From assembly GCA_965198225.1 (NCBI GenBank), contig CBDAOY010000007.1, forward strand, positions 672,001-736,000: 64,000 bases of DNA, in the 5' to 3' direction. Shown piece after piece: positions 1 through 64,000 of this stretch. The number at the start of each line of letters is the position of its first letter. Positions within the stretch are counted from its first letter, which is position 1. The position numbers and the translations under genes are program-made. The notes below the pieces were generated by a model, which did not search any database, was not told the origin of the DNA, and saw only the letters and a program-made list of their open reading frames with translations. The DNA comes from Terriglobia bacterium (GTDB taxonomy: Bacteria > Acidobacteriota > Terriglobia > 20CM-2-55-15).

Positions 1-1
1 G

Positions 2-1267
2 GAAGCCGGCCGCCCGGACATCTGTATACCGAACGCGGTCGAGGTCTTCGCGGAAGGCTTCGCGGTTGACGGGACGAAATACGAGACGCCCGGGCGACTG
101 ATAGTGATCGGCGCCGGCAAGGCAGGGGCGGGGATGGCCTGCGTCATCGAGGAGGCTTTCGGCGACCGGATCTCTGCCGGCCTCGTGATCACGAAGTATG
201 GTCATGGCCTACCCACCGAATACATCCAGGTTTTCGAGGCGGGTCACCCGATCCCGGATCAATCCGGCGAGCTAGCGGTTGAAGGCATGCGGGAGATCCT
301 CCGGGACCTGGACCCGCAGGATGTGGTCCTCTGCCTGATCTCCGGCGGCGGCTCCGCGCTCTTGCCCGCACCCGCCGAAGGCATCACGCTCCGGGAGAAG
401 CAGGAAGTGACGACGCTGTTGCTGCGCGCGGGTGCGACGATACGGGAGCTCAATGCGGTGCGGAAGCACCTGTCGGCGATCAAGGGTGGGCAGTTGCTAC
501 GGTTGGCCACGCCGGCCCGGGTCGTTGCGCTGATCATGTCGGACGTCATCGGCGATCCGCTGGATTTTATCGCGTCCGGTCCAACCGCCCCCGACACCAC
601 CACCTTCGCGGACGCCCTCTACATCGTCCGAAAATACGGGATCGAGATTCCTCCCGCCGTACTTGCACGGCTTGAAGGAGGCGCCAGGGGCGACATCGCA
701 GAGACCCCTAAACGGGGCGACCCGCTCTTCGAGCGTGCGAGCAACCACATCATCGCCAACAACCGGCTCCTTGTTGAAGCGGCTGCCACGAAGGCAAGCG
801 ATCTCGGGTTTCAGACACTCGTGCTGGCCTCGGAGCTCGAAGGGGAGGCACGTGACGTGGCCCGCTTCTTCGCTTCGATCGCGCGCGAGATCGGCTCCAG
901 CGGCAACCCGCTATCTCCCCCGGCCTGCATCCTTGCCGCGGGCGAGACGACTGTGACCGTACGTGGTCACGGCCTGGGCGGGCGCAATCAAGAAATGGCT
1001 CTGGCGTGGGCGATGAAGATGCAGTCCTGGCCCCGGCCGGTATGTTTCGCGAGCGTGGCCTCCGATGGTACCGACGGGCCAACGAATGCGGCCGGCGGCC
1101 TGGTCGATCCGTTTACCTGTTCCCGCGCCATCGAAATGAACCTCGATCCCGCCCAGTACCTTCGGGCGAACGACTCTTTCAAATTCCTCCAATCTGTCCG
1201 CGACCTGATCACAACGGGCCCCACGCAGACAAACCTGATGGACCTGCAGATCCTGCTCGCCGGGTAA
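2..1267 (+). CDS. Glycerate 2-kinase / hydroxypyruvate reductase (MOFRL/TtuD family), 5'-partial
   Basis: Motifs GAGKA, EAGHPIPD, LISGGGSAL, SDVIGD, GGRNQE, TDG, TGPTQTN. Frame is open to the window start. Confidence 0.9.
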   Translation, partial: EAGRPDICIPNAVEVFAEGFAVDGTKYETPGRLIVIGAGKAGAGMACVIEEAFGDRISAGLVITKYGHGLPTEYIQVFEAGHPIPDQSGELAVEGMREILRDLDPQDVVLCLISGGGSALLPAPAEGITLREKQEVTTLLLRAGATIRELNAVRKHLSAIKGGQLLRLATPARVVALIMSDVIGDPLDFIASGPTAPDTTTFADALYIVRKYGIEIPPAVLARLEGGARGDIAETPKRGDPLFERASNHIIANNRLLVEAAATKASDLGFQTLVLASELEGEARDVARFFASIAREIGSSGNPLSPPACILAAGETTVTVRGHGLGGRNQEMALAWAMKMQSWPRPVCFASVASDGTDGPTNAAGGLVDPFTCSRAIEMNLDPAQYLRANDSFKFLQSVRDLITTGPTQTNLMDLQILLAG

Positions 1268-1349
1268 TCCGATTAACCACGGAGGCGCGGAGGAGGGATG
1301 TCGAGACGGTCGTCGGTCTTCAACTCTTCTGTTCCCGAACATCCGTTCA

Positions 1350-1424
1350 GCGGAACGTATCGCGAGCGAGCCACTGTGAGGGGGACAGGGCTAGCCCTGT
1401 CCCCGGGTGTTTGGTAAGCAGAAA
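1350..1424 (+). repeat. REP-like family A copy, palindromic core GGGGACAGGGCTAGCCCTGTCCCC (1381-1404)
   Basis: Perfect 24-bp palindrome. The same core and flanks recur near 8772, 30142, 30264 and 63370. Confidence 0.85.
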
Positions 1425-1446
1425 AGTTGAGAAATGCGGAAGTAGC

Positions 1447-2016
1447 CTACCCCGGTGGGGGAGGTTGGCGGCGACGTTGAGCGTTCGGGTTGCGGGATCG
1501 TTCGATCAGGTTCCGGATGCGCTGCTCGAGGTTGGGCTGGACTATGCGCAAACGGGCACGCTGTGCCGGCGTCAGTTCGGGATCGACCTCGCGGAGAAGC
1601 CGTTCCTGCACGGCCCGGAGCTCCGCGTCGACCGCGTCGACTTCCCGAATCCGCTCGAGGATGTCGTCATCTGAGGCGCCGTTTCTCAGAGCCTGTCGCA
1701 TCGCGCTCAACGCCCGCGTCCGCTGACGTCCGAGTTCCGTCCGCTTCTGTAGTGACTCCCGCAGCGCCGGAAGCACTTTCGCGAACTGATTGTCGTCCAG
1801 TTGCAGTTCCTGCTGAAAGCGGCTGACGTAGAAACCTTCCACGACATCCTGGATCGGAGCGAGGTTGTTTCTCGGAATTCGATTCGGGTTCCGCTGCGGG
1901 TTTCTCTGTTCACGCACGGCTTTGCCGATGTTTCGGGGACCCTGCTGCGCCGGCGCGGAGACGCCGGTTCCGCCGGTCAGCAGAAGTAGCAGTAACAGTG
2001 ACGCGGCCTTCCTCAT
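1447..2016 (-). CDS. Secreted helical protein (Spy/CpxP / periplasmic sensor-like), third gene of the ECF operon
   Basis: Signal peptide; LQLDDNQ and LTPAQRA motifs resemble LTxxQ; overlaps the anti-sigma stop codon. Confidence 0.6.
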   Translation of the reverse strand: MRKAASLLLLLLLTGGTGVSAPAQQGPRNIGKAVREQRNPQRNPNRIPRNNLAPIQDVVEGFYVSRFQQELQLDDNQFAKVLPALRESLQKRTELGRQRTRALSAMRQALRNGASDDDILERIREVDAVDAELRAVQERLLREVDPELTPAQRARLRIVQPNLEQRIRNLIERSRNPNAQRRRQPPPPG

Positions 2017-2627
2017 CGCATGCCGTCCTCGTCGAGGTCGAGCTCCCCATCCTCAACCGAAGCGAGCAACTCGCGCAGCAAATCCGTTTCGTCGGTTTCC
2101 AATTCGCTCAGTGTGCTGAAAATCTCCGTCTGGGACCACGCCAGCACTTCCGCTTCGAGCAGTTCGGTCTCCTCGGCGGAGAATAAGTCCTCCCCGATCG
2201 CATCAGCTACGGTGTCGACAATACCGAGGGCCGGCTCGACGGTTGTGATGAAACGCGTGGCCTCTTCCGGCGAGTGTTGGGTCTGGTAGTGCCAGAAGGT
2301 AGCACTCAACGCACCGACCACGACAACAATCAGAGCAAGACTCCAGGCTGCGGCCGGCCTCAACGCCCATCCCGTCAACCGGCGGAATCTCGACGACCGT
2401 TCCACCGCGCGAGACAGCAATCCGTCGCGTACCGAGGAGCGGAACTCGGTCCAGTCGATGCTCGGAGTGTCGTCGTGTATGCCGGAGATGTGCTGATGCA
2501 GTTCCGAGATCGAAGCGAGTGTGGAACGGCACTGGCTGCAACCGGCCAGGTGCCTGGCGCGCTCGGCTGTGAGTTCCGAACCTTCCATCAGGTTGGTGAA
2601 CTCTTCGGCTTTGAGATGGCTGAACAT
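2013..2627 (-). CDS. Zinc-binding membrane anti-sigma factor
   Basis: HLAGCSQC (HxxxCxxC), one TM helix, directly downstream of the ECF sigma gene. Confidence 0.8.
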   Translation of the reverse strand: MFSHLKAEEFTNLMEGSELTAERARHLAGCSQCRSTLASISELHQHISGIHDDTPSIDWTEFRSSVRDGLLSRAVERSSRFRRLTGWALRPAAAWSLALIVVVVGALSATFWHYQTQHSPEEATRFITTVEPALGIVDTVADAIGEDLFSAEETELLEAEVLAWSQTEIFSTLSELETDETDLLRELLASVEDGELDLDEDGMR

Positions 2628-2635
2628 AACGACCC

Positions 2636-3286
2636 TTACATTGCGCGGTCGGCCGGTACTTGCTGCCGAACCATCTTCTTCAGCTTGTTCAACGCGAAGA
2701 AAACGCTCGACTTGATCGTCGATACCGACCGGTCCAGTATACCCGCGATCTCCTCGTAGCTGAGGTTCTCGTTCATCCTGAGCTCCAGGATCGCTTTCTG
2801 CCTGGGCGGCAGGTTTTTCATCAGGCTGCGGACGATCTCGCGGCGCTCGTCTTCCAGTATGCGACGGTGTACCGACGGCTCCACTTTGCCGGTCGATTCA
2901 GTCACTTCAACGAAATCCCGACGGTTCTTCTTGACGTGGTTTAAGCAGTGATTGACCGTGACGCGGTACAGCCAGGTCTTGAATCTGGCTTCTCCCCGAA
3001 AGCTGGGAAGGTGCTCGAAGGCCTTGATGAACACTTCCTGGCTCAGATCGAGAGCGTCGTCCTGGTTTGGAACAAACCGGTAACACAAGCGATAGACCTG
3101 CCGCTCGTACCGGATCATCAGTTCGTCGAAAGCGAGCGTGTCACCGGCAAGATATCGTTCTACGAGCCCTCGATCCGCGTCCTGGTCCTTCGTGGCGGCG
3201 GGCATCATCGTCGTGATCGTCTCATCCATGTTGTTAGCCCCGAACTTGTTGATAAACAATCGGTTCCACCGATTGCCAGCATCCAA
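2636..3286 (-). CDS. ECF RNA polymerase sigma factor (start may be the ATG at 3229)
   Basis: Region 2 DALDLSQEVFIKAF...FKTWLYR; region 4 LSYEEIAGIL...STIKS. Confidence 0.92.
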   Translation of the reverse strand: MDAGNRWNRLFINKFGANNMDETITTMMPAATKDQDADRGLVERYLAGDTLAFDELMIRYERQVYRLCYRFVPNQDDALDLSQEVFIKAFEHLPSFRGEARFKTWLYRVTVNHCLNHVKKNRRDFVEVTESTGKVEPSVHRRILEDERREIVRSLMKNLPPRQKAILELRMNENLSYEEIAGILDRSVSTIKSSVFFALNKLKKMVRQQVPADRAM

Positions 3287-3394
3287 GGGAATCCCTCACA
3301 TAAAGTTGGACCATCCCGGGGCTGTGCAGTTTAAAAGGTCCTCCGATTAAATGTAGAATGGAGGACTCGACGTCCCACGCTGGAAACTCCAGAT

Positions 3395-5131
3395 ATGAAG
3401 ACTTTATCCCGACTCTTCGCGTACCTGCAACGATATCGCACAAGGATGCTGCTGGGCCTGGGTTGCGTGTTGATGACGACGGGTTTCTACCTGGCCACGC
3501 CGTGGGTGATGAAATATGCCGTCGACTCTCTGAACGAGACCGTTACTCAGGACAAGCTTCTGTTCTACGCCGGGCTGATTGTGGCTTTGACCGTGTTGCA
3601 AGGGGTATTCCGGTTCCTGATGCGCTGGCTCATGATCGGCGTTTCGCGGCGGATCGAATACCACCTGCGCGAGGATGTCTTCGAACACTTGGAGCGCTTG
3701 CCTCTGTCGTTCTTCCAGGCAAACCGAACCGGCGACCTGATGTCCCGTGCCACGAACGACTTGACCAGCGTGCGCATGCTGTTGGGTCCGGGGATCATGT
3801 ACTCGGCGAACACGATCCTGATCACGACCTTCTCGATCATCCTGATGATCAGCATCGACTGGAAACTGACGATCGTCGCGCTGATTCCGCTCCCGTTCGT
3901 TTCTATCGGGGTCCGACAGTTCGGGCGCCGGATCCACCGTTTGAGCGAGGAGTCTCAGAGCCGTCTGGCCGGGCTGAGCGCGCGGGTTCAGGAAAGCCTC
4001 TCGGGGATCCGTGTCGTCAAGGTCTTTGTCCAGGAGGAGCACGAAAAGGAGGAATTCGACCGCCTGAACCGCCACCTCAAAGACAAGAACATGGATCTGA
4101 TTCGTGTGACCAGCCTGTTCTTTCCGACCATGCAGTTCACGATCGGTTTCGCCACGGTGATCGTGCTGTGGTTTGGCGGCCGGCAGGTCATTCAGGGCGC
4201 CATTTCCATGGGGGATTTCGTGGCCTTCACGGTGTACCTGGGGATGCTGGCTTTTCCGATGATCGCGATGGGCTGGGTCGTCAACCTCCTCGAGCGCGGA
4301 CGTGCGTCGATGAAGCGTCTCAACTACATCCTCGACGCCGAACCCGATATCGTGGACGGGCCGGAATCCCTCGACCTCGACGTTCAGGGCGAGATCGAGT
4401 TTCGCGATTTGAATTTCGCCTACAACGGCGTACCGGTTTTGCGGGATGTATCGCTCCGCATACCTCAGGGGAAGACCCTGGCGGTGGTTGGTGCTACGGG
4501 CTCGGGTAAGTCCACGCTGGCGCAGTTGATCCCCCGGCTCTATAACGCGCCGCCCGGCACGCTGTTTATCGATGGAGTGCCGATCGAGCGGATCCGACTC
4601 GGACGGCTGCGCAGAGCGATCGGGTTCATACCACAGGACACCTTCCTCTTCGGAGAGACCGTCTTCGAGAACATCGCTTTCGGCGTCGACACCGCATCTC
4701 AAGAAGAAGTTGAGGAGGCGGCACATATATCGAACATATACCAAGACATCGATGGCTTTCCTATGGGATTCGAGACCATGGTGGGCGAGAGGGGGATCAC
4801 CCTGTCGGGAGGGCAGAAACAGCGCACCGCGATCTCTCGCGCTCTCGTCCGGAACCCGAGGATTCTGATCCTGGACGACTCGCTTTCAAGTGTGGACACC
4901 CACACCGAGGAGCAGATTCTCGGCGAACTGAGACAGGTCATGCGCGACCGGACATCGATCCTCATCAGCCATCGGGTCTCGACCGTGAAAGATGCCGACG
5001 AGATCGTAGTCCTCGAGGACGGGCGAATCGTCGAGCGTGGCACCCACGACGAGCTTTTGCGGCTGGCGGGACGTTACGCCGACCTGCACCAGCGCCAGTT
5101 GCTGGAAGACGAACTGGCCGTCAGCGATTAA
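3395..5131 (+). CDS. Heterodimeric ABC exporter subunit with degenerate Walker B
   Basis: TM domain plus NBD: GATGSGKST, LSGGQ, ILILDD (Asp replaces the catalytic Glu). Confidence 0.92.
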   Translation: MKTLSRLFAYLQRYRTRMLLGLGCVLMTTGFYLATPWVMKYAVDSLNETVTQDKLLFYAGLIVALTVLQGVFRFLMRWLMIGVSRRIEYHLREDVFEHLERLPLSFFQANRTGDLMSRATNDLTSVRMLLGPGIMYSANTILITTFSIILMISIDWKLTIVALIPLPFVSIGVRQFGRRIHRLSEESQSRLAGLSARVQESLSGIRVVKVFVQEEHEKEEFDRLNRHLKDKNMDLIRVTSLFFPTMQFTIGFATVIVLWFGGRQVIQGAISMGDFVAFTVYLGMLAFPMIAMGWVVNLLERGRASMKRLNYILDAEPDIVDGPESLDLDVQGEIEFRDLNFAYNGVPVLRDVSLRIPQGKTLAVVGATGSGKSTLAQLIPRLYNAPPGTLFIDGVPIERIRLGRLRRAIGFIPQDTFLFGETVFENIAFGVDTASQEEVEEAAHISNIYQDIDGFPMGFETMVGERGITLSGGQKQRTAISRALVRNPRILILDDSLSSVDTHTEEQILGELRQVMRDRTSILISHRVSTVKDADEIVVLEDGRIVERGTHDELLRLAGRYADLHQRQLLEDELAVSD

Positions 5132-5245
5132 CGCGAACAGAGCGCGGCGGAGGCGCCGCGTAGGCTAGGAACGCGAGGCGTGTCTGGTTAGATACCGATC
5201 GCCGAGCCCGGGTGACGACGGATCCGCGGATGCATCCGTCGCGCG

Positions 5246-7039
5246 ATGCGATTGCGAATGCATGAAGAAGAGACCTTAGGCAAAGCATACGATTCGCGGT
5301 TGATGCGGAGATTGCTCGTCTACCTCCTGCCGTACCGGAAGTTCGTGCTGGCAGCCTTCATGCTGATCATGTTCGAGGCGCTGATCGAGATCAGTTTTCC
5401 GTGGCTCACCATGGTCGCCGTCGACAGGTACATTCTGGTCGGCGACATGTCTGGGCTGTTGCTGATCGCCTCTGTCTATGTCTCGCTGCTCGTCATCAAG
5501 TTCGGAGTGGGGTTCCTGCAGACGCTTACGTTGCAGAGCACCGGCCAGAAGATCATGTTCGACATGAGAAAGCAGATCTTCGGGCACATCCAGACCCTTT
5601 CGAACGCCTTCTTCGACAAGAACCCTGTTGGCCGCCTCATCACGCGGGTCACGACAGACGTGGATGTCCTCAACGAAATGTTCTCGGCGGGCATCGTTTC
5701 GGTCTTCGGAGATATATTTACGCTGACCGGGATCATGATCGCGCTGCTCGTGCTGGATTGGAGACTCGCTCTGATCGTTCTTGCGATCGTGCCCGTGATC
5801 GGCCTTGCCACCGCCGTCTTCCGCAGGAGGGCCCGAGACGGATACCGACGTGTCCGCATCGCCATAGCCAAGATCAACGCTTTTCTGCAGGAGCACATTA
5901 CGGGGATGAGCGTCGTCCAGCTCTACAACCGCGAACAGAAGAGCGCAGCGAAGTTCGAGCGCATCAACCGGGAGCACCTTCAGGCGAACCTGGACTCCAT
6001 CATGGCGTACGCGGTGTTCTTCCCCGTCGTCGAGCTGCTCAGCGCGAGCGCAATCGCGTTGATCATCTGGTACGGAGGGGGACAAGTGATCACGGGGCTG
6101 TTGACGCTGGGAACTCTGATTGCCTTCATTCAGTACTCGCAGCGCTTCTTCCGTCCGATCGCCGACCTGGCGGAAAAGTACAACATACTCCAATCCGCGA
6201 TGGCGAGTTCGGAGAGGATTTTCTCGTTGCTCGACACCCGGCCTGGCGTCGTATCTCCTCGGCAGACCAAAGCGATCGCCGCACCCAGGGGGGAGATCGA
6301 GTTTCGCAACGTCTGGTTCGCCTATAACCCGGACGACTGGGTGCTCCGGGACGTTTCGTTCAGGGTCGGGCGTGGCCATTCCGTCGCGATCGTGGGCCAC
6401 ACAGGCGCAGGTAAGACAACGATCACCAACCTGTTGACCCGTTTCTACGACATCCAGAAAGGCGAGATCATTCTCGACGGGATCAACATCGCCGGAATGG
6501 ATCTGTCGGAACTGCGCGGGCGGTTTGCGGTGGTCCTGCAGGACGTGTTCATGTTCTCGGGCACCCTGCGCTCGAACATCCGTCTTGGCTCCGACATCGA
6601 TGACGACAAGATTCTCCGCGCAGCCGAGGATGTGAACCTGGGCCCCTACCTGCGATCAGTCGAACTGGGTCTCGATCATCCCGTCAACGAGCGGGGAACG
6701 ACTCTTTCGGTCGGACAGCGACAGCTTCTGGCGTTTGCCCGTGCGCTCGCTCACGACCCCGAGATTCTCATACTCGATGAAGCCACCTCCAGCGTCGACA
6801 CCGAAACCGAGATCCGGATTAGAAGGGCGATCGATCGCCTGATGCAAGGCCGAACCTCGATCATCATCGCTCACCGGTTATCGACCATCCAGCGGTGCGA
6901 CAAGATCATTGTCATGCACAAGGGCAGGATCCGCGAGGTGGGTTCTCACCAGGAATTGCTCGCCGAGCGCGGCTTCTACTACAAGCTGTACCAGCTCCAG
7001 TACAAGGAACAGGAACTGGAAGCTGTCCGGGGAGACTGA
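5246..7039 (+). CDS. Heterodimeric ABC exporter partner subunit
   Basis: GHTGAGKTT, degenerate signature LSVGQ, canonical LILDEATS. TM287/288-like pair with the previous gene. Confidence 0.92.
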   Translation: MRLRMHEEETLGKAYDSRLMRRLLVYLLPYRKFVLAAFMLIMFEALIEISFPWLTMVAVDRYILVGDMSGLLLIASVYVSLLVIKFGVGFLQTLTLQSTGQKIMFDMRKQIFGHIQTLSNAFFDKNPVGRLITRVTTDVDVLNEMFSAGIVSVFGDIFTLTGIMIALLVLDWRLALIVLAIVPVIGLATAVFRRRARDGYRRVRIAIAKINAFLQEHITGMSVVQLYNREQKSAAKFERINREHLQANLDSIMAYAVFFPVVELLSASAIALIIWYGGGQVITGLLTLGTLIAFIQYSQRFFRPIADLAEKYNILQSAMASSERIFSLLDTRPGVVSPRQTKAIAAPRGEIEFRNVWFAYNPDDWVLRDVSFRVGRGHSVAIVGHTGAGKTTITNLLTRFYDIQKGEIILDGINIAGMDLSELRGRFAVVLQDVFMFSGTLRSNIRLGSDIDDDKILRAAEDVNLGPYLRSVELGLDHPVNERGTTLSVGQRQLLAFARALAHDPEILILDEATSSVDTETEIRIRRAIDRLMQGRTSIIIAHRLSTIQRCDKIIVMHKGRIREVGSHQELLAERGFYYKLYQLQYKEQELEAVRGD

Positions 7040-7050
7040 GGGGAATCATT

Positions 7051-7129
7051 AACCACGGAGGCACAGAGACACGGAGGAGACCAGTTCTGTTGAATTCATC
7101 AAGCTCCGTGTCTCCGCGCCTCCGTGGTT
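7051..7129. repeat. Inverted pair of short-period repeats (AACCACGGAGGCACAGAGACACGGAG)
   Basis: Arms at 7051-7076 and 7104-7129; related half copy at about 1275-1292. Confidence 0.75.
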
Positions 7130-7137
7130 GATTTCTT

Positions 7138-7842
7138 ATGATTTCTTTAGAAAACAAAGTGGCGGTGGTGACCGGGGCGGGGCGGGGGATCGGTCGGGCG
7201 ATAGCGATCGAGCTCGCAGATTGTGGGATACGCGTCGCGCTGGCCGCACGGACGCGAACGGAACTGGAAGAGACTGCCTCATCGATCAGGGGTGCGGCGG
7301 TGATCCCGACCGACATCCGGAAACGGGGCGATGTCGAGCAGCTGCTGGATCGCGCCGCCGAGAGACTGGGCCCGGTGGACATCCTGGTCAATTCGGCCGG
7401 CATCGGCATTTTCGGTCCACTGAGGGAATCTGCTGATGAAGACTATGACGTGCTGCTGGATACGAATTTAAGAGGGATCTTTTTCGCCTGTCGTTACGTA
7501 CTACCCGGTATGATTGGGCGAAAACGAGGTCATATCATCAACATCGCATCGATAGCCGGGAAGGTAGGTTCGGCGAACCGGGCGCTCTACTGCGCTTCGA
7601 AGTTCGGTGTCGTGGGATTCTCCCAGGCCCTGGCGGAGGAGGTGAGGGAGGACGGAATCCGTGTTTCGGTCATCTGTCCCGGATCGACCAACACCGTCTT
7701 CTCCCCCGAGAACAAGGAAGGGAAGTCACGCGAGCGGATGCTGCAGCCAGCCGACGTCGCCGGCGCCGTGCGGATGATCGTGGCTTCCGAACCCAACAGC
7801 TTTATCAGCGAGGTCGTGATGCGACCGACCAGGAAGCCATGA
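7138..7842 (+). CDS. Short-chain dehydrogenase/reductase (SDR)
   Basis: TGAGRGIG, NSAG and YCASK (YxxxK). Confidence 0.93.
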   Translation: MISLENKVAVVTGAGRGIGRAIAIELADCGIRVALAARTRTELEETASSIRGAAVIPTDIRKRGDVEQLLDRAAERLGPVDILVNSAGIGIFGPLRESADEDYDVLLDTNLRGIFFACRYVLPGMIGRKRGHIINIASIAGKVGSANRALYCASKFGVVGFSQALAEEVREDGIRVSVICPGSTNTVFSPENKEGKSRERMLQPADVAGAVRMIVASEPNSFISEVVMRPTRKP

Positions 7843-8711
7843 AAGAAACAAATACACTTGTCACCTTGGGTGTTCTGTTGTTGCCGGCCCTCATTTTGGC
7901 CGGGTGCGACGAACTCCTCGATGGGCCCGCCGAGTTTGTCACGTTCGAACAATCCCAGCCCCTGGCCGATTTCGAAACCCTCGAGGTGGACCTCGAGTTC
8001 GACGTCGGGACCCTGGAGATCGGGAAGGCCTCCAGCGACGACCTCTATTCCATCGAACTGGAATACGATCGACTGCATTTCGATCCGGATGTGGACTTCG
8101 ATGACAGTGGTACCCGCGCCACATTGAATTTCGACCTGGATGCAACGGGTGGGGCCATCCTGGGCGATCGGATGAGAAACGATCTCGTCGTCTTGTTCAA
8201 CGAGGACGTGGCGATCGACCTGGAAATCTCGACCGGAGTCAGCGAGGCGGCGCTGGATCTGACCGACCTGAAAATCCGAAGTATGGAGCTGGACGGCGGC
8301 GTCGGCCGGAGTGAGATCTTCTTCGACGAAGTGAACGGCGAAGAGATGCGCCTGATGGACATCAACAGCGGCGTCGGTGACTTGACGATTCGTGGTCTCG
8401 GCAACGCGCGCGTGAACGAGTTCCAACTCGACGGGGGGGTCGGGCGAACTGAACTGGACTTCACGGGGGAATGGGAGGACTGGTCGACCGACGCCGAAAT
8501 CAACGTCGGTGTCGGTCAGGTGAAGCTCCTCATCCCGAGAGAGGTAGCGGTCGAGATTGAGGCGGATGGCAGCTTCCTCTCCAGCATCAGTGCCCCGGAC
8601 TTCGAGCGCTCGGGAAACCGTTACACGCGCAACATGAACAGCGGCGAGCCCAGAAAGATCATGATTCGGATCGAGTCCGGCGTCGGCGGTGTAACCGTCG
8701 AACTGATGTAG
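7839..8711 (+). CDS. Lipoprotein with beta-strand repeats (toast-rack/DUF4097/LiaF-like)
   Basis: Lipobox LILAGC; repeated GVG motifs; acidic and beta-rich. Confidence 0.65.
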   Translation: MKETNTLVTLGVLLLPALILAGCDELLDGPAEFVTFEQSQPLADFETLEVDLEFDVGTLEIGKASSDDLYSIELEYDRLHFDPDVDFDDSGTRATLNFDLDATGGAILGDRMRNDLVVLFNEDVAIDLEISTGVSEAALDLTDLKIRSMELDGGVGRSEIFFDEVNGEEMRLMDINSGVGDLTIRGLGNARVNEFQLDGGVGRTELDFTGEWEDWSTDAEINVGVGQVKLLIPREVAVEIEADGSFLSSISAPDFERSGNRYTRNMNSGEPRKIMIRIESGVGGVTVELM

Positions 8712-8750
8712 TGGTTCTTCTTTCCGGGTTAACGAATCGCGATCCCTGAC

Positions 8751-8830
8751 TTCTCTGCTTAGCAAACACCCGGGGCCAGGGCCAGGCCCCTGTCCCCCTC
8801 ACATGGCGGCTCTCTCGGAACCTTCCGCTC
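8751..8830 (-). repeat. REP-like family A copy (degenerate)
   Basis: GGGGCCAGGGCCAGGCCCCTGTCCCCCTCAC with the same flanks as the other copies. Confidence 0.75.
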
Positions 8831-8922
8831 AACGAAGGATTTCTTTATCCAATTTTTTTCGAGTTTGAGTAATCATGGGGGTGGGTTCGCTTGTCGAAAG
8901 GGATGATGGAGGACTCTAGTTC

Positions 8923-10332
8923 GTGATCGTAAACCGGTTCGTCTTCGTCTGCTCGCTCTGTCTCATGAGCTGGGCCGCGCTGCTGTGGGGGAATTCTCTG
9001 GGTCCGCCGGCGGACCGGTCCGGAGTGTCTGGCGTGACATGCAGCACGTCGGGTTGCCACAACGATTTTCCCGCGAACGTCGGTGGAGGCAGTGTCTCGA
9101 TCACCGGACTGCCTACGGAGTGGACCCCCGGTGTGACCTACCCGATGCAGGTGTCGGTCTCCCATTCCGGCGCCAGCCTGTACGGGTTCCAGATGACAGC
9201 CGTGGATTCCAACGGAGCACAGGCAGGCGGATTCGTCATGGGTACTGGGACGGAGGTTCAGCCCGGCTTGGCCGGCGGGAACACGCTCCAACACATGCAG
9301 CACTCCTTCGCCTCGACGAACAGCACGTTCTCTTTCAGCTGGACCGCCCCGGCAACCTCATCGACCGGTGCGGTGAAGTTCAACGCGGCAGCCAACGCCG
9401 CCGACGGGAGCTTCAGCCGGTTCGGGGACTTCATCTATTCCACGGACACCACCGTTTCCCCTCAGACGACCGGCAATGGAACCCCGCAGACGACGTTCTA
9501 CTTTCCGCAGATTGCTGACGGCACACTCGCGGGTGGGTTCTTCAAGACGACCATATTTGTCGACAATCCAGCTTCCTCCGGTTCGGCCAACGTAACCATT
9601 ACGTTCACGACTTCGGCCGGAAACCCGTTCAACATTTCTTTCGTGGATTCAGACAATCAACCGATCGGGTCCGGGAACGTGGTCACCGTGGCGGCCCTGG
9701 CCGGCGGCCAGAGCCGAAAGCTGATCTCGACCGCGGCGGTGCCCCTGGCGGTCGGATTTGCCACGGTTACCGCCGATGCGGAAATTGTTGCGAGCGCGGT
9801 GTTTTCCCAGTTCTCCGGTACTCCCGGCCAGGGTACGCTGCTAAGCGAGGCGGCGGTTATTTCCGCAGACACCGCGTTGAACCAGGCCATATTCGTCGAT
9901 GAAAGCGGGAATTTCAGGACTGCCCTCGCCTACGCCAACCCCTCAGCGACGGCGTCGGCGAACATCACCTTCAACCTCATGACGCTCAACACAGACACTG
10001 TGCCGGTATTGACGGTCGCCCGCTCGCTTCCCGCGAACAATCACACCTCGATTTTCGTCGATGAGCTGTTTGCAACGGATGGCCAAACAAATCCGCTGGC
10101 CGTCGGACACGTGGGGACGATGCAGGTCGTCAGCGACACCCCGCTGGCGCTCGTTTCCCTCAGGTTCGAGGGTTCTGTGTTCACGAGCGTTCCCCCCTTC
10201 AGCCTGGCGTCGCTCATCCCCGGACTTGAATCATGGACGCGACCGGTGGAAGCTTGGGTCCAGCAGCGCCCGTGGCTGTCGCCGCTGGCCTCGTTGGCCC
10301 GGCTGCTCGGAACACTGCGGATCGGCGGCTAG
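8923..10332 (+). CDS. Secreted protein: Reeler/choice-of-anchor-V-like domain with CxxxxCH, plus a beta-rich C-terminal domain
   Basis: Signal peptide; TCSTSGCH, YGFQMTA, FSWTAP, AANAADG...GDFIY; then a YFPQIADG-type domain. Confidence 0.7.
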   Translation: MIVNRFVFVCSLCLMSWAALLWGNSLGPPADRSGVSGVTCSTSGCHNDFPANVGGGSVSITGLPTEWTPGVTYPMQVSVSHSGASLYGFQMTAVDSNGAQAGGFVMGTGTEVQPGLAGGNTLQHMQHSFASTNSTFSFSWTAPATSSTGAVKFNAAANAADGSFSRFGDFIYSTDTTVSPQTTGNGTPQTTFYFPQIADGTLAGGFFKTTIFVDNPASSGSANVTITFTTSAGNPFNISFVDSDNQPIGSGNVVTVAALAGGQSRKLISTAAVPLAVGFATVTADAEIVASAVFSQFSGTPGQGTLLSEAAVISADTALNQAIFVDESGNFRTALAYANPSATASANITFNLMTLNTDTVPVLTVARSLPANNHTSIFVDELFATDGQTNPLAVGHVGTMQVVSDTPLALVSLRFEGSVFTSVPPFSLASLIPGLESWTRPVEAWVQQRPWLSPLASLARLLGTLRIGG

Positions 10333-10379
10333 CTATAGATCGGTTTGCTTGTCGATGGGATGATGGAGGCCTCCAGTTC

Positions 10380-11897
10380 GTGACCCTGAACCGCTTTGTT
10401 TTAGCAAGTTCGCTCTTTCTCGTGATCTGGGTCGTCCTGCTGCGGGGCTCCACGGAGACCACGGTGTCCCCGGCCCCCCAGACCAACGACAACACGGTCC
10501 GTACGTATTCGATCGCCAATGGGGGCGGTCTGTCGCTGCTGACCTCGGGCGGTGGAAGCACCTCACAGGTGGCCTACACGAGGATACAGCCGGATTCCGG
10601 CAGCACGACACCGTCCGGTGTCGCCATTTTCGGGTTCACGAGCAACGGAGTCCTGGTCAGCGAAACCGGAGTGCCGGCGGGGCCACTCGTCCAGTCCGGG
10701 CGGATCCATGTCGTATTCAGCGGAAGCTTGAACACGGGCATCGCGATCGCGAACCCGAACGATCAGGTTGCGACCATCGACTTCTTCTTCACCGACACGA
10801 CCCTTGACGTTCCTGACTTCGCCAATGACAGCATGACGGTGGGCGCGGGTCAGCAGTTATCCCGCTTCATGTCGGAGGCCCCTTTCAGCCTGCAGGACGG
10901 TACGACCGTGACGTTCACTTTCTCGTCATCAGTGCCGATTTCGGTAGTCGCTCTCCGGGGGCGGACGACAACCAGAGGCGACTTCCTGACAAGTAGCCTC
11001 CCGATTACCCCAGTCAGCAGCACATCTACCGAGACGGTGTATCTCCCGCACTTCGCAGCCGGCGGTGGTTGGACGACCGACATCGTCCTGGTCAACCCGA
11101 CCGAAAACACCCTCACGGGAATACTCGGTTTCATCAATCCCGGAACGGAAACCATTCCGGGACTGCAGACCGGGATTTCGGTCGGTGGCTTCTTTCCGCA
11201 GCCGGTGTTTTCGTATTCGATCGGCCCAAAAGGCTCTACCGTGCTCCAAACCACAGAATCGGTTTTTTCGGCGGTAAAAGTCGGATCGGTTCAGATTGTT
11301 CCCGGCGGCGACATCGCTCCGTCCGCGCAGGTGATTTTTTCGCTTGTGAATGCCGACGGAGTGGTTGTGTCGGAGGCGGGTGTTCCCGCCGCCGAGACCG
11401 GCAACACTTTTCGCATGTACGCCGAGGCCTCGGGCACGCCTCTCACCGCGGGTGCGATCCAGTCGGGTGTCGCGATCCGGAACATTGGATTCGTCAACGC
11501 CACCGTCAATCTTGAACTGACTGGCCTCGACGGCAACCTGATCGGCACGAACTCTATTATCGTTCCCGCCTCCGGTCAGAGGGCCCTGTTCGTCGATGAG
11601 CTCTTCACAGCACCGTTCAAGGGCGTCCTACGGGTTTCTTCGAGCGAGCAGACGATCGCCATGACGGCACTCCGAGGACGAACGAACGAACGCAACGAGT
11701 TCCTCACGACCACCACCGTACCTATTAACGAGGCTGCATCCTCGACGACAGCAGAGTTTCTCTTTCCACACCTGGTCGACGGCGGTGGCTGGAGCACCCA
11801 GACGATCCTGTTCAGTGGGACCGCAGGCCAGGTTGCCAACGGCCTCATGCGTTTCTTCGGGACCGACGGGCAACCGATCGAGCTGACACTGCAGTAG
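10380..11897 (+). CDS. Secreted beta-rich paralogue lacking the Reeler domain (GTG start at 10380)
   Basis: GGAGG before the GTG. Upstream region and signal peptide are homologous to those of the 8923 gene. Repeats LPHFAAGGGWTT / FPHLVDGGGWST. Confidence 0.7.
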   Translation: MTLNRFVLASSLFLVIWVVLLRGSTETTVSPAPQTNDNTVRTYSIANGGGLSLLTSGGGSTSQVAYTRIQPDSGSTTPSGVAIFGFTSNGVLVSETGVPAGPLVQSGRIHVVFSGSLNTGIAIANPNDQVATIDFFFTDTTLDVPDFANDSMTVGAGQQLSRFMSEAPFSLQDGTTVTFTFSSSVPISVVALRGRTTTRGDFLTSSLPITPVSSTSTETVYLPHFAAGGGWTTDIVLVNPTENTLTGILGFINPGTETIPGLQTGISVGGFFPQPVFSYSIGPKGSTVLQTTESVFSAVKVGSVQIVPGGDIAPSAQVIFSLVNADGVVVSEAGVPAAETGNTFRMYAEASGTPLTAGAIQSGVAIRNIGFVNATVNLELTGLDGNLIGTNSIIVPASGQRALFVDELFTAPFKGVLRVSSSEQTIAMTALRGRTNERNEFLTTTTVPINEAASSTTAEFLFPHLVDGGGWSTQTILFSGTAGQVANGLMRFFGTDGQPIELTLQ

Positions 11898-11929
11898 ATC
11901 TTCGTCACTCCCGCTAGTAATGTATTCCA

Positions 11930-12796
11930 GTGTGGAGGTGTCCTCAGTGCGGGGAGGCATTGCCCGAACCCGGGGCTTGCGCCTGTGGTTTCGAGATTCG
12001 TCGCCAGGACGGTATTCTGGACCTGATGACCCGACGGCAGGCCGCCGATTACGCCGATTTCTGTGCCGCTTATGAACGGATTCGGAGGGCGGAAGGCTGG
12101 GGCCGAAACGACCTCGACCTGCCCTTGGGCGCGCGAGGGCACATGAACATCTGGGCCGTCCGGCGGCGAACCTTCCTCAAGCTTCAAGCTCTGATCCGAA
12201 GCGAAGGCGTGACGGGTGGCGCGGCGTTGGACGTCGGTGCGGGAAACTGCTGGCTGACGCGCTACCTGTATCGTTGGGGATTCCGGGCAACTGCGCTGGA
12301 TGTAAACGCCGGGGAGCAGGACGGCCTCCGTGCGGGAGCGTACCATCTGGAACAAGGAGACCGATTCGAGCGCGTGCGTGCGCCGATGGAAGCCCTCCCG
12401 TTCACGAACGGGAGCTTCAAACTGGTAGTCGCAAACGGTGCTCTCCACTACGCCGCAGACGTCGGGGGCGCGATTCGCGAGTTCCTGCGAGTGTTGGGGA
12501 AGGGCGGAAGGGTCGTCGTCATGGACACGCCATGGTACGAGGATCCTGCCGACGGCCGCAGGGCCGTCGACCGACGGATTGAAGAGTTTCGCGGCCTTTA
12601 CGGACTCGACGAGGAACTCAGCGGCCGGGCTTCGTTCCTGTCACGTGAATCCTTCTCGAAGGTCGCCGAGAGTGTCGGTTTCAGCTTCCGGCTGGTGTCT
12701 GTCTGGCCAGGACCGATGAGGGCATTGGAGGGATTGCGGGCTCGGCTCGCCCGTCAGCGGATCGCGTCGTTCCCCCTTATCCTTATAGGCGATTGA
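11930..12796 (+). CDS. Class I SAM methyltransferase with N-terminal Cys ribbon
   Basis: CPQC...CAC; LDVGAGN motif I; LPF...F...RVLGKGG. Confidence 0.85.
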   Translation: MWRCPQCGEALPEPGACACGFEIRRQDGILDLMTRRQAADYADFCAAYERIRRAEGWGRNDLDLPLGARGHMNIWAVRRRTFLKLQALIRSEGVTGGAALDVGAGNCWLTRYLYRWGFRATALDVNAGEQDGLRAGAYHLEQGDRFERVRAPMEALPFTNGSFKLVVANGALHYAADVGGAIREFLRVLGKGGRVVVMDTPWYEDPADGRRAVDRRIEEFRGLYGLDEELSGRASFLSRESFSKVAESVGFSFRLVSVWPGPMRALEGLRARLARQRIASFPLILIGD

Positions 12797-13620
12797 CGAT
12801 GTCGGAGACCAGGTGCGACGACCCGATCGATTGGCCGGTCCGGAAGGCCTTCGATCGTCATGCTTCGGACTACGACGCCTGGTTTTCCCAGAACCCCATT
12901 GCCGTCAAGCTCCGGGGAAGGATCTGGGAAGTGATGGATCGTGTTTTCGACCCCGGGCAGAGGGTCCTCGACCTGGGATGCGGGACGGGCGAGGATGCCG
13001 TTCACCTTGCCGGCCGGGGGGTGCGCGTTCGAGCGCTAGACGTTGCTCCGGCCATGGTTGACCGTCTCACCCAGAAAGCCCGGGGACTGGAACTCGACGA
13101 CCTGATCAACTGCACGGTCGCTGACGGCCGCTCCCTCAACCTTCCGCCCGGATCGCTGGACGGGATCTACTCGAACTTCGGCGCTGTCAATTGCGTCGCC
13201 GACCTGGAGTGGCTTGGAGAGCTTGGTCGGCGGGCACTCCGGCCTGGAGGCCGGATGATCATCATCGCGATGGGACGTTGCTATCCGCTGGAGATCGCCG
13301 TGAACCTTGCCCGAGGTCGCCTCCGTCCGGCGCTGAGGCGCTTCCGTTCGCCGGCGTCTGCGATTGTTCGGGACGTCGAGTTCCCGGTGCACTACCATTG
13401 CTTCAGAGTTCTCAGGAAGGCGCTGGCGGAAGGGTTCGTCCTGGAGCAACGTCGGGGGCTCAACCTGTTGCTGCCGGAGCCGGGGCTGGAGCACCTGGCG
13501 CAGCGTTTTCCCCGGACGTTCCGCGCCCTCCAACCCATCGATTCCGTCCTTGGGCGATCGTGGCTTTTTTCGGCGATGGGCGACCACGTGTTGTCGGTGT
13601 GGAAAGTTCGTAGCACCTGA
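12793..13620 (+). CDS. Class I SAM methyltransferase
   Basis: VLDLGCGTG, DGIYSNFG, LRPGG. Confidence 0.88.
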   Translation: MTMSETRCDDPIDWPVRKAFDRHASDYDAWFSQNPIAVKLRGRIWEVMDRVFDPGQRVLDLGCGTGEDAVHLAGRGVRVRALDVAPAMVDRLTQKARGLELDDLINCTVADGRSLNLPPGSLDGIYSNFGAVNCVADLEWLGELGRRALRPGGRMIIIAMGRCYPLEIAVNLARGRLRPALRRFRSPASAIVRDVEFPVHYHCFRVLRKALAEGFVLEQRRGLNLLLPEPGLEHLAQRFPRTFRALQPIDSVLGRSWLFSAMGDHVLSVWKVRST

Positions 13621-13633
13621 GCGGTTCAAAACG

Positions 13634-14313
13634 ATGAGCGACAAGAAACTCATCCTCCTCTACAACCCGCCGTCGGAGTTCTACGCGATGCCGCTGGGGC
13701 TGCTTTCGGTCGGCTCGGCTGTTCACGGCACTGCGGGCATCAACGTGCGGATCCTCGACTCGCGAATCGATCCAGACGCGGAGGAAGTTCTGCTGGAGCT
13801 GGCGCCCCAGGCAAGCTGTGTCGGGATGACGGTGTTTTCCGGCCCCCCCATCGGGCCGGCACTTGCGCTGGCCCGGGCAGTGAAGCGACAGAACCCCGGA
13901 CTCCCAGTGGTTTGGGGCGGCTGGCATCCGTCGATCTTTCCCGAACAGTGCATCGATAGCGGGGAGGTGGACGCAGTCGCGATCGGACAGGGTGAAGGGA
14001 GCTTCGCCGAACTCGTGGCGGCGATCGACCGCCCGCGGGAGTGGGAGGGAATCGCCGGCCTGTGCGTCAAGACTGAAACCGGAACGAAACGCACTCCACC
14101 CCGACCACTCGCCGACATGAACAGCTTTCCACCGGTTTGCTACGAGTTGCTGGATGTCGAATCGTACTTTCGGCACAAAGGGCACCGCCAGATCGATTAC
14201 AGCTCGTCGCGAGGTTGCCCCTACCGCTGTACCTTCTGCGCCGATCCCATTATCTACAAGAGCAAGTGGACGGGATTGAAAGCCGCGCGCACGGTCGAAG
14301 AATTGATGAAGAC
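13634..14313 (+). pseudogene. B12-binding radical SAM protein, N-terminal ~225 aa only (cut at the junction)
   Basis: PLGLLS, VVWGGWHPS, GQGE and SSRGCPYRCTFC. Family-like sequence stops about 25 aa after CxxxCxxC and the frame runs on into antisense of the next gene. Confidence 0.8.
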
Positions 14314-14345
14314 TCGGCCCGCGATTGAAAGCCGCGCGCACGGTC
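14274..14345 (+). repeat. 23-bp direct repeat GATTGAAAGCCGCGCGCACGGTC at the gene-truncating junction
   Basis: Identical copies at 14274-14296 and 14323-14345. Confidence 0.9.
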
Positions 14346-15748
14346 AGGGCTGTGGGAGTAACGTCGATGTTGCCCGTCGGCACGTTCGAGACCACGCCGC
14401 GCTTGATGTCTGGTCCAGCCGCGATGAATGTCGCACGGATGTCGGACGGGCTGGTGCTGCCGTGCCCCGCGACGCCCGACGTGAACACCTCTCCCTCGTA
14501 GCCGTGCTCGTTGACGGCGTCCGACCAATTTGCGCTGGTGAGGATGTCCGCCGTTCTCCGATGACTCCACCCTACGGCCCCGTATGCCACGGTCCCCGGC
14601 AGGTGGCCGAAATCGGATCCGTCCGCCTCCGCCGGGGTGAATACAGGTCCGATCCAGTCCGTCTGTTGGAGCACGCGAACGATGTCCGCAATCCGTTCCG
14701 GTCCTCCTTCCAGGACGTGGATAGCGTCCCCGGCCACCACGACGTCCATCGAGCCACCCGACTCCTTGAGGCCTTCGTCGACCAGAAGGCCGGAGAGCGA
14801 GGTGTTCCCTGTGCGGGTGGTGAAACCGTGATCCGATGTGACGAGGATGTTGGTGACTTCGGCCACGCCACGCGCGGCCAGGCCGTCCAGCAGTCGTCCG
14901 ATCTCCTCGTCGACAGCCCTGATGACGGCGAGCGTCTCGGGTGCACCGATCCCCCTGAAGTGGGTCGTTCCGTCCGGCTCGGTCAGCCACGCGGCGAGAA
15001 CGTCCGCATCGGCGAGATCGAGGCCAATCCGCAGCAGTGCGTCCACTGCTCGCGCCACAAGACCGACGGACGACCCATCCGCGCGAGGGTCAGGAAGAGG
15101 GCCGAGCTCGGCAGCCACGACCGTTCCGAGGGAGTCCGGTATGGTGAATGAATGGTGCACGAGCCCGGCCCCGGATCCGCGGTGGTTCATCAGGGTTCCC
15201 GAGCCGGTCGAACCGGAGGACGCGGCAAAGTAGACCAATCCCTGTTCAGCCAGGAGCTCCCCGAGTGATGGTGCAGTGAGCATCTCTCCGTCGGTCGCCT
15301 CGTCGATGGTTCTGAGGTCTGCCGCGTTCCCGGCGTCCAGTACCCGTTCGGGATCCACGTCCCGGAGGTAGACGGAGTTACCCATCATCCCGTGCCCGGA
15401 GGGATAACGCCCGGTGAAGATCGAGGGCCCGTTCACGCGCGTCACGGTGGGGAACACGGCGTGATGCGCCAGGCCCCGAAAGCCGGCGTCCGCGAGGGCA
15501 TTCAGTCGGGGCATGAGGTCTTCGGTCACGTAATCGGGCCTCAGGCCGTCCACCACGAGTATCAGGACCCGGCCCTTCCCCGCGCCAGGGTCGCCGCAGC
15601 CGGCAGCGATGACCGCCACCGTCATTAGGAGCCCCAAGACGATCGAGGAGCGTTTCTTGAGGTAGGCGCTCACGCTGGTAATCGGACCGGTCGTGCCTCG
15701 ATGACGGGATCGTGGGCGGCCCGAGGCCACCTGATGGAGGACATTCAC
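14346..15748 (-). pseudogene. Alkaline phosphatase/nucleotide pyrophosphatase-phosphodiesterase family lipoprotein, C-terminally truncated
   Basis: Lipobox AAGC; VVDGLRPD, FPTVTRVN, EPDGTTH, TSDHGF, GHGS, NIDVTPT. Sequence becomes unrelated at the repeat. The true start may be downstream of 15748. Confidence 0.8.
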
Positions 15749-15751
15749 GCT

Positions 15752-17074
15752 TCAATAAACTGACAGGTAGTGATCCAACTCCCAGGGGTGGACCTGGGCG
15801 ATGTAAGTCGCCCACTCCGATCGCTTGGCCTCGATGAACTGGTTGAAGATGTGATCGCCCAGGGCGGTCCGGATCACGTCGTCCTTTTTCAGGGATTCGT
15901 AGGCTTCCCGGAGGTCGCCCGGCAGGTTGTCGATCCGGTAGTGACGGCGTTCTCGGTGGCTCATCTTCTGGATGTTCTTCGTGATCGACGGTCCCGGATC
16001 GGTTTCTTCCTCGATTCCCGACAACCCGGCCGACAGGATCGCGGCAAACGCCAGGTAGGGGTTGCAGGAAGGGTCGGGCATCCGTAACTCCACGCGCGTC
16101 CCCTGGCCCCGTCGAGCCGGCACGCGAATCAGAGGGTCCTTGTTCTGCTCCGACCACAGAACGTTCGTTGGAGCGTCGTAGCCGGGGACCAGCCGTTTGT
16201 AGGAATTCACGAGCGGGTTCGTGATCACACAGAAACCTTTCGCGTGACGCAGCATGCCACCGATGAAGTTCAGGGCCGTTTTGCTGAGCTGGTAGTCTCC
16301 CGCCGGGTCGTAGAAAGCGTTTCGTCCTTCTTTGAAGACCGACAGATGGATGTGCAGGCCCGAACCGGCCTGACCGAACACTGGCTTGGGCATGAACGTC
16401 GCGTGAAAGCGGTGCTGCATCGCGACGTAGCGGACGAGGAAACGGAACGTACCGATGTTGTCGGCAGTGGTCAACGCGTCGTTGTCCTTCAAGTCGACCT
16501 CGTGCTGTCCCGGGGCCAGCTCGTGGTGCGATGCCTCGACTTCGATGGCCATCCCTTCCATCGTCTTGACGATGTCCCGGCGCGCATCTTCGCCCGAGTC
16601 CTCGGGGGTCATGTCGAAATAACTGCCGTAGTCCTGGGTGTCGGTCGTTGGGTCGCCCGTGGCCTGCTTGATGAAGAGAAAGAACTCGATCTCGGGACCG
16701 GCCTGGAAGGTGAGCCCCATCGCGCGAGCCCGGTCGAGGACGCGTTTCAGCGTCAGCCTCGGGCAGCCTTCGAACGGAGTGTCGTCGGGGTTGTATACGT
16801 CGCAGATCAATCGCGCGACGCGCTCGCCATTCCGGTTCCAGGGGAAGATGCGGAAGGTTTCCGGATCAGGTTTCAGCAGCTTGTCGGTTTCCTCCATCCG
16901 CGTGAAACCCTGGATGGCGGAACCGTCGAAGAGAAGCTGTCCTTTCAGTGCTTTCTCGAACTGGTCCGTCGGAACTTCGACGTTTTTGATGACACCCAGG
17001 ATGTCGGTGAACTGGAGCCGGAAGAACTGGACGTTCTCGTTTTTCGCTAGGTCGAGGACTTGTTCTTCGTTCAT
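15752..17074 (-). CDS. Glutamine synthetase type I-alpha-like paralogue with altered active-site residues
   Basis: Colinear with B. subtilis GlnA (RLQFTDILG, SHHE.APGQHE, ATFMPKP, VHPWE) but reads FDGSA, GQAGSG, PGYDAP, QNKD. Confidence 0.9.
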   Translation of the reverse strand: MNEEQVLDLAKNENVQFFRLQFTDILGVIKNVEVPTDQFEKALKGQLLFDGSAIQGFTRMEETDKLLKPDPETFRIFPWNRNGERVARLICDVYNPDDTPFEGCPRLTLKRVLDRARAMGLTFQAGPEIEFFLFIKQATGDPTTDTQDYGSYFDMTPEDSGEDARRDIVKTMEGMAIEVEASHHELAPGQHEVDLKDNDALTTADNIGTFRFLVRYVAMQHRFHATFMPKPVFGQAGSGLHIHLSVFKEGRNAFYDPAGDYQLSKTALNFIGGMLRHAKGFCVITNPLVNSYKRLVPGYDAPTNVLWSEQNKDPLIRVPARRGQGTRVELRMPDPSCNPYLAFAAILSAGLSGIEEETDPGPSITKNIQKMSHRERRHYRIDNLPGDLREAYESLKKDDVIRTALGDHIFNQFIEAKRSEWATYIAQVHPWELDHYLSVY

Positions 17075-17179
17075 TGGCCGATAGAATTCGGGATCGGAGA
17101 CTGAACTATCGGGAACAGGTGATTGGGTCTCCGTCCCGGAATTACGCCGCCAGGCTCCCGAATGATAACATAGGCCCTT

Positions 17180-19675
17180 ATGTCGACCCGCTCGGAACTC
17201 AAGCTAAGCATTGAAGATATCCGAACTCGGTTCTTCGCCGATCCGGTGAATTTCAAGGCCGAAGAGGCTCTGTGCGCGATCATGGACAACGCGCTGGGTC
17301 ACTTGTGGAAATCCCAGCAAAACAGGGCGGCTTATGCGGTCATGGCGGTGGGGGGGTATGGTCGTCGGGTTTTTCATCCAAACTCGGATCTCGACCTCTT
17401 GATCTTCTTCACCGATCGGGTTGTCGAGGAGATCGTCAACGATCTCCTCACGCCGTTGTGGGACCTGGATTTCCGGGTGGGTCACCAGGTCCGCGAATCC
17501 TCCGATTTCAGACACTTTGAACCGGAGCAGATGGAATCCTACACCGCCTTTCTGGACGCCCGTTTTCTCTTCGGCGAAGCCGCGGTTGCGGATTCCTTCA
17601 CCGACGAGGTGCTCGGTGGGCTGCTGCGTCGAAGCCAGCGGCGGCTCCTCCGGGCGCTCGTCGACATGAAGGATGTGAGGTATGAGCGCTACGGCGGCAC
17701 CGTTTTTCAACTGGAGCCCGACCTCAAGGATGCTCCCGGGGGGCTTCGCGACTACCACTGGACTCGCTGGGTTACCCGCGTCCTCGAACAGAGTGACGAC
17801 GATCCCCAGGCCGAAGCCGTCGATTTTCTCCACCGACTGCGCAACTACCTGCATTTCATGTCCGGCCGGGATCAGAACGAGCTTTCCTACGAATATCAGG
17901 AGCGAATCGCTGTGGAACTGGGGTACGTGGACTCAGACCGGGGCGAAGCGGCCGAGCACCTGATGCGCGACTATTTCCTCAGGGCGGAAGAAATCGCTCG
18001 GAGTTTGTCGAAATGGGAGAGCGAGGTGGTCGGGCCGCCCGACTTGCTGACTGTAAGGGAGCAGCCCCGCGATCAGCAAGAGATCATGGCGGTGTTCCTC
18101 GAGGCTCACCGCAGAAAGATGACGATCGATGCCGGCACACTCGGCCGCGTTCGAGACGCCCTCGCGAGCAGCACGGCGGATGACTTTGCTGACGAGGTCT
18201 ACGGCCAGACCGTGCTGGATATGATGCGTGACCGGCGCGGCATCTACCGGACTCTGCGACTCATGCATCAGGTCGGTGTGCTCGGCCGCATCTTTCCGGA
18301 ATTCGAAGAAATCCGGTGTCGCGTGATCCGGGATTTTTTCCACAAGTACACGGTTGATGAGCACTCGCTGATCGCGATCCGTAACATAGAGGAGCTGGGA
18401 GCCGAACCAGGCGCGCGCGGGGCTCGACGGGGTCTGGGAGCCATTTTGGCCGAGATGGAGAGCCCGGAGTTGCTTCTGCTGGCTCTACTGCTCCACGACA
18501 TCGGGAAGTCGGCCCAGCACCCCGAGGGCGATCACGTTTGTTCGAGCGTGGAGGGAGTGGATGCCGTGCTCGAGCGGGTCGGTCTGTCGGACGCGGAACA
18601 GGAACGAGTCCGGGCGGTCATCCGGAACCACCTCGAGATGTCCAAAATCATCCTGCGTCGAGACCTCGCCGACCCGAACGTGATTGCGCAGTTTGCCAAG
18701 CTGGTCGGAACCCGGGAAGACCTCAGGATGCTGTGCCTTCTAACCTACGCCGACATGAAGGCTGTCAGTCCTGAGGTTCTGACGTCGTGGAAAGAGGATC
18801 TGCTCTGGCAGCTCTACGTCGAGACCTACAACCATCTGCTGCATGGCTTCGCCGACGATCGTTACATGCAGGAGGAAGATCTCGAGGGTGAGATCAATGG
18901 AATCCTCCGATTCGTTCCCTCCCACGCCGGTGTCGCCGCTCTGCGGAGTTTCCTGGACGGCGTTCCTCGCCAGTACCTGAGGACGACACCAAAAGACCAG
19001 ATAGCCAGGCACTTCGAGCAGTACCAGAAACTGTCGGAAGAGGTTGAGATGGTGATGCACGTGGCCGGGCGAGACGGTTTCCACGAGATTCTGGTGATGA
19101 CCCCGGACCGCCCGTACCTGTTTTCGCGAATCACCGGCGTCCTGTCTTCCTACGGCATGAACATCCTTCGGGCTCAGGCTTTCGCGAACCGCAGTGGAGT
19201 GGTGTTCGACCTCATCACGTTCGAGGACGTCGATGAACGGCTCACCAAGAACCCGTCCGAGGTCGATCGGCTCCAACAAGTGATGGAAGCCGCCGTTGCC
19301 GGACGAGTCGAAGTCGAAGAACTGCTGCGTCGCAAGACGACCAGTGTCGTCTACCGCCGGACAAAGGGTGTCGTGCCGACGGGGGTCCACTTCGATGACG
19401 AATCTTCGGAGCGGTGCACGATCCTCGAGATCTCCGCCCACGATGACATCGGTCTGCTGTCCCACATCTCCGGCGTCTTGTCCGACCACGGCTGCAACAT
19501 CGAGGTGGCTTTGATCACCACCGAAGGAACCCGCGCGATCGACGTCTTCTACCTGACCAAAGATGATGCACGGTTGTCGCGCGAACTCCAGAATGCGCTT
19601 GAGCGGGATCTTTCCCCGGTTCTCGAGCCCCTCTCTCGATCCGTTGAAACGACTCCAGGACCGAATTCGCGGTAG
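17180..19675 (+). CDS. glnD: [PII] uridylyltransferase/uridylyl-removing enzyme
   Basis: NTase AVGGYGR...SDLD; EPDLKDAPGGLRD; HKYTVDEH; HD domain LLHDIGK; two ACT domains. Confidence 0.93.
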   Translation: MSTRSELKLSIEDIRTRFFADPVNFKAEEALCAIMDNALGHLWKSQQNRAAYAVMAVGGYGRRVFHPNSDLDLLIFFTDRVVEEIVNDLLTPLWDLDFRVGHQVRESSDFRHFEPEQMESYTAFLDARFLFGEAAVADSFTDEVLGGLLRRSQRRLLRALVDMKDVRYERYGGTVFQLEPDLKDAPGGLRDYHWTRWVTRVLEQSDDDPQAEAVDFLHRLRNYLHFMSGRDQNELSYEYQERIAVELGYVDSDRGEAAEHLMRDYFLRAEEIARSLSKWESEVVGPPDLLTVREQPRDQQEIMAVFLEAHRRKMTIDAGTLGRVRDALASSTADDFADEVYGQTVLDMMRDRRGIYRTLRLMHQVGVLGRIFPEFEEIRCRVIRDFFHKYTVDEHSLIAIRNIEELGAEPGARGARRGLGAILAEMESPELLLLALLLHDIGKSAQHPEGDHVCSSVEGVDAVLERVGLSDAEQERVRAVIRNHLEMSKIILRRDLADPNVIAQFAKLVGTREDLRMLCLLTYADMKAVSPEVLTSWKEDLLWQLYVETYNHLLHGFADDRYMQEEDLEGEINGILRFVPSHAGVAALRSFLDGVPRQYLRTTPKDQIARHFEQYQKLSEEVEMVMHVAGRDGFHEILVMTPDRPYLFSRITGVLSSYGMNILRAQAFANRSGVVFDLITFEDVDERLTKNPSEVDRLQQVMEAAVAGRVEVEELLRRKTTSVVYRRTKGVVPTGVHFDDESSERCTILEISAHDDIGLLSHISGVLSDHGCNIEVALITTEGTRAIDVFYLTKDDARLSRELQNALERDLSPVLEPLSRSVETTPGPNSR

Positions 19676-19677
19676 CC

Positions 19678-22491
19678 ATGGAACCCCGGGACCTCCTGCT
19701 CGCCCCAGAAGTCGATACCGAGGAGTTGGACGGCCTGTACAGGCGTCACGGATTCCGGTCGCCCACGGAGGCCGACCGGAACCTTCAGGAGATTGCCGGC
19801 AACGAGACGGATCGCCGGAACCTGGCGCGGTCAATCGATCCGATATTCACGGCGTTCGGATCGGCTGTCGATCCCGACACCGCCATGTCGAACCTGGAGC
19901 GCTATGTTTCGGAAATCGGAAATCGCTCCGAGTTCTTCGTGCGATTGGCCGAGGATCCCTCCCTGGTCGAGCTGCTGGCAAGCGCTCTCGGAGGCTCTTC
20001 GTTCCTTGCCGGAATTCTGATTCGGAACCCCGAGTACCTTCATGGCCTCCGAGCGGACCTGGAACGCGGGCCGAAGTCTCGTGAGGATTTCATCACCCGA
20101 GCCCGGGAATCGGTTCGAACCTTCGATGACCAACGCGATCGGCTGAACGCTCTTCACCGCTTCCAGCGTCGGGAGTTATTGCGTATCGGCGTTCGCGACC
20201 TTTCCGGAGAATCCCATGTGCGGGACATCACCCACGAGCTCTCCTGGCTTGCCGACGCGATCATACAGGTCGTGTTCGACGAGGCCTGGCGCGCGATGGG
20301 GGACAGGCTCGGAGAGAACTTCGAGTTTGCGGTGATCGCAGTCGGAAAACTCGGTGGGGAAGAGCTCAACTTCAGCTCCGACATCGACATCATCTACATC
20401 TATTCCGATGATGCCTACGCCGAGCTGGCGACGAAACTCGCCCGGCGGATAAACCAGGCACTGAGCGAGCCGACCGGCGAAGGAATGTTCTACCGTGTCG
20501 ACCTTCGTCTCAGGCCGGATGGAGGTCGGGGACCTATGGCCTCGTCGCTGAGGGCACTCCAGACCTACTACGATTCCTGGGGTGAGACTTTCGAACGGCT
20601 GGCTTTGTCGAAGGCCCGGTTCTCGGCCGGCCACCCCACCCTGGGAGAAACTTTTCTGAAACTGGTGGGACCCTTTGTCTACCGGCGATACCTGGACTAC
20701 GCGGCGATCGACGAAGTGCGGGACATCAAACGTCGCATCGACTCGCAGGTCGGATCGTCCGGCGAGCTGGAATTGAACGTGAAGCTGGGACGGGGCGGCA
20801 TCCGAGAGATCGAGTTCTTCGTCCAGGCCATACAGGTTCTCTACGGCGGCGAAATCCCCGGAATCCGGGTGAAAAGCACGCTGACATCCATCGATCGCCT
20901 CGAGGATGCTCTGCTGATCGAACGAGCCGTGGCCCGCCGGCTCCGGGACGCCTATGTGTTCCTCCGCAACGTCGAACACAAACTGCAGATTGTCGACTTC
21001 CGTCAGACGCACAGCCTGCCAAAGGACCGCGATGAACTCGCTCGGTGTGCCGCCCGGATGCAGATGTCCCTGCCGGCCTTCGAATCCACCCTCGATGCGC
21101 ATCGGAATTCGGTCCATGACGTGTTCGGTGATCTGTTTTCGAGGGGCTCGGCCGTCGAGGAAGGTCTTGCCGCCACCGTCCATCGTTTTGTACGTGGCGG
21201 GATGGACGATCGAGAGGCGCTCGAATGGCTCGAGGGGATGGGCTTTGAGCCGCGGCAGGCCCTGGACAACCTGCGGACACTGCGCGACGCACCCGCCTTC
21301 GGTCGTTCACCGACCCGCATGAAAAACCTGCTCGCCAACGTCGTCACGCCGCTGCTGGAAAACGCCTCGAAGCTGATCCGGCCTGGCCGAGTTCTGAATG
21401 GCTTTGAACGTATCACTTCTGAGGTCGGCGCTCGTGAAGCGCTATACACATCCCTGCTGGAGAGTCCCCGCTCGATTCCTCGCCTGGCACAGTTGTTTGC
21501 CCTCAGCGACTACCTGTCTGAAACGCTTTTCCGGAAGCCGGGAGCGGTCGAGTTCCTGATCGACGACAGCCTGTTGTCGCGCAAGATTCCACAACCCATC
21601 GAGAGCAGGAGCCGGCGTATCCACGAGTTCTACGTCGGCGCCCAGCATCTGTTCGGAATAATAAGCCGCAGGCAGGCGAGCCGACTGATGAGTCGTTTCG
21701 CTGAAAGGGAACTCCGGAATCGGCTGTCGGTCGGCGATTCGGTTGCGGTGTTTGCTCTCGGCAAGTTCGGTGAACGAGAACTGAACTATCGCTCCGACCT
21801 GGACGTGATCGCGTTTTATGAAGGGGACTACGCCGCCGCGTGCAGGATGGTGGAAGGGCTAACCGAGAGTCTCGGCGACGAGTTCCAGCTGGATCTGCGG
21901 CTGCGTCCCGAGGGACGGAAAGGCTCTCTCGTCTGGAACCTGGAGAGAACTGCAGCATACCTTGGGGACAGGGGAGAAACCTGGGAGCGGATGGCATGGA
22001 CCAAGGCACGATTTATCGCCGGTGACCGGAACCTGGCCGACCAGTTTGCGCCTCTCATCGACAATTTCGTTTACGGGCGAAGGTTCGGAACGGCCGAAGT
22101 CGATCAGATGAAGAGAATCCGCAAGAGAATGGAGCGGGAGCTCGCCAAAGAAAAGGAAGGGAGGTGGGATCTGAAACTGGGGAAGGGTGGGCTGGTCGAT
22201 CTGGAGTTCCTCGCCGAGTTTCTGCAGATTCACAAGCACATCCGGATACCAAACACCGCCCTTGTCCTCAAGCGCGCCGGCATTTCCGCGGAGCTGATCG
22301 GCGACTACCACTTTCTCCGCGACGTCGAGTCCATGCTCCGACTCTGGTCGCTCCACGCGAGTACGCAGATCGATGAGAAGGATCTTCCGGCGCTGGAGCT
22401 GATGCTGAGTCTGGAGAGTTTTCCGGAAACCTATGAGCGGGTGACGGAAAGAATTCGTGAAGCTTTTGAGGCGTATAGAGGAGAGGTGTAG
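19678..22491 (+). CDS. glnE: Glutamine synthetase adenylyltransferase/deadenylase
   Basis: Two GlnE NT domains: GKLGGEELNFSSDID...VDLRLRPDG and GKFGERELNYRSDLD...LDLRLRPEG. Confidence 0.93.
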   Translation: MEPRDLLLAPEVDTEELDGLYRRHGFRSPTEADRNLQEIAGNETDRRNLARSIDPIFTAFGSAVDPDTAMSNLERYVSEIGNRSEFFVRLAEDPSLVELLASALGGSSFLAGILIRNPEYLHGLRADLERGPKSREDFITRARESVRTFDDQRDRLNALHRFQRRELLRIGVRDLSGESHVRDITHELSWLADAIIQVVFDEAWRAMGDRLGENFEFAVIAVGKLGGEELNFSSDIDIIYIYSDDAYAELATKLARRINQALSEPTGEGMFYRVDLRLRPDGGRGPMASSLRALQTYYDSWGETFERLALSKARFSAGHPTLGETFLKLVGPFVYRRYLDYAAIDEVRDIKRRIDSQVGSSGELELNVKLGRGGIREIEFFVQAIQVLYGGEIPGIRVKSTLTSIDRLEDALLIERAVARRLRDAYVFLRNVEHKLQIVDFRQTHSLPKDRDELARCAARMQMSLPAFESTLDAHRNSVHDVFGDLFSRGSAVEEGLAATVHRFVRGGMDDREALEWLEGMGFEPRQALDNLRTLRDAPAFGRSPTRMKNLLANVVTPLLENASKLIRPGRVLNGFERITSEVGAREALYTSLLESPRSIPRLAQLFALSDYLSETLFRKPGAVEFLIDDSLLSRKIPQPIESRSRRIHEFYVGAQHLFGIISRRQASRLMSRFAERELRNRLSVGDSVAVFALGKFGERELNYRSDLDVIAFYEGDYAAACRMVEGLTESLGDEFQLDLRLRPEGRKGSLVWNLERTAAYLGDRGETWERMAWTKARFIAGDRNLADQFAPLIDNFVYGRRFGTAEVDQMKRIRKRMERELAKEKEGRWDLKLGKGGLVDLEFLAEFLQIHKHIRIPNTALVLKRAGISAELIGDYHFLRDVESMLRLWSLHASTQIDEKDLPALELMLSLESFPETYERVTERIREAFEAYRGEV

Positions 22492-22553
22492 GTGCGGTCT
22501 ATGACCGCACATTGTGCCGATCCGAAGAGCGTGCGGTCATAGACCGCACCTAC
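22488..22553. repeat. GTAG-type REP doublet (family B) between convergent glnE and the PII gene
   Basis: GTAGGTGCGGTCTATGACCGCAC (22488-22510) and its exact reverse complement (22531-22553). The first copy contains the glnE stop codon. Confidence 0.88.
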
Positions 22554-22558
22554 ACACC

Positions 22559-22891
22559 CTAACTCACGTCCCGCTCACCGGTTCGTATGTTGTATCCCTC
22601 TTCCACGGGCAGGACGAACACCCGACCATCCCCTATTTCTCCTGTCCGGGCGGTCTCGATAATCGTCCTGATCGTGTCGTCGACCATCTCATCGGGAAGG
22701 ACGAGGTCGATCATGATCTTGGGCAGCAGCGTCACGCTGTATTCCGTCCCCCGATAGATGGCTTTGTGGCCTTTCTGGCGGCCATGGCCCCTGACTTCCG
22801 TCACGGTCAGCCCGGAGATATGGATCTTTGCCAGGGCGTCCTTGACTTCCTCGAGCTTGTTCGGACGGATGATTGCCTTCAGCAGTTTCAT
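22559..22891 (-). CDS. glnB: PII nitrogen regulatory protein (GlnB/GlnK family)
   Basis: AIIRP, GRQKG...YRGTEY (Tyr51 present), TGEIGDGRVFV, IRTGE. Confidence 0.9.
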   Translation of the reverse strand: MKLLKAIIRPNKLEEVKDALAKIHISGLTVTEVRGHGRQKGHKAIYRGTEYSVTLLPKIMIDLVLPDEMVDDTIRTIIETARTGEIGDGRVFVLPVEEGYNIRTGERDVS

Positions 22892-22957
22892 ATAGACGTG
22901 CCTCCGGTCTAACGGAGTCGAACCGCGGTTCCTCCTCGAAGGGACCGCGGCCCACTC

Positions 22958-22984
22958 TATAGTGACCTGTTACAGGCCACTATA
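22958..22984. repeat. Collapsed family C footprint (TAGTGACCTGTTACAGGCCACTA) overlapping the glnA stop
   Basis: The two ends of the 31161-31436 element joined head to head with no interior. Confidence 0.7.
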
Positions 22985-24395
22985 TATCGTAGTACAGTTC
23001 GAACTCATGTGGATGGGGCCGCAGACGGACCGCGTCCACTTCGTTCTCTCGCTTGTACCCGATCCAGGTGTCGATCACGTCCTTGGTGAATACGTCGCCT
23101 CTCAGCAGGTACTCGTGATCCGCCTCAAGCGCGTCCAGAGCCTCTTCCAGGCTGCCCGGTGTCGAGGCGATGTCCTTCTTCTCTTCCGGTTCCAGGTCGT
23201 ACAGATCTTTGTCGATCGGGTCCGGAGGCACGATCTTGTTCTCGATTCCGTCCAGGCCGGCCATCAGCATCGCGGCGAATGCGAGGTAGCCATTGCTCGA
23301 CGGATCAGGGATCCGGTATTCGAGCCGCTTCGCTTTCTCGCTCTTGGAGTAGGCGGGGATGCGCACGCACGCGCTGCGGTTGCGCTGGGAGTAGATCAGG
23401 TTTATCGGGGCTTCGTAGCCCGGGACGAGACGCCGGTAGGAATTGGTAGTCGGCGCGCAAAATGCCAGCAGTGCCGGGGTGTGCTTGAGCAGGCCGCCGA
23501 TGTAGTACTGGCAGTTCTTGCTCAAGTCTGCGTAATTGCCGGGTTCGTAGAACTGGTTCTGACCCTTCTTCCACAGGCTCTGGTGGACGTGCATCCCGGA
23601 TCCGTTGTCCATGAACACCGGTTTCGGCAGGAACGTGGCGGTCTTGCCGCGTCGTCGTGCGACGTTCTTCACGACGTATTTGTACATCTGTAGCTTGTCA
23701 GCCATACGGGTCAGGGTGTCGAAGCGCATGTCGATTTCGCACTGGCCCGCCGTCGCCACTTCGTGATGATGGACTTCGACTCGAACACCGATACTCTCGA
23801 GCGTCAACATCATCTCGGAACGGATATCCTGGAGCGAGTCGGTGGGAGGCACCGGAAAGTAGCCTTCCTTGTAACGCGGCTTGTAGCCCAGATTTGGGTT
23901 TTCCTCGCGGCCCGTGTTCCAGAACGCCTCGACGGAATCGACGTGGTAGTAGCCCCCTGAAGGGCCCTGGTCATACCGGACGTCATCGAAAATGAAGAAC
24001 TCCGGCTCCGGACCGAAGTAGACCGTGTCGGCGACCCCTGTGGCCTCCAGATGACGCTCGGCCTTCTGTGCGATGTATCTCGGGTCGCGGTTATAAGACT
24101 CACCCGTCACGGGATCTTGAACGTTACAGATTATGTTCAGGGTTGGGACCTCGGTGAATGGGTCCAGGAAAGTTGCGTCCGGGTCCGGAATCAGAAGCAT
24201 GTCGCTCTCTTGGATCTTCTGGTAGCCCCGGATGCTGGATCCATCAAAGCCGAGACCCTCGTCGAAGATGTCTTCGACCAGCTCTGCCGTAGAGATCGAA
24301 AAGTGCTGCCACATCCCGAGCAGGTCGACAAAGCGCAGGTCGGCGACTTTGACGCCTTTCTCCCGAGCGAACTCTATTACCTCTTTGGGCTTCAT
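22980..24395 (-). CDS. glnA: Glutamine synthetase type I-beta (adenylylatable)
   Basis: [48 protein letters not shown], adenylylation loop DKDLYDL. ATG at 24395 follows GGAGG. Confidence 0.96.
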
Positions 24396-24481
24396 GGTGG
24401 GTGAACCTCCGTGAATCAAACGAGTTTTAGTGAACGAAGACTGGCGGGTCCTGGGGAACCGGTTTTCCGCCAAAACGCGCT

Positions 24482-24511
24482 AGTCTACACCACGCGTGCG
24501 AGGGGACGCAA
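24482..24511 (-). promoter_or_regulatory. Possible sigma70 promoter for glnA (TTGCGT-N18-TAGACT)
   Basis: Partial consensus match in an AT-richer intergenic region. Confidence 0.3.
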
Positions 24512-24634
24512 AATTATCTAGTACGATTGAAGAAATACGCGAAATTCGCACACATCCGTCACCTATCCACAAAAATATGGGCTCTACGGTGGCTATGTGT
24601 CATATATAATTTGCCAAATACGCATGATGATTTT

Positions 24635-24651
24635 CGCGCAAATATTGCGCG
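24635..24651. promoter_or_regulatory. Palindromic operator candidate CGCGCAA-ATA-TTGCGCG upstream of glnA
   Basis: 17-bp dyad with the same geometry as NtrC-type boxes (GCAC-N7-GTGC). Confidence 0.35.
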
Positions 24652-24755
24652 TCGGTAGGGTTGCAAGACGCGATCCGATGCTTTCAGGCCCAGCCAAAGG
24701 CGGATCTTGGAGGAATGGGATCAGTTGTTTAGAAAACGGGAAGCGCCCGTGGGGC

Positions 24756-24845
24756 CAAAGAGCGGGGTCCCTCATCTGGAGTTCGCTACGGCCGCATTAG
24801 CCTCGCAAAGAGCGGGGTCCCTCATCTGGAGTTCGCTACGGCCGC
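24756..24845 (+). repeat. Exact 40-bp direct repeat, period 50
   Basis: CAAAGAGCGGGGTCCCTCATCTGGAGTTCGCTACGGCCGC at 24756-24795 and 24806-24845. Confidence 0.9.
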
Positions 24846-24855
24846 TAGGAAAACG

Positions 24856-25191
24856 CTAACGTCCTTGGGCGCGCCGTTTGACCCTCTTGGCGAGGTCCTC
24901 GATCTTCTTCGCGAGTTCTTCGATCCGGTTGCTGCCTTCCACGAGTTTGGCCGAGGTGGTGTAGCCGTCGGCCGCCTCCACCTCTTCGACCAGGACCTTG
25001 GTCAGTTCAACCAACTCGTTCGTTGCCTCCTTCATCTCCGCCAGCCTCTCTTCACGGAAGTGTTGCTCGGCCCTGATCCGGGCCTTGACTTTCATATCCT
25101 GCGGTCCTTGGGACACCGCTCGGCTCTGGAAGAGGAAGACGATGAAGAAGGTGATCAATACAGCAAGGACAGTCTTTCGTTTGACGGTCAT
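24856..25191 (-). CDS. Small secreted helical hypothetical protein
   Basis: Signal peptide followed by a charged helical bundle-like sequence. Confidence 0.65.
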   Translation of the reverse strand: MTVKRKTVLAVLITFFIVFLFQSRAVSQGPQDMKVKARIRAEQHFREERLAEMKEATNELVELTKVLVEEVEAADGYTTSAKLVEGSNRIEELAKKIEDLAKRVKRRAQGR

Positions 25192-25555
25192 TTCTTCGGC
25201 AGTTTACACCGAGTTCTTGAAGAGAAGTGAGGAAAACCCGCGCTCGGCTTTTTCTGGAAGCTTGATCCTCCGGCTCGAGAATTTTGAGGGCTCAAACGTG
25301 CTGTCAGGCCTCCGCCATCGGCTGTTGCGTAGACGGGACGACAGTCTCCTCCGATTTGAGCTGATCGCTGAAAGTTGATGGGCAATTACCTACCCGAGAC
25401 TTGCATGTGGAAGTGGATTGGCGGGCGGGGAATGCACAAGAAACGGACCGAAGGCGGTCTCATGCATGCTAAAATTATTTGTTTGTGTGTCTTAAATCGC
25501 TTTCCGCCTGATCCGGTAGTTTGATTTCTGCACGCAGCCCAGCAAGCTAAGACGT

Positions 25556-26164
25556 ATGGAAATCTTCTCCGCGATCTCGGATTGGCTGCAGGAGACATTG
25601 CTGCCTTACGGCGGAATCGGTTTGATGCTGCTGGCGATCTGCGATTCGTCGTTTCTGTCGCTGCCCGAAGTGAACGACATCCTGTTGATGACGTTCTCGA
25701 TCGAACGACCGGAACGGATGCTGCTGTTTGCGGGGCTGACCACATTCGGGTCTCTGATCGGCTGCGCGATGCTGTATGCGGTCGGACGCAGCGGCGGTGA
25801 AGCGTTCCTGAAGAAGCGTTTCACGGACGAGCGACTAGCCCGGGTCGAAGGGTGGTACGCACGGTATGGGATGTTGGCCGTGATCGTGCCGTCGCTGTTA
25901 CCGCCGCCGACGCCGTTTAAGATCTTCGTGCTTTCCGCCGGCACCTTTGGAATCTCGTGGCCCCGATTCCTGTTGGCTGTCGTGGTCGGACGCAGCCTCC
26001 GGTACTTCTCGGAGGGAATCCTGGCTGTGATCTACGGCGCAGCCGCCATTGCTTTTGTCCAGCAGCACTACGGCAAGATCGGCGTTGCTGTTTCGGTCGC
26101 AATCATCGTGTCGGTTCTCCTGTATATCTACTCAGAACGTTGGACGCGAGGCCAGAAAAATTAA
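25556..26164 (+). CDS. DedA/YqaA (VTT domain) membrane protein
   Basis: DSSFLSLPE, LLPPPTPFKIF...AG, GRSLRY. Confidence 0.85.
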   Translation: MEIFSAISDWLQETLLPYGGIGLMLLAICDSSFLSLPEVNDILLMTFSIERPERMLLFAGLTTFGSLIGCAMLYAVGRSGGEAFLKKRFTDERLARVEGWYARYGMLAVIVPSLLPPPTPFKIFVLSAGTFGISWPRFLLAVVVGRSLRYFSEGILAVIYGAAAIAFVQQHYGKIGVAVSVAIIVSVLLYIYSERWTRGQKN

Positions 26165-26179
26165 GGAAACCAAGAGACG

Positions 26180-27112
26180 TTGAAGCTAGCTGACCGCTCG
26201 ACTTTCCGAATTGATAGACTTTCGAGGGCCTCCGGGCTGATCCGAGCCCGAAGGGCTGCCTCCTGCGTACCCCTGATTCTGTTGCTTGCCGGATGCGGTG
26301 TTTCCCGACAGACCGTGATCCCGGCTCAGGAGTTGCCGTTTCCCGCGAAGGTAGCGACCCGACTGGAACTGCTCGACGACCTACAGAAGACCGGCGAATC
26401 CGTCGACACGCTGAGGGCGACAGTGACCCTGGAGGCTTCAGGTGGGGCGCTGACGACGGGCATTCTGACGTCCTACCGGGAGACGAGGGGTTTCCTCATC
26501 GTCCAGCGGCCCTCACACATTCGCCTCAAGGGGGAAGCCCCTCTGGCGCTGGCGACGGTTTTCGACATGGTTTCGGACGGGGAGATCTTCAGGGTATCCG
26601 TCCCCCTACAGAACACGTTCATCATCGGTGACACGACGGCGGTTACCGAAGCCGAGAACCCGGTGCTGAACCTCCGTCCACAGCACGTGATGGACGCCCT
26701 GTTCGTCGACATCCGCGACTACCTGGCCGATCGGCGTGTCCTGCCGGTCATGGAAGAAGCATTTGAAGGCCGACGCAGCTTCTATGTCTTCATGTTCATC
26801 GACAACAGCAGGACGGTTCCCCGCTTGATCGAAAAGCTCTGGATCGATCGACGCAACCTCACCGTGGCTCGCAAGCAGATCTTCGGAAAAGATGGAATCG
26901 TCCAGACCGACGTGGTTTACAACGCGTACAAGGTGTCCAATGGTGTCGCCTTTCCCCAGGACGTGTTCATCCGGCGTCCAGTCGAAGACTATTCCGTCAA
27001 GATCGAGTTCGTAAGGACCGAGCTGAACACGAGCCTTCCCGACAACGCCTTCTTTCTGCCTGCCCCCGTCGGCTCGGAGTTGATCCGTGTGGGAACCGAA
27101 TCCAACCGTTGA
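26180..27112 (+). CDS. LolA/LolB-fold lipoprotein (DUF4292-like)
   Basis: Lipobox LLAGC; QRPSHIR; KLWIDR; C-terminal LNTSLPDNAF. Confidence 0.6.
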   Translation: MKLADRSTFRIDRLSRASGLIRARRAASCVPLILLLAGCGVSRQTVIPAQELPFPAKVATRLELLDDLQKTGESVDTLRATVTLEASGGALTTGILTSYRETRGFLIVQRPSHIRLKGEAPLALATVFDMVSDGEIFRVSVPLQNTFIIGDTTAVTEAENPVLNLRPQHVMDALFVDIRDYLADRRVLPVMEEAFEGRRSFYVFMFIDNSRTVPRLIEKLWIDRRNLTVARKQIFGKDGIVQTDVVYNAYKVSNGVAFPQDVFIRRPVEDYSVKIEFVRTELNTSLPDNAFFLPAPVGSELIRVGTESNR

Positions 27113-27118
27113 ATAAAG

Positions 27119-28219
27119 TTGAATAGAGAAATCATTCTTGCCAATTTCGCCAAACGTCCCGTTCGTACGAGCGTCAGCATCCTCGCGGTCGCGATTGAAG
27201 TCACGCTGATCCTTGTTGTCGTCGGTCTGGTGACGGGCATGAACGTCGAGACCGGAAGGCGAATCGAGGGCGTTGGTGCAGACCTGATGTTCCAACCCCC
27301 GAACTCTTCGGTGTTCCTGGGTCTGAACGGTGCGGTCATGCCGCTGGCGATCGGCCCCAAGCTGCTCGAAGTAGAAGGCGTTCGGGCGATCTCGCCGGTC
27401 ATCACCCAGTTCAACACCCAGGGCGGCTTCGATACGGTGTTCGGGATCGACCCGGAAAGCTTCGCCGCGATGGGCGGCGGATTTAATTTTTTGTCGGGAG
27501 AGATCTTTGATGCCTCCGGCGAGATCGTGATCGACGACCTGTACGCCGCGGCGAAGGAACTGGGCGTCGGAGACGAGATGTCTCTGCTGAACCACCAGTT
27601 TAGGGTGAGCGGAATCGTCGAGCACGGCAAGGGCGCACGTCTGTACCTGAGCATTCGAGAAGCGCAGGAGATGATGGGGGCGATGGACAAGGCGTCGATC
27701 TTCTTCGTCAAGTGCGACGACCCCGACGTCACGTACGACGTCATTGCCCGGCTGGGAGCGATGTTTCCGACCTACCCAGCCCGCCCGCTGCGGGAGATGG
27801 TTTCCTTGATGGCGAACTCCAGTCTGCCCGCCCTGGACGCTTTTCTCACGGTGGTCTTGGTCGTTGCCGTTTCGATCGGCGTGCTGGTGATCTTCCTGTC
27901 GATGTACACGACGATCACCGAGCGAACTCGCGAGATCGGCATCCTGCGTTCTCTCGGCGCGTCGAAGGGCTTCGTCGTGAGAATGATCCTTCACGAGACT
28001 GCCTGGCTGTGTGCTATCGGAGTCGTGATCGGAATCGGGCTGAGCTTTGCGATTGCGATCCTCGTCCAGGCCGTATTCCCGACGCTGCTCATTATGATCC
28101 TCCCGGACTGGATCCTTCGGGCGTCGCTTCTGGCTCTCTTCAGCGGTATTTTCGGGTCGCTTTATCCTTCTTTCCGGGCTGCCGGACAGGACCCGGTTGA
28201 AGCGCTCGCGTACGAATAG
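27119..28219 (+). CDS. MacB/FtsX/LolC-like ABC permease
   Basis: N-terminal TM plus periplasmic domain; ERTREIGILRSLGA; DPVEALAYE. Confidence 0.9.
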   Translation: MNREIILANFAKRPVRTSVSILAVAIEVTLILVVVGLVTGMNVETGRRIEGVGADLMFQPPNSSVFLGLNGAVMPLAIGPKLLEVEGVRAISPVITQFNTQGGFDTVFGIDPESFAAMGGGFNFLSGEIFDASGEIVIDDLYAAAKELGVGDEMSLLNHQFRVSGIVEHGKGARLYLSIREAQEMMGAMDKASIFFVKCDDPDVTYDVIARLGAMFPTYPARPLREMVSLMANSSLPALDAFLTVVLVVAVSIGVLVIFLSMYTTITERTREIGILRSLGASKGFVVRMILHETAWLCAIGVVIGIGLSFAIAILVQAVFPTLLIMILPDWILRASLLALFSGIFGSLYPSFRAAGQDPVEALAYE

Positions 28220-28228
28220 GTAGGCCTG

Positions 28229-28975
28229 ATGACAGCACTGCTGGAAACCTTCGATCTGACGAAGACCTACCAGGTGGGCACTGTGCCTGTTGAGGCGCTG
28301 CGAGGGGTCGATCTTCGGGTAGAAGCAGGAGAGATGCTGGCCGTCATGGGACCCTCCGGATGCGGAAAGTCGTCGCTGATGCATGTTCTCGGCGCGATGA
28401 CCCGGCCGACCGCCGGAAGGGTCCTTCTCGACGGGCAGGACGTCGCCCACATGCGCGACGCCGAGCGCACCGAGTTCCGACGAGACAAGATCGGATTTGT
28501 TTTCCAGAAGTTCAACCTGCTGCCGACCCTCAACGCCCGCGCGAATATCGAAATTGCCCGCCGCATCCACGGGAGCTTCGGCGATGCAGCCGCCGACGAC
28601 CGGCAGAGGAAAATACTCGAGATGCTCCAGATCCAGGACAAGATGAGCCGGCGTCCCCACGAATTGTCCGGCGGAGAGCAGCAACGTGTGGCTGTCGCCC
28701 GCGCCGTCGTCAAACAGCCCGCGATTCTGCTTGCGGACGAGCCCACCGGCAATCTGGATTCGAAGAACTCCGACATCGTCCTCGACATGTTTCGTGAGTT
28801 GAATCGGGAGCTCGGACAAACGATAATTCTGGTAACGCACAATCCCGAGCTGGCCGCATATACCGACCGGGTCGTCGAGATGCGGGACGGCAGGATCGTC
28901 AACGACGGATCCGCGGAATCCTGGGTCGCCGCGGAATCCAAGCTTCTGACCGAATCGGTTTCGGGTCGATCATGA
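28229..28975 (+). CDS. LolD/MacB-type ABC ATPase
   Basis: GPSGCGKS, IGFVFQKFNL, LSGGEQQRVA, LADEPTGNLD, VTH. Confidence 0.92.
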   Translation: MTALLETFDLTKTYQVGTVPVEALRGVDLRVEAGEMLAVMGPSGCGKSSLMHVLGAMTRPTAGRVLLDGQDVAHMRDAERTEFRRDKIGFVFQKFNLLPTLNARANIEIARRIHGSFGDAAADDRQRKILEMLQIQDKMSRRPHELSGGEQQRVAVARAVVKQPAILLADEPTGNLDSKNSDIVLDMFRELNRELGQTIILVTHNPELAAYTDRVVEMRDGRIVNDGSAESWVAAESKLLTESVSGRS

Positions 28976-29331
28976 GAAAGTGGTTCATCTGGCAGTGGGG
29001 CCGAGGTTCGTTCCAGTACGACGTGCTCTGCGGTCTGATCCTGATCATCATCTTCGCGATACCGCCGGCCGTGTTCAACGACCGTCATGACTACGAGCGG
29101 TTGTCTGGATTTGATGAGGTTCGGCGGGCGCGTGATGACGACGGAACGCCGGTCTACACCGTCAAAGTGAACAAGCCGGCTTTCTCGGGCGACGCCGCGG
29201 AATTGGAAAACGGCGCGCGGGAGAAGCTAAGGTCTTTCCTGGGCCTGGACACCCTCGAGGTGGATCGCGTGGAGCCCGTCTACGACACCCGGGGTGTGTT
29301 GGCGGCATATTCTTTCTGGTTGGATCAATGA
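28972..29331 (+). CDS. Small membrane hypothetical protein
   Basis: Overlaps both neighbours by 4 bp; RGSFQYDVLC then a TM helix. Confidence 0.7.
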   Translation: MRKWFIWQWGRGSFQYDVLCGLILIIIFAIPPAVFNDRHDYERLSGFDEVRRARDDDGTPVYTVKVNKPAFSGDAAELENGAREKLRSFLGLDTLEVDRVEPVYDTRGVLAAYSFWLDQ

Positions 29332-30011
29332 CTCGTTCAGCGCTTCGGCTTCTGTCGATACTGGTTCTTTTCGGAACTGGCACGCTGCTGGGGCAGACGC
29401 GCGTCTCGCTCGACACAGTGCTCGAGCGGATGGAGGCTGTTGGCCGTGAATTCCGAAACCTCGAGGCCGACATCGAACGGACCAAGGTGGTGGTGATCGT
29501 CGACGATCACAGCACGTCTTCCGGCAAGTTTTACTTTGCCCGGAGCGGTGACACCAGCCGCATCCGGATGACCATCGAAAAGCCTTCCCGCCAGGAGCTC
29601 CTGATCGACAAGGGCATGCTTCAAATGTACTTTCCGCGGATCAACCAGGTGCAGGTGGCCGATCTGGGTGAGAACCAGGACAAAGCCGAGTTCATGGCGA
29701 TCGGATTCGGCCAGTCCTCGGCCGACCTTCTGAAGTACTACGACGTGACGCTCGCCGGGGAAGAGTCCATTGACGGCATCGCGACATCGATACTGGACCT
29801 CAAACCCAAGTCCGTCGACTTTTCGGCGATCTTTTCCAACATACGGTTGTGGATCGACCAGGAACGTTGGATCCCGCTCCATACAAAACTTACCGAGGCC
29901 GGCGGCGACTACCTCGACGTCCGGTTCTCCAACATCAGGATCAACCGCCGCCTTTCGAATTCGGTTTTTGAACTGAAGCTTCCCAAAGACGTGCAGCGAA
30001 TCGGGGGGTAG
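29328..30011 (+). CDS. LolA-family periplasmic lipoprotein carrier
   Basis: Signal peptide; SGKFYF, LDLKPK, LWID, IRINRRLSNSVFELKLP. Confidence 0.8.
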   Translation: MTRSALRLLSILVLFGTGTLLGQTRVSLDTVLERMEAVGREFRNLEADIERTKVVVIVDDHSTSSGKFYFARSGDTSRIRMTIEKPSRQELLIDKGMLQMYFPRINQVQVADLGENQDKAEFMAIGFGQSSADLLKYYDVTLAGEESIDGIATSILDLKPKSVDFSAIFSNIRLWIDQERWIPLHTKLTEAGGDYLDVRFSNIRINRRLSNSVFELKLPKDVQRIGG

Positions 30012-30033
30012 GCGATGGGGCCCGTGTCGGCCC

Positions 30034-30325
30034 GACCTGTCGTTTGCTGACGTTTCTGCTTGACGAAGCACCCGTCGGGGGGAGGTAGCCTTTCTATTCG
30101 CCTACCTGTCGTTTGCGGACGTTTCTGCTTAGCAAAAACCCGGGGGCAGGGCAAGCCCTGTCCCCCTCACAGTGGCTCGCTCGCGGACCGTTCCGCTTCA
30201 CGACGACTCCCACGCGACACGCTTACGCTCATCGACCAGGTACCGTGCGAGAAGAAACGTGAGGGGGACAGGGCTTGCCCTGTCCCCGGGTGTTCGCTTC
30301 AGCGGAAATGTTAGGGAACGACGAA
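30034..30325. repeat. REP-like family A inverted doublet with duplicated flank
   Basis: Cores at 30142-30165 and 30264-30287 in opposite orientation. The flank ACCTGTCGTTTGC.GACGTTTCTGCTT occurs twice (about 30035 and 30104). Confidence 0.85.
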
Positions 30326-30351
30326 ACCCGAGCCTTCGTTCGGGAAAGTCG

Positions 30352-31038
30352 TTACGTTTGCAGACTGGCCTTTGCGGCGACTTCAGTATCGTCGGGTGGG
30401 GTTTCTTCGGCTGCCTCTTCGGCTTCGAGTTGATGCTCCTGTCTCTCGAGGCGGGAGGCTTCCTTCCACGTGTACCAGATCCTCTGGAAGACGGTCCAGT
30501 TCGTCAAGATCGCCATGATCCACAAGACGACGGCCATCCGGTCCGTCAGTGCCCCGATGATCAACATGACGACCCTTTCGGCCCTCTCGAGGAACCCGAT
30601 CTTGCAGGCCGGTATCAGTGACTCCGCGCGCGCTCGCGTGTAGCTGGTCATGACCGAGCCGATGATGACCATTCCGGTCAGGCCGAGGTAGAACATGCGG
30701 TCGGCCTTCGCGTACCAGAGCATCAGTCCGAACAGCATCAGCATGTCCGAGTAACGGTCGATGACTGAATCGAGGAAAGCGCCAAACCGCGTGACGGTCT
30801 TCGTTACGCGGGCCACCGCCCCGTCGAGCATGTCGAACACGCCCGCGAACAGGACCACCAGGCCAGCCCAGAAAAACATGCCCTTGGCGAACAGGACAGT
30901 CGCGAAAATGTTGATTCCAAGGCCGATAAAGGTCAGGACATTGGGGTTGACGCGATGTTTGGAAAGACGAGCGACGAGATAATCCTGGACCCGCTGACCA
31001 ACTTTGCCGACCTTCCCGCTAATGGTGTGAAATGGCAT
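30352..31038 (-). CDS. CDP-alcohol phosphatidyltransferase (PgsA/PIS-like)
   Basis: NPNVLT, DMLDGAVAR...FGAFLDSVIDRYSD, SYTRARAE. Confidence 0.9.
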   Translation of the reverse strand: MPFHTISGKVGKVGQRVQDYLVARLSKHRVNPNVLTFIGLGINIFATVLFAKGMFFWAGLVVLFAGVFDMLDGAVARVTKTVTRFGAFLDSVIDRYSDMLMLFGLMLWYAKADRMFYLGLTGMVIIGSVMTSYTRARAESLIPACKIGFLERAERVVMLIIGALTDRMAVVLWIMAILTNWTVFQRIWYTWKEASRLERQEHQLEAEEAAEETPPDDTEVAAKASLQT

Positions 31039-31160
31039 GAAGTACTTCGATGATCTGCTGCGTACGGACTCCCTTCGCAAAATTCTACGCTAATTCCTCT
31101 CCCGGAACAATTAGGTCCATTCGGCGGTCGTGCCTTGGATTTCCCTTCCGGATGCGAATA

Positions 31161-31436
31161 CGAGTGACCTGTAACCAGTGCTATCGGTACCAGCGTTCGG
31201 CCGAACGGCGTCGGATTCTAGGAGTGACGCTCGAGCCAATGCTGTTTCATTGCGAGGGCGTTACGACACCGAGACGGCGCCGTTGGGCCGAACCCTTCGG
31301 GCCGATGGGGGTTGCGGGCGATCTCTTTGTCGGAAGCCGTCACCGATGAAAGAGCATCGCTTTCCGTCTTCCTCCTCGACCTCGCCCGCAAGACCCATCG
31401 GCGATGGTGCCGATAGCGCTGGTTACAGGCCACTAG
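31161..31436 (+). mobile_element. 276-bp MITE-like element (family C) with ~35-bp terminal inverted repeats
   Basis: Left end CGAGTGACCTGTAACCAGTGCTATCGGTACCA; right end TGGTGCCGATAGCGCTGGTTACAGGCCACTAG. The CTAG supplies the greA stop codon. Confidence 0.8.
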
Positions 31437-31912
31437 CCGTCAGATTCTTCATCGTGGATCGTTGTGAAGCTCATGACTTCAAAGCTCCGCGTTCCGTCCG
31501 GTATACGGACGGCGACCGTGTCGCCATCGCGCTTGCCGAGCAGGCTTCGACCTATGGGCGAGGTGGTCGATATGGCCCCTTCCGCGAAGTCGGAGTCCTC
31601 TGTCGTCACAAGCTTGTAGGAGACCTCTTCCTCCTTTTCGATATCGAAGAGGACGACCCTGGAACCGAGGGAAATACGATCTCTCGGAATCTTCTCGACG
31701 TTGATCATCGCCACATCCGACAGACGCTGCTTCAGTTGTCCCAACCTGGCGCGAACAAATTCCTGGCGCTCCTTGGCGGCCTGGTATTCGGCATTCTCGC
31801 GGAGGTCCCCCATGGCCAGGGCTTTCTTCAACTCCTTCGGAAGCTCGGTCGTAAGTTCCTTTTCGAGGACTCGAATCTCTCCTTCAAGCTTCTTCCTAAC
31901 CTCTAGCACCAT
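31433..31912 (-). CDS. greA: Transcription elongation factor GreA
   Basis: GDLRENAEYQAAKE; ISTTSPIGRSLLGK. Confidence 0.93.
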   Translation of the reverse strand: MVLEVRKKLEGEIRVLEKELTTELPKELKKALAMGDLRENAEYQAAKERQEFVRARLGQLKQRLSDVAMINVEKIPRDRISLGSRVVLFDIEKEEEVSYKLVTTEDSDFAEGAISTTSPIGRSLLGKRDGDTVAVRIPDGTRSFEVMSFTTIHDEESDG

Positions 31913-31959
31913 TCATCCTCCTAATGTGATGGCCAGTGCTGCGGCCGAACCGGCGGTTC

Positions 31960-33036
31960 TCAGAACAGGCGGAAATTGATCGTGAGGAACTTTCGTGGGT
32001 CTTGTCTGAAATCGTACATCAGCTTGAGCATTTCAGAGATCGTTTGATTCGTGTTGTCGTAGAGTGCCGGCTCGTTGATCAGTTTGCCCAGGGTTCCTTC
32101 GCTGTTGGCGACATTCGAGACCATCGTGGAGACTTCCTCGGTCGCCGTCCGTAGATCATCGTAGAGTGCATCGTCCCGGCTCAGCTTCCCGAGCGTTCCT
32201 TCGCCCATTTCCAACCGCGCGACGACGTTGTTCATGCGGCCGACGAGTTCGTTGGCCCGATCGTAGACCGACGGGTCGTTGATGAACTTCCCGAGCGTTC
32301 CGTCGCCGCTTTCCACCTTTGTGACGAGAACGTCGATTCTCTGGACGGCTTCGTTCATCCGATCGTACATTTCCCGGTCATTCATCAGACTGCCGATCGT
32401 GCCGTCCCCTGTCCGAGCGTTTTCCACCAACAAGCGCACTTCCTCGACTGTTGCGTTGGCATTGTCGTATATCGACGTATCGGTGAGCATCTTGCCCAGC
32501 GTCCCTTCGCCCTGGCGGATCTGGGCGGCGATTTCCTGGATTTCTTCGCTCAGGACTTCCAGGTTCGCGATGATGTCGTTGGTTCCGGTGATGAGTTCGC
32601 GGATGTCCCCGGTCGTTTGTCCCTGGATGGTTCCCTCGTCCGGGATACTGTCGCCGAGGCCGGGTCCCTTCTCGATCTCCACTATGCTGTCGCCGAGCAG
32701 GCCGATCGAACCGATCGTCATGATCGAGTCGGACAGGATGATCTCCTGGAACTGGAGATCCAGACTCATCTCGACGGCCACGGATCGTTCCGGCTCAGGC
32801 AGGTTGGTCACCCCGACCGAGCTGACGTTCCCGACGGTAACGCCTTCGAGCCACACCTCCGCGCCGTTGTTCATTCCGTTGACCGAAGGAAAGTAGGCCG
32901 TGACGGTGTATTTCGGCGTGAAGAAACCAGCCTCGCCCCCCACGAAGAAGATCGCCGCGGCCAGGAGTGCAAAGCTGGCGATCACCAGCACGCCGACCCG
33001 TAACTCGGCCCAGGATATTGTTTGACGCCTTGCCAT
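31960..33036 (-). CDS. MlaD/MCE family protein with helical repeats
   Basis: TM anchor, MCE domain, repeated GEGTLGKL..D..LY units. Confidence 0.9.
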   Translation of the reverse strand: MARRQTISWAELRVGVLVIASFALLAAAIFFVGGEAGFFTPKYTVTAYFPSVNGMNNGAEVWLEGVTVGNVSSVGVTNLPEPERSVAVEMSLDLQFQEIILSDSIMTIGSIGLLGDSIVEIEKGPGLGDSIPDEGTIQGQTTGDIRELITGTNDIIANLEVLSEEIQEIAAQIRQGEGTLGKMLTDTSIYDNANATVEEVRLLVENARTGDGTIGSLMNDREMYDRMNEAVQRIDVLVTKVESGDGTLGKFINDPSVYDRANELVGRMNNVVARLEMGEGTLGKLSRDDALYDDLRTATEEVSTMVSNVANSEGTLGKLINEPALYDNTNQTISEMLKLMYDFRQDPRKFLTINFRLF

Positions 33037-33052
33037 GTTTTTCCCCTTTTTC

Positions 33053-33892
33053 TTACGCTAGAAACCGTTGGATGTACGGATCCTTCGACGCCCGGAGTAC
33101 CTCGTCCGGGCCGTCGAATACTATTTTCCCCTCGTGGAGCATCACCAACCGGGTATGGGCGAGGCAGAACGTACCGTCCTCCCGTATGAATTCGATGCTC
33201 CCGTCGGCCTCTTCCGCATATTCCGTCGCGAGCGTGAACGCGTCGCGCAGCCGATGGGTCACGAAAACGCTGGATACGCCTTCGATGTCCCGCAGCCGGA
33301 TGATCAGTTCATTGATCTTCCTCGAGGTAACGGGGTCGAGACCCGCAGTCGGTTCGTCATACAGCATGATGGCCGGTTCTGAAATCAGAGCGCGCGCGAG
33401 CGACACGCGACGCTTCATCCCGCCCGACAACTCGGATGGAAGCTTGTCGATGGCCTCAGCCAGGCCGACGAAACCCAACACCGTCCGGACGCGTTCCTCG
33501 ATCAGGTCCCCCTTCACTCCTAGCTCGAATAAACGATAGGCGACGTTTTCGAAGAGCGACATGGAGTCGAACAGACCCGATTCCTGGAAGACCATCCCGA
33601 CTTTGGGTCGGACTCGGCTCAGCTTGCGTTCGTTCATGTTCGTGATGTCTATCCCTTCGATCAGGACTTGCCCCTCGTCGGGCCGCTCCAGCCCCATCAT
33701 CAGTTTCAACATCGTGGACTTCCCCGATCCGCTGCCGCCGAGAATGATCTTGGTCTCTCCACGCAACAGTTTGAACGACACCCCATCGAGTACCGCTGCG
33801 TCCCCGTAGTACTTCGAAACATTGCGCAGCTCTAGTATGGGCCTCGAAGCCGTGTAAGATTCGTTCACGGACTTCTGATCCAACGTTTTCAT
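33053..33892 (-). CDS. mlaF: MlaF/Mkl-like ABC ATPase
   Basis: GGSGSGKS, LSGGMKRRV, YDEPTAGLDP. Likely start MKTLDQ at 33892, overlapping the mlaE stop. Confidence 0.88.
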   Translation of the reverse strand: MKTLDQKSVNESYTASRPILELRNVSKYYGDAAVLDGVSFKLLRGETKIILGGSGSGKSTMLKLMMGLERPDEGQVLIEGIDITNMNERKLSRVRPKVGMVFQESGLFDSMSLFENVAYRLFELGVKGDLIEERVRTVLGFVGLAEAIDKLPSELSGGMKRRVSLARALISEPAIMLYDEPTAGLDPVTSRKINELIIRLRDIEGVSSVFVTHRLRDAFTLATEYAEEADGSIEFIREDGTFCLAHTRLVMLHEGKIVFDGPDEVLRASKDPYIQRFLA

Positions 33893-34644
33893 AGATATGT
33901 CAGGATGATCCGGGTCAGGAAAAAGTCGGAAACCAGGATGAGGATCGATGATACCACCACCGCCTGCGTGGTGGAACGGCCGACGCCTCGCGTTCCCCCG
34001 TAGGTGCGCATCCCGCAGTAACAACTGACCGTGGCCAGGATGCCGCCGAACACCACCGGCTTGAGCAGACCGCCGAGGATGTCGTCGTAGCTGAGCGCGT
34101 CCCAAGCCGAGTTCAGGTACATGTTGGGGCTGATCTGGAGCAGGAAAACTGCGACAAACAGACCTCCGATGATTCCCATCGCGTCGGCGACGATGGTCAG
34201 AAGCGGTTGCATCGTGACGGTTGCGAAGATCCTGGGAACGACCAACTTCTTGACTGGATCGGTTCCCAGCGCGCGCATCGCGTTGATCTGTTCCGTGACT
34301 TTCATCGAGCCCAGTTCCGACGCCATGCCCGAACCCACCCGGCCGGCTACCATTAACGCGGCGAGCACCGGTCCCAGCTCGCGCACGAGCGAAACCGACA
34401 CGAGCGATCCGGTAAAACCGATTGCACCGAATGTGGAGAGCGTCGATGCGGTTTGGAGGGTCAGGACGGCTCCGGTGAAGAAGCCGGTCAGCATGATGAT
34501 GGTCAGCGAACCGACTCCCACCCGATCCATCTGGATGAGGATGTCCCTGAAGTAGAACGGCCGACGGAAGGCCCCCCGGAAGGAACGGCCGGTCAAAACC
34601 GCTATTTCCTGGACCTCGATCACCGCGTCCTTCGGGCTGAGCAT
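33889..34644 (-). CDS. mlaE: MlaE family permease
   Basis: RELGPVL...AGRVGS.MASELGSMKVTEQI; GVGRSTT.AVV. Confidence 0.92.
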   Translation of the reverse strand: MLSPKDAVIEVQEIAVLTGRSFRGAFRRPFYFRDILIQMDRVGVGSLTIIMLTGFFTGAVLTLQTASTLSTFGAIGFTGSLVSVSLVRELGPVLAALMVAGRVGSGMASELGSMKVTEQINAMRALGTDPVKKLVVPRIFATVTMQPLLTIVADAMGIIGGLFVAVFLLQISPNMYLNSAWDALSYDDILGGLLKPVVFGGILATVSCYCGMRTYGGTRGVGRSTTQAVVVSSILILVSDFFLTRIILTYL

Positions 34645-34727
34645 AAGGCATCGTATCGGAAGATCCCTTTTATGGTCAACAGTTAGGCCCTAGTGCAGCT
34701 CCTTCCCGGTGGGCTATACTTGAGTCA

Positions 34728-35915
34728 ATGTTGAGCTTCAAAACAGCTGGCGAATCCCACGGACAGGCGCTGATCTCTATCGTCGAGGGGCTTCCGGCCA
34801 ATCTCGAATTCGACACGAATTTCATCAATGAAGAGCTTCGGCGGAGGCAGGGTGGCTTCGGGCGTGGTGGCCGAATGAAGATCGAGTCGGACCAGGTTCG
34901 AGTCCTCTCCGGGGTTCGACACGGTAAAACTCTCGGCAGCCCGCTCGCGATGATGGTCGAGAACCGCGATTGGGAGAACTGGCGCGACGTCATGTCGGTC
35001 GAACCCGTCACTCCCGAGGTCGCCGAGAAGCGACGGGTGACGCGACCGCGACCCGGCCACGCAGACCTGACCGGCTCCCAGAAGTTCGACCAATCCGACG
35101 CTCGAAACATCCTCGAGCGCTCCAGCGCCCGCGAGACGGCTGCCCGAGTGGCCGCCGGGGCCGTGGCCAAGCTCCTGCTGCGAGCCTTCGGCATCGAAGT
35201 CCTCAGTCACACCCGCTCGATCGGGGAAGTCCGTCTGGCGGAAGATTTTATGGTCGAGTGGGCGCAGTTGGAGGCTATTCGTGATGATCTCATCGTACGC
35301 TGCGTCCTTCCCGGCCATGCCAACCGCATGGTAGAGGAAATCAAGGCGGCCCAGCGCGACGGCGACACGATCGGCGGCACGTTCGAGGTGGTTGCTCGAG
35401 GAGTCCCCGTCGGATTGGGTGCGCACACCGGCTGGGAACAGAAACTTGATGGACGTCTCGCGCAGGCCGTGATGTCGATCAACGCTGTCAAGGCAGTGGA
35501 AGTCGGTGACGCAGTTCGTGTCGCCTTCAGCCGGGGCTCGTTGGCCCATGACGAGATCTCGTTTGATTCCGATACCCGTCGATTTGATCGGCTCACGAAC
35601 CGGGCCGGTGGGATTGAAGGCGGCATGAGCAACGGGGAGAACGTCCGCGTTGTCGGATACCTGAAACCGATCCCGACGCTGAAGAAGGCCTTGAAGTCGG
35701 TCGACATGGTGTCGAAGGAACCGTTCATGGCCCAGCATGAACGCTCCGACACCTGTACGGTTCCGGCTGCGGGTGTTATCGGAGAGACCATGGTGGCGCT
35801 GGTTCTCGCCCATGCGATGACGGAAAAGTTCGGCGGCGATTCGATTGATGAAAGTCTAAGAAACTACAGGGGATACCTCCAGCAATTGCGTGATTTCCCG
35901 ACCAGCGGTGATTGA
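34728..35915 (+). CDS. aroC: Chorismate synthase
   Basis: TAGESHG, PRPGHAD, ERSSARETAARVAAG, NRAGGIEGGMSNG, ERSD. Confidence 0.97.
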   Translation: MLSFKTAGESHGQALISIVEGLPANLEFDTNFINEELRRRQGGFGRGGRMKIESDQVRVLSGVRHGKTLGSPLAMMVENRDWENWRDVMSVEPVTPEVAEKRRVTRPRPGHADLTGSQKFDQSDARNILERSSARETAARVAAGAVAKLLLRAFGIEVLSHTRSIGEVRLAEDFMVEWAQLEAIRDDLIVRCVLPGHANRMVEEIKAAQRDGDTIGGTFEVVARGVPVGLGAHTGWEQKLDGRLAQAVMSINAVKAVEVGDAVRVAFSRGSLAHDEISFDSDTRRFDRLTNRAGGIEGGMSNGENVRVVGYLKPIPTLKKALKSVDMVSKEPFMAQHERSDTCTVPAAGVIGETMVALVLAHAMTEKFGGDSIDESLRNYRGYLQQLRDFPTSGD

Positions 35916-36010
35916 GCAAGTCGGGCATGTTAGGATTGATTTTCGAGGAGAACTCGCAACGTCCCGTTTGTAAGTCCCCAAAATGCTAGATGTCCAGTGC
36001 GCAGGGGGAA

Positions 36011-36090
36011 GTTCCTCTGATTGCAAATTTGGTTATTGGACGAATCCGCATTGGAAGTTGGAGATTGCAAATTGCTGGATTCCTCATTGG
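36011..36090 (+). repeat. 80-bp AT-rich dispersed repeat (reverse-complement homologue at 54454-54533)
   Basis: The two copies align over their full length with scattered mismatches. Confidence 0.8.
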
Positions 36091-36183
36091 GTCGGAAATC
36101 TGAAATGAAGCAATCTCCAATGAGCGATCTCCAATGCGCATGGGCGAATGCCCATGCGCAGGGGGCACGACGCTAACAAAACG

Positions 36184-36693
36184 ATGAACAGAAAGATTGT
36201 CCGTTACGGTAACAACGTTCTTCAGCAGAAGGCCAAGGAGGTCGATAACATCACCGACGCTGAGGTTCAACTGGTGCGGGACATGGTCGAGACGATGTAC
36301 AAAGCCCCGGGCGTCGGCCTCGCCGCGCCGCAGGTCGGCGTCTCCCAGCGCATCATGGTGACTGATACAAGCGGCGGCGAAAAAGCAGACAATCTGCTCG
36401 TCATCGTCAACCCCGAGGTCGTCGCGAGCGATGGGGAACAGTACGAAGAAGAAGGCTGTCTCAGCATCCCGGGCTTTTCCGAGAGGGTCACACGGCCGAA
36501 GAAAGTCGTCATTCGCGGCCTGGACCTCGACGGGCGGGAGATCCTGCTCGAAGGGGAGGATCTGTTGGCCCGCGCCTTCTGTCACGAGATGGACCATCTG
36601 AACGGCGTCATGTTCCTCGACCACCTCAGCTTCATCAAGCGTGACCTCATCAAGCGTAAGATAAGGAAGCTCATCAAGCAGGACGAGTGGTAG
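36184..36693 (+). CDS. def: Peptide deformylase
   Basis: GVGLAAPQVG, EGCLS, HEMDHLNG. Confidence 0.97.
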   Translation: MNRKIVRYGNNVLQQKAKEVDNITDAEVQLVRDMVETMYKAPGVGLAAPQVGVSQRIMVTDTSGGEKADNLLVIVNPEVVASDGEQYEEEGCLSIPGFSERVTRPKKVVIRGLDLDGREILLEGEDLLARAFCHEMDHLNGVMFLDHLSFIKRDLIKRKIRKLIKQDEW

Positions 36694-36699
36694 ACGGCA

Positions 36700-37665
36700 A
36701 TGAAGCTCGTCTTCATGGGGACGGCGGACTTCGCCGTGCCTTCGCTCGGCGCCCTGAGGGAAGCCGGGCATGAACTCGTCGGAGTTTTCACCCAACCGGA
36801 CCGTCGCGCCGGTAGGGGGCGGAAGATGCGCCCTTCGCCGATCAAGGAAGCGGCGATTGAACTGGACCTGCCGATCCACCAACCCGATTCTCTCAAGACC
36901 GATGAAGCACGCGACCTCCTGACGAACCTGTCGCCTGTCTTGATCGCGGTTGTGGCTTACGGAAAGATCATTCCACGCTGGTTGATCGACCTCCCGCCCC
37001 GCGGCGTCGTCAACGTACATGGCTCTATCCTGCCGAGATACCGTGGCGCCGCTCCCGTCAACTGGGCCATTGCGAACGGGGAGAGCCGGACTGGGGTGTG
37101 CGCGATGCAGATCGACGAAGGCCTGGACACAGGCCCCGTGTACCTATGTGAAGAAACCGAAATCGATCCCGGCGACACGGCCCCGGTCCTATCGTCGCGG
37201 TTGGCCGCAATCGGTGCTTCGTTGCTGATCCGAACGCTGGAGGGAATCGAGGGCGGCACGCTTCTTCCGAAGCCCCAGGACGAGGGGCAAGCCACCCTGG
37301 CTCCACGGCTGACGAAACAGAATGGCGTCATCGAATGGAGCGAGACCGCCCAACAGATTCACGACAAGGTCCGGGCTTTTCTCCCGTGGCCTTCGGTGAC
37401 GGTACGATTCGGAGACACGCCATTCAAGATCCTTGAGTCGAGGCCGACGGGCGTAGTCGACAAGAAAAAAGAATCGCAAGTTGGGACGATCATTTTCGAA
37501 CAGAATCGTCTAAAAGTAACCTGCGGCGGCGGGAGCGTGCTTGAACTGCTGCAGCTTCAAGCGGAGAACCGCGGACCCGTGACCGGCGCCGAATTCGCGA
37601 ACGGGATGCGCATTCGAAGCGGGGCGATGTTTGCGTCGATCCGTGGCTGGTCGCCGGCGGGATAG
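36700..37665 (+). CDS. fmt: Methionyl-tRNA formyltransferase
   Basis: FMGTADFA, TQPDR, NVHGSILPRYRGAAP, GLDTG. Confidence 0.96.
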   Translation: MKLVFMGTADFAVPSLGALREAGHELVGVFTQPDRRAGRGRKMRPSPIKEAAIELDLPIHQPDSLKTDEARDLLTNLSPVLIAVVAYGKIIPRWLIDLPPRGVVNVHGSILPRYRGAAPVNWAIANGESRTGVCAMQIDEGLDTGPVYLCEETEIDPGDTAPVLSSRLAAIGASLLIRTLEGIEGGTLLPKPQDEGQATLAPRLTKQNGVIEWSETAQQIHDKVRAFLPWPSVTVRFGDTPFKILESRPTGVVDKKKESQVGTIIFEQNRLKVTCGGGSVLELLQLQAENRGPVTGAEFANGMRIRSGAMFASIRGWSPAG

Positions 37666-37732
37666 TCTCCGAGCGCGGTTTCCGCTTTTTCAGGTCCCGA
37701 CTTAGGCCGCGAAGTAGCTTACAATCGGCAAG

Positions 37733-38488
37733 ATGCATCGAACCCATCCGGAACCCGATGACGCGCACGACGATCGCTGGGCTCGACTGGCCGGCGTTCT
37801 GCTGATGGTGTCGGTCCTTGTGGCTGCCGGTCTCCTGAGTGCTTTGACCGCGATGCGGTTCGCCATCCGGGGTCAGGAGGTCGGCGTCCCCGACCTGGTT
37901 GGGAAGTCTCAGGTAGAGGCTGCCCGGATCCTGGCGGAACGGGGACTCGAACTCCGACTCTCCAGCCGTCGTTTCAGTTCCACCGTGCCAAAGGACCGAA
38001 TAATGGATCAGATTCCCGCGCCGGGTTCGCGACTGAAGCTGGAGCGCGGGGTCAAAGTGCTCTTGAGCCTGGGCGAGCGCCAATTCTCTGTTCCCGATCT
38101 CGAGGGTGCGAGCGTTCGTGCGACACAGTTGATGCTGACCGAGCGGGGTCTATCGGTCGGGAATACGCTGTTCGCGCACACCGACGCAGGCGAGGCATCG
38201 ACGATCGTCCACCAGTCGCCCCCAGCCGGGGACATCGGAGGAAGCGATCCGGCGGTGAACGTGCTGGTGTCGCTCGGCCCTCCTGCCGAGTACTACGTGA
38301 TGCCCGACCTTACCGGTCGACGGCTGGACGAAGTCGTCGAGCAGGTTCGAAACGAGGGGTTTCGGCTCGGAGAGGTGACATACGATCAACACCCGGGAAT
38401 CGAGCGGGGCCGCATCGTTCAACAACAGCCTCCCGTCGGTTACAAGTTGTCCAGATCCGATCCCATTCTTCTGGAAGTTAGCCAGTGA
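37733..38488 (+). CDS. Membrane-anchored protein with three PASTA domains
   Basis: TM helix plus VPDLVG / VPDLEG / MPDLTG repeats, each with a Q.P..G motif. Confidence 0.88.
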   Translation: MHRTHPEPDDAHDDRWARLAGVLLMVSVLVAAGLLSALTAMRFAIRGQEVGVPDLVGKSQVEAARILAERGLELRLSSRRFSSTVPKDRIMDQIPAPGSRLKLERGVKVLLSLGERQFSVPDLEGASVRATQLMLTERGLSVGNTLFAHTDAGEASTIVHQSPPAGDIGGSDPAVNVLVSLGPPAEYYVMPDLTGRRLDEVVEQVRNEGFRLGEVTYDQHPGIERGRIVQQQPPVGYKLSRSDPILLEVSQ

Positions 38489-39168
38489 CTGTACGCATTG
38501 CACCATCGATACTTTCCGCGAATTTCGCCACCCTGGCCGAGGAAATCCGCGTTGTAGAGGAGGCCGGGGCGCACTACATCCACGTGGACGTGATGGACGG
38601 GCACTTCGTTCCGAACATCTCGATCGGACCTCCGGTCGTATCCTCGATCCGCAAGGCGACGAGCCTGCCCTTGGACGTTCACCTGATGATTGCGGAACCG
38701 GATCGCTACATCCCGGCCTTTGTCGAGGCTGGAGCGAACATCGTCACGGTCCATGTCGAGGCGACAACGCATCTGGATCGTACGATCGAATTCATACGAA
38801 CCCACGACGTCCAGGCCGGCGTTGCCCTCAACCCTGCCACTCCCCTCGCAGCGGTGGAGCACGTGCTGGACATGCTGGATCTGGTCTTGATAATGACGGT
38901 CAACCCGGGGTTCGGAGGACAGAAGTTCATCCCCTACACCGCCCGGAAAGTCCGGCGATTGAGGGAATTGATCGAGGACGAGGGCTACGGCGCCGTCATC
39001 GAAGTCGATGGTGGAATTGACGTGGAAACGATCGCCGAGGTTGTGCCCGCCGGAGCCGAAATTCTCGTGGCGGGCTCGGCAATTTTCGGCAGTTCGGAGC
39101 CCGCTCTAGCAGTCAAGGAAATGTTGGCAAAGGCTTCTGCCCTCGGGTATCATTCTAAATACGCCTGA
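38485..39168 (+). CDS. rpe: Ribulose-phosphate 3-epimerase
   Basis: IAPSILSA, HVDVMDGHFVPN, MTVNPGFGGQ, EVDGG. Confidence 0.97.
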   Translation: MTVRIAPSILSANFATLAEEIRVVEEAGAHYIHVDVMDGHFVPNISIGPPVVSSIRKATSLPLDVHLMIAEPDRYIPAFVEAGANIVTVHVEATTHLDRTIEFIRTHDVQAGVALNPATPLAAVEHVLDMLDLVLIMTVNPGFGGQKFIPYTARKVRRLRELIEDEGYGAVIEVDGGIDVETIAEVVPAGAEILVAGSAIFGSSEPALAVKEMLAKASALGYHSKYA

Positions 39169-39189
39169 TTAAAGGAGTTTCTTATTCCT

Positions 39190-40194
39190 ATGCGGAAGTT
39201 TTGGGTCGTGCTGCTGGCCCTGCTGTTGTGGGGTTGCGGCGGCTATCCCGACGATCTGGAAATCGGCGAAGAGGGCATTGATGAGCCTGATCGTATTCTC
39301 TATTTGAGGGCGCTTCACGACCTGCGCCGAGGTAAGAATATCCAGGCCCGTCTAGAGCTCAACGCCCTGATCAATACCTATCCCGACAGCGAATTCCTTC
39401 CCCAGGCGAAGTACGCCACCGCCGAGTCATTCTACCGGGACGGTGGCATGTCGGACATGGTTCAGGCAGAGGCCGAATTCAAAGACTACATCACGTTTTT
39501 CCCGACCAGTGACCTGGCCGACGATGCGCAGTTGATGATTGCCATGACGCATCTCCGCCAGATGGAAAAACCGGATCGGGACCCGACACAGTCGTTGATG
39601 GCAGAGCTGGAGTTGAAGAATTTCATATCCACCTATCCCGACAGCAATCTGCTGGATGAGGCGAAAGCGAAGCTGCGCGCGGTGCAGGAAGTCCTGGCGG
39701 AGGGTATCCTCAAAGTTGCGAATTTCTACTCCACCATCCGGTCCAACACCGCGGCCATCGACCGGTATCGGCAGGTCCTGGAAGATTATCCCGATTTCAC
39801 GAAGACACCGGACGCCCTGTTCCGTATGGCCGAAACAATGCGCCGCAGCGACAACGAAGGCGAATCGATCATTTACTACGCGCGGATCGTTCGTGACCAT
39901 CCGCTCTCCGAGCGGGTCGGGGAAGCAAAGGAACGACTGATCTCACTCAACCAGCCGATACCTGAGGTCAACTCCGCTGCGCTTGCCCGAGCCGAGGAGG
40001 CGCCACTGCCCGAGGGTCGGGGGCTGTTTGGCCGGATGTTCGGCATCCTCGGTCGTCGTCCGGACATATCGACCGAAACCACGGCGGCATCTATCATCCG
40101 GGAGAGTGAGGAAGGTGAAGGCACCGGAGAAGGAACCTTCGAAGTGGAGGGCAGAGTAATATCCGGGTCGAGTCCGCCCGGTGGAAATCTGTAG
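39190..40194 (+). CDS. bamD: Outer membrane assembly lipoprotein BamD
   Basis: Lipobox LWGC; TPR repeats; YPDS motifs; DRDPT. Confidence 0.88.
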   Translation: MRKFWVVLLALLLWGCGGYPDDLEIGEEGIDEPDRILYLRALHDLRRGKNIQARLELNALINTYPDSEFLPQAKYATAESFYRDGGMSDMVQAEAEFKDYITFFPTSDLADDAQLMIAMTHLRQMEKPDRDPTQSLMAELELKNFISTYPDSNLLDEAKAKLRAVQEVLAEGILKVANFYSTIRSNTAAIDRYRQVLEDYPDFTKTPDALFRMAETMRRSDNEGESIIYYARIVRDHPLSERVGEAKERLISLNQPIPEVNSAALARAEEAPLPEGRGLFGRMFGILGRRPDISTETTAASIIRESEEGEGTGEGTFEVEGRVISGSSPPGGNL

Positions 40195-40220
40195 AGGCAT
40201 CGAGGAATCAACTGGAATAT

Positions 40221-40248
40221 CGGGCGGCCATGTCGGCCGCCCGTTTTT
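40221..40248 (+). terminator. Rho-independent terminator
   Basis: CGGGCGGCC-ATGTC-GGCCGCCCG followed by TTTTT, after bamD. Confidence 0.85.
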
Positions 40249-40336
40249 GTGGTAGAAGAAGTGATAAGTGACGAGTGACAAGTAAGAAGCATTTGATACT
40301 TCTTAACGGGCAACGGCCTACGGACAACGGCCTACG

Positions 40337-40960
40337 ATGAAACGAACTATCCTGCTGGCCGACGACAGCCCGACGATTCAGCGCCTGGTTGCGCAGACGC
40401 TCGACGGCGGGAGCTTCGAGCTCGTTTCGGTCAACAACGGCGACGCTGCCGTCGAGAAGTTTGACGAGTTCCGGCCCTCCGCGGTCCTGGCCGACATATT
40501 CATGCCGGGGAAGAACGGCTATGAGGTCTGCTCCTTCGTAAAAGGGCATCCAGCGCTGGATCAGACGCCGGTCATCCTGCTGGTCGGCGCCTACGAAGCC
40601 TACGACGAGGACGAAGCCACCCGGGTCGGTGCCAACGGGCGCATCACCAAGCCGTTCGAGCCGCAGCAACTTCTGGACATGGTGACGTCGATGGTTCCGG
40701 ACGATCCCGTCGACGAGGTACTTTCGGTCACTGAAGATGACCCCGACGGCGGGGATCTACTCGGATTGGAGGCCTTGTTCCCGCCGGAGAAGCCGGAACC
40801 CAAGTACGGCGAGATTACAGAGGAAGAGATCGAAACAATAGCAGATCGTGTGATTCAGAAGCTGTCGACCGAAATCATCGAGGGAATCGCCTGGGACGTT
40901 GTTCCCGATATTGCAGAGAAGATCGTGCACGAGGAATTGAAGAGAAAAGATGAAAGTTGA
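40337..40960 (+). CDS. Response regulator receiver with RomR-like C-terminal helix
   Basis: LADDS...ADIFMPG...KPF receiver; acidic Pro-rich linker; [23 protein letters not shown] tail. Confidence 0.8.
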
Positions 40961-43577
40961 GCTGCCCAAGATCTACAACTTCCAGGAAGTCGAATCCCAC
41001 TGGTACGACTTCTGGGAATCGAATGGTTATTTCCGCGCGGACGCCGCCTCCGAGAATCCCGCCTTCGTAATAGTGATGCCGCCTCCCAACGTTACCGGGT
41101 CTCTCCACATGGGTCATATGCTCAACAACACCGTCCATGACGTGATCGTGCGGCGCAAACGCATGCAGGGTTTCAATACCCTGTGGCTTCCGGGGACGGA
41201 CCACGCCGGAATCGCAACCCAGAACGTCGTCGAGCGACAGCTGAGCGAAGACGGGCTATCCCGTCACGATCTGGGTCGCGAGAAATTCGTGGAGCGCGTC
41301 TGGGAGTGGAAGCGGGAATACGGCAACCTCATCACGAAGCAGATCCGGCGGATCGGGGCGTCGTGCGACTGGTCCCGGGAACGTTTTACGCTCGATCAGG
41401 GATTGTCGCGAGCCGTTCGCGAGGTCTTCGTGCGGTTGTACGATGAAGGGCTCATCTACCGCGGCAAGCGGCTGATCAACTGGTGTCCGCGTTGCCAAAC
41501 TGCGCTTTCGGACCTGGAGGTCCAGCACGATGCCGTCGAAGGCAAGCTCTACCACATCCGCTACCCGATCAAGGACTCTGAAGGGGAGTTCGTCGAAGTT
41601 GCGACGACGCGCCCGGAGACGATGTTGGGCGATACCGGCGTCGCGGTCCATCCCGAGGACGAACGCTACGCTCATCTCAGGGGCATGTCTGCAACGCTTC
41701 CCCTGATCGGTCGCGAACTGCCGTTCATCCAGGACGATGTCGTCGAGAGGGAGTTCGGCACCGGCGTGGTCAAGGTGACCCCTGCCCACGATCCCAACGA
41801 TTTCGACATGGGAAACCGGCACGGGCTCGAGCAGGTCAGCGTCATAGACGGGGAAGGGGCCATTACCTCCGAAGGCGGATCTTACGCGGGACTCGATCGG
41901 TTCGAGGCGCGAAAACGAGTGCTCCAGGACCTCGAAGCGCAGGAGCTCCTCGTGAAAGTGGACGCCCACACGCACAACGTGGGTCATTGTTCCAGGTGCA
42001 AGACGATCGTCGAACCGCTGCTGTCGGTCCAGTGGTTCGTCCAGATCGCGCCGCTTGCCAGCGAGGCGATCCGGGCGGTCGAGGAGCACGAAACACAGTT
42101 CGTTCCGTCCAATTGGGCGAAAACGTATTTCGAGTGGATGTACAACATCCGCGACTGGTGCATATCCCGTCAACTCTGGTGGGGGCATCGCATCCCGGCC
42201 TGGTATTGCGGGGACTGCGGCGAAATCCTTGTCTCGCGCTCGGATCCGACCACTTGCTCAAAATGTGGGTCCGGCGAGCTGAGGCAGGACGAGGATGTTC
42301 TCGACACGTGGTTCAGTTCGGCCCTCTGGCCGTTCTCAACAATGGGCTGGCCCGAAGAGACCGCGGACCTCAAAGTGTTCTACCCGACGAGTCTCCTGGT
42401 CACCGGCTTCGACATCATCTTTTTCTGGGTGGCCCGGATGATGATGGCCGGCACGAAGTTCATGGGCGACGTTCCGTTTCGGGAGGTCTACATCACGGGG
42501 CTGGTCCGTGACATAGACCGCCAGAAGCTATCTAAGTCTAAGGGTAACGTTGGAGACCCGCTGGTCATATGCGACGAATACGGGACCGACGCGGTCCGCT
42601 TTACCCTGGCCCGTCTTGGCGCGCCCGGTTCCGACCTGGTTCTTTCCGCGGATCAGCTGGACGGGTACCGCGCGTTTTCGACCAAGATCTGGAACGCGGC
42701 GCGCTTCATGCTCGGCCACGTCGACGATTCCGACCGGCTGGCCACGTCCGACGAGCTTCGGGCGATGGATCTGCCGCTCGCGGATCGGTGGATCCTCTCC
42801 CGCCTTTCACGCACGGTCGAGTCGGTCAACGCAGCGATGGATCGCTATTTTCTGCACGAAGCGGCCCGGAGCGTGTACCAGTTTTTCTGGCACGAGTTCT
42901 GCGACTGGTACCTGGAGATGGTCAAGCTGCATCCCGACCGCTCCAAACCCGTGTTGATCTATGTCTTCGAGAGCGCGCTCCGCCTACTGCACCCGTTCAT
43001 GCCGTTCATCACCGAAGAACTCTGGCAGCGGATCCCTCACAGGGGCGAGTCCATCGTCGTCGCTCCCTATCCCGAAATCGCACCCGGCCTCGTCGACGAT
43101 CACGCGGAGGCGCACGCGCGGCTGATACAGGAGATCATCGTCAAGGTCCGCAACATCCGGGCCGAGGTGAATGTGGAGGCCAAGCAGTTCGTCCCGCTCC
43201 GCGTTGCGACTGAAAACCCCGACGTCGAAGGAATGCTCGTCGAGCACGAGGACTACATCCACCGCCTGGCGAGGGTCGAGACCCTGGAGGTTCTCCCGGC
43301 GCTTTCGGGGGAGCGGGCCGCGGCGCAGGCCGTCGCCGCGGGAGTCTCGCTGGAGGTTCCGCTGGCCGGAGTCATCGACATCGATGGGGAACGATCCCGC
43401 CTGGAACGGGAGATAGACAAAGCCCGGAAGGAAATCGAGAGCCTGGAACGCAAGCTGTCGAACAAGAATTTCATCGATCGGGCCCCGGCGGAGGTTGTCG
43501 AGGAGAATCGGCGCAGACTCTCTGACTACCGGGATCAGGCCGCAAAGCTCACCGCCGGACTCGAACGACTGAAATGA
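40950..43577 (+). CDS. valS: Valine--tRNA ligase
   Basis: [31 protein letters not shown]-terminal coiled coil. Confidence 0.98.
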
Positions 43578-43612
43578 AGCCCGGGACCATCGATCGCTGC
43601 ACCCGATCCTGA

Positions 43613-44458
43613 ATGAACTCCATCGATCTCAGTCTGCTTCGCCAGAGTCTGCTCGCTGCCATCCGCGAAGACGTCGGCAGCGGCGACCTTACCGCACGAG
43701 CGACCATCGAGGCCGGGAGCGAGGCTCGGGCCGAGTTTGTTTCCAAGCAGAACCTCGTCGCCTGCGGTGTGAGGGTTGCAGGAGAAGTACTTCGCTTGTG
43801 CGATCCAGAACTCGCTTTCAGACCGCTGGTGTCGGACGGCGACTCCGTCGCTACGGGCGGCGCGCTCGCCGAGGTCGGCGGTCGAGCGTCTTCCATCCTG
43901 GCGGCCGAGAGAACAGCCCTGAACTACCTGCAGCGACTCTCAGGCATCGCCACGGCGACTTGTGAGTACGTCGCCAGGATCAGTGGTACCGGTGCGCGGC
44001 TCGTCGATACCCGCAAGACTGTTCCCGGCATGCGGCAGCTCGACAAGTATGCTGTCCGGTGCGGGGGCGGGCTGAACCACAGGGTCGGTCTCTTCGATGG
44101 GGTCCTCATCAAGAGCAACCACCTGGCCTTCCACACGGGCGTTGGAGACGCTCTGGAGGCGGCACGAACCCGGCTGGGCCACCTGGTCAAGCTGGAAGTC
44201 GAGGTTCGGAAGCCGGACGAACTCCGCCAGGCGATCGTGGCCGACGCGGACGTCATCATGCTGGACAACTTCAGCCCCGCCGAAACCCGTGAAGCCGTCG
44301 AGGTCGTTGCCGGTCGGATTCCCCTCGAGTCTTCCGGCGGGATCACGCTGGAGAACATTCGCGAGTTCGCTGAAGCCGGCGTCGATTACATTTCTGTCGG
44401 TGCGCTGACACATTCGGTGAGGGCGGCCGACATCCATCTGCGCATTTTCCCGGAGTGA
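43613..44458 (+). CDS. nadC: Nicotinate-nucleotide pyrophosphorylase
   Basis: EDVGSGDLT, DTRKT.PG, NHRVGL.D, MLDNF, SVGALTHS. Confidence 0.96.
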   Translation: MNSIDLSLLRQSLLAAIREDVGSGDLTARATIEAGSEARAEFVSKQNLVACGVRVAGEVLRLCDPELAFRPLVSDGDSVATGGALAEVGGRASSILAAERTALNYLQRLSGIATATCEYVARISGTGARLVDTRKTVPGMRQLDKYAVRCGGGLNHRVGLFDGVLIKSNHLAFHTGVGDALEAARTRLGHLVKLEVEVRKPDELRQAIVADADVIMLDNFSPAETREAVEVVAGRIPLESSGGITLENIREFAEAGVDYISVGALTHSVRAADIHLRIFPE

Positions 44459-45474
44459 GTGGAGCCGTGAAGCCGGACCCCAACACCACCCTCGATCAGA
44501 GTCTGGACGCTGTTCTTCATTTCCTCATGCAGAACATGACGGTTTCGGTATCCGGCGAGAAGCTCGCCCGCGATCTCGGGGTCCCGCACTCCCGGGTCGT
44601 CCGCTGGGTGGACAGGTTGCGGTCCGAGGGCATTGACATCCTCGGCGAAGCCTTCACCGGATTCCGCCTGACGCGGCTGCCCGATGTCCTGCTCCCCCAG
44701 TTGATCCGGGACCGGCTGCACACCCGGGCTTTCGGAAGGAACCTGTACCACCTCTACAGTGTCGAATCGACGAACAGCTACGCTGCAGACCTGCTGGGCC
44801 AGGAGAAACTCGCTCCTCACGGCACGGTGGTGGTGGCCGAGAGGCAGACCGCAGGCCGCGGCCGTATGGGCAGAAGCTGGATTTCCAGGCCGGAGGTTGG
44901 GCTCTACACCTCCATCATCCTGCGGCCCGAGTTCTCCTCGAATCTCGCTCCGCTCTTGACCCTGGGGACTGCCGTCGCAGCCCATGACTCGATCGAACGC
45001 GCCACGGATCTGGAAGTTGACATCAAGTGGCCCAACGATCTTCTTATCGGCCGAAAGAAAATCTGTGGGATCCTCTCAGAATTGCAGGCCGAAGTCGACC
45101 GTGTTCGGGCGATGGTCATCGGTGTCGGCATCAACGTGAACCAAGATGAATTCCCCGACCAGATTGCCGACACGGCGACGTCGCTCCGGATGGAGTCGGG
45201 ACGGACGCACTCCCGAATCGAGATCCTCCTGGATTTTGTCCATGAGTTCGAGCGGCTCTATGAGCTGTTTTGCGAGAAAGGACCGTCCGCCATCATTGAC
45301 AAGTGGACGCGTCTGTCCAGCTTTGCGAACGGCCGGACGATCGAAGTCGACGACGGTGTGCGGCGTATCCGTGGCGAAACGGCTGGATTAAATGCACTGG
45401 GAGCGCTTCGGATTGCGCAGCCCGACGGCGACGTAGAGGAAGTCTACAGCGGCGACGTCGTACACTGGGAGTAA
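44455..45474 (+). CDS. birA: Biotin protein ligase with HTH
   Basis: SGEKLA HTH, STN, QTAGRGR.GRSW, IKWPND, KICGIL. Confidence 0.95.
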   Translation: MSGAVKPDPNTTLDQSLDAVLHFLMQNMTVSVSGEKLARDLGVPHSRVVRWVDRLRSEGIDILGEAFTGFRLTRLPDVLLPQLIRDRLHTRAFGRNLYHLYSVESTNSYAADLLGQEKLAPHGTVVVAERQTAGRGRMGRSWISRPEVGLYTSIILRPEFSSNLAPLLTLGTAVAAHDSIERATDLEVDIKWPNDLLIGRKKICGILSELQAEVDRVRAMVIGVGINVNQDEFPDQIADTATSLRMESGRTHSRIEILLDFVHEFERLYELFCEKGPSAIIDKWTRLSSFANGRTIEVDDGVRRIRGETAGLNALGALRIAQPDGDVEEVYSGDVVHWE

Positions 45475-45481
45475 GCAGAGG

Positions 45482-46249
45482 ATGCTACTGGCGATAGATC
45501 TCGGAAACACGAACACGGTCTTCGGCGTTTACGACTACGGGAACCTCGCGAAGAGTTGGCGGCTGTCCACCCAGAAGGCGCGAACGGTCGACGAGTACGG
45601 CATTCTCCTGCGAAACCTGTTTGCACTCGAGCAACTCGACGTCGGGTTGATCGATGCCGTCATTATCGCTTCGGTCGTACCGCCGCTGGACCCCACCCTG
45701 GATGGGATGGTCCGGCGCTACTTTTCGGTGGAACCGATTTTCGTGTCTCCGGAAAACGCCGGCATTCCCATCCTCTACCACGATCCCAGTGAGGTTGGAG
45801 CCGACCGAATCGTGGACGCGGTCGCCGCCGTGGAACGCTACGGCGCGCCGGCGATCATCGTCGATCTGGGAACCGCGACGACCTTCGATGGGATTACCAG
45901 AGAGGGCGCGTACCTGGGAGGGTTGATCGCCCCCGGCATAGAGATTTCGGCTCGGGCCTTGACGGACAGGGCGGCCCGGCTACCTCGGGTCGACATCCAG
46001 AAACCGACCGAATTGATCGGTCGCTCCACGGAAGCCAGCATGCAAAGTGGCTTTTTCTGGGGGTACGTGTCGCTGGTCGACGGGATCATCGACAGAATGA
46101 AGGTTGAACTGGGGGACGCCGCCCACGTCATCGGGACCGGAGGGATGGCCCGTTTCGTCGAGGGAGAATCGAAGTGGGTCTCGACGATCGATCAGGATCT
46201 TACGCTGGACGGTTTGTACCTGGTGGCGAAGAGACTGGGAGCGGCGTGA
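45482..46249 (+). CDS. coaX: Type III pantothenate kinase
   Basis: IDLGNTN, SVVP, VGADR, DLGTATT, GGLIAPG. Confidence 0.95.
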   Translation: MLLAIDLGNTNTVFGVYDYGNLAKSWRLSTQKARTVDEYGILLRNLFALEQLDVGLIDAVIIASVVPPLDPTLDGMVRRYFSVEPIFVSPENAGIPILYHDPSEVGADRIVDAVAAVERYGAPAIIVDLGTATTFDGITREGAYLGGLIAPGIEISARALTDRAARLPRVDIQKPTELIGRSTEASMQSGFFWGYVSLVDGIIDRMKVELGDAAHVIGTGGMARFVEGESKWVSTIDQDLTLDGLYLVAKRLGAA

Positions 46250-46362
46250 GCAGAATCGAGAGCCTGCGTCGGCTAGGGTTTGCATGATGGTGTTTCGTGT
46301 CATAATTCACGGATTGGGAATCATTTAGGCTGAACTCGGGACAGCCGAGAGGGGAGGACGAA

Positions 46363-48108
46363 ATGAATCGTCAATTTGGAGCATTCCTGCTGGCGGCCAT
46401 GATGGTAATTGGCGGATGCGGAGGTAGGGACCGCGGAACCGATCTGGTTGCAGGAGCGGATCAGACACCAGTGGAAGGGGACTGGCTCGTGCTGGCGTAC
46501 GACGCCGAAGCCGATACCTTGAACCGGATTATTTCCAACAATGCCTACACCGGGTACATCATGGAGGGAGCGATGGGCTCCATGGTTGGGGAGTTCCTGC
46601 TTTCCTACGACCCGGAGACCTGGCGCACCGACAGGCCTCTCCTGGCGGAATCGTATCCCGAAATCTCTGAAGACCACTTGATTTACACTTTCGTCGTCCG
46701 GGACGGAGTGCGCTGGCATGACGGCCAGACTTTCACCGCCGCCGACGTGTTGTTTTCGGCGAAAGCGATGATGAATCCGTTCACCGATTCGGCTTCGCTG
46801 CGCGGCTACTTTGCGGATCTTGCCGACGTTCAAGTCAACGGTCGAGAGATCCGGTTCGAAATGAGCAAGCCGTATTGGATGAACGACGACGCGCTGGGAA
46901 CGACACTGCCTATTCTTCCTAAGCACGTCCACGATCCCGAAGGCGTTCTGGACGACTATTCATACCGCGACATTGTCAGTGCGTCCGCACGCGAGGACGC
47001 CACGCTGCGAGAATTCGGGGAGCTGTTCAACGAAAACCCCGCCAATCGGCAACCCATTGGGACGGGGCCGTACAAGTTCGAGAGCTGGGAGAGCGGCTCT
47101 GAGATGATTCTGGTCCGCAACGACGACTACTGGGGTGAAAAAGCTTACCTCGAACGGATTCTCATCCGATTCATAACCGACGATACGGCCCGGTTGACGG
47201 CCCTGAAAGCCGGCGAAATCGACTTCGACACTCGATTGACGCCGATCCAGTATGCGCGGCAGACCAGTGGCGCGAGCTTTGACTCCGAATTCGCGAAGGC
47301 GAGCTTCAACATCCCGCAGCTTTCCTACATCGTCTGGAATTCCCTGCGCCCGTTCTTCGCCGACAAACGTGTTCGTCAGGCGATGACGATGCTGATTCCC
47401 CGACAGCAGATCATCGACAGCCTACGGTTCGGTCTCGCCCAGATTGCCGTCTCGAATTTCAACCCGAGCTCCCCGGATTTCCACACGGGGCTGGAACCAT
47501 TTCCTTATGATCCCGATCGCGCCATGGCGCTGCTGGATGAAGCGGGCTGGATCGACCATGATGGCGACGGGATTCGAGACAAGGACGGGGTGCAATTCAG
47601 CTTCGAGTTCCTCGGTTCCGTCAGCAGCTCGTTCACGGATCAGCTGCTCCCGATCCTGAAGGAGGAGTTCGGACAGGCCGGTATCGAGATGACGGAACGG
47701 CGGCTGGAGTTCACCGTCGTCATCGAGAACGTCCGCGACAGGCAGTACGACGCCTACGCGGGGGCCTGGCTGAGCGGCCTGCAGCAGGATCCCTACCAGT
47801 TGTGGCATTCGAGTTCGATCGGGAACCGGGGGTCCAATTTTGGCAGCTTCGACAATCCGGAAGCAGACAGGCTCATGGAAGAGGCGCGGACGGAATTCGA
47901 TCCGGAAAAACGGAAGCAACTCTACTGGCGGTTTCAGGAAATTCTTCACGAGGAGCAGCCGTACACATTCATGCTCTATCCGCAGGAATCGGTGACCTAT
48001 CACCGCCGATTCCAGGGTGTCGATTTCCTCCCTGTCCGACCCGGCTACGACCTGACGAAGTGGTTCGTACCCCTGGTTTCCCAACGCTACTCTGCGGTGA
48101 CTCCCTAA
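46363..48108 (+). CDS. Peptide/nickel ABC transporter substrate-binding lipoprotein (family 5)
   Basis: Lipobox IGGC; WHDGQTFTAADV; PIGTGPYK; RVRQA. Confidence 0.92.
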   Translation: MNRQFGAFLLAAMMVIGGCGGRDRGTDLVAGADQTPVEGDWLVLAYDAEADTLNRIISNNAYTGYIMEGAMGSMVGEFLLSYDPETWRTDRPLLAESYPEISEDHLIYTFVVRDGVRWHDGQTFTAADVLFSAKAMMNPFTDSASLRGYFADLADVQVNGREIRFEMSKPYWMNDDALGTTLPILPKHVHDPEGVLDDYSYRDIVSASAREDATLREFGELFNENPANRQPIGTGPYKFESWESGSEMILVRNDDYWGEKAYLERILIRFITDDTARLTALKAGEIDFDTRLTPIQYARQTSGASFDSEFAKASFNIPQLSYIVWNSLRPFFADKRVRQAMTMLIPRQQIIDSLRFGLAQIAVSNFNPSSPDFHTGLEPFPYDPDRAMALLDEAGWIDHDGDGIRDKDGVQFSFEFLGSVSSSFTDQLLPILKEEFGQAGIEMTERRLEFTVVIENVRDRQYDAYAGAWLSGLQQDPYQLWHSSSIGNRGSNFGSFDNPEADRLMEEARTEFDPEKRKQLYWRFQEILHEEQPYTFMLYPQESVTYHRRFQGVDFLPVRPGYDLTKWFVPLVSQRYSAVTP

Positions 48109-48155
48109 TCGAGTCCCCCGGGGCGATCTGCTGCCGTCAGGTCGCCCTCCGCCGC

Positions 48156-48299
48156 AACCCTCCGGGCCGATGGGGGTTGGGGTCGATCTCTTTGTCGTTC
48201 GTCGTCATGATGAAACCGCATCAATTCCTCCTCTCTCCTCGACCTCGACTGGCAAGACCCATCGGCGATGGTGCCGATATCTCCGTTACAGGCCACTAG
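48156..48299 (+). repeat. Right half of a family C element
   Basis: Matches about 31290-31436 and ends GTTACAGGCCACTAG directly before the permease ATG. Confidence 0.8.
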
Positions 48300-49304
48300 A
48301 TGCAAAGCTATCTGCTCAAACGGATCCTTTTGATGATCCCGACACTGGTCGGGATCTCCATGGTTTCGTTCCTCATTATCCAGCTGGCACCGGGAGATCC
48401 CGCGACGATGAGGCTCGGCGACGGGCAGGGCATACGGGACCAGGCGATGGCAGAGAAGATCATCAAGGAGACCCGCGCGCTGTACGGTCTGGATCGCCCC
48501 CTGCACGTGCAATACGCAAGTTGGTTCAAGCGCATCATCACCCTGGACTTCGGCCGTTCTCTCAAGGATCAGCGGCCTGTTTGGGACAAGCTCAAGGAAC
48601 GTGTTCCAGTATCCATCCAGCTCAGCGGCATTTCACTTCTTCTGGCCTACCTGATTTCCATTCCTGTCGGAATCTACTCCGCGACGCACCAGTATACGAA
48701 GACCGACCAGGCGACGACGGTGTTCCTCTTTACGCTCTACTCGCTGCCGAATTTCTGGGTGGCGACGCTGGGCATCGTCTACCTCGGTGGCGGCGATTTT
48801 CTGGACGTGTTCCCCGTGTTCGGCCTGCAGACGATCGGGTCTGAGAGCTGGCCCCTGTGGGACCAGATCAAGGATCGAGCGTGGCATCTGACGCTTCCGG
48901 TGATCTGCATGACCTACTACACCTTCGCCGCGCTGTCGCGGTACATGCGCTCCTCCATGCTGGAAGTCGTCCGCCAGGACTTCATCCGCACTGCGCGCTC
49001 CAAGGGATTGAGCGAGCGGCTCGTGATCTACCGCCATGCGCTCCGGAATTCTCTGATCCCAATCGTCACGCTGATGGCCGACCTGCTGCCGGCGCTCATC
49101 GGCGGGAGCATCGTCATCGAGTACATCTTCTCGATTCCGGGGATGGGGCAGTTGACTTTCGACGCCGTGCTTTCGCGGGACTATCCGGTCGTCATGGCGG
49201 TTTTCACGATCAGCGCTCTGCTGACCCTTCTGGGAATCCTGATCGCCGACGTTCTCTACACCGTCGTCGACCCGAGGATCACGTATGGCAGACGGACTGC
49301 GTAG
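48300..49304 (+). CDS. OppB/DppB-like ABC permease
   Basis: LAPGDP, DFGRS, DFIRTARSKGL, HALRNSLIP, DPRI. Confidence 0.93.
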   Translation: MQSYLLKRILLMIPTLVGISMVSFLIIQLAPGDPATMRLGDGQGIRDQAMAEKIIKETRALYGLDRPLHVQYASWFKRIITLDFGRSLKDQRPVWDKLKERVPVSIQLSGISLLLAYLISIPVGIYSATHQYTKTDQATTVFLFTLYSLPNFWVATLGIVYLGGGDFLDVFPVFGLQTIGSESWPLWDQIKDRAWHLTLPVICMTYYTFAALSRYMRSSMLEVVRQDFIRTARSKGLSERLVIYRHALRNSLIPIVTLMADLLPALIGGSIVIEYIFSIPGMGQLTFDAVLSRDYPVVMAVFTISALLTLLGILIADVLYTVVDPRITYGRRTA

Positions 49305-50370
49305 CGTCGAATCACGGCCCCTGGAAAGCGAAAGCGGGGTTCGTTCTGGCGCGTCGGAAGCCTACTGGTCGATCATCATCCGCCAGTTCCGCAAGAACAA
49401 GGTGGCCATGGTCGGACTTGTCCTGGTCATCCTGCTCTTTCTGCTTGCGCTGACGGCCGACTTTGTCGCGAACGATAAGCCCCTGGCGATGCGCTACGAC
49501 GGCGCAATCTACCTTCCGGTGTTCAAGAGCTATTCCGTCAAGCTGGGGATATCTCTCTGGCAGCCGGAGTTCCTGAACGTCAAGTACAAGGAGTTCACGG
49601 AGGAAAACTTCGGGGACGACGACTGGGCAGTGTTTCCGCCCGTCAAGTACTCGCCCAATGACATCGATCTTCTCTCGACGATTCAACCACCGTCGTCGGA
49701 GCACTGGCTGGGCACGGATGATATCGGGAGGGACATCGCCAGTCGGATGGTGCACGGCTCGCGGGTATCGCTGTCGGTCGGATTCGTCGCCGTCGCGATC
49801 TACGTCGCAATCGGGATGTTCATCGGGGCGCTTGCCGGATACTACGGCGGTGTCGTCGACATCATCGCCTCCCGCCTGATCGAGATCATGCTCACGATTC
49901 CGACCTTCTTTCTCATCATCACGGTCGTCGCGTTTCTGCCTCAGAGCATTTTCAACATCATGGTGGTCATCGGCCTGACGAGTTGGCCTACTGTGGCCCG
50001 TCTGACGCGCGGCGAGTTCCTCAAGACCAAGTCGCTGGAGTACGTGGTCGCCGCGCAGGCCCTGGGTGCCAGCGATGCCCGAACGATCCTGCGACATGTC
50101 CTGCCCAACACGCTGGCTCCCGTATTCGTCGCGGCGACGTTCGGGGTCGCTTCCGCAATCCTCATCGAATCGACTCTCAGCTTTCTAGGCTTCGGCGTTC
50201 CTCCGTCGACGGCGAGTTGGGGCGCGATCCTCTCGAGCGCGCGCACCCTGCTGCCCAGTGGATGGTGGCTCACTTTGTTTCCGGGCATGGCGATCTTCCT
50301 GACGGTGACTTCCTACAATTTGGTGGGGGAGGGGTTACGGGATGCGGCTGACCCACGTCTAAAGGGATAG
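49285..50370 (+). CDS. OppC/DppC-like ABC permease
   Basis: HWLGTDDIGRD, EYVVAAQALGA, LSFLGFG, GEGLRDAADP. Confidence 0.93.
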   Translation: MADGLRSVESRPLESESGVRSGASEAYWSIIIRQFRKNKVAMVGLVLVILLFLLALTADFVANDKPLAMRYDGAIYLPVFKSYSVKLGISLWQPEFLNVKYKEFTEENFGDDDWAVFPPVKYSPNDIDLLSTIQPPSSEHWLGTDDIGRDIASRMVHGSRVSLSVGFVAVAIYVAIGMFIGALAGYYGGVVDIIASRLIEIMLTIPTFFLIITVVAFLPQSIFNIMVVIGLTSWPTVARLTRGEFLKTKSLEYVVAAQALGASDARTILRHVLPNTLAPVFVAATFGVASAILIESTLSFLGFGVPPSTASWGAILSSARTLLPSGWWLTLFPGMAIFLTVTSYNLVGEGLRDAADPRLKG

Positions 50371-50458
50371 TGGCCAGTGGTCAGTGACCAGAGGCCGGAA
50401 ACGGCTCGTAGGATCGGTGGCACGGGGACTCGGGGACTCTTATAATTAAGTCAATCGG

Positions 50459-51061
50459 ATGCCGCAGATTCGCACTTTCTACGATGAGCTTGGGATCGAT
50501 CGTGATGCCGGTCCGTCCGAGATCAAGCGTGCGTTCCGCGACGTTGCCAAGCAGTACCACCCCGACGTGAATCCTCCGGACAAGAAGGACTGGGCTCACG
50601 AACAGATGAGCCGCGTGAACTTCATCGCAGATACCCTCTTGAATTCCGAGACCCGGGCCGAATACGACGATCTTGTGTCAAAGTACGAACGCGGGTTCTT
50701 CCGCCGACCACGGCGGACCGCCCGGCAGGAATACGCGTTGCAGCGCGAATATGCCCGCGTGTCGGTGGAGATCATGAACCTGAGCGGCAAGTACTCCAAC
50801 TGCAGGCTCAAGATGGTGCTGGGCGGTTGCGTCAGCGGGTCTGCCATGCTGGTCCTGATCGTAATGTCGGTATTCTCGTCCGGAGCGTTCAGCCTCACTG
50901 TCGCGTTTGCCCGCTTCCTCGTCCTTGTTGGGCTCATCATGACCGGCATCGGCCTTTCGGATTACATGGCCCGGGGCCAGTACCGCCAGCAGATCCGGGA
51001 ACTGGAAATGCGCCGGTCGGATCTGCGCCGCCGTATGTATGAGGCGTGGACGATGTATTGA
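50459..51061 (+). CDS. J-domain membrane protein
   Basis: FYDELG...IKRAFR...YHPD; two C-terminal TM helices. Confidence 0.85.
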   Translation: MPQIRTFYDELGIDRDAGPSEIKRAFRDVAKQYHPDVNPPDKKDWAHEQMSRVNFIADTLLNSETRAEYDDLVSKYERGFFRRPRRTARQEYALQREYARVSVEIMNLSGKYSNCRLKMVLGGCVSGSAMLVLIVMSVFSSGAFSLTVAFARFLVLVGLIMTGIGLSDYMARGQYRQQIRELEMRRSDLRRRMYEAWTMY

Positions 51062-51066
51062 AGAGT

Positions 51067-51327
51067 CGTAGGCCGTTATCCGTAGGCTGTTGTCCGTTGG
51101 GGATCCGGAACGCAAGCCTCTCGGTCGGGGTGGGACTATTGCTTTCTCAGACTTTTCTGCTCAGCCAACACCCTTAGGGACGCAGATCGAAATCGATCTT
51201 GGATCCGAAACTGTTGCGCTCGGAGGGCGTCTCTCCTCCCACTAGGCTAGAACCTGGAAGGCTGGAGTTTGCTGTCGGTTGGGATCCCATCCCCTAACGG
51301 ACAACGGCCTACGGATAACGGCCTACG
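51067..51327. repeat. ~260-bp element bounded by 38-bp inverted arms built from CAACGGCCTACGGA units
   Basis: Arms at 51067-51104 and 51289-51327. The same unit occurs at 40311-40336. Confidence 0.8.
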
Positions 51328-51331
51328 TCCC

Positions 51332-52300
51332 CTACTCCGCCACGAACACGCTCTGCGCGAACGGCCACTCCCCGTCCACCCATTGCACATCGCAGCGGAA
51401 GCCCGACTTACGGCCGATCTCGACAACTTCCTCGAGGTTGAACTTGTGGCTGCTCTCGGTCCAGATCCTCTCGTCTTCCCCCAGGGTGATGGCCAAGCCT
51501 GCCCCGGGAATCGTGACCTTCTGGTTTCGTTTCGATCGCAGGTACATTTCGATCCGCCGCTCCGCTTGGTTGTACATGGCCAAGTGATCGAATTGTGCCA
51601 GCTCGAAATCCGCTCCCAGTTCGCGGTTCAGCCGTGCCAGGATGTTCAGGTTGAACGCGGCTGTGGCACCGATGGAGTCGTTGTAGGCCGCGAGAACGCG
51701 TTCGACGGGTTTCTCCAGATCGGTTCCCAGATACAGGATGTCTCCGGTCTTCAGAATCAGCCGGAGCTTGCGCAGAAAATCGATCGCCACCGGCCTTTCG
51801 AAGTTACCGATCGTACTCCCAAGGAACAGCAGGAGCATCTGAGCTCCGCCAGGCCGTCGCGCCGCAGCCTGGCCGAGACCCTCGATGTATCCGCATTCGA
51901 GCGTCTGGACCTCGACGCCCTCGAGCTGCTCAAGCTCGAGTTTGCAGCGCTCCAAAGCTGCAGCGGAAATGTCGATCGGAAGGTAGGTTACCGGTCCCCG
52001 CCTGGCGAGGGCCGACAGGATCCAACGCGTTTTCGTACCGCTTCCGCTACCGAGCTCCGAGACCAGTACTCTGGAGTCGAGTCGTTCGACGAGGTCGGGC
52101 GCATGACGTTCGAGCAGCCGTTCTCCGGCGCGGGTCAGGCCGTACTCGGGCAGCAACGTGATCACGTCGAAGAGAGCGGAGCCGATGGCATCGTAGAGGT
52201 ATTGGAAGTGCAGCTCTTTCTGGCCTTTCCGGCCGAGACCGCTTTGGACGTCTGCAATCAATCGGAGAGCTGCCTTCGCAGCCATGGGCCCAGTTGACAT
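51332..52300 (-). CDS. egtD: L-histidine N-alpha-methyltransferase
   Basis: YLYDAIGSALF...LPEY, ELGSGSGTKT, FLGSTIGNF, AYND..G.TAAFN, RIEM, TESSHKF. Confidence 0.9.
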   Translation of the reverse strand: MSTGPMAAKAALRLIADVQSGLGRKGQKELHFQYLYDAIGSALFDVITLLPEYGLTRAGERLLERHAPDLVERLDSRVLVSELGSGSGTKTRWILSALARRGPVTYLPIDISAAALERCKLELEQLEGVEVQTLECGYIEGLGQAAARRPGGAQMLLLFLGSTIGNFERPVAIDFLRKLRLILKTGDILYLGTDLEKPVERVLAAYNDSIGATAAFNLNILARLNRELGADFELAQFDHLAMYNQAERRIEMYLRSKRNQKVTIPGAGLAITLGEDERIWTESSHKFNLEEVVEIGRKSGFRCDVQWVDGEWPFAQSVFVAE

Positions 52301-52304
52301 CGTG

Positions 52305-53633
52305 TCATGCTTCGACGCAGCGAAACGTCGAGTAGATGTGGGGGTAGTGCGGCTGGAACCAGTTTCTGAAAGACCGACGCAGCATGCATGCGGCCGTCCT
52401 GGGTGATCCCCCTTTCATCACGAAATGCTTCCCGTCGAAGAAATCGGCGGAGTATCCGGGATAGAAAGGGAACCGCTCGAAGCCCTCGAAAGGTTCGAAC
52501 ACCGTCGATGTCCATTCCCAGCCGTTGCCCACCAGATCGGCCACCCCGAATGCGCTGTCACCGGCCGGATACGCGCCGACCGGCGTCGGGTTCCACCTGC
52601 AGAAATCGAAGTTTCCGTGTTTCTGCTCTGGCGGGGCCTCCCCCCAGGGGAATGCTCGCTCCTTCCCGTCCGGAGTTCCGTAGGCGGCGCGGTGGAGCTG
52701 GGCTTCGGTGGGCAGGGTCCGTCCGACCCAGCGGGAGTAGGCCGACGCCTCGGCGTGACTCACGTACACCGGCCACGAGGAGGGAAGGGGGCGTTCATCG
52801 AACATGTTGCACTGCTGCCACCCGTTTCCGTTCTGGCGCCAGAAACGGGGGTGCTGGATGTCCTCCCGCGTGACCCATTCCCATTCCGTATCGTCCCACA
52901 GCGATCGATCCTCATACCCACCCGCCTGTACGAATTCCATGAACTGACCGTTCGTGATGTTGTGGACGTCGACCGTGAAGCCCGGGACCTCCGTGAGTGT
53001 GAGGTCGAACTCGTTGTCCCATCCGAACGCCTTCTCGGGCTTCATTCCCAGGGTTGCCGTGCCGACTGGAATTTCGACCTGACGTGGCTCGACCTGCGGA
53101 TCGCTGCGCACGTTGCCGCGCTCCGGCTGTGGTCGTTTGCGATCAAGCGGAAGCTGGTGATACATGTATGCGAGAGTCTCGGCGTGCATGAGCCTGTGCT
53201 CGATCGCCACGTGAAAGATCAAGCCGTCCGAGAGGCCCTCGCCTGCGTCGTCGTCGAACCCTGTCGTGTCCAGGAGGCCGTCCACGGCTTCACGGACTCG
53301 GCGATTGTAAGAAGCGATCTGGGAAGGAAGCGGCCAATCCGACGGTGTGTCAGAGGGCAGGTCTCCGTCGACCGGATCGATTCCGAAGGCGAACACGTTG
53401 TCGAAGTACTCGTCGAACGGGTCCAGGCCGAAGGTTCTTCGCCCGATCAGGTTCCAATCGAAGGCCTCCAGATGTCCTAGGTAGAAGATGATCCGGTGCC
53501 GTTCCCGGATCGGGCGATCGTGTATAGCTGCGGGCGCCAGGAGATGGAACAGATGGTCGGTTTGAACGCGGGATTCCCGCAGCCGGTGAATCAGCGAGGC
53601 TCGGAGTCGGTCGTCCGTCCCGTTTGAGAGCAT
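52305..53633 (-). CDS. Non-heme iron sulfoxide synthase (EgtB/OvoA family: DinB plus FGE-like domain)
   Basis: RHRIIFYLGH, EHRLMHAET, FGWDNE, GNGWEWT, FYPGYS..FFD, FRNWF. Confidence 0.88.
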   Translation of the reverse strand: MLSNGTDDRLRASLIHRLRESRVQTDHLFHLLAPAAIHDRPIRERHRIIFYLGHLEAFDWNLIGRRTFGLDPFDEYFDNVFAFGIDPVDGDLPSDTPSDWPLPSQIASYNRRVREAVDGLLDTTGFDDDAGEGLSDGLIFHVAIEHRLMHAETLAYMYHQLPLDRKRPQPERGNVRSDPQVEPRQVEIPVGTATLGMKPEKAFGWDNEFDLTLTEVPGFTVDVHNITNGQFMEFVQAGGYEDRSLWDDTEWEWVTREDIQHPRFWRQNGNGWQQCNMFDERPLPSSWPVYVSHAEASAYSRWVGRTLPTEAQLHRAAYGTPDGKERAFPWGEAPPEQKHGNFDFCRWNPTPVGAYPAGDSAFGVADLVGNGWEWTSTVFEPFEGFERFPFYPGYSADFFDGKHFVMKGGSPRTAACMLRRSFRNWFQPHYPHIYSTFRCVEA

Positions 53634-53851
53634 CGATTCGTTGGTACTGCGGTTAATGCGTTCACTTCATGCTGCGACGATCCGCGTCCAGAGACGCTCG
53701 AACTGCGCTTTTGGATGCGGATATTCGGTCTCCGTCCCCGGACCCACCATCGTCAGGGTGGTCCTGTTTAACAGGTGGAAATGTTAAAGTCAACCGTCGA
53801 CCGGTCGGATCCCTCGCGCCGGTGGGTTCTAACTGCATGCGAGACAGTCAG

Positions 53852-54346
53852 ATGAGCTTGGCCATAGAAAAGATGCAACCGGAGGATTGGTCTCGGGTTC
53901 GAGAGATTTACACGGAGGGCATCGAAAGTGGAGATGCAACTTTCGAGACCGAAGCGCCGCACTGGGACGCCTGGGACACTGCGCACCGAGAAGATTGCCG
54001 CTTCGTGGCGCGATCTGGGGGCCGCGTCATGGGCTGGGCGGCCCTCAGCCCTGTATCGGATCGATGTGTGTACGGCGGAGTGGCCGAAGTCAGCGTCTAC
54101 GCAGCCCGACTTGGGGCGGGCCGTGGTGTTGGCACGGCATTGCTGGAGGCGTTGATTCGGGAATCGGAGCAACTGGGTCTGTGGACACTCCAGGCAGGCA
54201 TTTTCCCCGAGAACGAAGCCAGCCTGCGACTACACGAGAAACTGGGTTTCCGTCGAATCGGTCATCGTGAGCGCCTCGGCCAGATGAAAGGTGTCTGGCG
54301 CGACGTAGTCCTGATGGAGCGGCGCAGCAAGGCCGTCGGGGTTTGA
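53852..54346 (+). CDS. GNAT acetyltransferase (Pat/MddA-like)
   Basis: ATFET, VYGGVAEVSVY, GRGVGTALL, NEASLRLHEKLGF, WRDV. Confidence 0.88.
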   Translation: MSLAIEKMQPEDWSRVREIYTEGIESGDATFETEAPHWDAWDTAHREDCRFVARSGGRVMGWAALSPVSDRCVYGGVAEVSVYAARLGAGRGVGTALLEALIRESEQLGLWTLQAGIFPENEASLRLHEKLGFRRIGHRERLGQMKGVWRDVVLMERRSKAVGV

Positions 54347-54412
54347 TCTTTCTTGTCCAAAACAGCTTTGGGAGGGCCGGCGTTTTTTGGAGACCCGTGT
54401 CCCAATGGAGAT

Positions 54413-54715
54413 GTAGGTGCGGTCTATGAGTCTGTGACCGCACCCTCTTCGAACCAATGAGAAATGCAGCAATTTCCAATCTCCAACTTCCAGTGCGGAT
54501 TTGTGCATTAACAAATCTGCGATTAGACGGAACTCTCTTCTGTGCGATCGCAAATTGCGATATTTGAAAGAATCCACATTGCAGGTTGCTCATTGCAAAT
54601 TTGAGGTTTGAAATCCGTCGCGGTTTGGTCCCCTTCCCTCACGACAGTGTAGGTGCGGTCTATCACCCGCACAGTCTTCGAGCCGAAACGATGTGCGCTC
54701 ATAGAGCGCACCTAC
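54413..54715. repeat. Repeat mosaic: three GTAG-REP family B copies plus the AT-rich 80-bp repeat
   Basis: REPs at 54413-54443, 54649-54672 and 54693-54715; 80-bp repeat at 54454-54533. Confidence 0.85.
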
Positions 54716-54734
54716 GCCCCTCGTCTGATCGGTC

Positions 54735-55376
54735 CTAACACTCCTCGTGGCACTGTTCGCCCCGAATACCCTCCAGGCCTTCCCGGATGAGCCAGGGGAC
54801 CATGATGAGAGCGGCCGCGGGGTCCGCCCACCACCAGCCCGCGAGGGAGTTGGCAGCGAGCCCGGTCAAGAGCGCCAGCGAGAGGTAGGAGCACGCGAGC
54901 GTTTCCTTCGCTTCGGCCGACAGAGCAGCGCTTCCGATTGCGCGTGCGGCCCGGATCTTTCCCCAGGCGATCAGGGGCATGATCATCAGGGAAAAGGCCG
55001 CCAGAATGATTCCGACGGTGCTTTCCTCGGGAGGGCGGCGTGAGAGCAGAATCCAGAAGGCCTGGAGAGTCACGTAGGCGGCCAACAGGACGAACGTGAT
55101 GCCCACGAAGCGGTGCACCGAGCGCTCGGTTTGTTCGATCACCTCCGGCTCGGCTCCTCGGGCTTCCACCCTCAATCGCCACAGCAGCAATGAGGCCGCC
55201 GCGCATTCGATCACACTGTCCAGCCCGAACCCCATCAGCGCTATGCTTCCGGCAACGTAGCCCGACCAGAGCGCCACGGCGGCCTCGATCAGGTTGTAGC
55301 CGATCGTCGCCACAACCAGGCGAGTCGCGAGCTTGGTCCAATCAGTCCGTGAGGGGCCGACGTCGACGTTCATCAC
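54735..55376 (-). CDS. Cation diffusion facilitator-like transporter (TM domain only)
   Basis: SIALMGFGLDSVIE, WWWADP; C-terminal CHEEC. Confidence 0.82.
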   Translation of the reverse strand: MMNVDVGPSRTDWTKLATRLVVATIGYNLIEAAVALWSGYVAGSIALMGFGLDSVIECAAASLLLWRLRVEARGAEPEVIEQTERSVHRFVGITFVLLAAYVTLQAFWILLSRRPPEESTVGIILAAFSLMIMPLIAWGKIRAARAIGSAALSAEAKETLACSYLSLALLTGLAANSLAGWWWADPAAALIMVPWLIREGLEGIRGEQCHEEC

Positions 55377-55406
55377 GTTTTCAGCAGTGCGGTACGGGGT
55401 ATCCGA

Positions 55407-55556
55407 GCCACGGATTGCGCGGACAAATCAAGCCACGGATTGCACGGATTCAACGGATTAAGAGTGGTCTTTCGGACAGCAGTCCACCGGTTTTTCCTAT
55501 CCGTGTAATCTGTGTAATCCGTGGCGTATCTCCGTCGAATCTGTGTAATCCGTGGC
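55407..55556. repeat. 9-mer periodic repeats (CACGGATTn) arranged as inverted arms
   Basis: GCCACGGATTGCACGGATTCAACGGATT facing TCCGTGTAATCTGTGTAATCCGTGGC. Confidence 0.75.
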
Positions 55557-55572
55557 TCTCACCGGAAGGTCA

Positions 55573-58008
55573 TCAGTTCCGCCGGTCTCCCGCCGGCTGT
55601 GCGTCCTTTACGAACCGCTCGAACCACGACATCATTTCATAGAGCGTGTGTTCGACCGACTCCTTCGCTGCGTAACCGTGGGATTCGTTCGGCAGTGTGA
55701 CGAGTCGAGCCGTTGCGCCGTGTCCCGTCAGGGCGTGATACATCCGGTCCGACTGGACGGGGAAGGTGCCGGAGTTGTTGTCCGCCTCTCCGTGCGTCAG
55801 CAGGATCGGCTCGTTGACCTTGTCGGAGTGCATGAAGGGTGAGACCTTGAAGTACAGCTCCGGAGCTTCCCAGAACGTCCGCTGTTCGCTCTGGAACCCG
55901 AAAGGAGTCAGCGTGCGGTTGTAGGCTCCGCTGCGAGCGATGCCGGCCCGAAACAGGTCGGAGTGCGCGAGCAGGTTCGCCGTCATGAAAGCTCCGTACG
56001 AGTGTCCGCCCACCCCGACGCGATTGCCGTCGGTGACTCCCAGCTCCACGGCCTTGTCGATCGCCGCCCTCGCGCTCATCACGATCTGATCGACCATCGT
56101 GTCGTTGACGGTCATGGGGTCGCCGATCACGGGCATGGTCGCGCCGTCCAGGAGCGCGTAGCCGTTGAGGACGAAAAAGAGCTGCGACGCTCCACGGATC
56201 GTCGTGAAGCGCTCGGTCGATCCAGAAACCTGGCCTGCTGTGGACGGATCGTTGTACTCCCGCGGATACGCCCAGACCACGGTCGGCAGACGGGTACCCT
56301 CTTCGTAGTCTGCGGGCAGATAGAGGGTAAAAGAGAGATCCACGCCGTCTTCGCGCTCGTACTTGATGAGTCGTTTCGAGATCCCACGGAGCTGCGGCGT
56401 GGGATCGGCGAAGGCGGTCAACCCGGCGATGCTGCCCCCTCCGGACAAATCCCGGATGCGGTAGTTCGGGGGCTCCGTCTTGGTCTCACGTCGCGTGACC
56501 CATCGGTCGCCGGAATCGCCGAGCGGGCTCACAATGGCTTCGTAGGTCCCGGTCTCGGCCCTGAAGAGGCGCTCCGAGGCGAGTGTCGCAAGGTTCAGGC
56601 GATCCAGGAATGGGTAGTCGCCGTTGGGTGAGGAGCCGTTGCCGGCGAGATAGATCCAGTCGCCGTTCTGCATCACGGCACGGTGGCCGTTGGGCAGGGT
56701 CGCGGAAACAGGCCGCCCCGGATCGTTGTAGCGGTCCTGCGCGCTCATGTCCCAGATGAGCTTTGGGTCGGCATCCGAAGCGACCAGGAACGTTCGGTTC
56801 CACCGCCGGATGCGATCGAACTCGGTAATCAACGCCCGTCCGTCGGCGAGCCATTGCAGTCCGCGGTTCCGTTCTTCGGTCCGGAAGATCTCCCGCGGCG
56901 CCTGATCGAACGGCGCGGCGAGCGCCATCAGCTTGTCGCGGTGTTCGACTTCGGCGGCGGGGTCTCCACCGTCCAGAGCTTCCGCCCAAGTCAGCGTTGC
57001 TGGTTCGGTCGGGATCCAGCCATAGCTTCGGGGATCGGTCGGTACGCCCCCGATCGGCACGTTCTCCTGCAGCGAGATCCTCGCGACAGTGTGCTCGACG
57101 ACGGCCGAACGATCCCAGATCTCAACCATTCGTGGGAACGAACTGTGCCTGAACAGGTAGGAGTAGGGCTTCTGCAGGCGGACGACGAGGAGGTGGTTGC
57201 CGTCAGGGGAGATCGACAGCGACTGGAAGAGTCCGGGCTCGCCGAAGTTCGTCACCCGGTCGTTTGCAGTGTCCACCAACGCGAGTTGAGCCGTGGCGTG
57301 GTAGTCGAACAGGGCGATATCGTGCGGCGTTTCCAGCAGATCCTGGTATGTCCGAACCGGTCCGGACCGTCCGGAGGTTTCCTGGACATTTGGTCCGACA
57401 GGTACGGTGGGTGCCTGGGGCGGTTCACCCCGGCCCGCCGGAAGTCGCTGGATCAGAAGCGTTCGGCTGTCGGGCATCCATCGGATCGCGGTGCCGTACG
57501 CCGCGTTGAGTACGACGCCGTCGATCCTGTGTGCGCTGCCGCCCACGCCGCCGACCCACAGATCGATACCTGAGTCCCGGGTGTTCGTGAACGCGAACCT
57601 TTGGCCGTCGGGACTCCACTGGGGAGAACCCAGCTGTGCCTCGAGCGGCAGGTCGATCTGCATCTCGTTCCCGTCCGGCATCGCCTTCAACGCGTATCCG
57701 ATCGAGTAGCGGGGTCGGCTGGGTCCGTTGGTCAGCGGGTCGATACGCAGCCCGGCGATCCGTAGCATCGGTTGGGAGAAATCCTCGATCGACGGGTATC
57801 CCGGCGGCTGGGAGAGAATCATGTGGCTTCCGCCCGGATTGATACTCACCTGGGGCGTCGGCAGGGCGTCCAGGACGTCCTGGATTGCCTGTGGCGGTTT
57901 CCTGTAAGGCTCCTGGCCGGCCCCTGCAGTGGCCGACGCCAGCAGCAGGGCCGTCACTACGGCGGCCGTCGGGAGCCCCCGAGGGAAGTCGAAAGATCGT
58001 GTTTTCAT
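55573..58008 (-). CDS. S9 family serine peptidase (glutamyl endopeptidase-like), secreted
   Basis: Beta-propeller plus GGHSYGAFM, HGEADNNSG, ESHGY. Start is 58008 or 58086. Confidence 0.92.
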   Translation of the reverse strand: MKTRSFDFPRGLPTAAVVTALLLASATAGAGQEPYRKPPQAIQDVLDALPTPQVSINPGGSHMILSQPPGYPSIEDFSQPMLRIAGLRIDPLTNGPSRPRYSIGYALKAMPDGNEMQIDLPLEAQLGSPQWSPDGQRFAFTNTRDSGIDLWVGGVGGSAHRIDGVVLNAAYGTAIRWMPDSRTLLIQRLPAGRGEPPQAPTVPVGPNVQETSGRSGPVRTYQDLLETPHDIALFDYHATAQLALVDTANDRVTNFGEPGLFQSLSISPDGNHLLVVRLQKPYSYLFRHSSFPRMVEIWDRSAVVEHTVARISLQENVPIGGVPTDPRSYGWIPTEPATLTWAEALDGGDPAAEVEHRDKLMALAAPFDQAPREIFRTEERNRGLQWLADGRALITEFDRIRRWNRTFLVASDADPKLIWDMSAQDRYNDPGRPVSATLPNGHRAVMQNGDWIYLAGNGSSPNGDYPFLDRLNLATLASERLFRAETGTYEAIVSPLGDSGDRWVTRRETKTEPPNYRIRDLSGGGSIAGLTAFADPTPQLRGISKRLIKYEREDGVDLSFTLYLPADYEEGTRLPTVVWAYPREYNDPSTAGQVSGSTERFTTIRGASQLFFVLNGYALLDGATMPVIGDPMTVNDTMVDQIVMSARAAIDKAVELGVTDGNRVGVGGHSYGAFMTANLLAHSDLFRAGIARSGAYNRTLTPFGFQSEQRTFWEAPELYFKVSPFMHSDKVNEPILLTHGEADNNSGTFPVQSDRMYHALTGHGATARLVTLPNESHGYAAKESVEHTLYEMMSWFERFVKDAQPAGDRRN

Positions 58009-58094
58009 GACCGTGGTCTCCTCTTCGCCGAAAGTTGGATCAGGCTTCTGTCGGGATCTGGCGATTTTAGTACCCGAGTGCGCCATTTCGAAAG

Positions 58095-58553
58095 CTATTC
58101 CTCACTGATGTCGGCGGAGTACTCCAACTCGATTCCGCGTTTGACGCTGAGAGCTGCGGGACAGGCACTTTCGACGATGTCGATCAATTTCCGGGCATCT
58201 TCCTCTCGTCCCCGGGGCACTTTGATGTTGTAATTGACCCGGATTCGCGTGACGACCATCCTGCCGTCAACTTCTTCGATGTCTCCTTCGACGTCGGAGT
58301 GCAGTTTCTCGGGGTATGATGGGATTCCTCGTGCTTCCAGGGCGCCGCCCAGGGTGCCGGTCAGTCAACCGGCGACGGCGGCCACGAGGTAATCGAGAGT
58401 TGCGGGGATGTCTTCGTCGGGTTCCAGCTTGTAGAAGTGCTTGATGCCTCCGTGGACGCCGAAACGCACGGGTTCGGGGAAGTCTTCGATGTATGCGAGC
58501 CGCAGCGGCCGCTTATCCTGGTAGATCTTAACCTTCGAGGTGTGCACTAACAT
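58095..58553 (-). CDS. OsmC-like protein, 152 aa, probable selenoprotein (UGA at codon 63)
   Basis: GGAGGAGG RBS; ...DYLVAAVAG-UGA-LTGTLGGALEARGI...ESACPAALSV...ISEE-TAG. Frame stays open 89 codons past the UGA. Confidence 0.85.
58336..58364 (-). promoter_or_regulatory. Candidate bacterial SECIS element
   Basis: After the UGA: CUGACCGGCAC-CCU-GGGC-GGC-GCCC-UGG. The G-initiated apical loop lies 18 nt from the UGA. Confidence 0.55.
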
Positions 58554-58677
58554 GGTTCCTCCTCCAGAGAAGGGTTAACGTAAAACTATCCTATAATTTA
58601 GATCGGTTGTTTCTACACAAGATAATCCGTTGTTCCGATCCCATGACGGGGGACGCTGCCACAGGAGGTGTTGCTGC

Positions 58678-61017
58678 GTGACGAGCACACCTGAGAACGA
58701 GCTGGAGAGGGCCCGTCAGGTGTGCCGCACCGAGGATCAGCCGGCCGACCGCTACCTGGAAGCCGTCGACAGGATCGTTGCCATCTGCCTCCAATCTCCC
58801 GAGCTGGTCGGAGAGGAGACATTGTCTTCGCTGGGCGGCCTTCTCCGCCGCGAAGAACTGCCCAAGTCCGTCATCGACCACACCCTGATTGCGATAGCCG
58901 TCGTTGCCTATAGCGTTCCGGCCCTGCTTTCGGGTGCGCTCGAGTTTGTTCGGGACTTTTTGAAAGACCCTCCCGCTGAAGTCGCGAGCGACCATCTTGC
59001 ATCCTCTCTGTTCCTCTGCCTGGTCAAGATAGATCGCACTTCGTCGATGGGCGCTGTGTTGGATGTCCTGCAGGCTCCCTCCTTGTCCGGACCTGTGCGC
59101 GGTTCACTGCTGGCGGCGCTACCGCAGGTTGCGGAATGGAATGACACAGATTCGGCAGGAGAGCAGCTCCTCCAGCTTCTGGACACCCCGGGGCTCTCCG
59201 TGCAGAGGCGAACCGTCGGCCCGATCCTGGAGCGGCTCTGCTTGAGACACCCTGAGGAGGTGACGCCGCAACTGCTGGAGCTTCTGGCGTCATCCAAGCT
59301 CGTTCGCGATTTCCACTACCTCCGGTCCTGGCTGGTGGGGAGAAAGTCTCTGTCTGAAGAGACCCGCGGGAAGCTCGGAAGTGGCGCCGCAGTTTCTGCG
59401 GAAATTCGGTCGGCGGTCCGCAGGCGCCTCGGGGACGGGGCGTGTCGAGTTTTGATCGTCCACAACATCAACGACTCCCGGTCGAGCGAAATCGTCCGCG
59501 TCACCCCACTCGCCGACGCGCTGCTGGCGCTCAATCCCCGGTTGGAAATCACGCTGGTGACCCGGCGTCGGTATCTCTATGACCATCCACGAGTGAAGGT
59601 CATTTCAGTGGAAAATGCCGGCGCCGTCTACGAGTGCCTGGAGTCGCGGTTGCAGGCCGTGATCGATTTCTACGAAGCGGGTAACAAGCGTCAGAACTAC
59701 CGCCCGGAGCTGGAGCTGGCCGTTCAGGAGCACGTTTCGAAGGAGCGTCCGTTATTCATATCCGCGGGCAAGGGCACGGACCAGTTCACGTTCAGCCGCC
59801 TGATGTTGGGCCGGATGGACTATGCGGGTGATCTCGATCTGGACGTTCAGCGGGTTCCGAACGTATACGATCCGAGCTACCGCCTTGCGGCGGTGCTCGG
59901 AATACCGTTGAGGATGGGAGAAGAACAGCCCGATGACGGATCTATCCTGGTGGCCTCGCCCTCGGATGAAGCCCGGGCAGAGTGGACACGCCTCACCGAG
60001 CGTTGCGGCGCAGGGGGGGACCGGCCGATCGCCCTGGTGAATCCTTTCGGCGAGTCCGACCTGTTGAGGGGTTTCACCCCCGAAACGGCGCCTTCCCTCG
60101 CGGCTGAACTCGAAGTTCTCGTGGGCGAAGGGTATTCCGTCGTTATTCTGCCGAACGGCTTGAGCTGGGGTACCGGGGCGGAAGCCGTCAACGCGGTTCG
60201 ATCCGAGTTCCAGCCGTTCATCACGACAGCCCCGGATCTGGTCCTGAGCGGTGCGGATTCAGATGCTTCGAAGAAACTCCCGTTGGATCGTGCCGATCAG
60301 ATTTTGCGCTGGTTCAAGTATTTTTCGAGCTATGCGGATCTGGTCGTAACAGTCGAGGGCTGGCTCATGCACCTGGCATACCAGATGGGGAGGCCCTACA
60401 GCCTGTGGATGATGCCATACTCGGGACAGCTCGAATGGCACCCTTTCGGCGCGAGCGCCAGACAGCACATCGTTGCAGGAATGAGCTCGCACACTTCCCC
60501 GGACACCGGGTCGGAGCTTCTTGGTGAATCCGACGAGCCGCCCCAGCCGCGCTATCCCCGGAAGGAATTGTTGCTGTACCTGCTCGAGGGCCTCGGGAAG
60601 ATGGAGGGATCGTTTGCCGCCGGTCCTCTCCTGCTTGCCGCTCGCAGCGTGGATCGACATGTTCGCGCCGCCGCGATCGCAGCTCTCGCTCGTTTTGAGA
60701 GCGAGGAAACCAGAAAGGTGGCTCTGGGCGCTCTGCGGGACCCCTCCTGGGAGGTGCGGGCCGCAGCCGCCGAAGCCCTGCTTTACTCTCGCCGTGATCT
60801 GCGGTGGGAGTTGGACGAAGGCTATGAACGCGTCCTGCGATGCCACTCGTTGATCGGTAAGGGGCGGTGGGCTGACGTACTCGCGATCGGCAAGGCGGCG
60901 ATGGCTCCACTGATGCTGGCGATGAAGGATGAGGATCCAGCGATGCGTCGAGAGGCCAAAGACTGGTTTACCAGACTGACCAGTGTGAAAAAGGAAAAGG
61001 AAAGTCCCTGGCAGTGA
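58678..61017 (+). CDS. Helical-repeat / GT9 glycosyltransferase-like / HEAT repeat fusion protein
   Basis: GGAGG before the GTG at 58678. GT9-like VLIVHN...TPLADALL...EITLVT and ADLVVTVEG..MHLA..MGRP. HEAT repeats VRAAAIAAL and DPSWEVRAAAAEAL. Confidence 0.65.
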   Translation: MTSTPENELERARQVCRTEDQPADRYLEAVDRIVAICLQSPELVGEETLSSLGGLLRREELPKSVIDHTLIAIAVVAYSVPALLSGALEFVRDFLKDPPAEVASDHLASSLFLCLVKIDRTSSMGAVLDVLQAPSLSGPVRGSLLAALPQVAEWNDTDSAGEQLLQLLDTPGLSVQRRTVGPILERLCLRHPEEVTPQLLELLASSKLVRDFHYLRSWLVGRKSLSEETRGKLGSGAAVSAEIRSAVRRRLGDGACRVLIVHNINDSRSSEIVRVTPLADALLALNPRLEITLVTRRRYLYDHPRVKVISVENAGAVYECLESRLQAVIDFYEAGNKRQNYRPELELAVQEHVSKERPLFISAGKGTDQFTFSRLMLGRMDYAGDLDLDVQRVPNVYDPSYRLAAVLGIPLRMGEEQPDDGSILVASPSDEARAEWTRLTERCGAGGDRPIALVNPFGESDLLRGFTPETAPSLAAELEVLVGEGYSVVILPNGLSWGTGAEAVNAVRSEFQPFITTAPDLVLSGADSDASKKLPLDRADQILRWFKYFSSYADLVVTVEGWLMHLAYQMGRPYSLWMMPYSGQLEWHPFGASARQHIVAGMSSHTSPDTGSELLGESDEPPQPRYPRKELLLYLLEGLGKMEGSFAAGPLLLAARSVDRHVRAAAIAALARFESEETRKVALGALRDPSWEVRAAAAEALLYSRRDLRWELDEGYERVLRCHSLIGKGRWADVLAIGKAAMAPLMLAMKDEDPAMRREAKDWFTRLTSVKKEKESPWQ

Positions 61018-61039
61018 CGAACCTTGCGGCTAGCGACAG

Positions 61040-61312
61040 CTATTCGGATTCTTCGTCCCTGTCAGTCCTTTCGACTCGCTCGACTTCGATACTGCATTCC
61101 GTCAGCAGGGCGACGAGCGCGCCGATCGCCGCAAGCACCGGCGCGAGTACGGCGCCGACGACCCCTACCGTCAGCGGGAACTCGGCAACTATGTCTCCCG
61201 ATTGTCTGATCCGGACACGGCGCACATTGCCTTCCTCGATGATCTTCTTGACCTGATCGAGCGCTGCGCTCCCTTCCGACTTTATGGTTTCCCACCACGT
61301 GCGTTCGGACAT
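61040..61312 (-). CDS. DUF4342 family small protein
   Basis: VKKIIEEGNVRRV...EFPLTVGVVG...APVLAAIGA...CSIEVER. Confidence 0.8.
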   Translation of the reverse strand: MSERTWWETIKSEGSAALDQVKKIIEEGNVRRVRIRQSGDIVAEFPLTVGVVGAVLAPVLAAIGALVALLTECSIEVERVERTDRDEESE

Positions 61313-61339
61313 GAGATCGACCTCCCTTGTGAATCAACC

Positions 61340-61615
61340 CTAGGGTCCTGAGTTAGAAATACGTTCACTATCTCCGATGGACGTTGCCACCCGCCGGGTG
61401 GACGTTGACCCGATCGACAACGGGGGTATGCACGCGGCCGGCTCGGCCTTCACAACCGGCAACTTCCATCGGCCCTGCGGGTTCGGGCGGAACGGCGCCG
61501 TCTTTGGAGTCGCTCCTCCTCGCAATGAATGAGCATTGGCTCGTCGTCGCTCCGCCAAATCCAGCGTCGTTGTGTTCCTAAATATAGCAAACGTACTTCG
61601 AACTCAGGACCCTAG
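61340..61615 (-). mobile_element. 276-bp MITE-like element: CTAG ends, own TIRs, core homologous to 31161-31436
   Basis: Left CTAGGGTCCTGAGTTAGAAATACGTT; right (reverse complement) CTAGGGTCCTGAGTTCGAAGTACGTT. Confidence 0.8.
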
Positions 61616-61747
61616 CGATGGAGTGCAATTCCGTGAGCTGGAGAATCGGAAAGATCTCTCCCGTGGAATAGGGCCCACTGTGGCAGAGCTTACAACCATA
61701 GTACGTCCGGGAGCGTATGATTGTTCCTTGTGACCTGTAACAGGCCA

Positions 61748-61919
61748 CTAGCAGGCTGCTGAAAAACTCCGTTTTTCGGCTGTCTGTGTCGCGGCATAGG
61801 ATGTGCCGCCGCCATTTTCGATGGCTGTAAGCCATTGAGAATGTGAGGCACCTGAGAATCACACTTCTCAGGTGACGTTGCTGAAAAAGCCACTGAGGGC
61901 TTTTTCAGCATCCTGCTAG
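61748..61919. mobile_element. 172-bp IS-end-derived MITE flanked by CTAG
   Basis: CTAGCAGGCTGCTGAAAAA ... TTTTTCAGCATCCTGCTAG. It abuts a collapsed family C footprint at 61730-61751. Confidence 0.78.
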
Positions 61920-61927
61920 AGGTGTTC

Positions 61928-63310
61928 ATGAGCAGGCTACCTGGCCTCGCCGTGGCGATGGCGCTTTCGATCGTGCTACCGGCGCTCGGAGCGCAGCAGT
62001 TCGAGCCGCCGGAGATGGCACTGTTTTTCCAGGCGGGCGGCGAGGATGAAGATACGGCCCAGAGCGCGCTCGCAAAGATTGGCGCGAGCTGGAAGGATGG
62101 GTACGCTCCCATCCTCGTCACGCTGGCGCGGTTGATGCGACCGCCATCGCCGATCCGACACCGTTTGATCGACTTTCTCGGCGAGCAGACGGGCCAGGAC
62201 TTTGGGCAGGATCTTGCAGCGTGGCAACGATGGACGTGGAAGCTTCCCTACGACCCGCACCCCAACTACGGCCCGTTCCTGGGAGCAATGTACGGCCAGG
62301 TCGATCGTCGGATGATGGATTTCTTTCCCATCGGCGTCGAGGCCACCATCGAGGCCACCATCCGCCTGGATGAAGTCGACTGGGGTGGGGTCAGCGTGAA
62401 CGGCATTCCGCCTCTGGACCATCCGGTCCATATCCCGGCCTCGGAGGCGGACTACCTTTCTGACGACCATGTCGTTTTTGGAATTGCCGTCAACGGAGAG
62501 GCCCGTGCCTACCCGAAGAGAATCCTGGCATGGCACGAGATGGCGGCCGACCAGATCGGAGGAGTCGAACTGACGATCATTTACTGCACCCTCTGCGGCA
62601 CGGTTCTTCCCTACGAGAGTGTCGTAGATGGGGCTTTGAGGAAGTTTGGCACGAGCGGTTTTCTCTACCGCTCCAACAAACTGTTCTTCGACGAGGCGAC
62701 CAAGAGCCTTTGGTCGACCCTGGAGGGGCGTCCGGTTGTCGGCGAACTGGCTGGAACCGATCTGGAATTGAAGCTGAGATCGTCGGTCACGACGACCTGG
62801 GGAGAGTGGCGCCGCGAGCACCCCGCAACGACGGTGCTTTCGATCGACACGGGGTACGATCGGGATTACGGCGAAGGTGTCGCCTACAAGGAATATTTTG
62901 CCACCGACCGCCTGATGTTCCAGGTTCCCGAAACCGACGACCGACTCCGCAACAAGGACGAAGTTCTGGTGATGCTGATCGAGCCCTCATCGGGTACCGG
63001 TGATCGTCAACCTGTCGCGATATCAGCCGAGTTCCTGGACGATAACCGTGTCTACCCTTTCGAGCTTGATGGGCGTTCGTATGTGGTGATCACCTCCGAG
63101 AGGGGAGCGAACCGGGTGTTTGAGACGGCGGCGGTTCGATTCAGACGGGATGACGATTCCGATCGTATCCGCGACCGGGAAGGCAGGACCTGGACTGTGA
63201 GTGAGGACGCCCTGGTATCAGGTGATGATCGACTTGCCCGGGTCACGGCCAACCGGGCCTTCTGGTTCGGCTGGTACTCGCAGTTTCCCGAAACCAGGCT
63301 GATCAAGTGA
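61928..63310 (+). CDS. DUF3179 domain secreted protein (CxxC form)
   Basis: Signal peptide; GIPPLDHP, ARAYP..IL.WHE, YCTLCGT, FGTSGFLY.SN, TTWGEW...HP, FWFGW. Confidence 0.85.
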   Translation: MSRLPGLAVAMALSIVLPALGAQQFEPPEMALFFQAGGEDEDTAQSALAKIGASWKDGYAPILVTLARLMRPPSPIRHRLIDFLGEQTGQDFGQDLAAWQRWTWKLPYDPHPNYGPFLGAMYGQVDRRMMDFFPIGVEATIEATIRLDEVDWGGVSVNGIPPLDHPVHIPASEADYLSDDHVVFGIAVNGEARAYPKRILAWHEMAADQIGGVELTIIYCTLCGTVLPYESVVDGALRKFGTSGFLYRSNKLFFDEATKSLWSTLEGRPVVGELAGTDLELKLRSSVTTTWGEWRREHPATTVLSIDTGYDRDYGEGVAYKEYFATDRLMFQVPETDDRLRNKDEVLVMLIEPSSGTGDRQPVAISAEFLDDNRVYPFELDGRSYVVITSERGANRVFETAAVRFRRDDDSDRIRDREGRTWTVSEDALVSGDDRLARVTANRAFWFGWYSQFPETRLIK

Positions 63311-63364
63311 TGTGAAGGTAGCCAGGGTCGTTCGCCCCATCGACATGGTCCGTGAGAGACCCAC

Positions 63365-63428
63365 GTGAGGGGGACAGGGCTTGCCCTGTCCCCGGGTGTT
63401 GGCTGAGTAGAAATGTTACGGAACGACT
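63365..63428 (+). repeat. REP-like family A copy
   Basis: GTGAGGGGGACAGGGCTTGCCCTGTCCCCGGGTGTT. Confidence 0.85.
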
Positions 63429-63488
63429 ATCGGAAAATCCACAATTGAAGTTCGAAATCGTAGGATCTGAGATTTCAGATCGGAGCCA

Positions 63489-64000
63489 CTACACCCGCCC
63501 CATTCTCTTGATCTCTTTGTACCGGAAGCAGTCCACGCTGTGATCGTTGACCATGCCGACAGCCTGCATGAACGCATAACAGATCGTCGAGCCGACGAAG
63601 CGGAAGCCATGTGCCTTCAGGTCCTTACCCATCGCGTCCGATTGTCCGGTTTGAGCGGGCACGTCGCGAGGCCGGGAGAACCGGTTCTGGATGGCTTTCC
63701 CGGCGGTGAACTGCCAGATGTATGAGTCGAAGGAGCCGAATTCTTTCCAGACCCGCCCAAAGGCCCTGGCGTTCCCGATCGAAGCCGCAACTTTCAGGCG
63801 GTTCCTGACGATGCCCGGATTACCCAGCAACTGTTGCACCTTGCGGTCTCGATAGCGGGCGATCTTCGCCGGTTCGAAGCTATCGTACGCCTTGCGGTAG
63901 TTTTCCCTTTTCTTCAGGATCGTCGACCAACTCAGGCCGGCCTGGACACCCTCCAGGATCAGAAACTCGAACAGCACCCGATCGTCATGGACAGGAACTC
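63489..64000 (-). CDS. tag: DNA-3-methyladenine glycosylase I, 5'-partial
   Basis: LFEFLILEGVQAGLSW, IVRNRLK, GFRFVGSTICYAFMQAVGMVNDH..DC. Confidence 0.95.
   Translation of the reverse strand, partial: VPVHDDRVLFEFLILEGVQAGLSWSTILKKRENYRKAYDSFEPAKIARYRDRKVQQLLGNPGIVRNRLKVAASIGNARAFGRVWKEFGSFDSYIWQFTAGKAIQNRFSRPRDVPAQTGQSDAMGKDLKAHGFRFVGSTICYAFMQAVGMVNDHSVDCFRYKEIKRMGRV

Follow-up and report, generated by a model that had tools for sequence, protein, structure and literature searches.

The gene at positions 15752 to 17074 (minus strand) of the window, i.e., the whole stretch of 64,000 nucleotides that was analyzed, encodes a glutamine synthetase (GS) of the GSI-alpha type that belongs to a variant clade with substitutions in its active-site loops. 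The sequence evidence leaned, on balance, towards an active GSI-alpha isoenzyme that is accessory to a GlnE-controlled GSI-beta, would escape control by GlnE and would have altered ammonium or feedback behavior. The features of the locus were as follows.

14338 to 15748, minus strand: alkaline-phosphatase-superfamily phosphodiesterase (PF01663, E 1.2e-37; end coordinate approximate)
15752 to 17074, minus strand: GSI-alpha-type GS of the variant clade (P0001, 440 aa; in its own numbering, A53, Q55, A236, D300, K312, D313 and Q369)
17075 to 17179, no strand: divergent intergenic region between the GS variant gene and glnD (105 bp), holding the conserved GAATGATAACATAG
17180 to 19675, plus strand: glnD, PII uridylyltransferase (831 aa; TIGR01693, 535.4 bits versus a cut-off of 519.4; HD and ACT domains)
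19678 to 22491, plus strand: glnE, GS adenylyltransferase/adenylyl-removing enzyme (937 aa; NF008292, 500.6 bits versus 487; two GlnE domains)
22559 to 22891, minus strand: PII protein of the glnB/glnK type (110 aa; PF00543, E 4.6e-30), downstream of GSI-beta
22980 to 24473, minus strand: canonical GSI-beta glnA (497 aa; TIGR00653, 670.1 bits; all 18 catalytic residues, the beta insertion and the adenylylation Tyr motif)

Identity of the variant and organization of the locus

Profile searches located PF03951 (Gln-synt_N) at residues 14 to 96 of P0001 and PF00120 (Gln-synt_C) at residues 103 to 436. With the GlnA equivalog model TIGR00653, P0001 scored 517.8 bits and passed the cut-off of 429.15; four other members of the clade scored 509 to 534 bits, and four canonical acidobacterial GSI-alpha proteins scored 555 to 580 bits. 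P0001 failed the models for gamma-glutamylputrescine synthetase (GGputSyn; NF045547, 315.4 bits versus a cut-off of 650) and for type III GS/GmaS-like proteins (TIGR03105, 335.5 bits versus 469.6). A full-length collinear alignment was obtained with PDB 4lnf/4lni (E 5e-159), of which 4LNI is identified as B. subtilis GS in an excerpt of PMC7948447. Alignment with the neighboring GSI-beta indicated that the latter carries an insertion of ~25 residues and a DLYDLEPEE adenylylation motif and that P0001 has neither this beta-type insertion nor an adenylylation Tyr motif. By model score and architecture, P0001 was assigned to type I GS, and by the missing insertion and adenylylation motif it was assigned to the alpha subtype; the same comparisons placed it outside the gamma-glutamyl-polyamine synthetase and GmaS families. 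The genome has two GS genes in all, and P0001 is its only GSI-alpha and is no recent duplicate. An earlier note on this DNA had described the gene as a GSI-alpha paralogue, which was correct as to subtype and loose as to "paralogue."

The same note had placed the gene head to head with glnD-glnE, and this arrangement was confirmed, with a gap of 105 bp and with both glnD and glnE above their model cut-offs. Its statement that the neighboring glnA keeps all of the equivalent active-site residues was likewise supported by the GSI-beta alignment. A GS/GlnE/PII/GlnD circuit is complete within 9 kb. In the divergent spacer, GAATGATAACATAG was found at 17160 to 17173, ending 6 nt before the glnD ATG. 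Neither a sigma-54-type promoter nor a sigma-70-like consensus was detected in the GS-glnD spacer (window-wide, there were 33 sigma-54-type matches versus 46.5 expected), the palindrome TGCCT-N7-AGGCA gave 0 matches, and Rfam gave no match within the 64-kb window. A plus-strand open reading frame at 22514 to 22912 (132 aa) was rejected as a gene, being an antisense shadow of the PII gene.

The phosphodiesterase gene begins 3 nt past the stop codon of the GS variant gene, and homologues were found only for residues 10 to 470 of its product. It lies outside the conserved unit, being absent from the second locus of the clade (in genome G013) and located elsewhere in genomes G002 and G003. An interpretation of the radical SAM, methyltransferase and phosphodiesterase genes as an inhibitor cluster, with the GS conferring self-resistance, was also considered. 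It was dropped, since the radical SAM gene proved to be one truncated copy from an array of paralogues found throughout the family, since sister genomes have the phosphodiesterase gene elsewhere and since neither of the two is present at the G013 locus.

Active-site substitutions and the variant clade

In the alignment with 4lnf, P0001 exhibited all five of the substitutions listed in the earlier note, namely, FDGSS to FDGSA, GVNGSG to GQAGSG, PGYEAP to PGYDAP, QNRS to QNKD and NIY to NIQ, as well as a change of IEG to IQG that was absent from that list. The metal ligands were intact, as had been stated, and the other catalytic residues outside the listed changes were intact too. Conservation was scored against the 18 catalytic residues of Table 2 of PMC8394153 (S. 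typhimurium numbering). P0001 keeps 14 of these (D50, D64, E129, E131, Y179, E212, E220, G265, H269, H271, R321, R344, E357 and R359) and deviates at 4 (S53A, N264A, E327D and R339K); at the Y397 position it has Gln. A strict 18-residue test for type I GS was failed by P0001 (14/18), and clade members typically reached 16/18; this list overstates the requirement for GSI-alpha, since N264 and S53 vary in GSI-alpha generally. Asp50 is kept, as the earlier note had maintained, unlike in GmaS and Haloferax GlnA-2 as described in excerpts of the literature. The equivalent of B. subtilis Arg62 is present as R59, and its flap partner, Glu304, is replaced by Asp.

To examine how common each change is, we used a wider set of 190 GSI-alpha genes drawn from metagenomes and from other phyla (one of the 190 loci, L187, is from an unpublished genome, G422, and no result depends on it). 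N264A was present in 47/190 and S53A in 29/190, while R339V was detected in 13/190, E327D in 3/190 and R339K in 1/190; an acidic residue directly after the R339 position and Gln at Y397 were each found in 0/190. Among the canonical sequences within the best 120 database matches (n = 113), there were no cases of flap Asp, of an acid at position 313 or of Gln369, and there were 3 of Ala236. A flap Asp was observed in L140, a Firmicute-type GS of another phylum, whose gene lies on a contig of 47% GC, is followed by an ANTAR regulator gene and adjoins carB. This appears to be an ordinary glnA context, and from that context only the L140 protein would be the main GS of its organism. Of the five changes, two would be common polymorphisms and two or three would be private to the species, as judged from these frequencies. 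The phrase "rewired active site" in the earlier note was thus too strong for N264A and S53A, which are common in GSI-alpha. A flap Asp, an acidic residue at 313 and a Gln in the Tyr loop, by contrast, are seldom or never seen elsewhere and are clade-fixed. The lack of a Tyr at the GlnE target position was also borne out, the residue being Gln. It is, however, a weak argument, since GSI-alpha regulation does not involve adenylylation (PMC10799026 and PMC10349072, in excerpts) and in canonical GSI-alpha proteins the Y397 equivalent is F, S, A, N or W.

The variant clade was defined by identity and by tree. Among the best 120 database matches, seven clusters (P0002 to P0008) were 75 to 98% identical to P0001 and the remainder were at most 66% identical. 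An alignment of 16 clade sequences, including further members of the clusters, had a mean column identity of 83%. In a tree of 70 GSI-alpha sequences, the 13 clade sequences were monophyletic (SH-aLRT 100; stem, 0.44) and nested within the acidobacterial GSI-alpha radiation, the tree being a quick search without bootstrap in which the deeper forks are unresolved. Across the clade, A236 (16/16), D300 (15/16, with Asn in P0008), D or E at 313 (16/16), Q369 (16/16) and I or V at 129 were retained, and K65, I129, L186 and others were further core residues. A53, Q55 and K312 were present only in the four sequences from this species (P0001, P0002, P0123 and P0124); in other clade sequences position 312 is R, except for P in P0006 and P0130. 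The metal, ATP and glutamate ligands were invariant in 16/16 sequences, with the exception of the R339 equivalent (R/K/P). As to whether the A/D/K/Q pattern is conserved in orthologues, A236, D300 and Q369 were found across the clade and K312 was private to the species.

A position was counted as clade-specific when the clade residue had a conservation of 85% or more and a frequency of no more than 3% among the 113 canonical sequences. There were 21 such positions out of 440, and 7 of them (65, 129, 186, 236, 244, 300 and 369) lay no more than 1 residue from a catalytic position, which represented an enrichment (7 hits in a 52-position set; one-sided Fisher P = 0.007). Seven clade-specific positions also fell inside the six loops of the active site (P = 0.02). 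Near-catalytic changes numbered 0/12, 1/15 and 0/3 in three control clades of comparable depth, a rough control in that these clades were chosen by eye from the motif table. The clustering at the active site (7/21) fits changed chemistry as well as changed kinetics.

Changed chemistry could take the form of a gamma-glutamyl ligase preferring a small non-ammonium amine, such as methylamine, hydroxylamine or ethanolamine, with the flap Asp and the Asn-loop Ala enlarging the ammonium pocket. The clade-fixed changes near catalytic residues include positions of the ammonium site, to which S53, N264 and E327 belong in an excerpt of PMC8998196; the patchy accessory distribution (2 of 34 genomes of the order) is one often seen with catabolic genes; and some GS enzymes accept hydroxylamine or ethylamine, according to part of PMC7948447. 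We regarded such a ligase as rather unlikely. P0001 keeps Asp50', Tyr179 and Glu212, whereas the characterized ligases of other amines are, in the excerpted sources, far more divergent and lack one or more residues of the trio Asp50, Tyr179 and flap Glu (PMC7948447, PMC8394153 and PMC8998196); in RhGmaS, for instance, Asp50 is Ala and the flap Glu is Trp (PMC7948447). The scores of P0001 were far under the GGputSyn and GmaS-like cut-offs (315 versus 650 and 335 versus 469.6), and N264A, one of the two changes invoked, is common in plain GSI-alpha. Furthermore, the two genomic contexts read had no gene of a downstream pathway in common, for instance for an amidase, an NMG synthase or a gamma-glutamyl hydrolase.

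Distribution, glnD linkage and maintenance of the gene

The GS variant is accessory. Members of the clade were detected in 2 of the 34 genomes of the order, which here equals the family (G000 and G013), and in none of three same-genus genomes (94 to 96% complete). In these three genomes glnD-glnE-PII-GSI-beta is retained with a single GS gene, while G013 has two. A sample of 400 genomes of the class contained no clade member, only canonical GSI-alpha of 52 to 56% identity, and a sample of 401 genomes of the phylum likewise contained only canonical GSI-alpha, of 58 to 64% identity. A metagenome scan with the clade alignment and a scan of genome contigs, the patterns of which were too general, likewise yielded nothing but canonical GSI-alpha (identity, 62% or less).

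In G013, the GS variant gene is head to head with glnD and lies beside a homologue of the gene at 8923 to 10332 of the window, and because of these two shared features it was judged to occupy the same syntenic slot. The glnD linkage, which the earlier note had proposed to check in orthologues, recurred in G013, the only other genome whose context was read. Locus L094 holds two GSI genes together with glnD and a glnE that is split, a layout that is probably of the G013 type.

Head-to-head linkage with glnD was present in 2/2 contexts read, both from one family. Canonical GSI-alpha loci had glnD within 1.5 kb in 0/29 cases in the phylum and in 0/15 cases in two other families of the class, and 9 of those 15 loci were head to head with GSI-beta instead. 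This difference is consistent with a regulatory GS-fold protein that would act as a glutamine/glutamate/ATP sensor, or as a chaperone, on a PII-cascade partner or a transcription factor, in the manner of feedback-inhibited Bacillus GS with GlnR/TnrA, and in which catalysis would be reduced or secondary. The E flap, D50 loop and R316 loop, all of which are changed in the variant, are the elements that contact GlnR in Firmicutes according to an excerpt of PMC9249791, and the equivalent of the catalytic Arg varies between R, K and P. A regulatory protein nevertheless seemed improbable. A pure sensor would not need the metal ligands or the other phosphate-binding arginines, yet none of these varies within the clade; two contexts from one family constitute weak evidence of functional linkage; and glnD retains the same promoter-proximal motif in genomes that do not carry the GS variant. 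Overall, nothing was found to favor a sensor, a pseudo-enzyme or an alternative amine ligase, as the earlier note had proposed, over a working GS, given the invariant ligands, the score above the GlnA cut-off and the occurrence of a flap Asp in L140.

Comparison of the GS variant gene with its G013 orthologue (78% identical) gave a dN of 0.139, while for the same pair of genomes dN was 0.426 for GSI-beta and 0.413 for GlnD; dN/dS is not given because dS was saturated. These values suggested that the GS variant is under strong constraint, stronger than that on its neighbors, although a later transfer between lineages may be an alternative or added cause of the low dN. Contigs from three independent studies had 0, 0 and 1 differences in the 1323 nt of the GS variant gene, the single difference resulting in R85C, and the GC3 of the gene (0.80) was the highest among local genes. 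In one of those contigs, 11 differences were present within ~260 nt of the adjoining phosphodiesterase gene.

The absence of the gene from 32 of the 34 genomes of the order, together with three extra species-private changes near the active site, could be taken to indicate a decaying or functionless extra copy. We considered this highly improbable, as the reading frame is unbroken, dN is one-third of the value for glnD and GSI-beta, the sequence is identical or nearly so in the contigs from the three studies, GC3 is the highest locally and the clade is 75 to 98% identical with invariant catalytic residues (the R339 equivalent excepted). Nor did the substitutions prove to be decay private to this genome, the outcome that the earlier note had named as speaking against its own proposal: S53A, E55Q and R339K are species-private, and the core set recurs in a monophyletic clade under strong purifying selection. 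The gene is clearly maintained.

Proposed mechanism and relation to known enzymes

P0001 has an intact fold and domain order, intact metal, ATP and glutamate ligands (R316 equivalent excepted), an intact Asp50' and an intact ammonium pocket (Tyr179/Glu212), all of which are constant throughout the clade, and its predicted activity is that of an ATP-dependent glutamate-ammonia ligase. Because P0001 is of the alpha type, it would not be switched off by GlnE, and the cell would have GS activity that does not depend on the adenylylation loop. Its expression would be coupled to the nitrogen-sensing cluster by transcription that diverges from the promoter region of glnD.

Excerpts of PMC9249791 and PMC10799026 describe a role of the Asp50' loop in ammonium binding and deprotonation and a flap Glu that closes the site, touches Asp50' and accepts the proton given up by the tetrahedral intermediate; during feedback inhibition of the B. 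subtilis enzyme, Glu304 and Arg62 lock glutamine in the site. Arg316 swings in for catalysis and is a key catalytic residue (PMC9249791, in excerpt). The clade-fixed changes appear to lie beside or on such catalytic sites, comprising the flap Asp, the acid after B. subtilis R316, the Asn-loop Ala, a Lys adjoining Asp64 and an Ile between the two Glu residues that bind metal. They would be expected to shorten or re-pack the flap/Asp50' lid, and the likely effect would be on the apparent ammonium affinity, or on the Arg62-Glu304-glutamine feedback lock and the sensitivity to transition-state inhibitors.

A working GS with a retuned lid was favored because Asp50', Tyr179, Glu212, Arg62, the ligands (bar the R316 equivalent) and a carboxylate at the flap are all kept. 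Some findings go against it. The flap Glu, replaced by Asp here, is described as the catalytic base; the R339/B. subtilis R316 equivalent is K in P0001 and P in P0006 and P0130, which is unexpected under a fully canonical mechanism; and the gene is dispensable, none of the three same-genus genomes carrying it. The variation at position 312 (R/K/P) and the focus of the changes on the active site leave some probability to the rival explanations.

One of these is suggested by B. subtilis Glu304 mutants, which Wray and Fisher are said to have described in 2010 and which reportedly resist MetSox and glutamine. By analogy, the variant could be a back-up GS that is insensitive to inhibitors or to feedback, a target-site variant sustaining glutamine synthesis while the main GS is blocked, the candidate agents being phosphinothricin, methionine-sulfoximine-like compounds, tabtoxinine, arsinothricin and high glutamine. 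In an archaeal GS, loss of the Arg62 partner alone abolished glutamine inhibition and left catalysis unharmed, according to an excerpt of PMC10799026. An insensitive back-up enzyme appeared quite improbable, since Arg62 is kept in P0001 (R59), no genes for inhibitor biosynthesis or for an acetyltransferase are conserved beside the GS variant gene, and the nearby radical SAM and methyltransferase genes are generic, with one of them truncated, and are absent from the G013 locus. A search of the literature found no report of a GS with a Glu-to-Asp flap (E327D/E304D/E305D) and none linking this change to resistance.

The favored interpretation, a working GS with a retuned lid, can be set beside known systems. 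P0001 resembles B. subtilis GlnA in having the same five active-site loops, the same metal, ATP and glutamate ligands, an Arg62 equivalent and no beta insertion, but it differs in Glu304 to Asp, Arg316 to Lys (species-private), Ser317 to Asp, Asn240 to Ala and the Tyr-loop Tyr to Gln and in the location of its gene within a GlnD/GlnE/PII cluster, which Bacillus lacks. With canonical acidobacterial GSI-alpha proteins (Vicinamibacterales-type; 58 to 66% identity) it shares a basic KMSHR..R stretch after the Tyr loop and a PDPSCNPY motif, whereas it is set apart from them by 21 clade-fixed differences, 7 of which are beside catalytic residues, and by adjoining glnD, which none of the 29 canonical loci do. 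A GS fold, substitutions in the region of the ammonium site and an accessory status beside a true GS are features in common with S. coelicolor GlnA2/GlnA3, Haloferax GlnA-2, PuuA and GmaS. In the excerpted sources, those amine ligases share ~30% identity with GS and lack Asp50, Tyr179 or the flap Glu, while P0001 keeps Asp50 and Tyr179 and has Asp at the flap. Another GSI-alpha that is changed in the Asp50-loop/flap lock is the feedback-insensitive, 2-oxoglutarate-activated GS of Methanothermococcus thermolithotrophicus (PDB 8OOL), in which regulation is altered and catalysis is kept; as described in excerpts of PMC10799026, the Arg62 equivalent of that enzyme is Gly and there is a 2-oxoglutarate pocket, whereas in P0001 Arg62 is kept and it is the flap residue that differs.

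The flap Glu and Arg316/R339 are treated as fixed in the GS mechanism. The clade has Asp for the first and R, K or P for the second, with the rest of the active site under strong purifying selection, and it represents a natural experiment on the tuning by the flap of ammonium capture, product feedback and inhibitor sensitivity. More speculatively, and with a rather low probability, this natural flap-Asp GS might have evolved within the acidobacterial PII cluster as an arm that is independent of GlnE and does not respond to feedback or to inhibitors. It would serve either for back-up synthesis during adenylylation or poisoning of the main GS or as a glutamine/ammonium sensor partnered with GlnD, with the re-packed flap, Asp50' loop and R316 loop as the switch. 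If insensitivity to feedback or to herbicide-type inhibitors were true of the variant, it would be of interest to enzymologists and to engineers of nitrogen assimilation. No paper on an acidobacterial GS with GlnD and GlnE was found in the literature, and to our knowledge, nitrogen control has hardly been studied in the Acidobacteria, which are abundant soil bacteria. The present results indicate that, in some Acidobacteria, the GlnD/GlnE/PII/GSI-beta cluster is accompanied by a GS of the alpha type, which should be out of reach of the adenylylation loop.

Junction between the radical SAM and phosphodiesterase genes

Positions 13364 to 15748 of the window, downstream of the GSI-alpha-type glutamine synthetase gene (the GS variant), hold two long ORFs that are antisense to each other and share 1.7 kb.

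Within 13364-15748, plus strand: class-B radical SAM gene, ORF of 595 aa; homologues cover residues ~87 to 317 only
Within 13364-15748, minus strand: phosphodiesterase gene (alkaline phosphatase superfamily), ORF of 762 aa; homologues cover residues 10 to 470 only

The restriction of homology to these residues indicated that the radical SAM gene is truncated, and the rest of each ORF is the antisense shadow of the other. The truncated gene meets the 3' end of the phosphodiesterase gene at about 14312 to 14345. A 23-nt exact direct repeat was detected at this junction, with copies at 14274 to 14296 and 14323 to 14345. Among the contigs listed from four metagenome runs, some ended or diverged at 14312 and others began at 14345. 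The junction arose either by rearrangement or as a join made during assembly.

Motif preceding glnD, the PII gene and repeats

A short motif preceding glnD was found in the window and at four other loci, L094, L095, L096 and L097.

17160-17173: GAATGATAACATAG, 6 to 7 nt ahead of the glnD start codon
22559-22891, minus strand: PII protein, 110 aa, downstream of the GSI-beta gene

The GATAACATA core of this motif was unchanged in four of the five genomes of the family, the fifth (G001) having a single A>C change, and the motif was present upstream of glnD both with and without the GS variant at the locus. This motif may be a -10-like promoter element, resulting in a nearly leaderless glnD mRNA.

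A 132-aa plus-strand ORF between glnE and glnA (22514 to 22912) was rejected as a gene, the real gene being on the opposite strand. The long AT-rich stretch upstream of GSI-beta contained a 40-nt exact direct repeat with a period of 50 (24756 to 24795 and 24806 to 24845). The 15-mer GGGGACAGGGCTTGC occurred three times in the window (30151 to 30165, 30264 to 30278 and 63370 to 63384), with one copy inverted, and possibly belongs to a dispersed repeat.

GS and glnE genes in other genomes

In G013, the other genome of the family carrying the GS variant, glnE was present as two genes encoding 531 and 742 aa (L094, 14477 to 18424), with an ACT-like domain on the second. Locus L088 of genome G032 had a divergent GSI-alpha-like gene (47% identity, very long branch) adjoining a GSI-beta-like gene broken into several frames.

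A separate acidobacterial GSI-alpha clade was detected in families f7 and f12 (L013 and L171 to L182), which belong to the same class as the organism of the window. Its members showed 52 to 56% identity, scored ~445 bits with the GlnA equivalog model TIGR00653 and, within the flanks read, were head to head with GSI-beta at 9 of 15 loci. The equivalent of catalytic residue R339 was replaced by Val and the following Ser by Asn; N264 was replaced by Asp or Glu and, in most members, S53 by Ala. This clade is a second case of departure from the canonical GS site, and a stronger one.

Follow-up and report, generated by a model that had tools for sequence, protein, structure and literature searches.

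The locus under study lies on the minus strand of a 64-kb stretch of acidobacterial DNA (hereafter the window), where an ATG preceded by the Shine-Dalgarno-like sequence GGAGGAGG opens a reading frame that translation table 11 closes at a TGA after 62 codons; past this TGA, the same frame continues for 89 further codons up to a TAG (Table 1). Direct reading of the sequence bears out the preliminary description on these points, namely the 62-codon ORF with its ribosome-binding site, the position of the TGA and the length of the continuation. The extended frame also fills the intergenic gap, as had been claimed, because the downstream neighbour, an ORF for an S9 prolyl-oligopeptidase-family protein, has its longest start at 58086. 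The upstream neighbour, on the opposite strand, encodes a 795-aa protein with HEAT repeats. A search of the genome with the Pfam OsmC model (PF02566) recovered this gene at C7:730119-730409 with one TGA inside. The promoter and terminator scan of the minus strand upstream of 58553 yielded nothing useful for the OsmC-type gene, and the comparison of gene neighbourhoods at 107 loci revealed no neighbour common to more than 12 of them, several such clusters overlapping the gene itself. The neighbourhoods therefore offer no operon clue. An antisense shadow ORF that overlies the OsmC-type gene makes up the largest neighbourhood cluster (63 loci).

Table 1. Features of the OsmC-type locus, in positions of the window.
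Feature	Position	Strand	Basis
Predicted selenoprotein gene, OsmC fold, 152 codons + TAG, Sec63	58095..58553	-	Read-through translation and Pfam OsmC
Shine-Dalgarno-like GGAGGAGG	58558..58565	-	Sequence read directly; 4 nt 5' of the ATG
Start codon ATG	58551..58553	-	
In-frame UGA, residue 63	58365..58367	-	Column of the first (peroxidatic) OsmC Cys
7-pair hairpin with the UGA in its loop, candidate element	58356..58373	-	Fold
Ten codons with invariant synonymous sites (overlapping RNA constraint)	58335..58364	-	Clade of five
SECIS-like hairpin, 6 pairs + U-U mismatch, loop GGC at 58346-58344	58337..58353	-	Fold
Cys131, C-P motif	58161..58163	-	Column of the second (resolving) OsmC Cys
Final stop codon TAG	58095..58097	-	

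Assembled contigs from three runs, each belonging to a different study, contain the whole gene without a differing letter; two of them may be the source of this DNA. A contig of 253 nt from an RNA (metatranscriptomic) library, which covers 58320-58572 and extends from the leader across the TGA, likewise shows no difference; this contig could stem from DNA, and contigs of this kind give no expression level. A sequencing error at the TGA, which the preliminary description had named as a finding that would overturn its proposal, is contradicted by these identical contigs and is excluded for practical purposes.

OsmC fold and predicted chemistry

Translated through the TGA, the protein matches the Pfam OsmC family over residues 49-145, that is, across the TGA, with 57.3 bits (cut-off 27.5; E 2.2e-15). 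The AlphaFold2 model of the full-length protein has a mean pLDDT of 80.3 and a pTM of 0.70, and it is weak in the loop formed by residues 33-49 (pLDDT <50). Foldseek returned 61 PDB matches at E <= 0.001, the top ~30 of which are OsmC, OsmC-like and Ohr chains; OsmC of E. coli and T. thermophilus comes first in this order, followed by OsmC-like proteins and Ohr. The same proteins were reached when a profile of the subfamily was compared with the PDB, with 1ukk (T. thermophilus OsmC) at E 2.1e-07 and 1qwi and 1nye (E. coli) at values up to 1.7e-05. In the profile alignment to 1ukk and 1qwi, residue 63 (Sec63 in the predicted protein) is placed on the cysteine of the AAHAxC motif and Cys131 on that of GCPVS, in line with the earlier proposal that the UGA occupies the position of the first OsmC cysteine and that the second belongs to a CP motif. 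This second cysteine is part of an A-C-P motif, 68 residues past Sec63.

Compared with OsmC proper (1qwi/1nye and 1ukk), the window protein shows Foldseek E values of 5e-08 and TM scores of about 0.57-0.6, with both cysteine columns aligned. The differences are the presence of Sec, as predicted, for the first cysteine, an identity of 17-19% in the Foldseek alignments, a score of 25 bits on TIGR03562 (cut-off 85.8), and the N-terminal 48 residues, which differ and contain a subfamily-specific G-V-H-G-G motif. With Ohr (1n2f, 1zb9 and 6ecy) the protein shares the fold and the two-cysteine layout; however, the matches are weaker than those to OsmC (Foldseek E ~1e-06 to 1e-05), and the window protein reaches 12 bits on TIGR03561, the cut-off being 88.9.

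The first cysteine of OsmC and Ohr proteins is the one we take to be peroxidatic, the second presumably being the resolving cysteine. In the predicted mechanism, UGA codon 63 would be read as selenocysteine by tRNA-Sec together with SelB, the latter being recruited by an mRNA hairpin located inside the coding sequence, just 3' of the UGA. Sec63 would then take the position of OsmC's peroxidatic cysteine, and Cys131, with its C-P motif, that of the resolving one. The selenolate would reduce a hydroperoxide, a selenenylsulfide would next form between Sec63 and Cys131, and the enzyme would be recycled by a cellular thiol reductant, which is itself postulated. A selenolate peroxidase mechanism is proposed because the nearest matches are OsmC and Ohr and both cysteine columns align with them, and on this analogy peroxidase activity is the somewhat favoured prediction for the function of the protein.

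The peroxidase chemistry is nevertheless not secured, because the position of the N-terminal arginine is not conserved and the corresponding region of the model has a pLDDT below 50. In OsmC and Ohr, a catalytic arginine, situated in the N-terminal part, and a glutamate activate the peroxidatic cysteine; at position 30, an arginine is present in the window protein and T, E or Y among its relatives. The alternative is that the protein, while a selenoprotein, has a different task in redox chemistry or as a carrier, for instance in selenenylsulfide exchange with a partner protein or in the handling of sulfur or selenium. This variable arginine position speaks for such a role, as does the failure of all four curated peroxiredoxin-type NCBIfam models, on which the window protein scored 12-25 bits against cut-offs of 86-166. 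The same role would be compatible with a set of residues invariant in the subfamily and without an assigned role, consisting of H34 (in G-V-H-G-G), D54 (nine residues before Sec63), E73, R75, E89 and E93, and we know of no demonstrated peroxidase activity for many members of the OsmC superfamily. Against it stand the best matches in both sequence and structure, to the peroxidases OsmC and Ohr, whose two cysteine columns correspond to those of the window protein, and the lack of a conserved partner gene across the neighbourhoods. Moreover, it is usual for other peroxidase families to have Sec at the peroxidatic position. A role other than that of a peroxidase is thus rather unlikely, although it keeps a substantial share of the probability.

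Conservation of the TGA codon and the selenocysteine machinery

When one genome per species was scanned with an 18-row alignment, 440 relatives of the gene were found. The best 80 loci of these all carry a TGA at the Sec column (81/81 when the window is counted), 76 of them recognised by a pattern and the other four read individually, and in these 81 genes the stop at this column is always TGA, never TAA or TAG. According to their record titles, the best 80 loci span Solibacteraceae, Sulfopaludibacter, Bryobacterales and other Acidobacteriota, as well as Methylomirabilota/Rokubacteria/NC10, Nitrospinota, Armatimonadota, KSB1 and others, and the nearest relative among them belongs to an uncultured Solibacteraceae (87% identical). 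The hosts of the subfamily are GC-rich MAGs of soil, groundwater and similar sources.

The sequence downstream of the TGA is also conserved as coding sequence. The cysteine of the CP motif is kept in 107/107 TGA-form genes, and exactly 89 residues follow the TGA in 64 of these 107. The phylum was sampled with 401 genomes, of which 65 gave a match at E <= 1e-10, and 66 of the 69 matches hold exactly one TGA. The three stop-free matches consist of a full-length sequence with 33% identity, a fragment covering residues 84-152 only, and a segment corresponding to residues 59-151 within a 718-codon frame. When the loci of 29 relatives were fetched from this sample, the Sec column was confirmed in 26, the other three falling outside the column check because of a misfit to the pattern, with one of them cut at a contig end.

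Forms with cysteine at the same column exist as well. In the protein database, full-length relatives with a cysteine at this column have ~156 aa, and their identity to the window protein does not exceed 55%. A metagenome scan with the Cys-form alignment led to 80 fetched loci, in 79 of which the motif could be located; the codon at the column is TGC in 61 and TGT in 16, the remaining two being false pattern hits. The homologues with Cys or TGA at this column and conserved downstream coding that the preliminary description had advised looking for are therefore available from both sides, with TGA in 80/80 loci and Cys forms at 77. A FastTree tree of 220 distinct rows (105 Sec and 115 Cys), calculated with the Sec/Cys column masked, needs five changes of the Sec/Cys state compared with a shuffled mean of 73, and its well-supported branches force at least two such changes. 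Judged from this tree, the family behaves as selenoprotein families usually do, with few switches between Sec and Cys.

The genome to which the window belongs (6.4 Mb, 9 contigs, 97% complete) encodes selB (387 bits, cut-off 242), selA (538 bits), selD (373 bits) and a tRNA-Sec, which scores 72.9 bits on RF01852 and is called by ARAGORN as tRNA-SeC with anticodon TCA. Accordingly, the four genes selA, selB, selC (tRNA-Sec) and selD, for which a check had been advised, are all present. The selD of this genome is itself a TGA form, with the N-terminal sequence ...S-A-G-U-A-G-K... (G-x-x-K motif), and the position of its TGA is the one we take to be the catalytic Cys/Sec site of SelD. The combination that the preliminary description had named as fatal to its proposal, a genome devoid of Sec machinery and close homologues that all carry TGC or TGT, is the opposite of what was found, as the machinery is present and the close homologues carry TGA. 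Among the 65 carrier genomes of the phylum sample, selB is over the cut-off in 61, and the other four (G055, G118, G215 and G225; 75-95% complete) gave EF-Tu-like matches alone for selB, all four encoding selA (458-548 bits) and selD (286-354 bits). Co-occurrence with selB is a weak test because selB is common in the phylum, being found in 296 of the 401 genomes, a tally that includes three unpublished genomes (G024, G049 and G152), none of which carries the OsmC-type gene. From these comparisons, it is almost certain that the in-gene UGA specifies selenocysteine at the reactive site, the insertion itself being deduced from the sequences.

RNA hairpin downstream of the UGA

In the model of Zhang and Gladyshev, the bacterial SECIS is reportedly a stem-loop 16-37 nt past the UGA that has a G as its first or second loop base. 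The hairpin found in the window fits this model. Counting the U of the UGA as 1, positions 15-21 pair with 25-31, so that the element extends from +15 to +31 with its GGC loop at +22 to +24, and the distance from the UGA to the loop is 18 nt. The preliminary description had pointed to this SECIS-like hairpin; its existence, its GGC loop and its distance stand, but taken alone it is within what chance would produce. The best SECIS-type hairpin of the window gene was evaluated at -9.0 kcal/mol compared with -6.9 for synonymous-codon permutations, 26% of which are as good, and an equally good SECIS-type hairpin is obtained at 8% of the other anchor positions within the window gene. The fold of an 86-nt segment of the window gave a z of 0.28, with 113 of 200 shuffles folding equally well, and for the 45 nt that follow the UGA in the window gene, the minimum free energy (MFE) had a z of +0.16 against synonymous permutations. 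Any such gene folds here, because the codons for L-T-G-T-L-G-G-A-L-E-A-R are GC-rich and self-complementary. The Rfam search of 58200-58450 at E <= 10 returned as its sole hit a chance match to Rothia-sucC (E 2).

A clearer signal is obtained when the relatives are considered. In the clade formed by the window gene and its relatives L022, L023, L024 and L079, all ten codons 3' of the UGA are codon-identical in the five genes, as against 7/64 elsewhere (Fisher one-sided p 2.7e-8), the 64 comparison columns being the other columns of the clade with a conserved, degenerate amino acid. This run of ten codon-identical codons covers the window hairpin exactly. A hairpin after the UGA is also supported across the family under SECIS-type rules, by which the loop must begin 16-37 nt from the U, one of its first two bases must be a G, and the stem must have at least four pairs. 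Taken over 102 distinct genes of the TGA form, the best hairpin of this type has a mean of -12.05 kcal/mol compared with -8.06 for synonymous permutations (mean z -1.18; permutation p <= 0.05 in 21% of the genes and <= 0.2 in 64%), and the mean at other anchors within these genes is -3.99 kcal/mol. In contrast, 66 distinct Cys-form rows, which match them in GC content and may include up to two false pattern hits, show no excess (-7.89 vs -7.63; z -0.08). This hairpin-specific measure with its Cys-form control was used because the plain MFE shift is weak, the 45 nt after the UGA having a family mean z of -0.47 against synonymous permutations, where the upstream sequence gave -0.23 and sequence further 3' gave 0.0.

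The commonest helix of the family pairs positions 23-29 with 33-39 around a GGA loop, and it covaries. At pair 26-36, 61 rows have C-G and 10 have U-A; at pair 27-35, 64 rows have G-C and 13 have A-U; and changes on both sides amount to 36 cells compared with 11.6 in shuffles, 0/500 shuffles being as high. The pairing observed in this helix is 80.7%, against at most 62.6% in slid controls, and in the covarying changes a replacement of Ala by Val is matched by a silent substitution in the partner codon. This covariation is support and not proof, because relatedness inflates such counts. In the window this helix is broken, as three of its seven pairs cannot form according to the alignment, and the hairpin register of the window clade lies 8 nt upstream of it. 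Further hairpin registers are found in the Bryobacterales and Rokubacteria types. A Rokubacteria-type 'proximal' helix pairing 14-20 with 27-33 gained no support from covariation over the whole alignment, with 71.0% vs 69.6% paired and a covariation score reached in 130/500 shuffles. Judged by these alignments, the window hairpin is backed by the comparison with its relatives and not by its own stability. In the proposed subfamily, the SECIS hairpin appears to have moved among at least three registers with the peptide unchanged. As for the candidate element that holds the UGA in its loop, a stem of at least five pairs around the Sec/Cys codon is present in 48% of 91 distinct TGA forms compared with 7% of 60 Cys forms, and this UGA-enclosing stem may follow from the Ala, Gly and Thr codons.

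A decoding of the UGA as an amino acid other than selenocysteine, that is, as Trp, Cys or Gly by a near-cognate or suppressor tRNA or under a changed genetic code, could be suggested by the closest full-length database entries, P0002 and P0004 (66% and 65% identical), which show W at the Sec column. These two entries carry W, and therefore their TGA was translated by another table, probably in the pipeline that produced them. In the window, TGA is the terminator of 11 of the 29 long non-overlapping frames, which argues against any global reassignment of this codon. The complete Sec system and the Sec-type selD of the genome, the occurrence of selB, or of selA and selD, in all 65 carrier genomes, and a hairpin excess specific to TGA forms likewise speak against such a decoding, and a Trp at the catalytic Cys column would kill the redox site. 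This explanation is therefore very improbable.

Even less probable is an arrangement of two small genes (62 aa and ~89 aa), coupled stop to start and forming a split OsmC fold. It draws on the ATG that directly follows the TGA in 49 of the 107 relatives, although in the window and in 58/107 the next codon is CTN (Leu), which is no usual start. A split at this place would also have to accommodate a stop that is always TGA and never another stop codon, that coincides exactly with the column of the catalytic Cys, at which the unsplit Cys forms carry TGC or TGT, and that leaves the catalytic residue absent from both halves. The database does hold many pieces of 86-92 aa that start directly 3' of the TGA, together with N-terminal pieces ending at ...V-A-G, and gene callers emit these C-terminal proteins because an ATG follows the TGA in those 49 relatives. 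NCBI records of the relatives consist of 61-89 aa fragments named 'OsmC family protein', which agrees with the earlier expectation that standard callers would split or drop the gene.

That the TGA is a true stop, in a pseudogene or through a recent nonsense mutation or an error of sequencing or assembly, with a 62-residue fragment or nothing being made, has a practically negligible probability, since the closure of the ORF at 62 aa under table 11 and the public annotation of relatives as 61-89 aa proteins are outweighed by an identical TGA in 81/81 genes of several phyla, the CP cysteine retained in 107/107, the identical contigs from three runs and three studies (two possibly from the source of this DNA) and a synonymous-site conservation after the TGA that is unexpected in a dead gene. 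With high confidence, the region can be read as a single intact gene that encodes an OsmC-fold selenoprotein of 152 residues and in which UGA63 would be decoded as Sec via the downstream hairpin.

Relation to known OsmC-like selenoproteins

An 'OsmC-like protein' selenoprotein family was described from the Sargasso Sea with three sequences, COG1765 and a UxxT motif (Zhang, Fomenko and Gladyshev 2005). An OsmC-like selenoprotein is mentioned again in the Olavius symbiont paper of 2007, and five sequences are given in the GOS study of 2008. In the reviews of 2022 and 2026, OsmC-like remains a single catalogue entry with UxxT, as in 2005-2008. The protein shown in the 2005 supplement has 137 aa, with Sec at residue 40 and the sequence U-L-L-T. 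The statement of the preliminary description that OsmC-like selenoproteins are known in general is hence correct, the family having been catalogued since 2005, and a Sec replacing the reactive Cys of an OsmC-like protein is a kind already known and no new principle.

The window protein shares with the 2005 family, as represented by two of its three entries, the PF02566 domain, the placement of Sec at the first-Cys column at the start of a long helix, a hydrophobic A-x-L-x-Y-[IL]-V-A stretch before Sec, a second cysteine near the C-terminus, and an in-ORF bacterial SECIS directly after the UGA. However, the entry of 137 aa with U-L-L-T and Sec40 differs from the window protein, which has U-L-T-G-T and Sec63, and from its relatives, which have L or M after U. 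The UxxT motif of the catalogues does not occur, since the third residue past U is Gly in the window and in all the relatives listed. Outside the pre-Sec helix, the residues shared with the published proteins are scattered in a comparison by eye, and the published entries stem from AT-rich marine DNA, in contrast to the GC-rich MAGs of soil, groundwater and similar sources that carry the subfamily.

NCBIfam NF041052, 'OsmC-related (seleno)protein', is probably the counterpart of the 2005 family, a link that we draw ourselves. On this model, the window protein reaches 21 bits and stays below the cut-off of 95, and 14 of 18 subfamily members match it at E <= 0.01 (best E 9.7e-08). The preliminary description had left to a search whether the subfamily is described, and that search shows it not to be captured by the curated model (21 bits vs 95). 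The subfamily appears to lie outside both NF041052 and the catalogues of 2005-2026, as far as their text rather than their figures is concerned and as judged by eye and by the NF041052 score. A distinct OsmC subfamily, absent from the selenoprotein catalogues, with Sec as the rule, a distribution over at least six phyla and at least three hairpin registers, can be put forward as a tentative proposal, for which the chances are slightly less than even. The hallmarks proposed for it are a length of ~152 aa, G-V-H-G-G and T-L-D-x(8)-U-[LM]-T-G-T, and its proposed range comprises soil, groundwater and marine phyla; in public annotation it would regularly figure as fragments of 61-92 aa.

If the near-obligate use of Sec is true, it would suggest that the chemistry of these proteins needs selenium and does not merely tolerate it. 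For annotation, the correction would replace two fragments, or one fragment and nothing, by a single selenoprotein gene; the split annotation stands in NCBI records of Acidobacteriota, NC10, Tectomicrobia and Armatimonadota. With a curated model of the subfamily, the gene would come to light in hundreds of genomes, given the 440 relatives obtained in one scan. Together, the OsmC-type gene and the TGA-form selD add to the evidence for a rich selenoproteome of this acidobacterial genome.

Structured RNA around and downstream of the UGA

The SECIS-type hairpin downstream of the UGA does not occupy one fixed position among the TGA-form relatives of the OsmC gene. Across their loci (L022-L134), at least three to four distinct registers were found between +14 and +39 (the U of UGA being 1), varying by clade, with the loop at +22-24 (GGC), +24-26 (GGC), +21-26, or +30-32 (GGA). 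The peptide remains nearly constant beneath these shifting registers. The Rokubacteria-type genes twice use the rare Leu codon CUA, giving a CGCUAGC/GCUAGCG stem.

A second hairpin encloses the codon itself in the window's gene, with seven pairs (GCCGGUU/GACCGGC) and the UGA inside a 4-nt loop. Of 91 distinct TGA forms, 48% had a stem of at least 5 pairs enclosing the codon; among 60 forms with Cys at the Sec column, the share was 7%. This stem may be a mere by-product of the Ala-Gly ... Thr-Gly codons, or, alternatively, it may constitute the lower part of the recoding signal.

Database and gene-calling artefacts

Two full-length database entries of close relatives, P0002 and P0004, show W at the Sec column. 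Their contigs were probably translated by some pipeline using a table in which TGA encodes Trp, and these proteins therefore resemble intact non-Sec homologues. Antisense to the OsmC gene, a conserved-looking ORF of approximately 180 aa was detected in 63 of the 107 loci. The likeliest reading is a shadow frame of GC-rich DNA, which can beat the split sense ORFs of the OsmC gene during gene calling.

Neighboring and related genes

The longest ORF of the downstream Peptidase_S9 gene begins 8 nt past the OsmC stop; a better start, with GAGGAG and a signal-peptide-like N-terminus, is however placed further within that ORF. A promoter scan returned a promoter-like site between the OsmC stop and this better start. 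In the divergent 795-aa ORF, HEAT repeats were the only Pfam match, the first 650 residues having none.

Features of the window and of its genome, G000 (contigs C6 and C9)
Feature	Position	Strand	Remarks
UGA-enclosing hairpin	58356-58373	minus	
Peptidase_S9 gene	55573-58086	minus	PD40/beta-propeller + Peptidase_S9
Better Peptidase_S9 start	near 58010		
Promoter-like site	58091-58064		
795-aa ORF	58630-61017	plus	HEAT repeats near C-terminus
Second OsmC-domain gene	G000:C6:850750-851109		loci L102/L103
selD	G000:C9:419380-420303		locus L010; outside window

The second OsmC-domain gene of the genome has no stop codon within it and scores 51 bits on NF041052, the NCBIfam "OsmC-related (seleno)protein" model, above the window's gene (21 bits) yet under the cut-off of 95. 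The selD gene carries an in-frame TGA within its N-terminal ...S-A-G-U-A-G-K... motif, which makes selD itself a selenoprotein form; a TGA also occurs in selD of two of the four further acidobacterial genomes checked.
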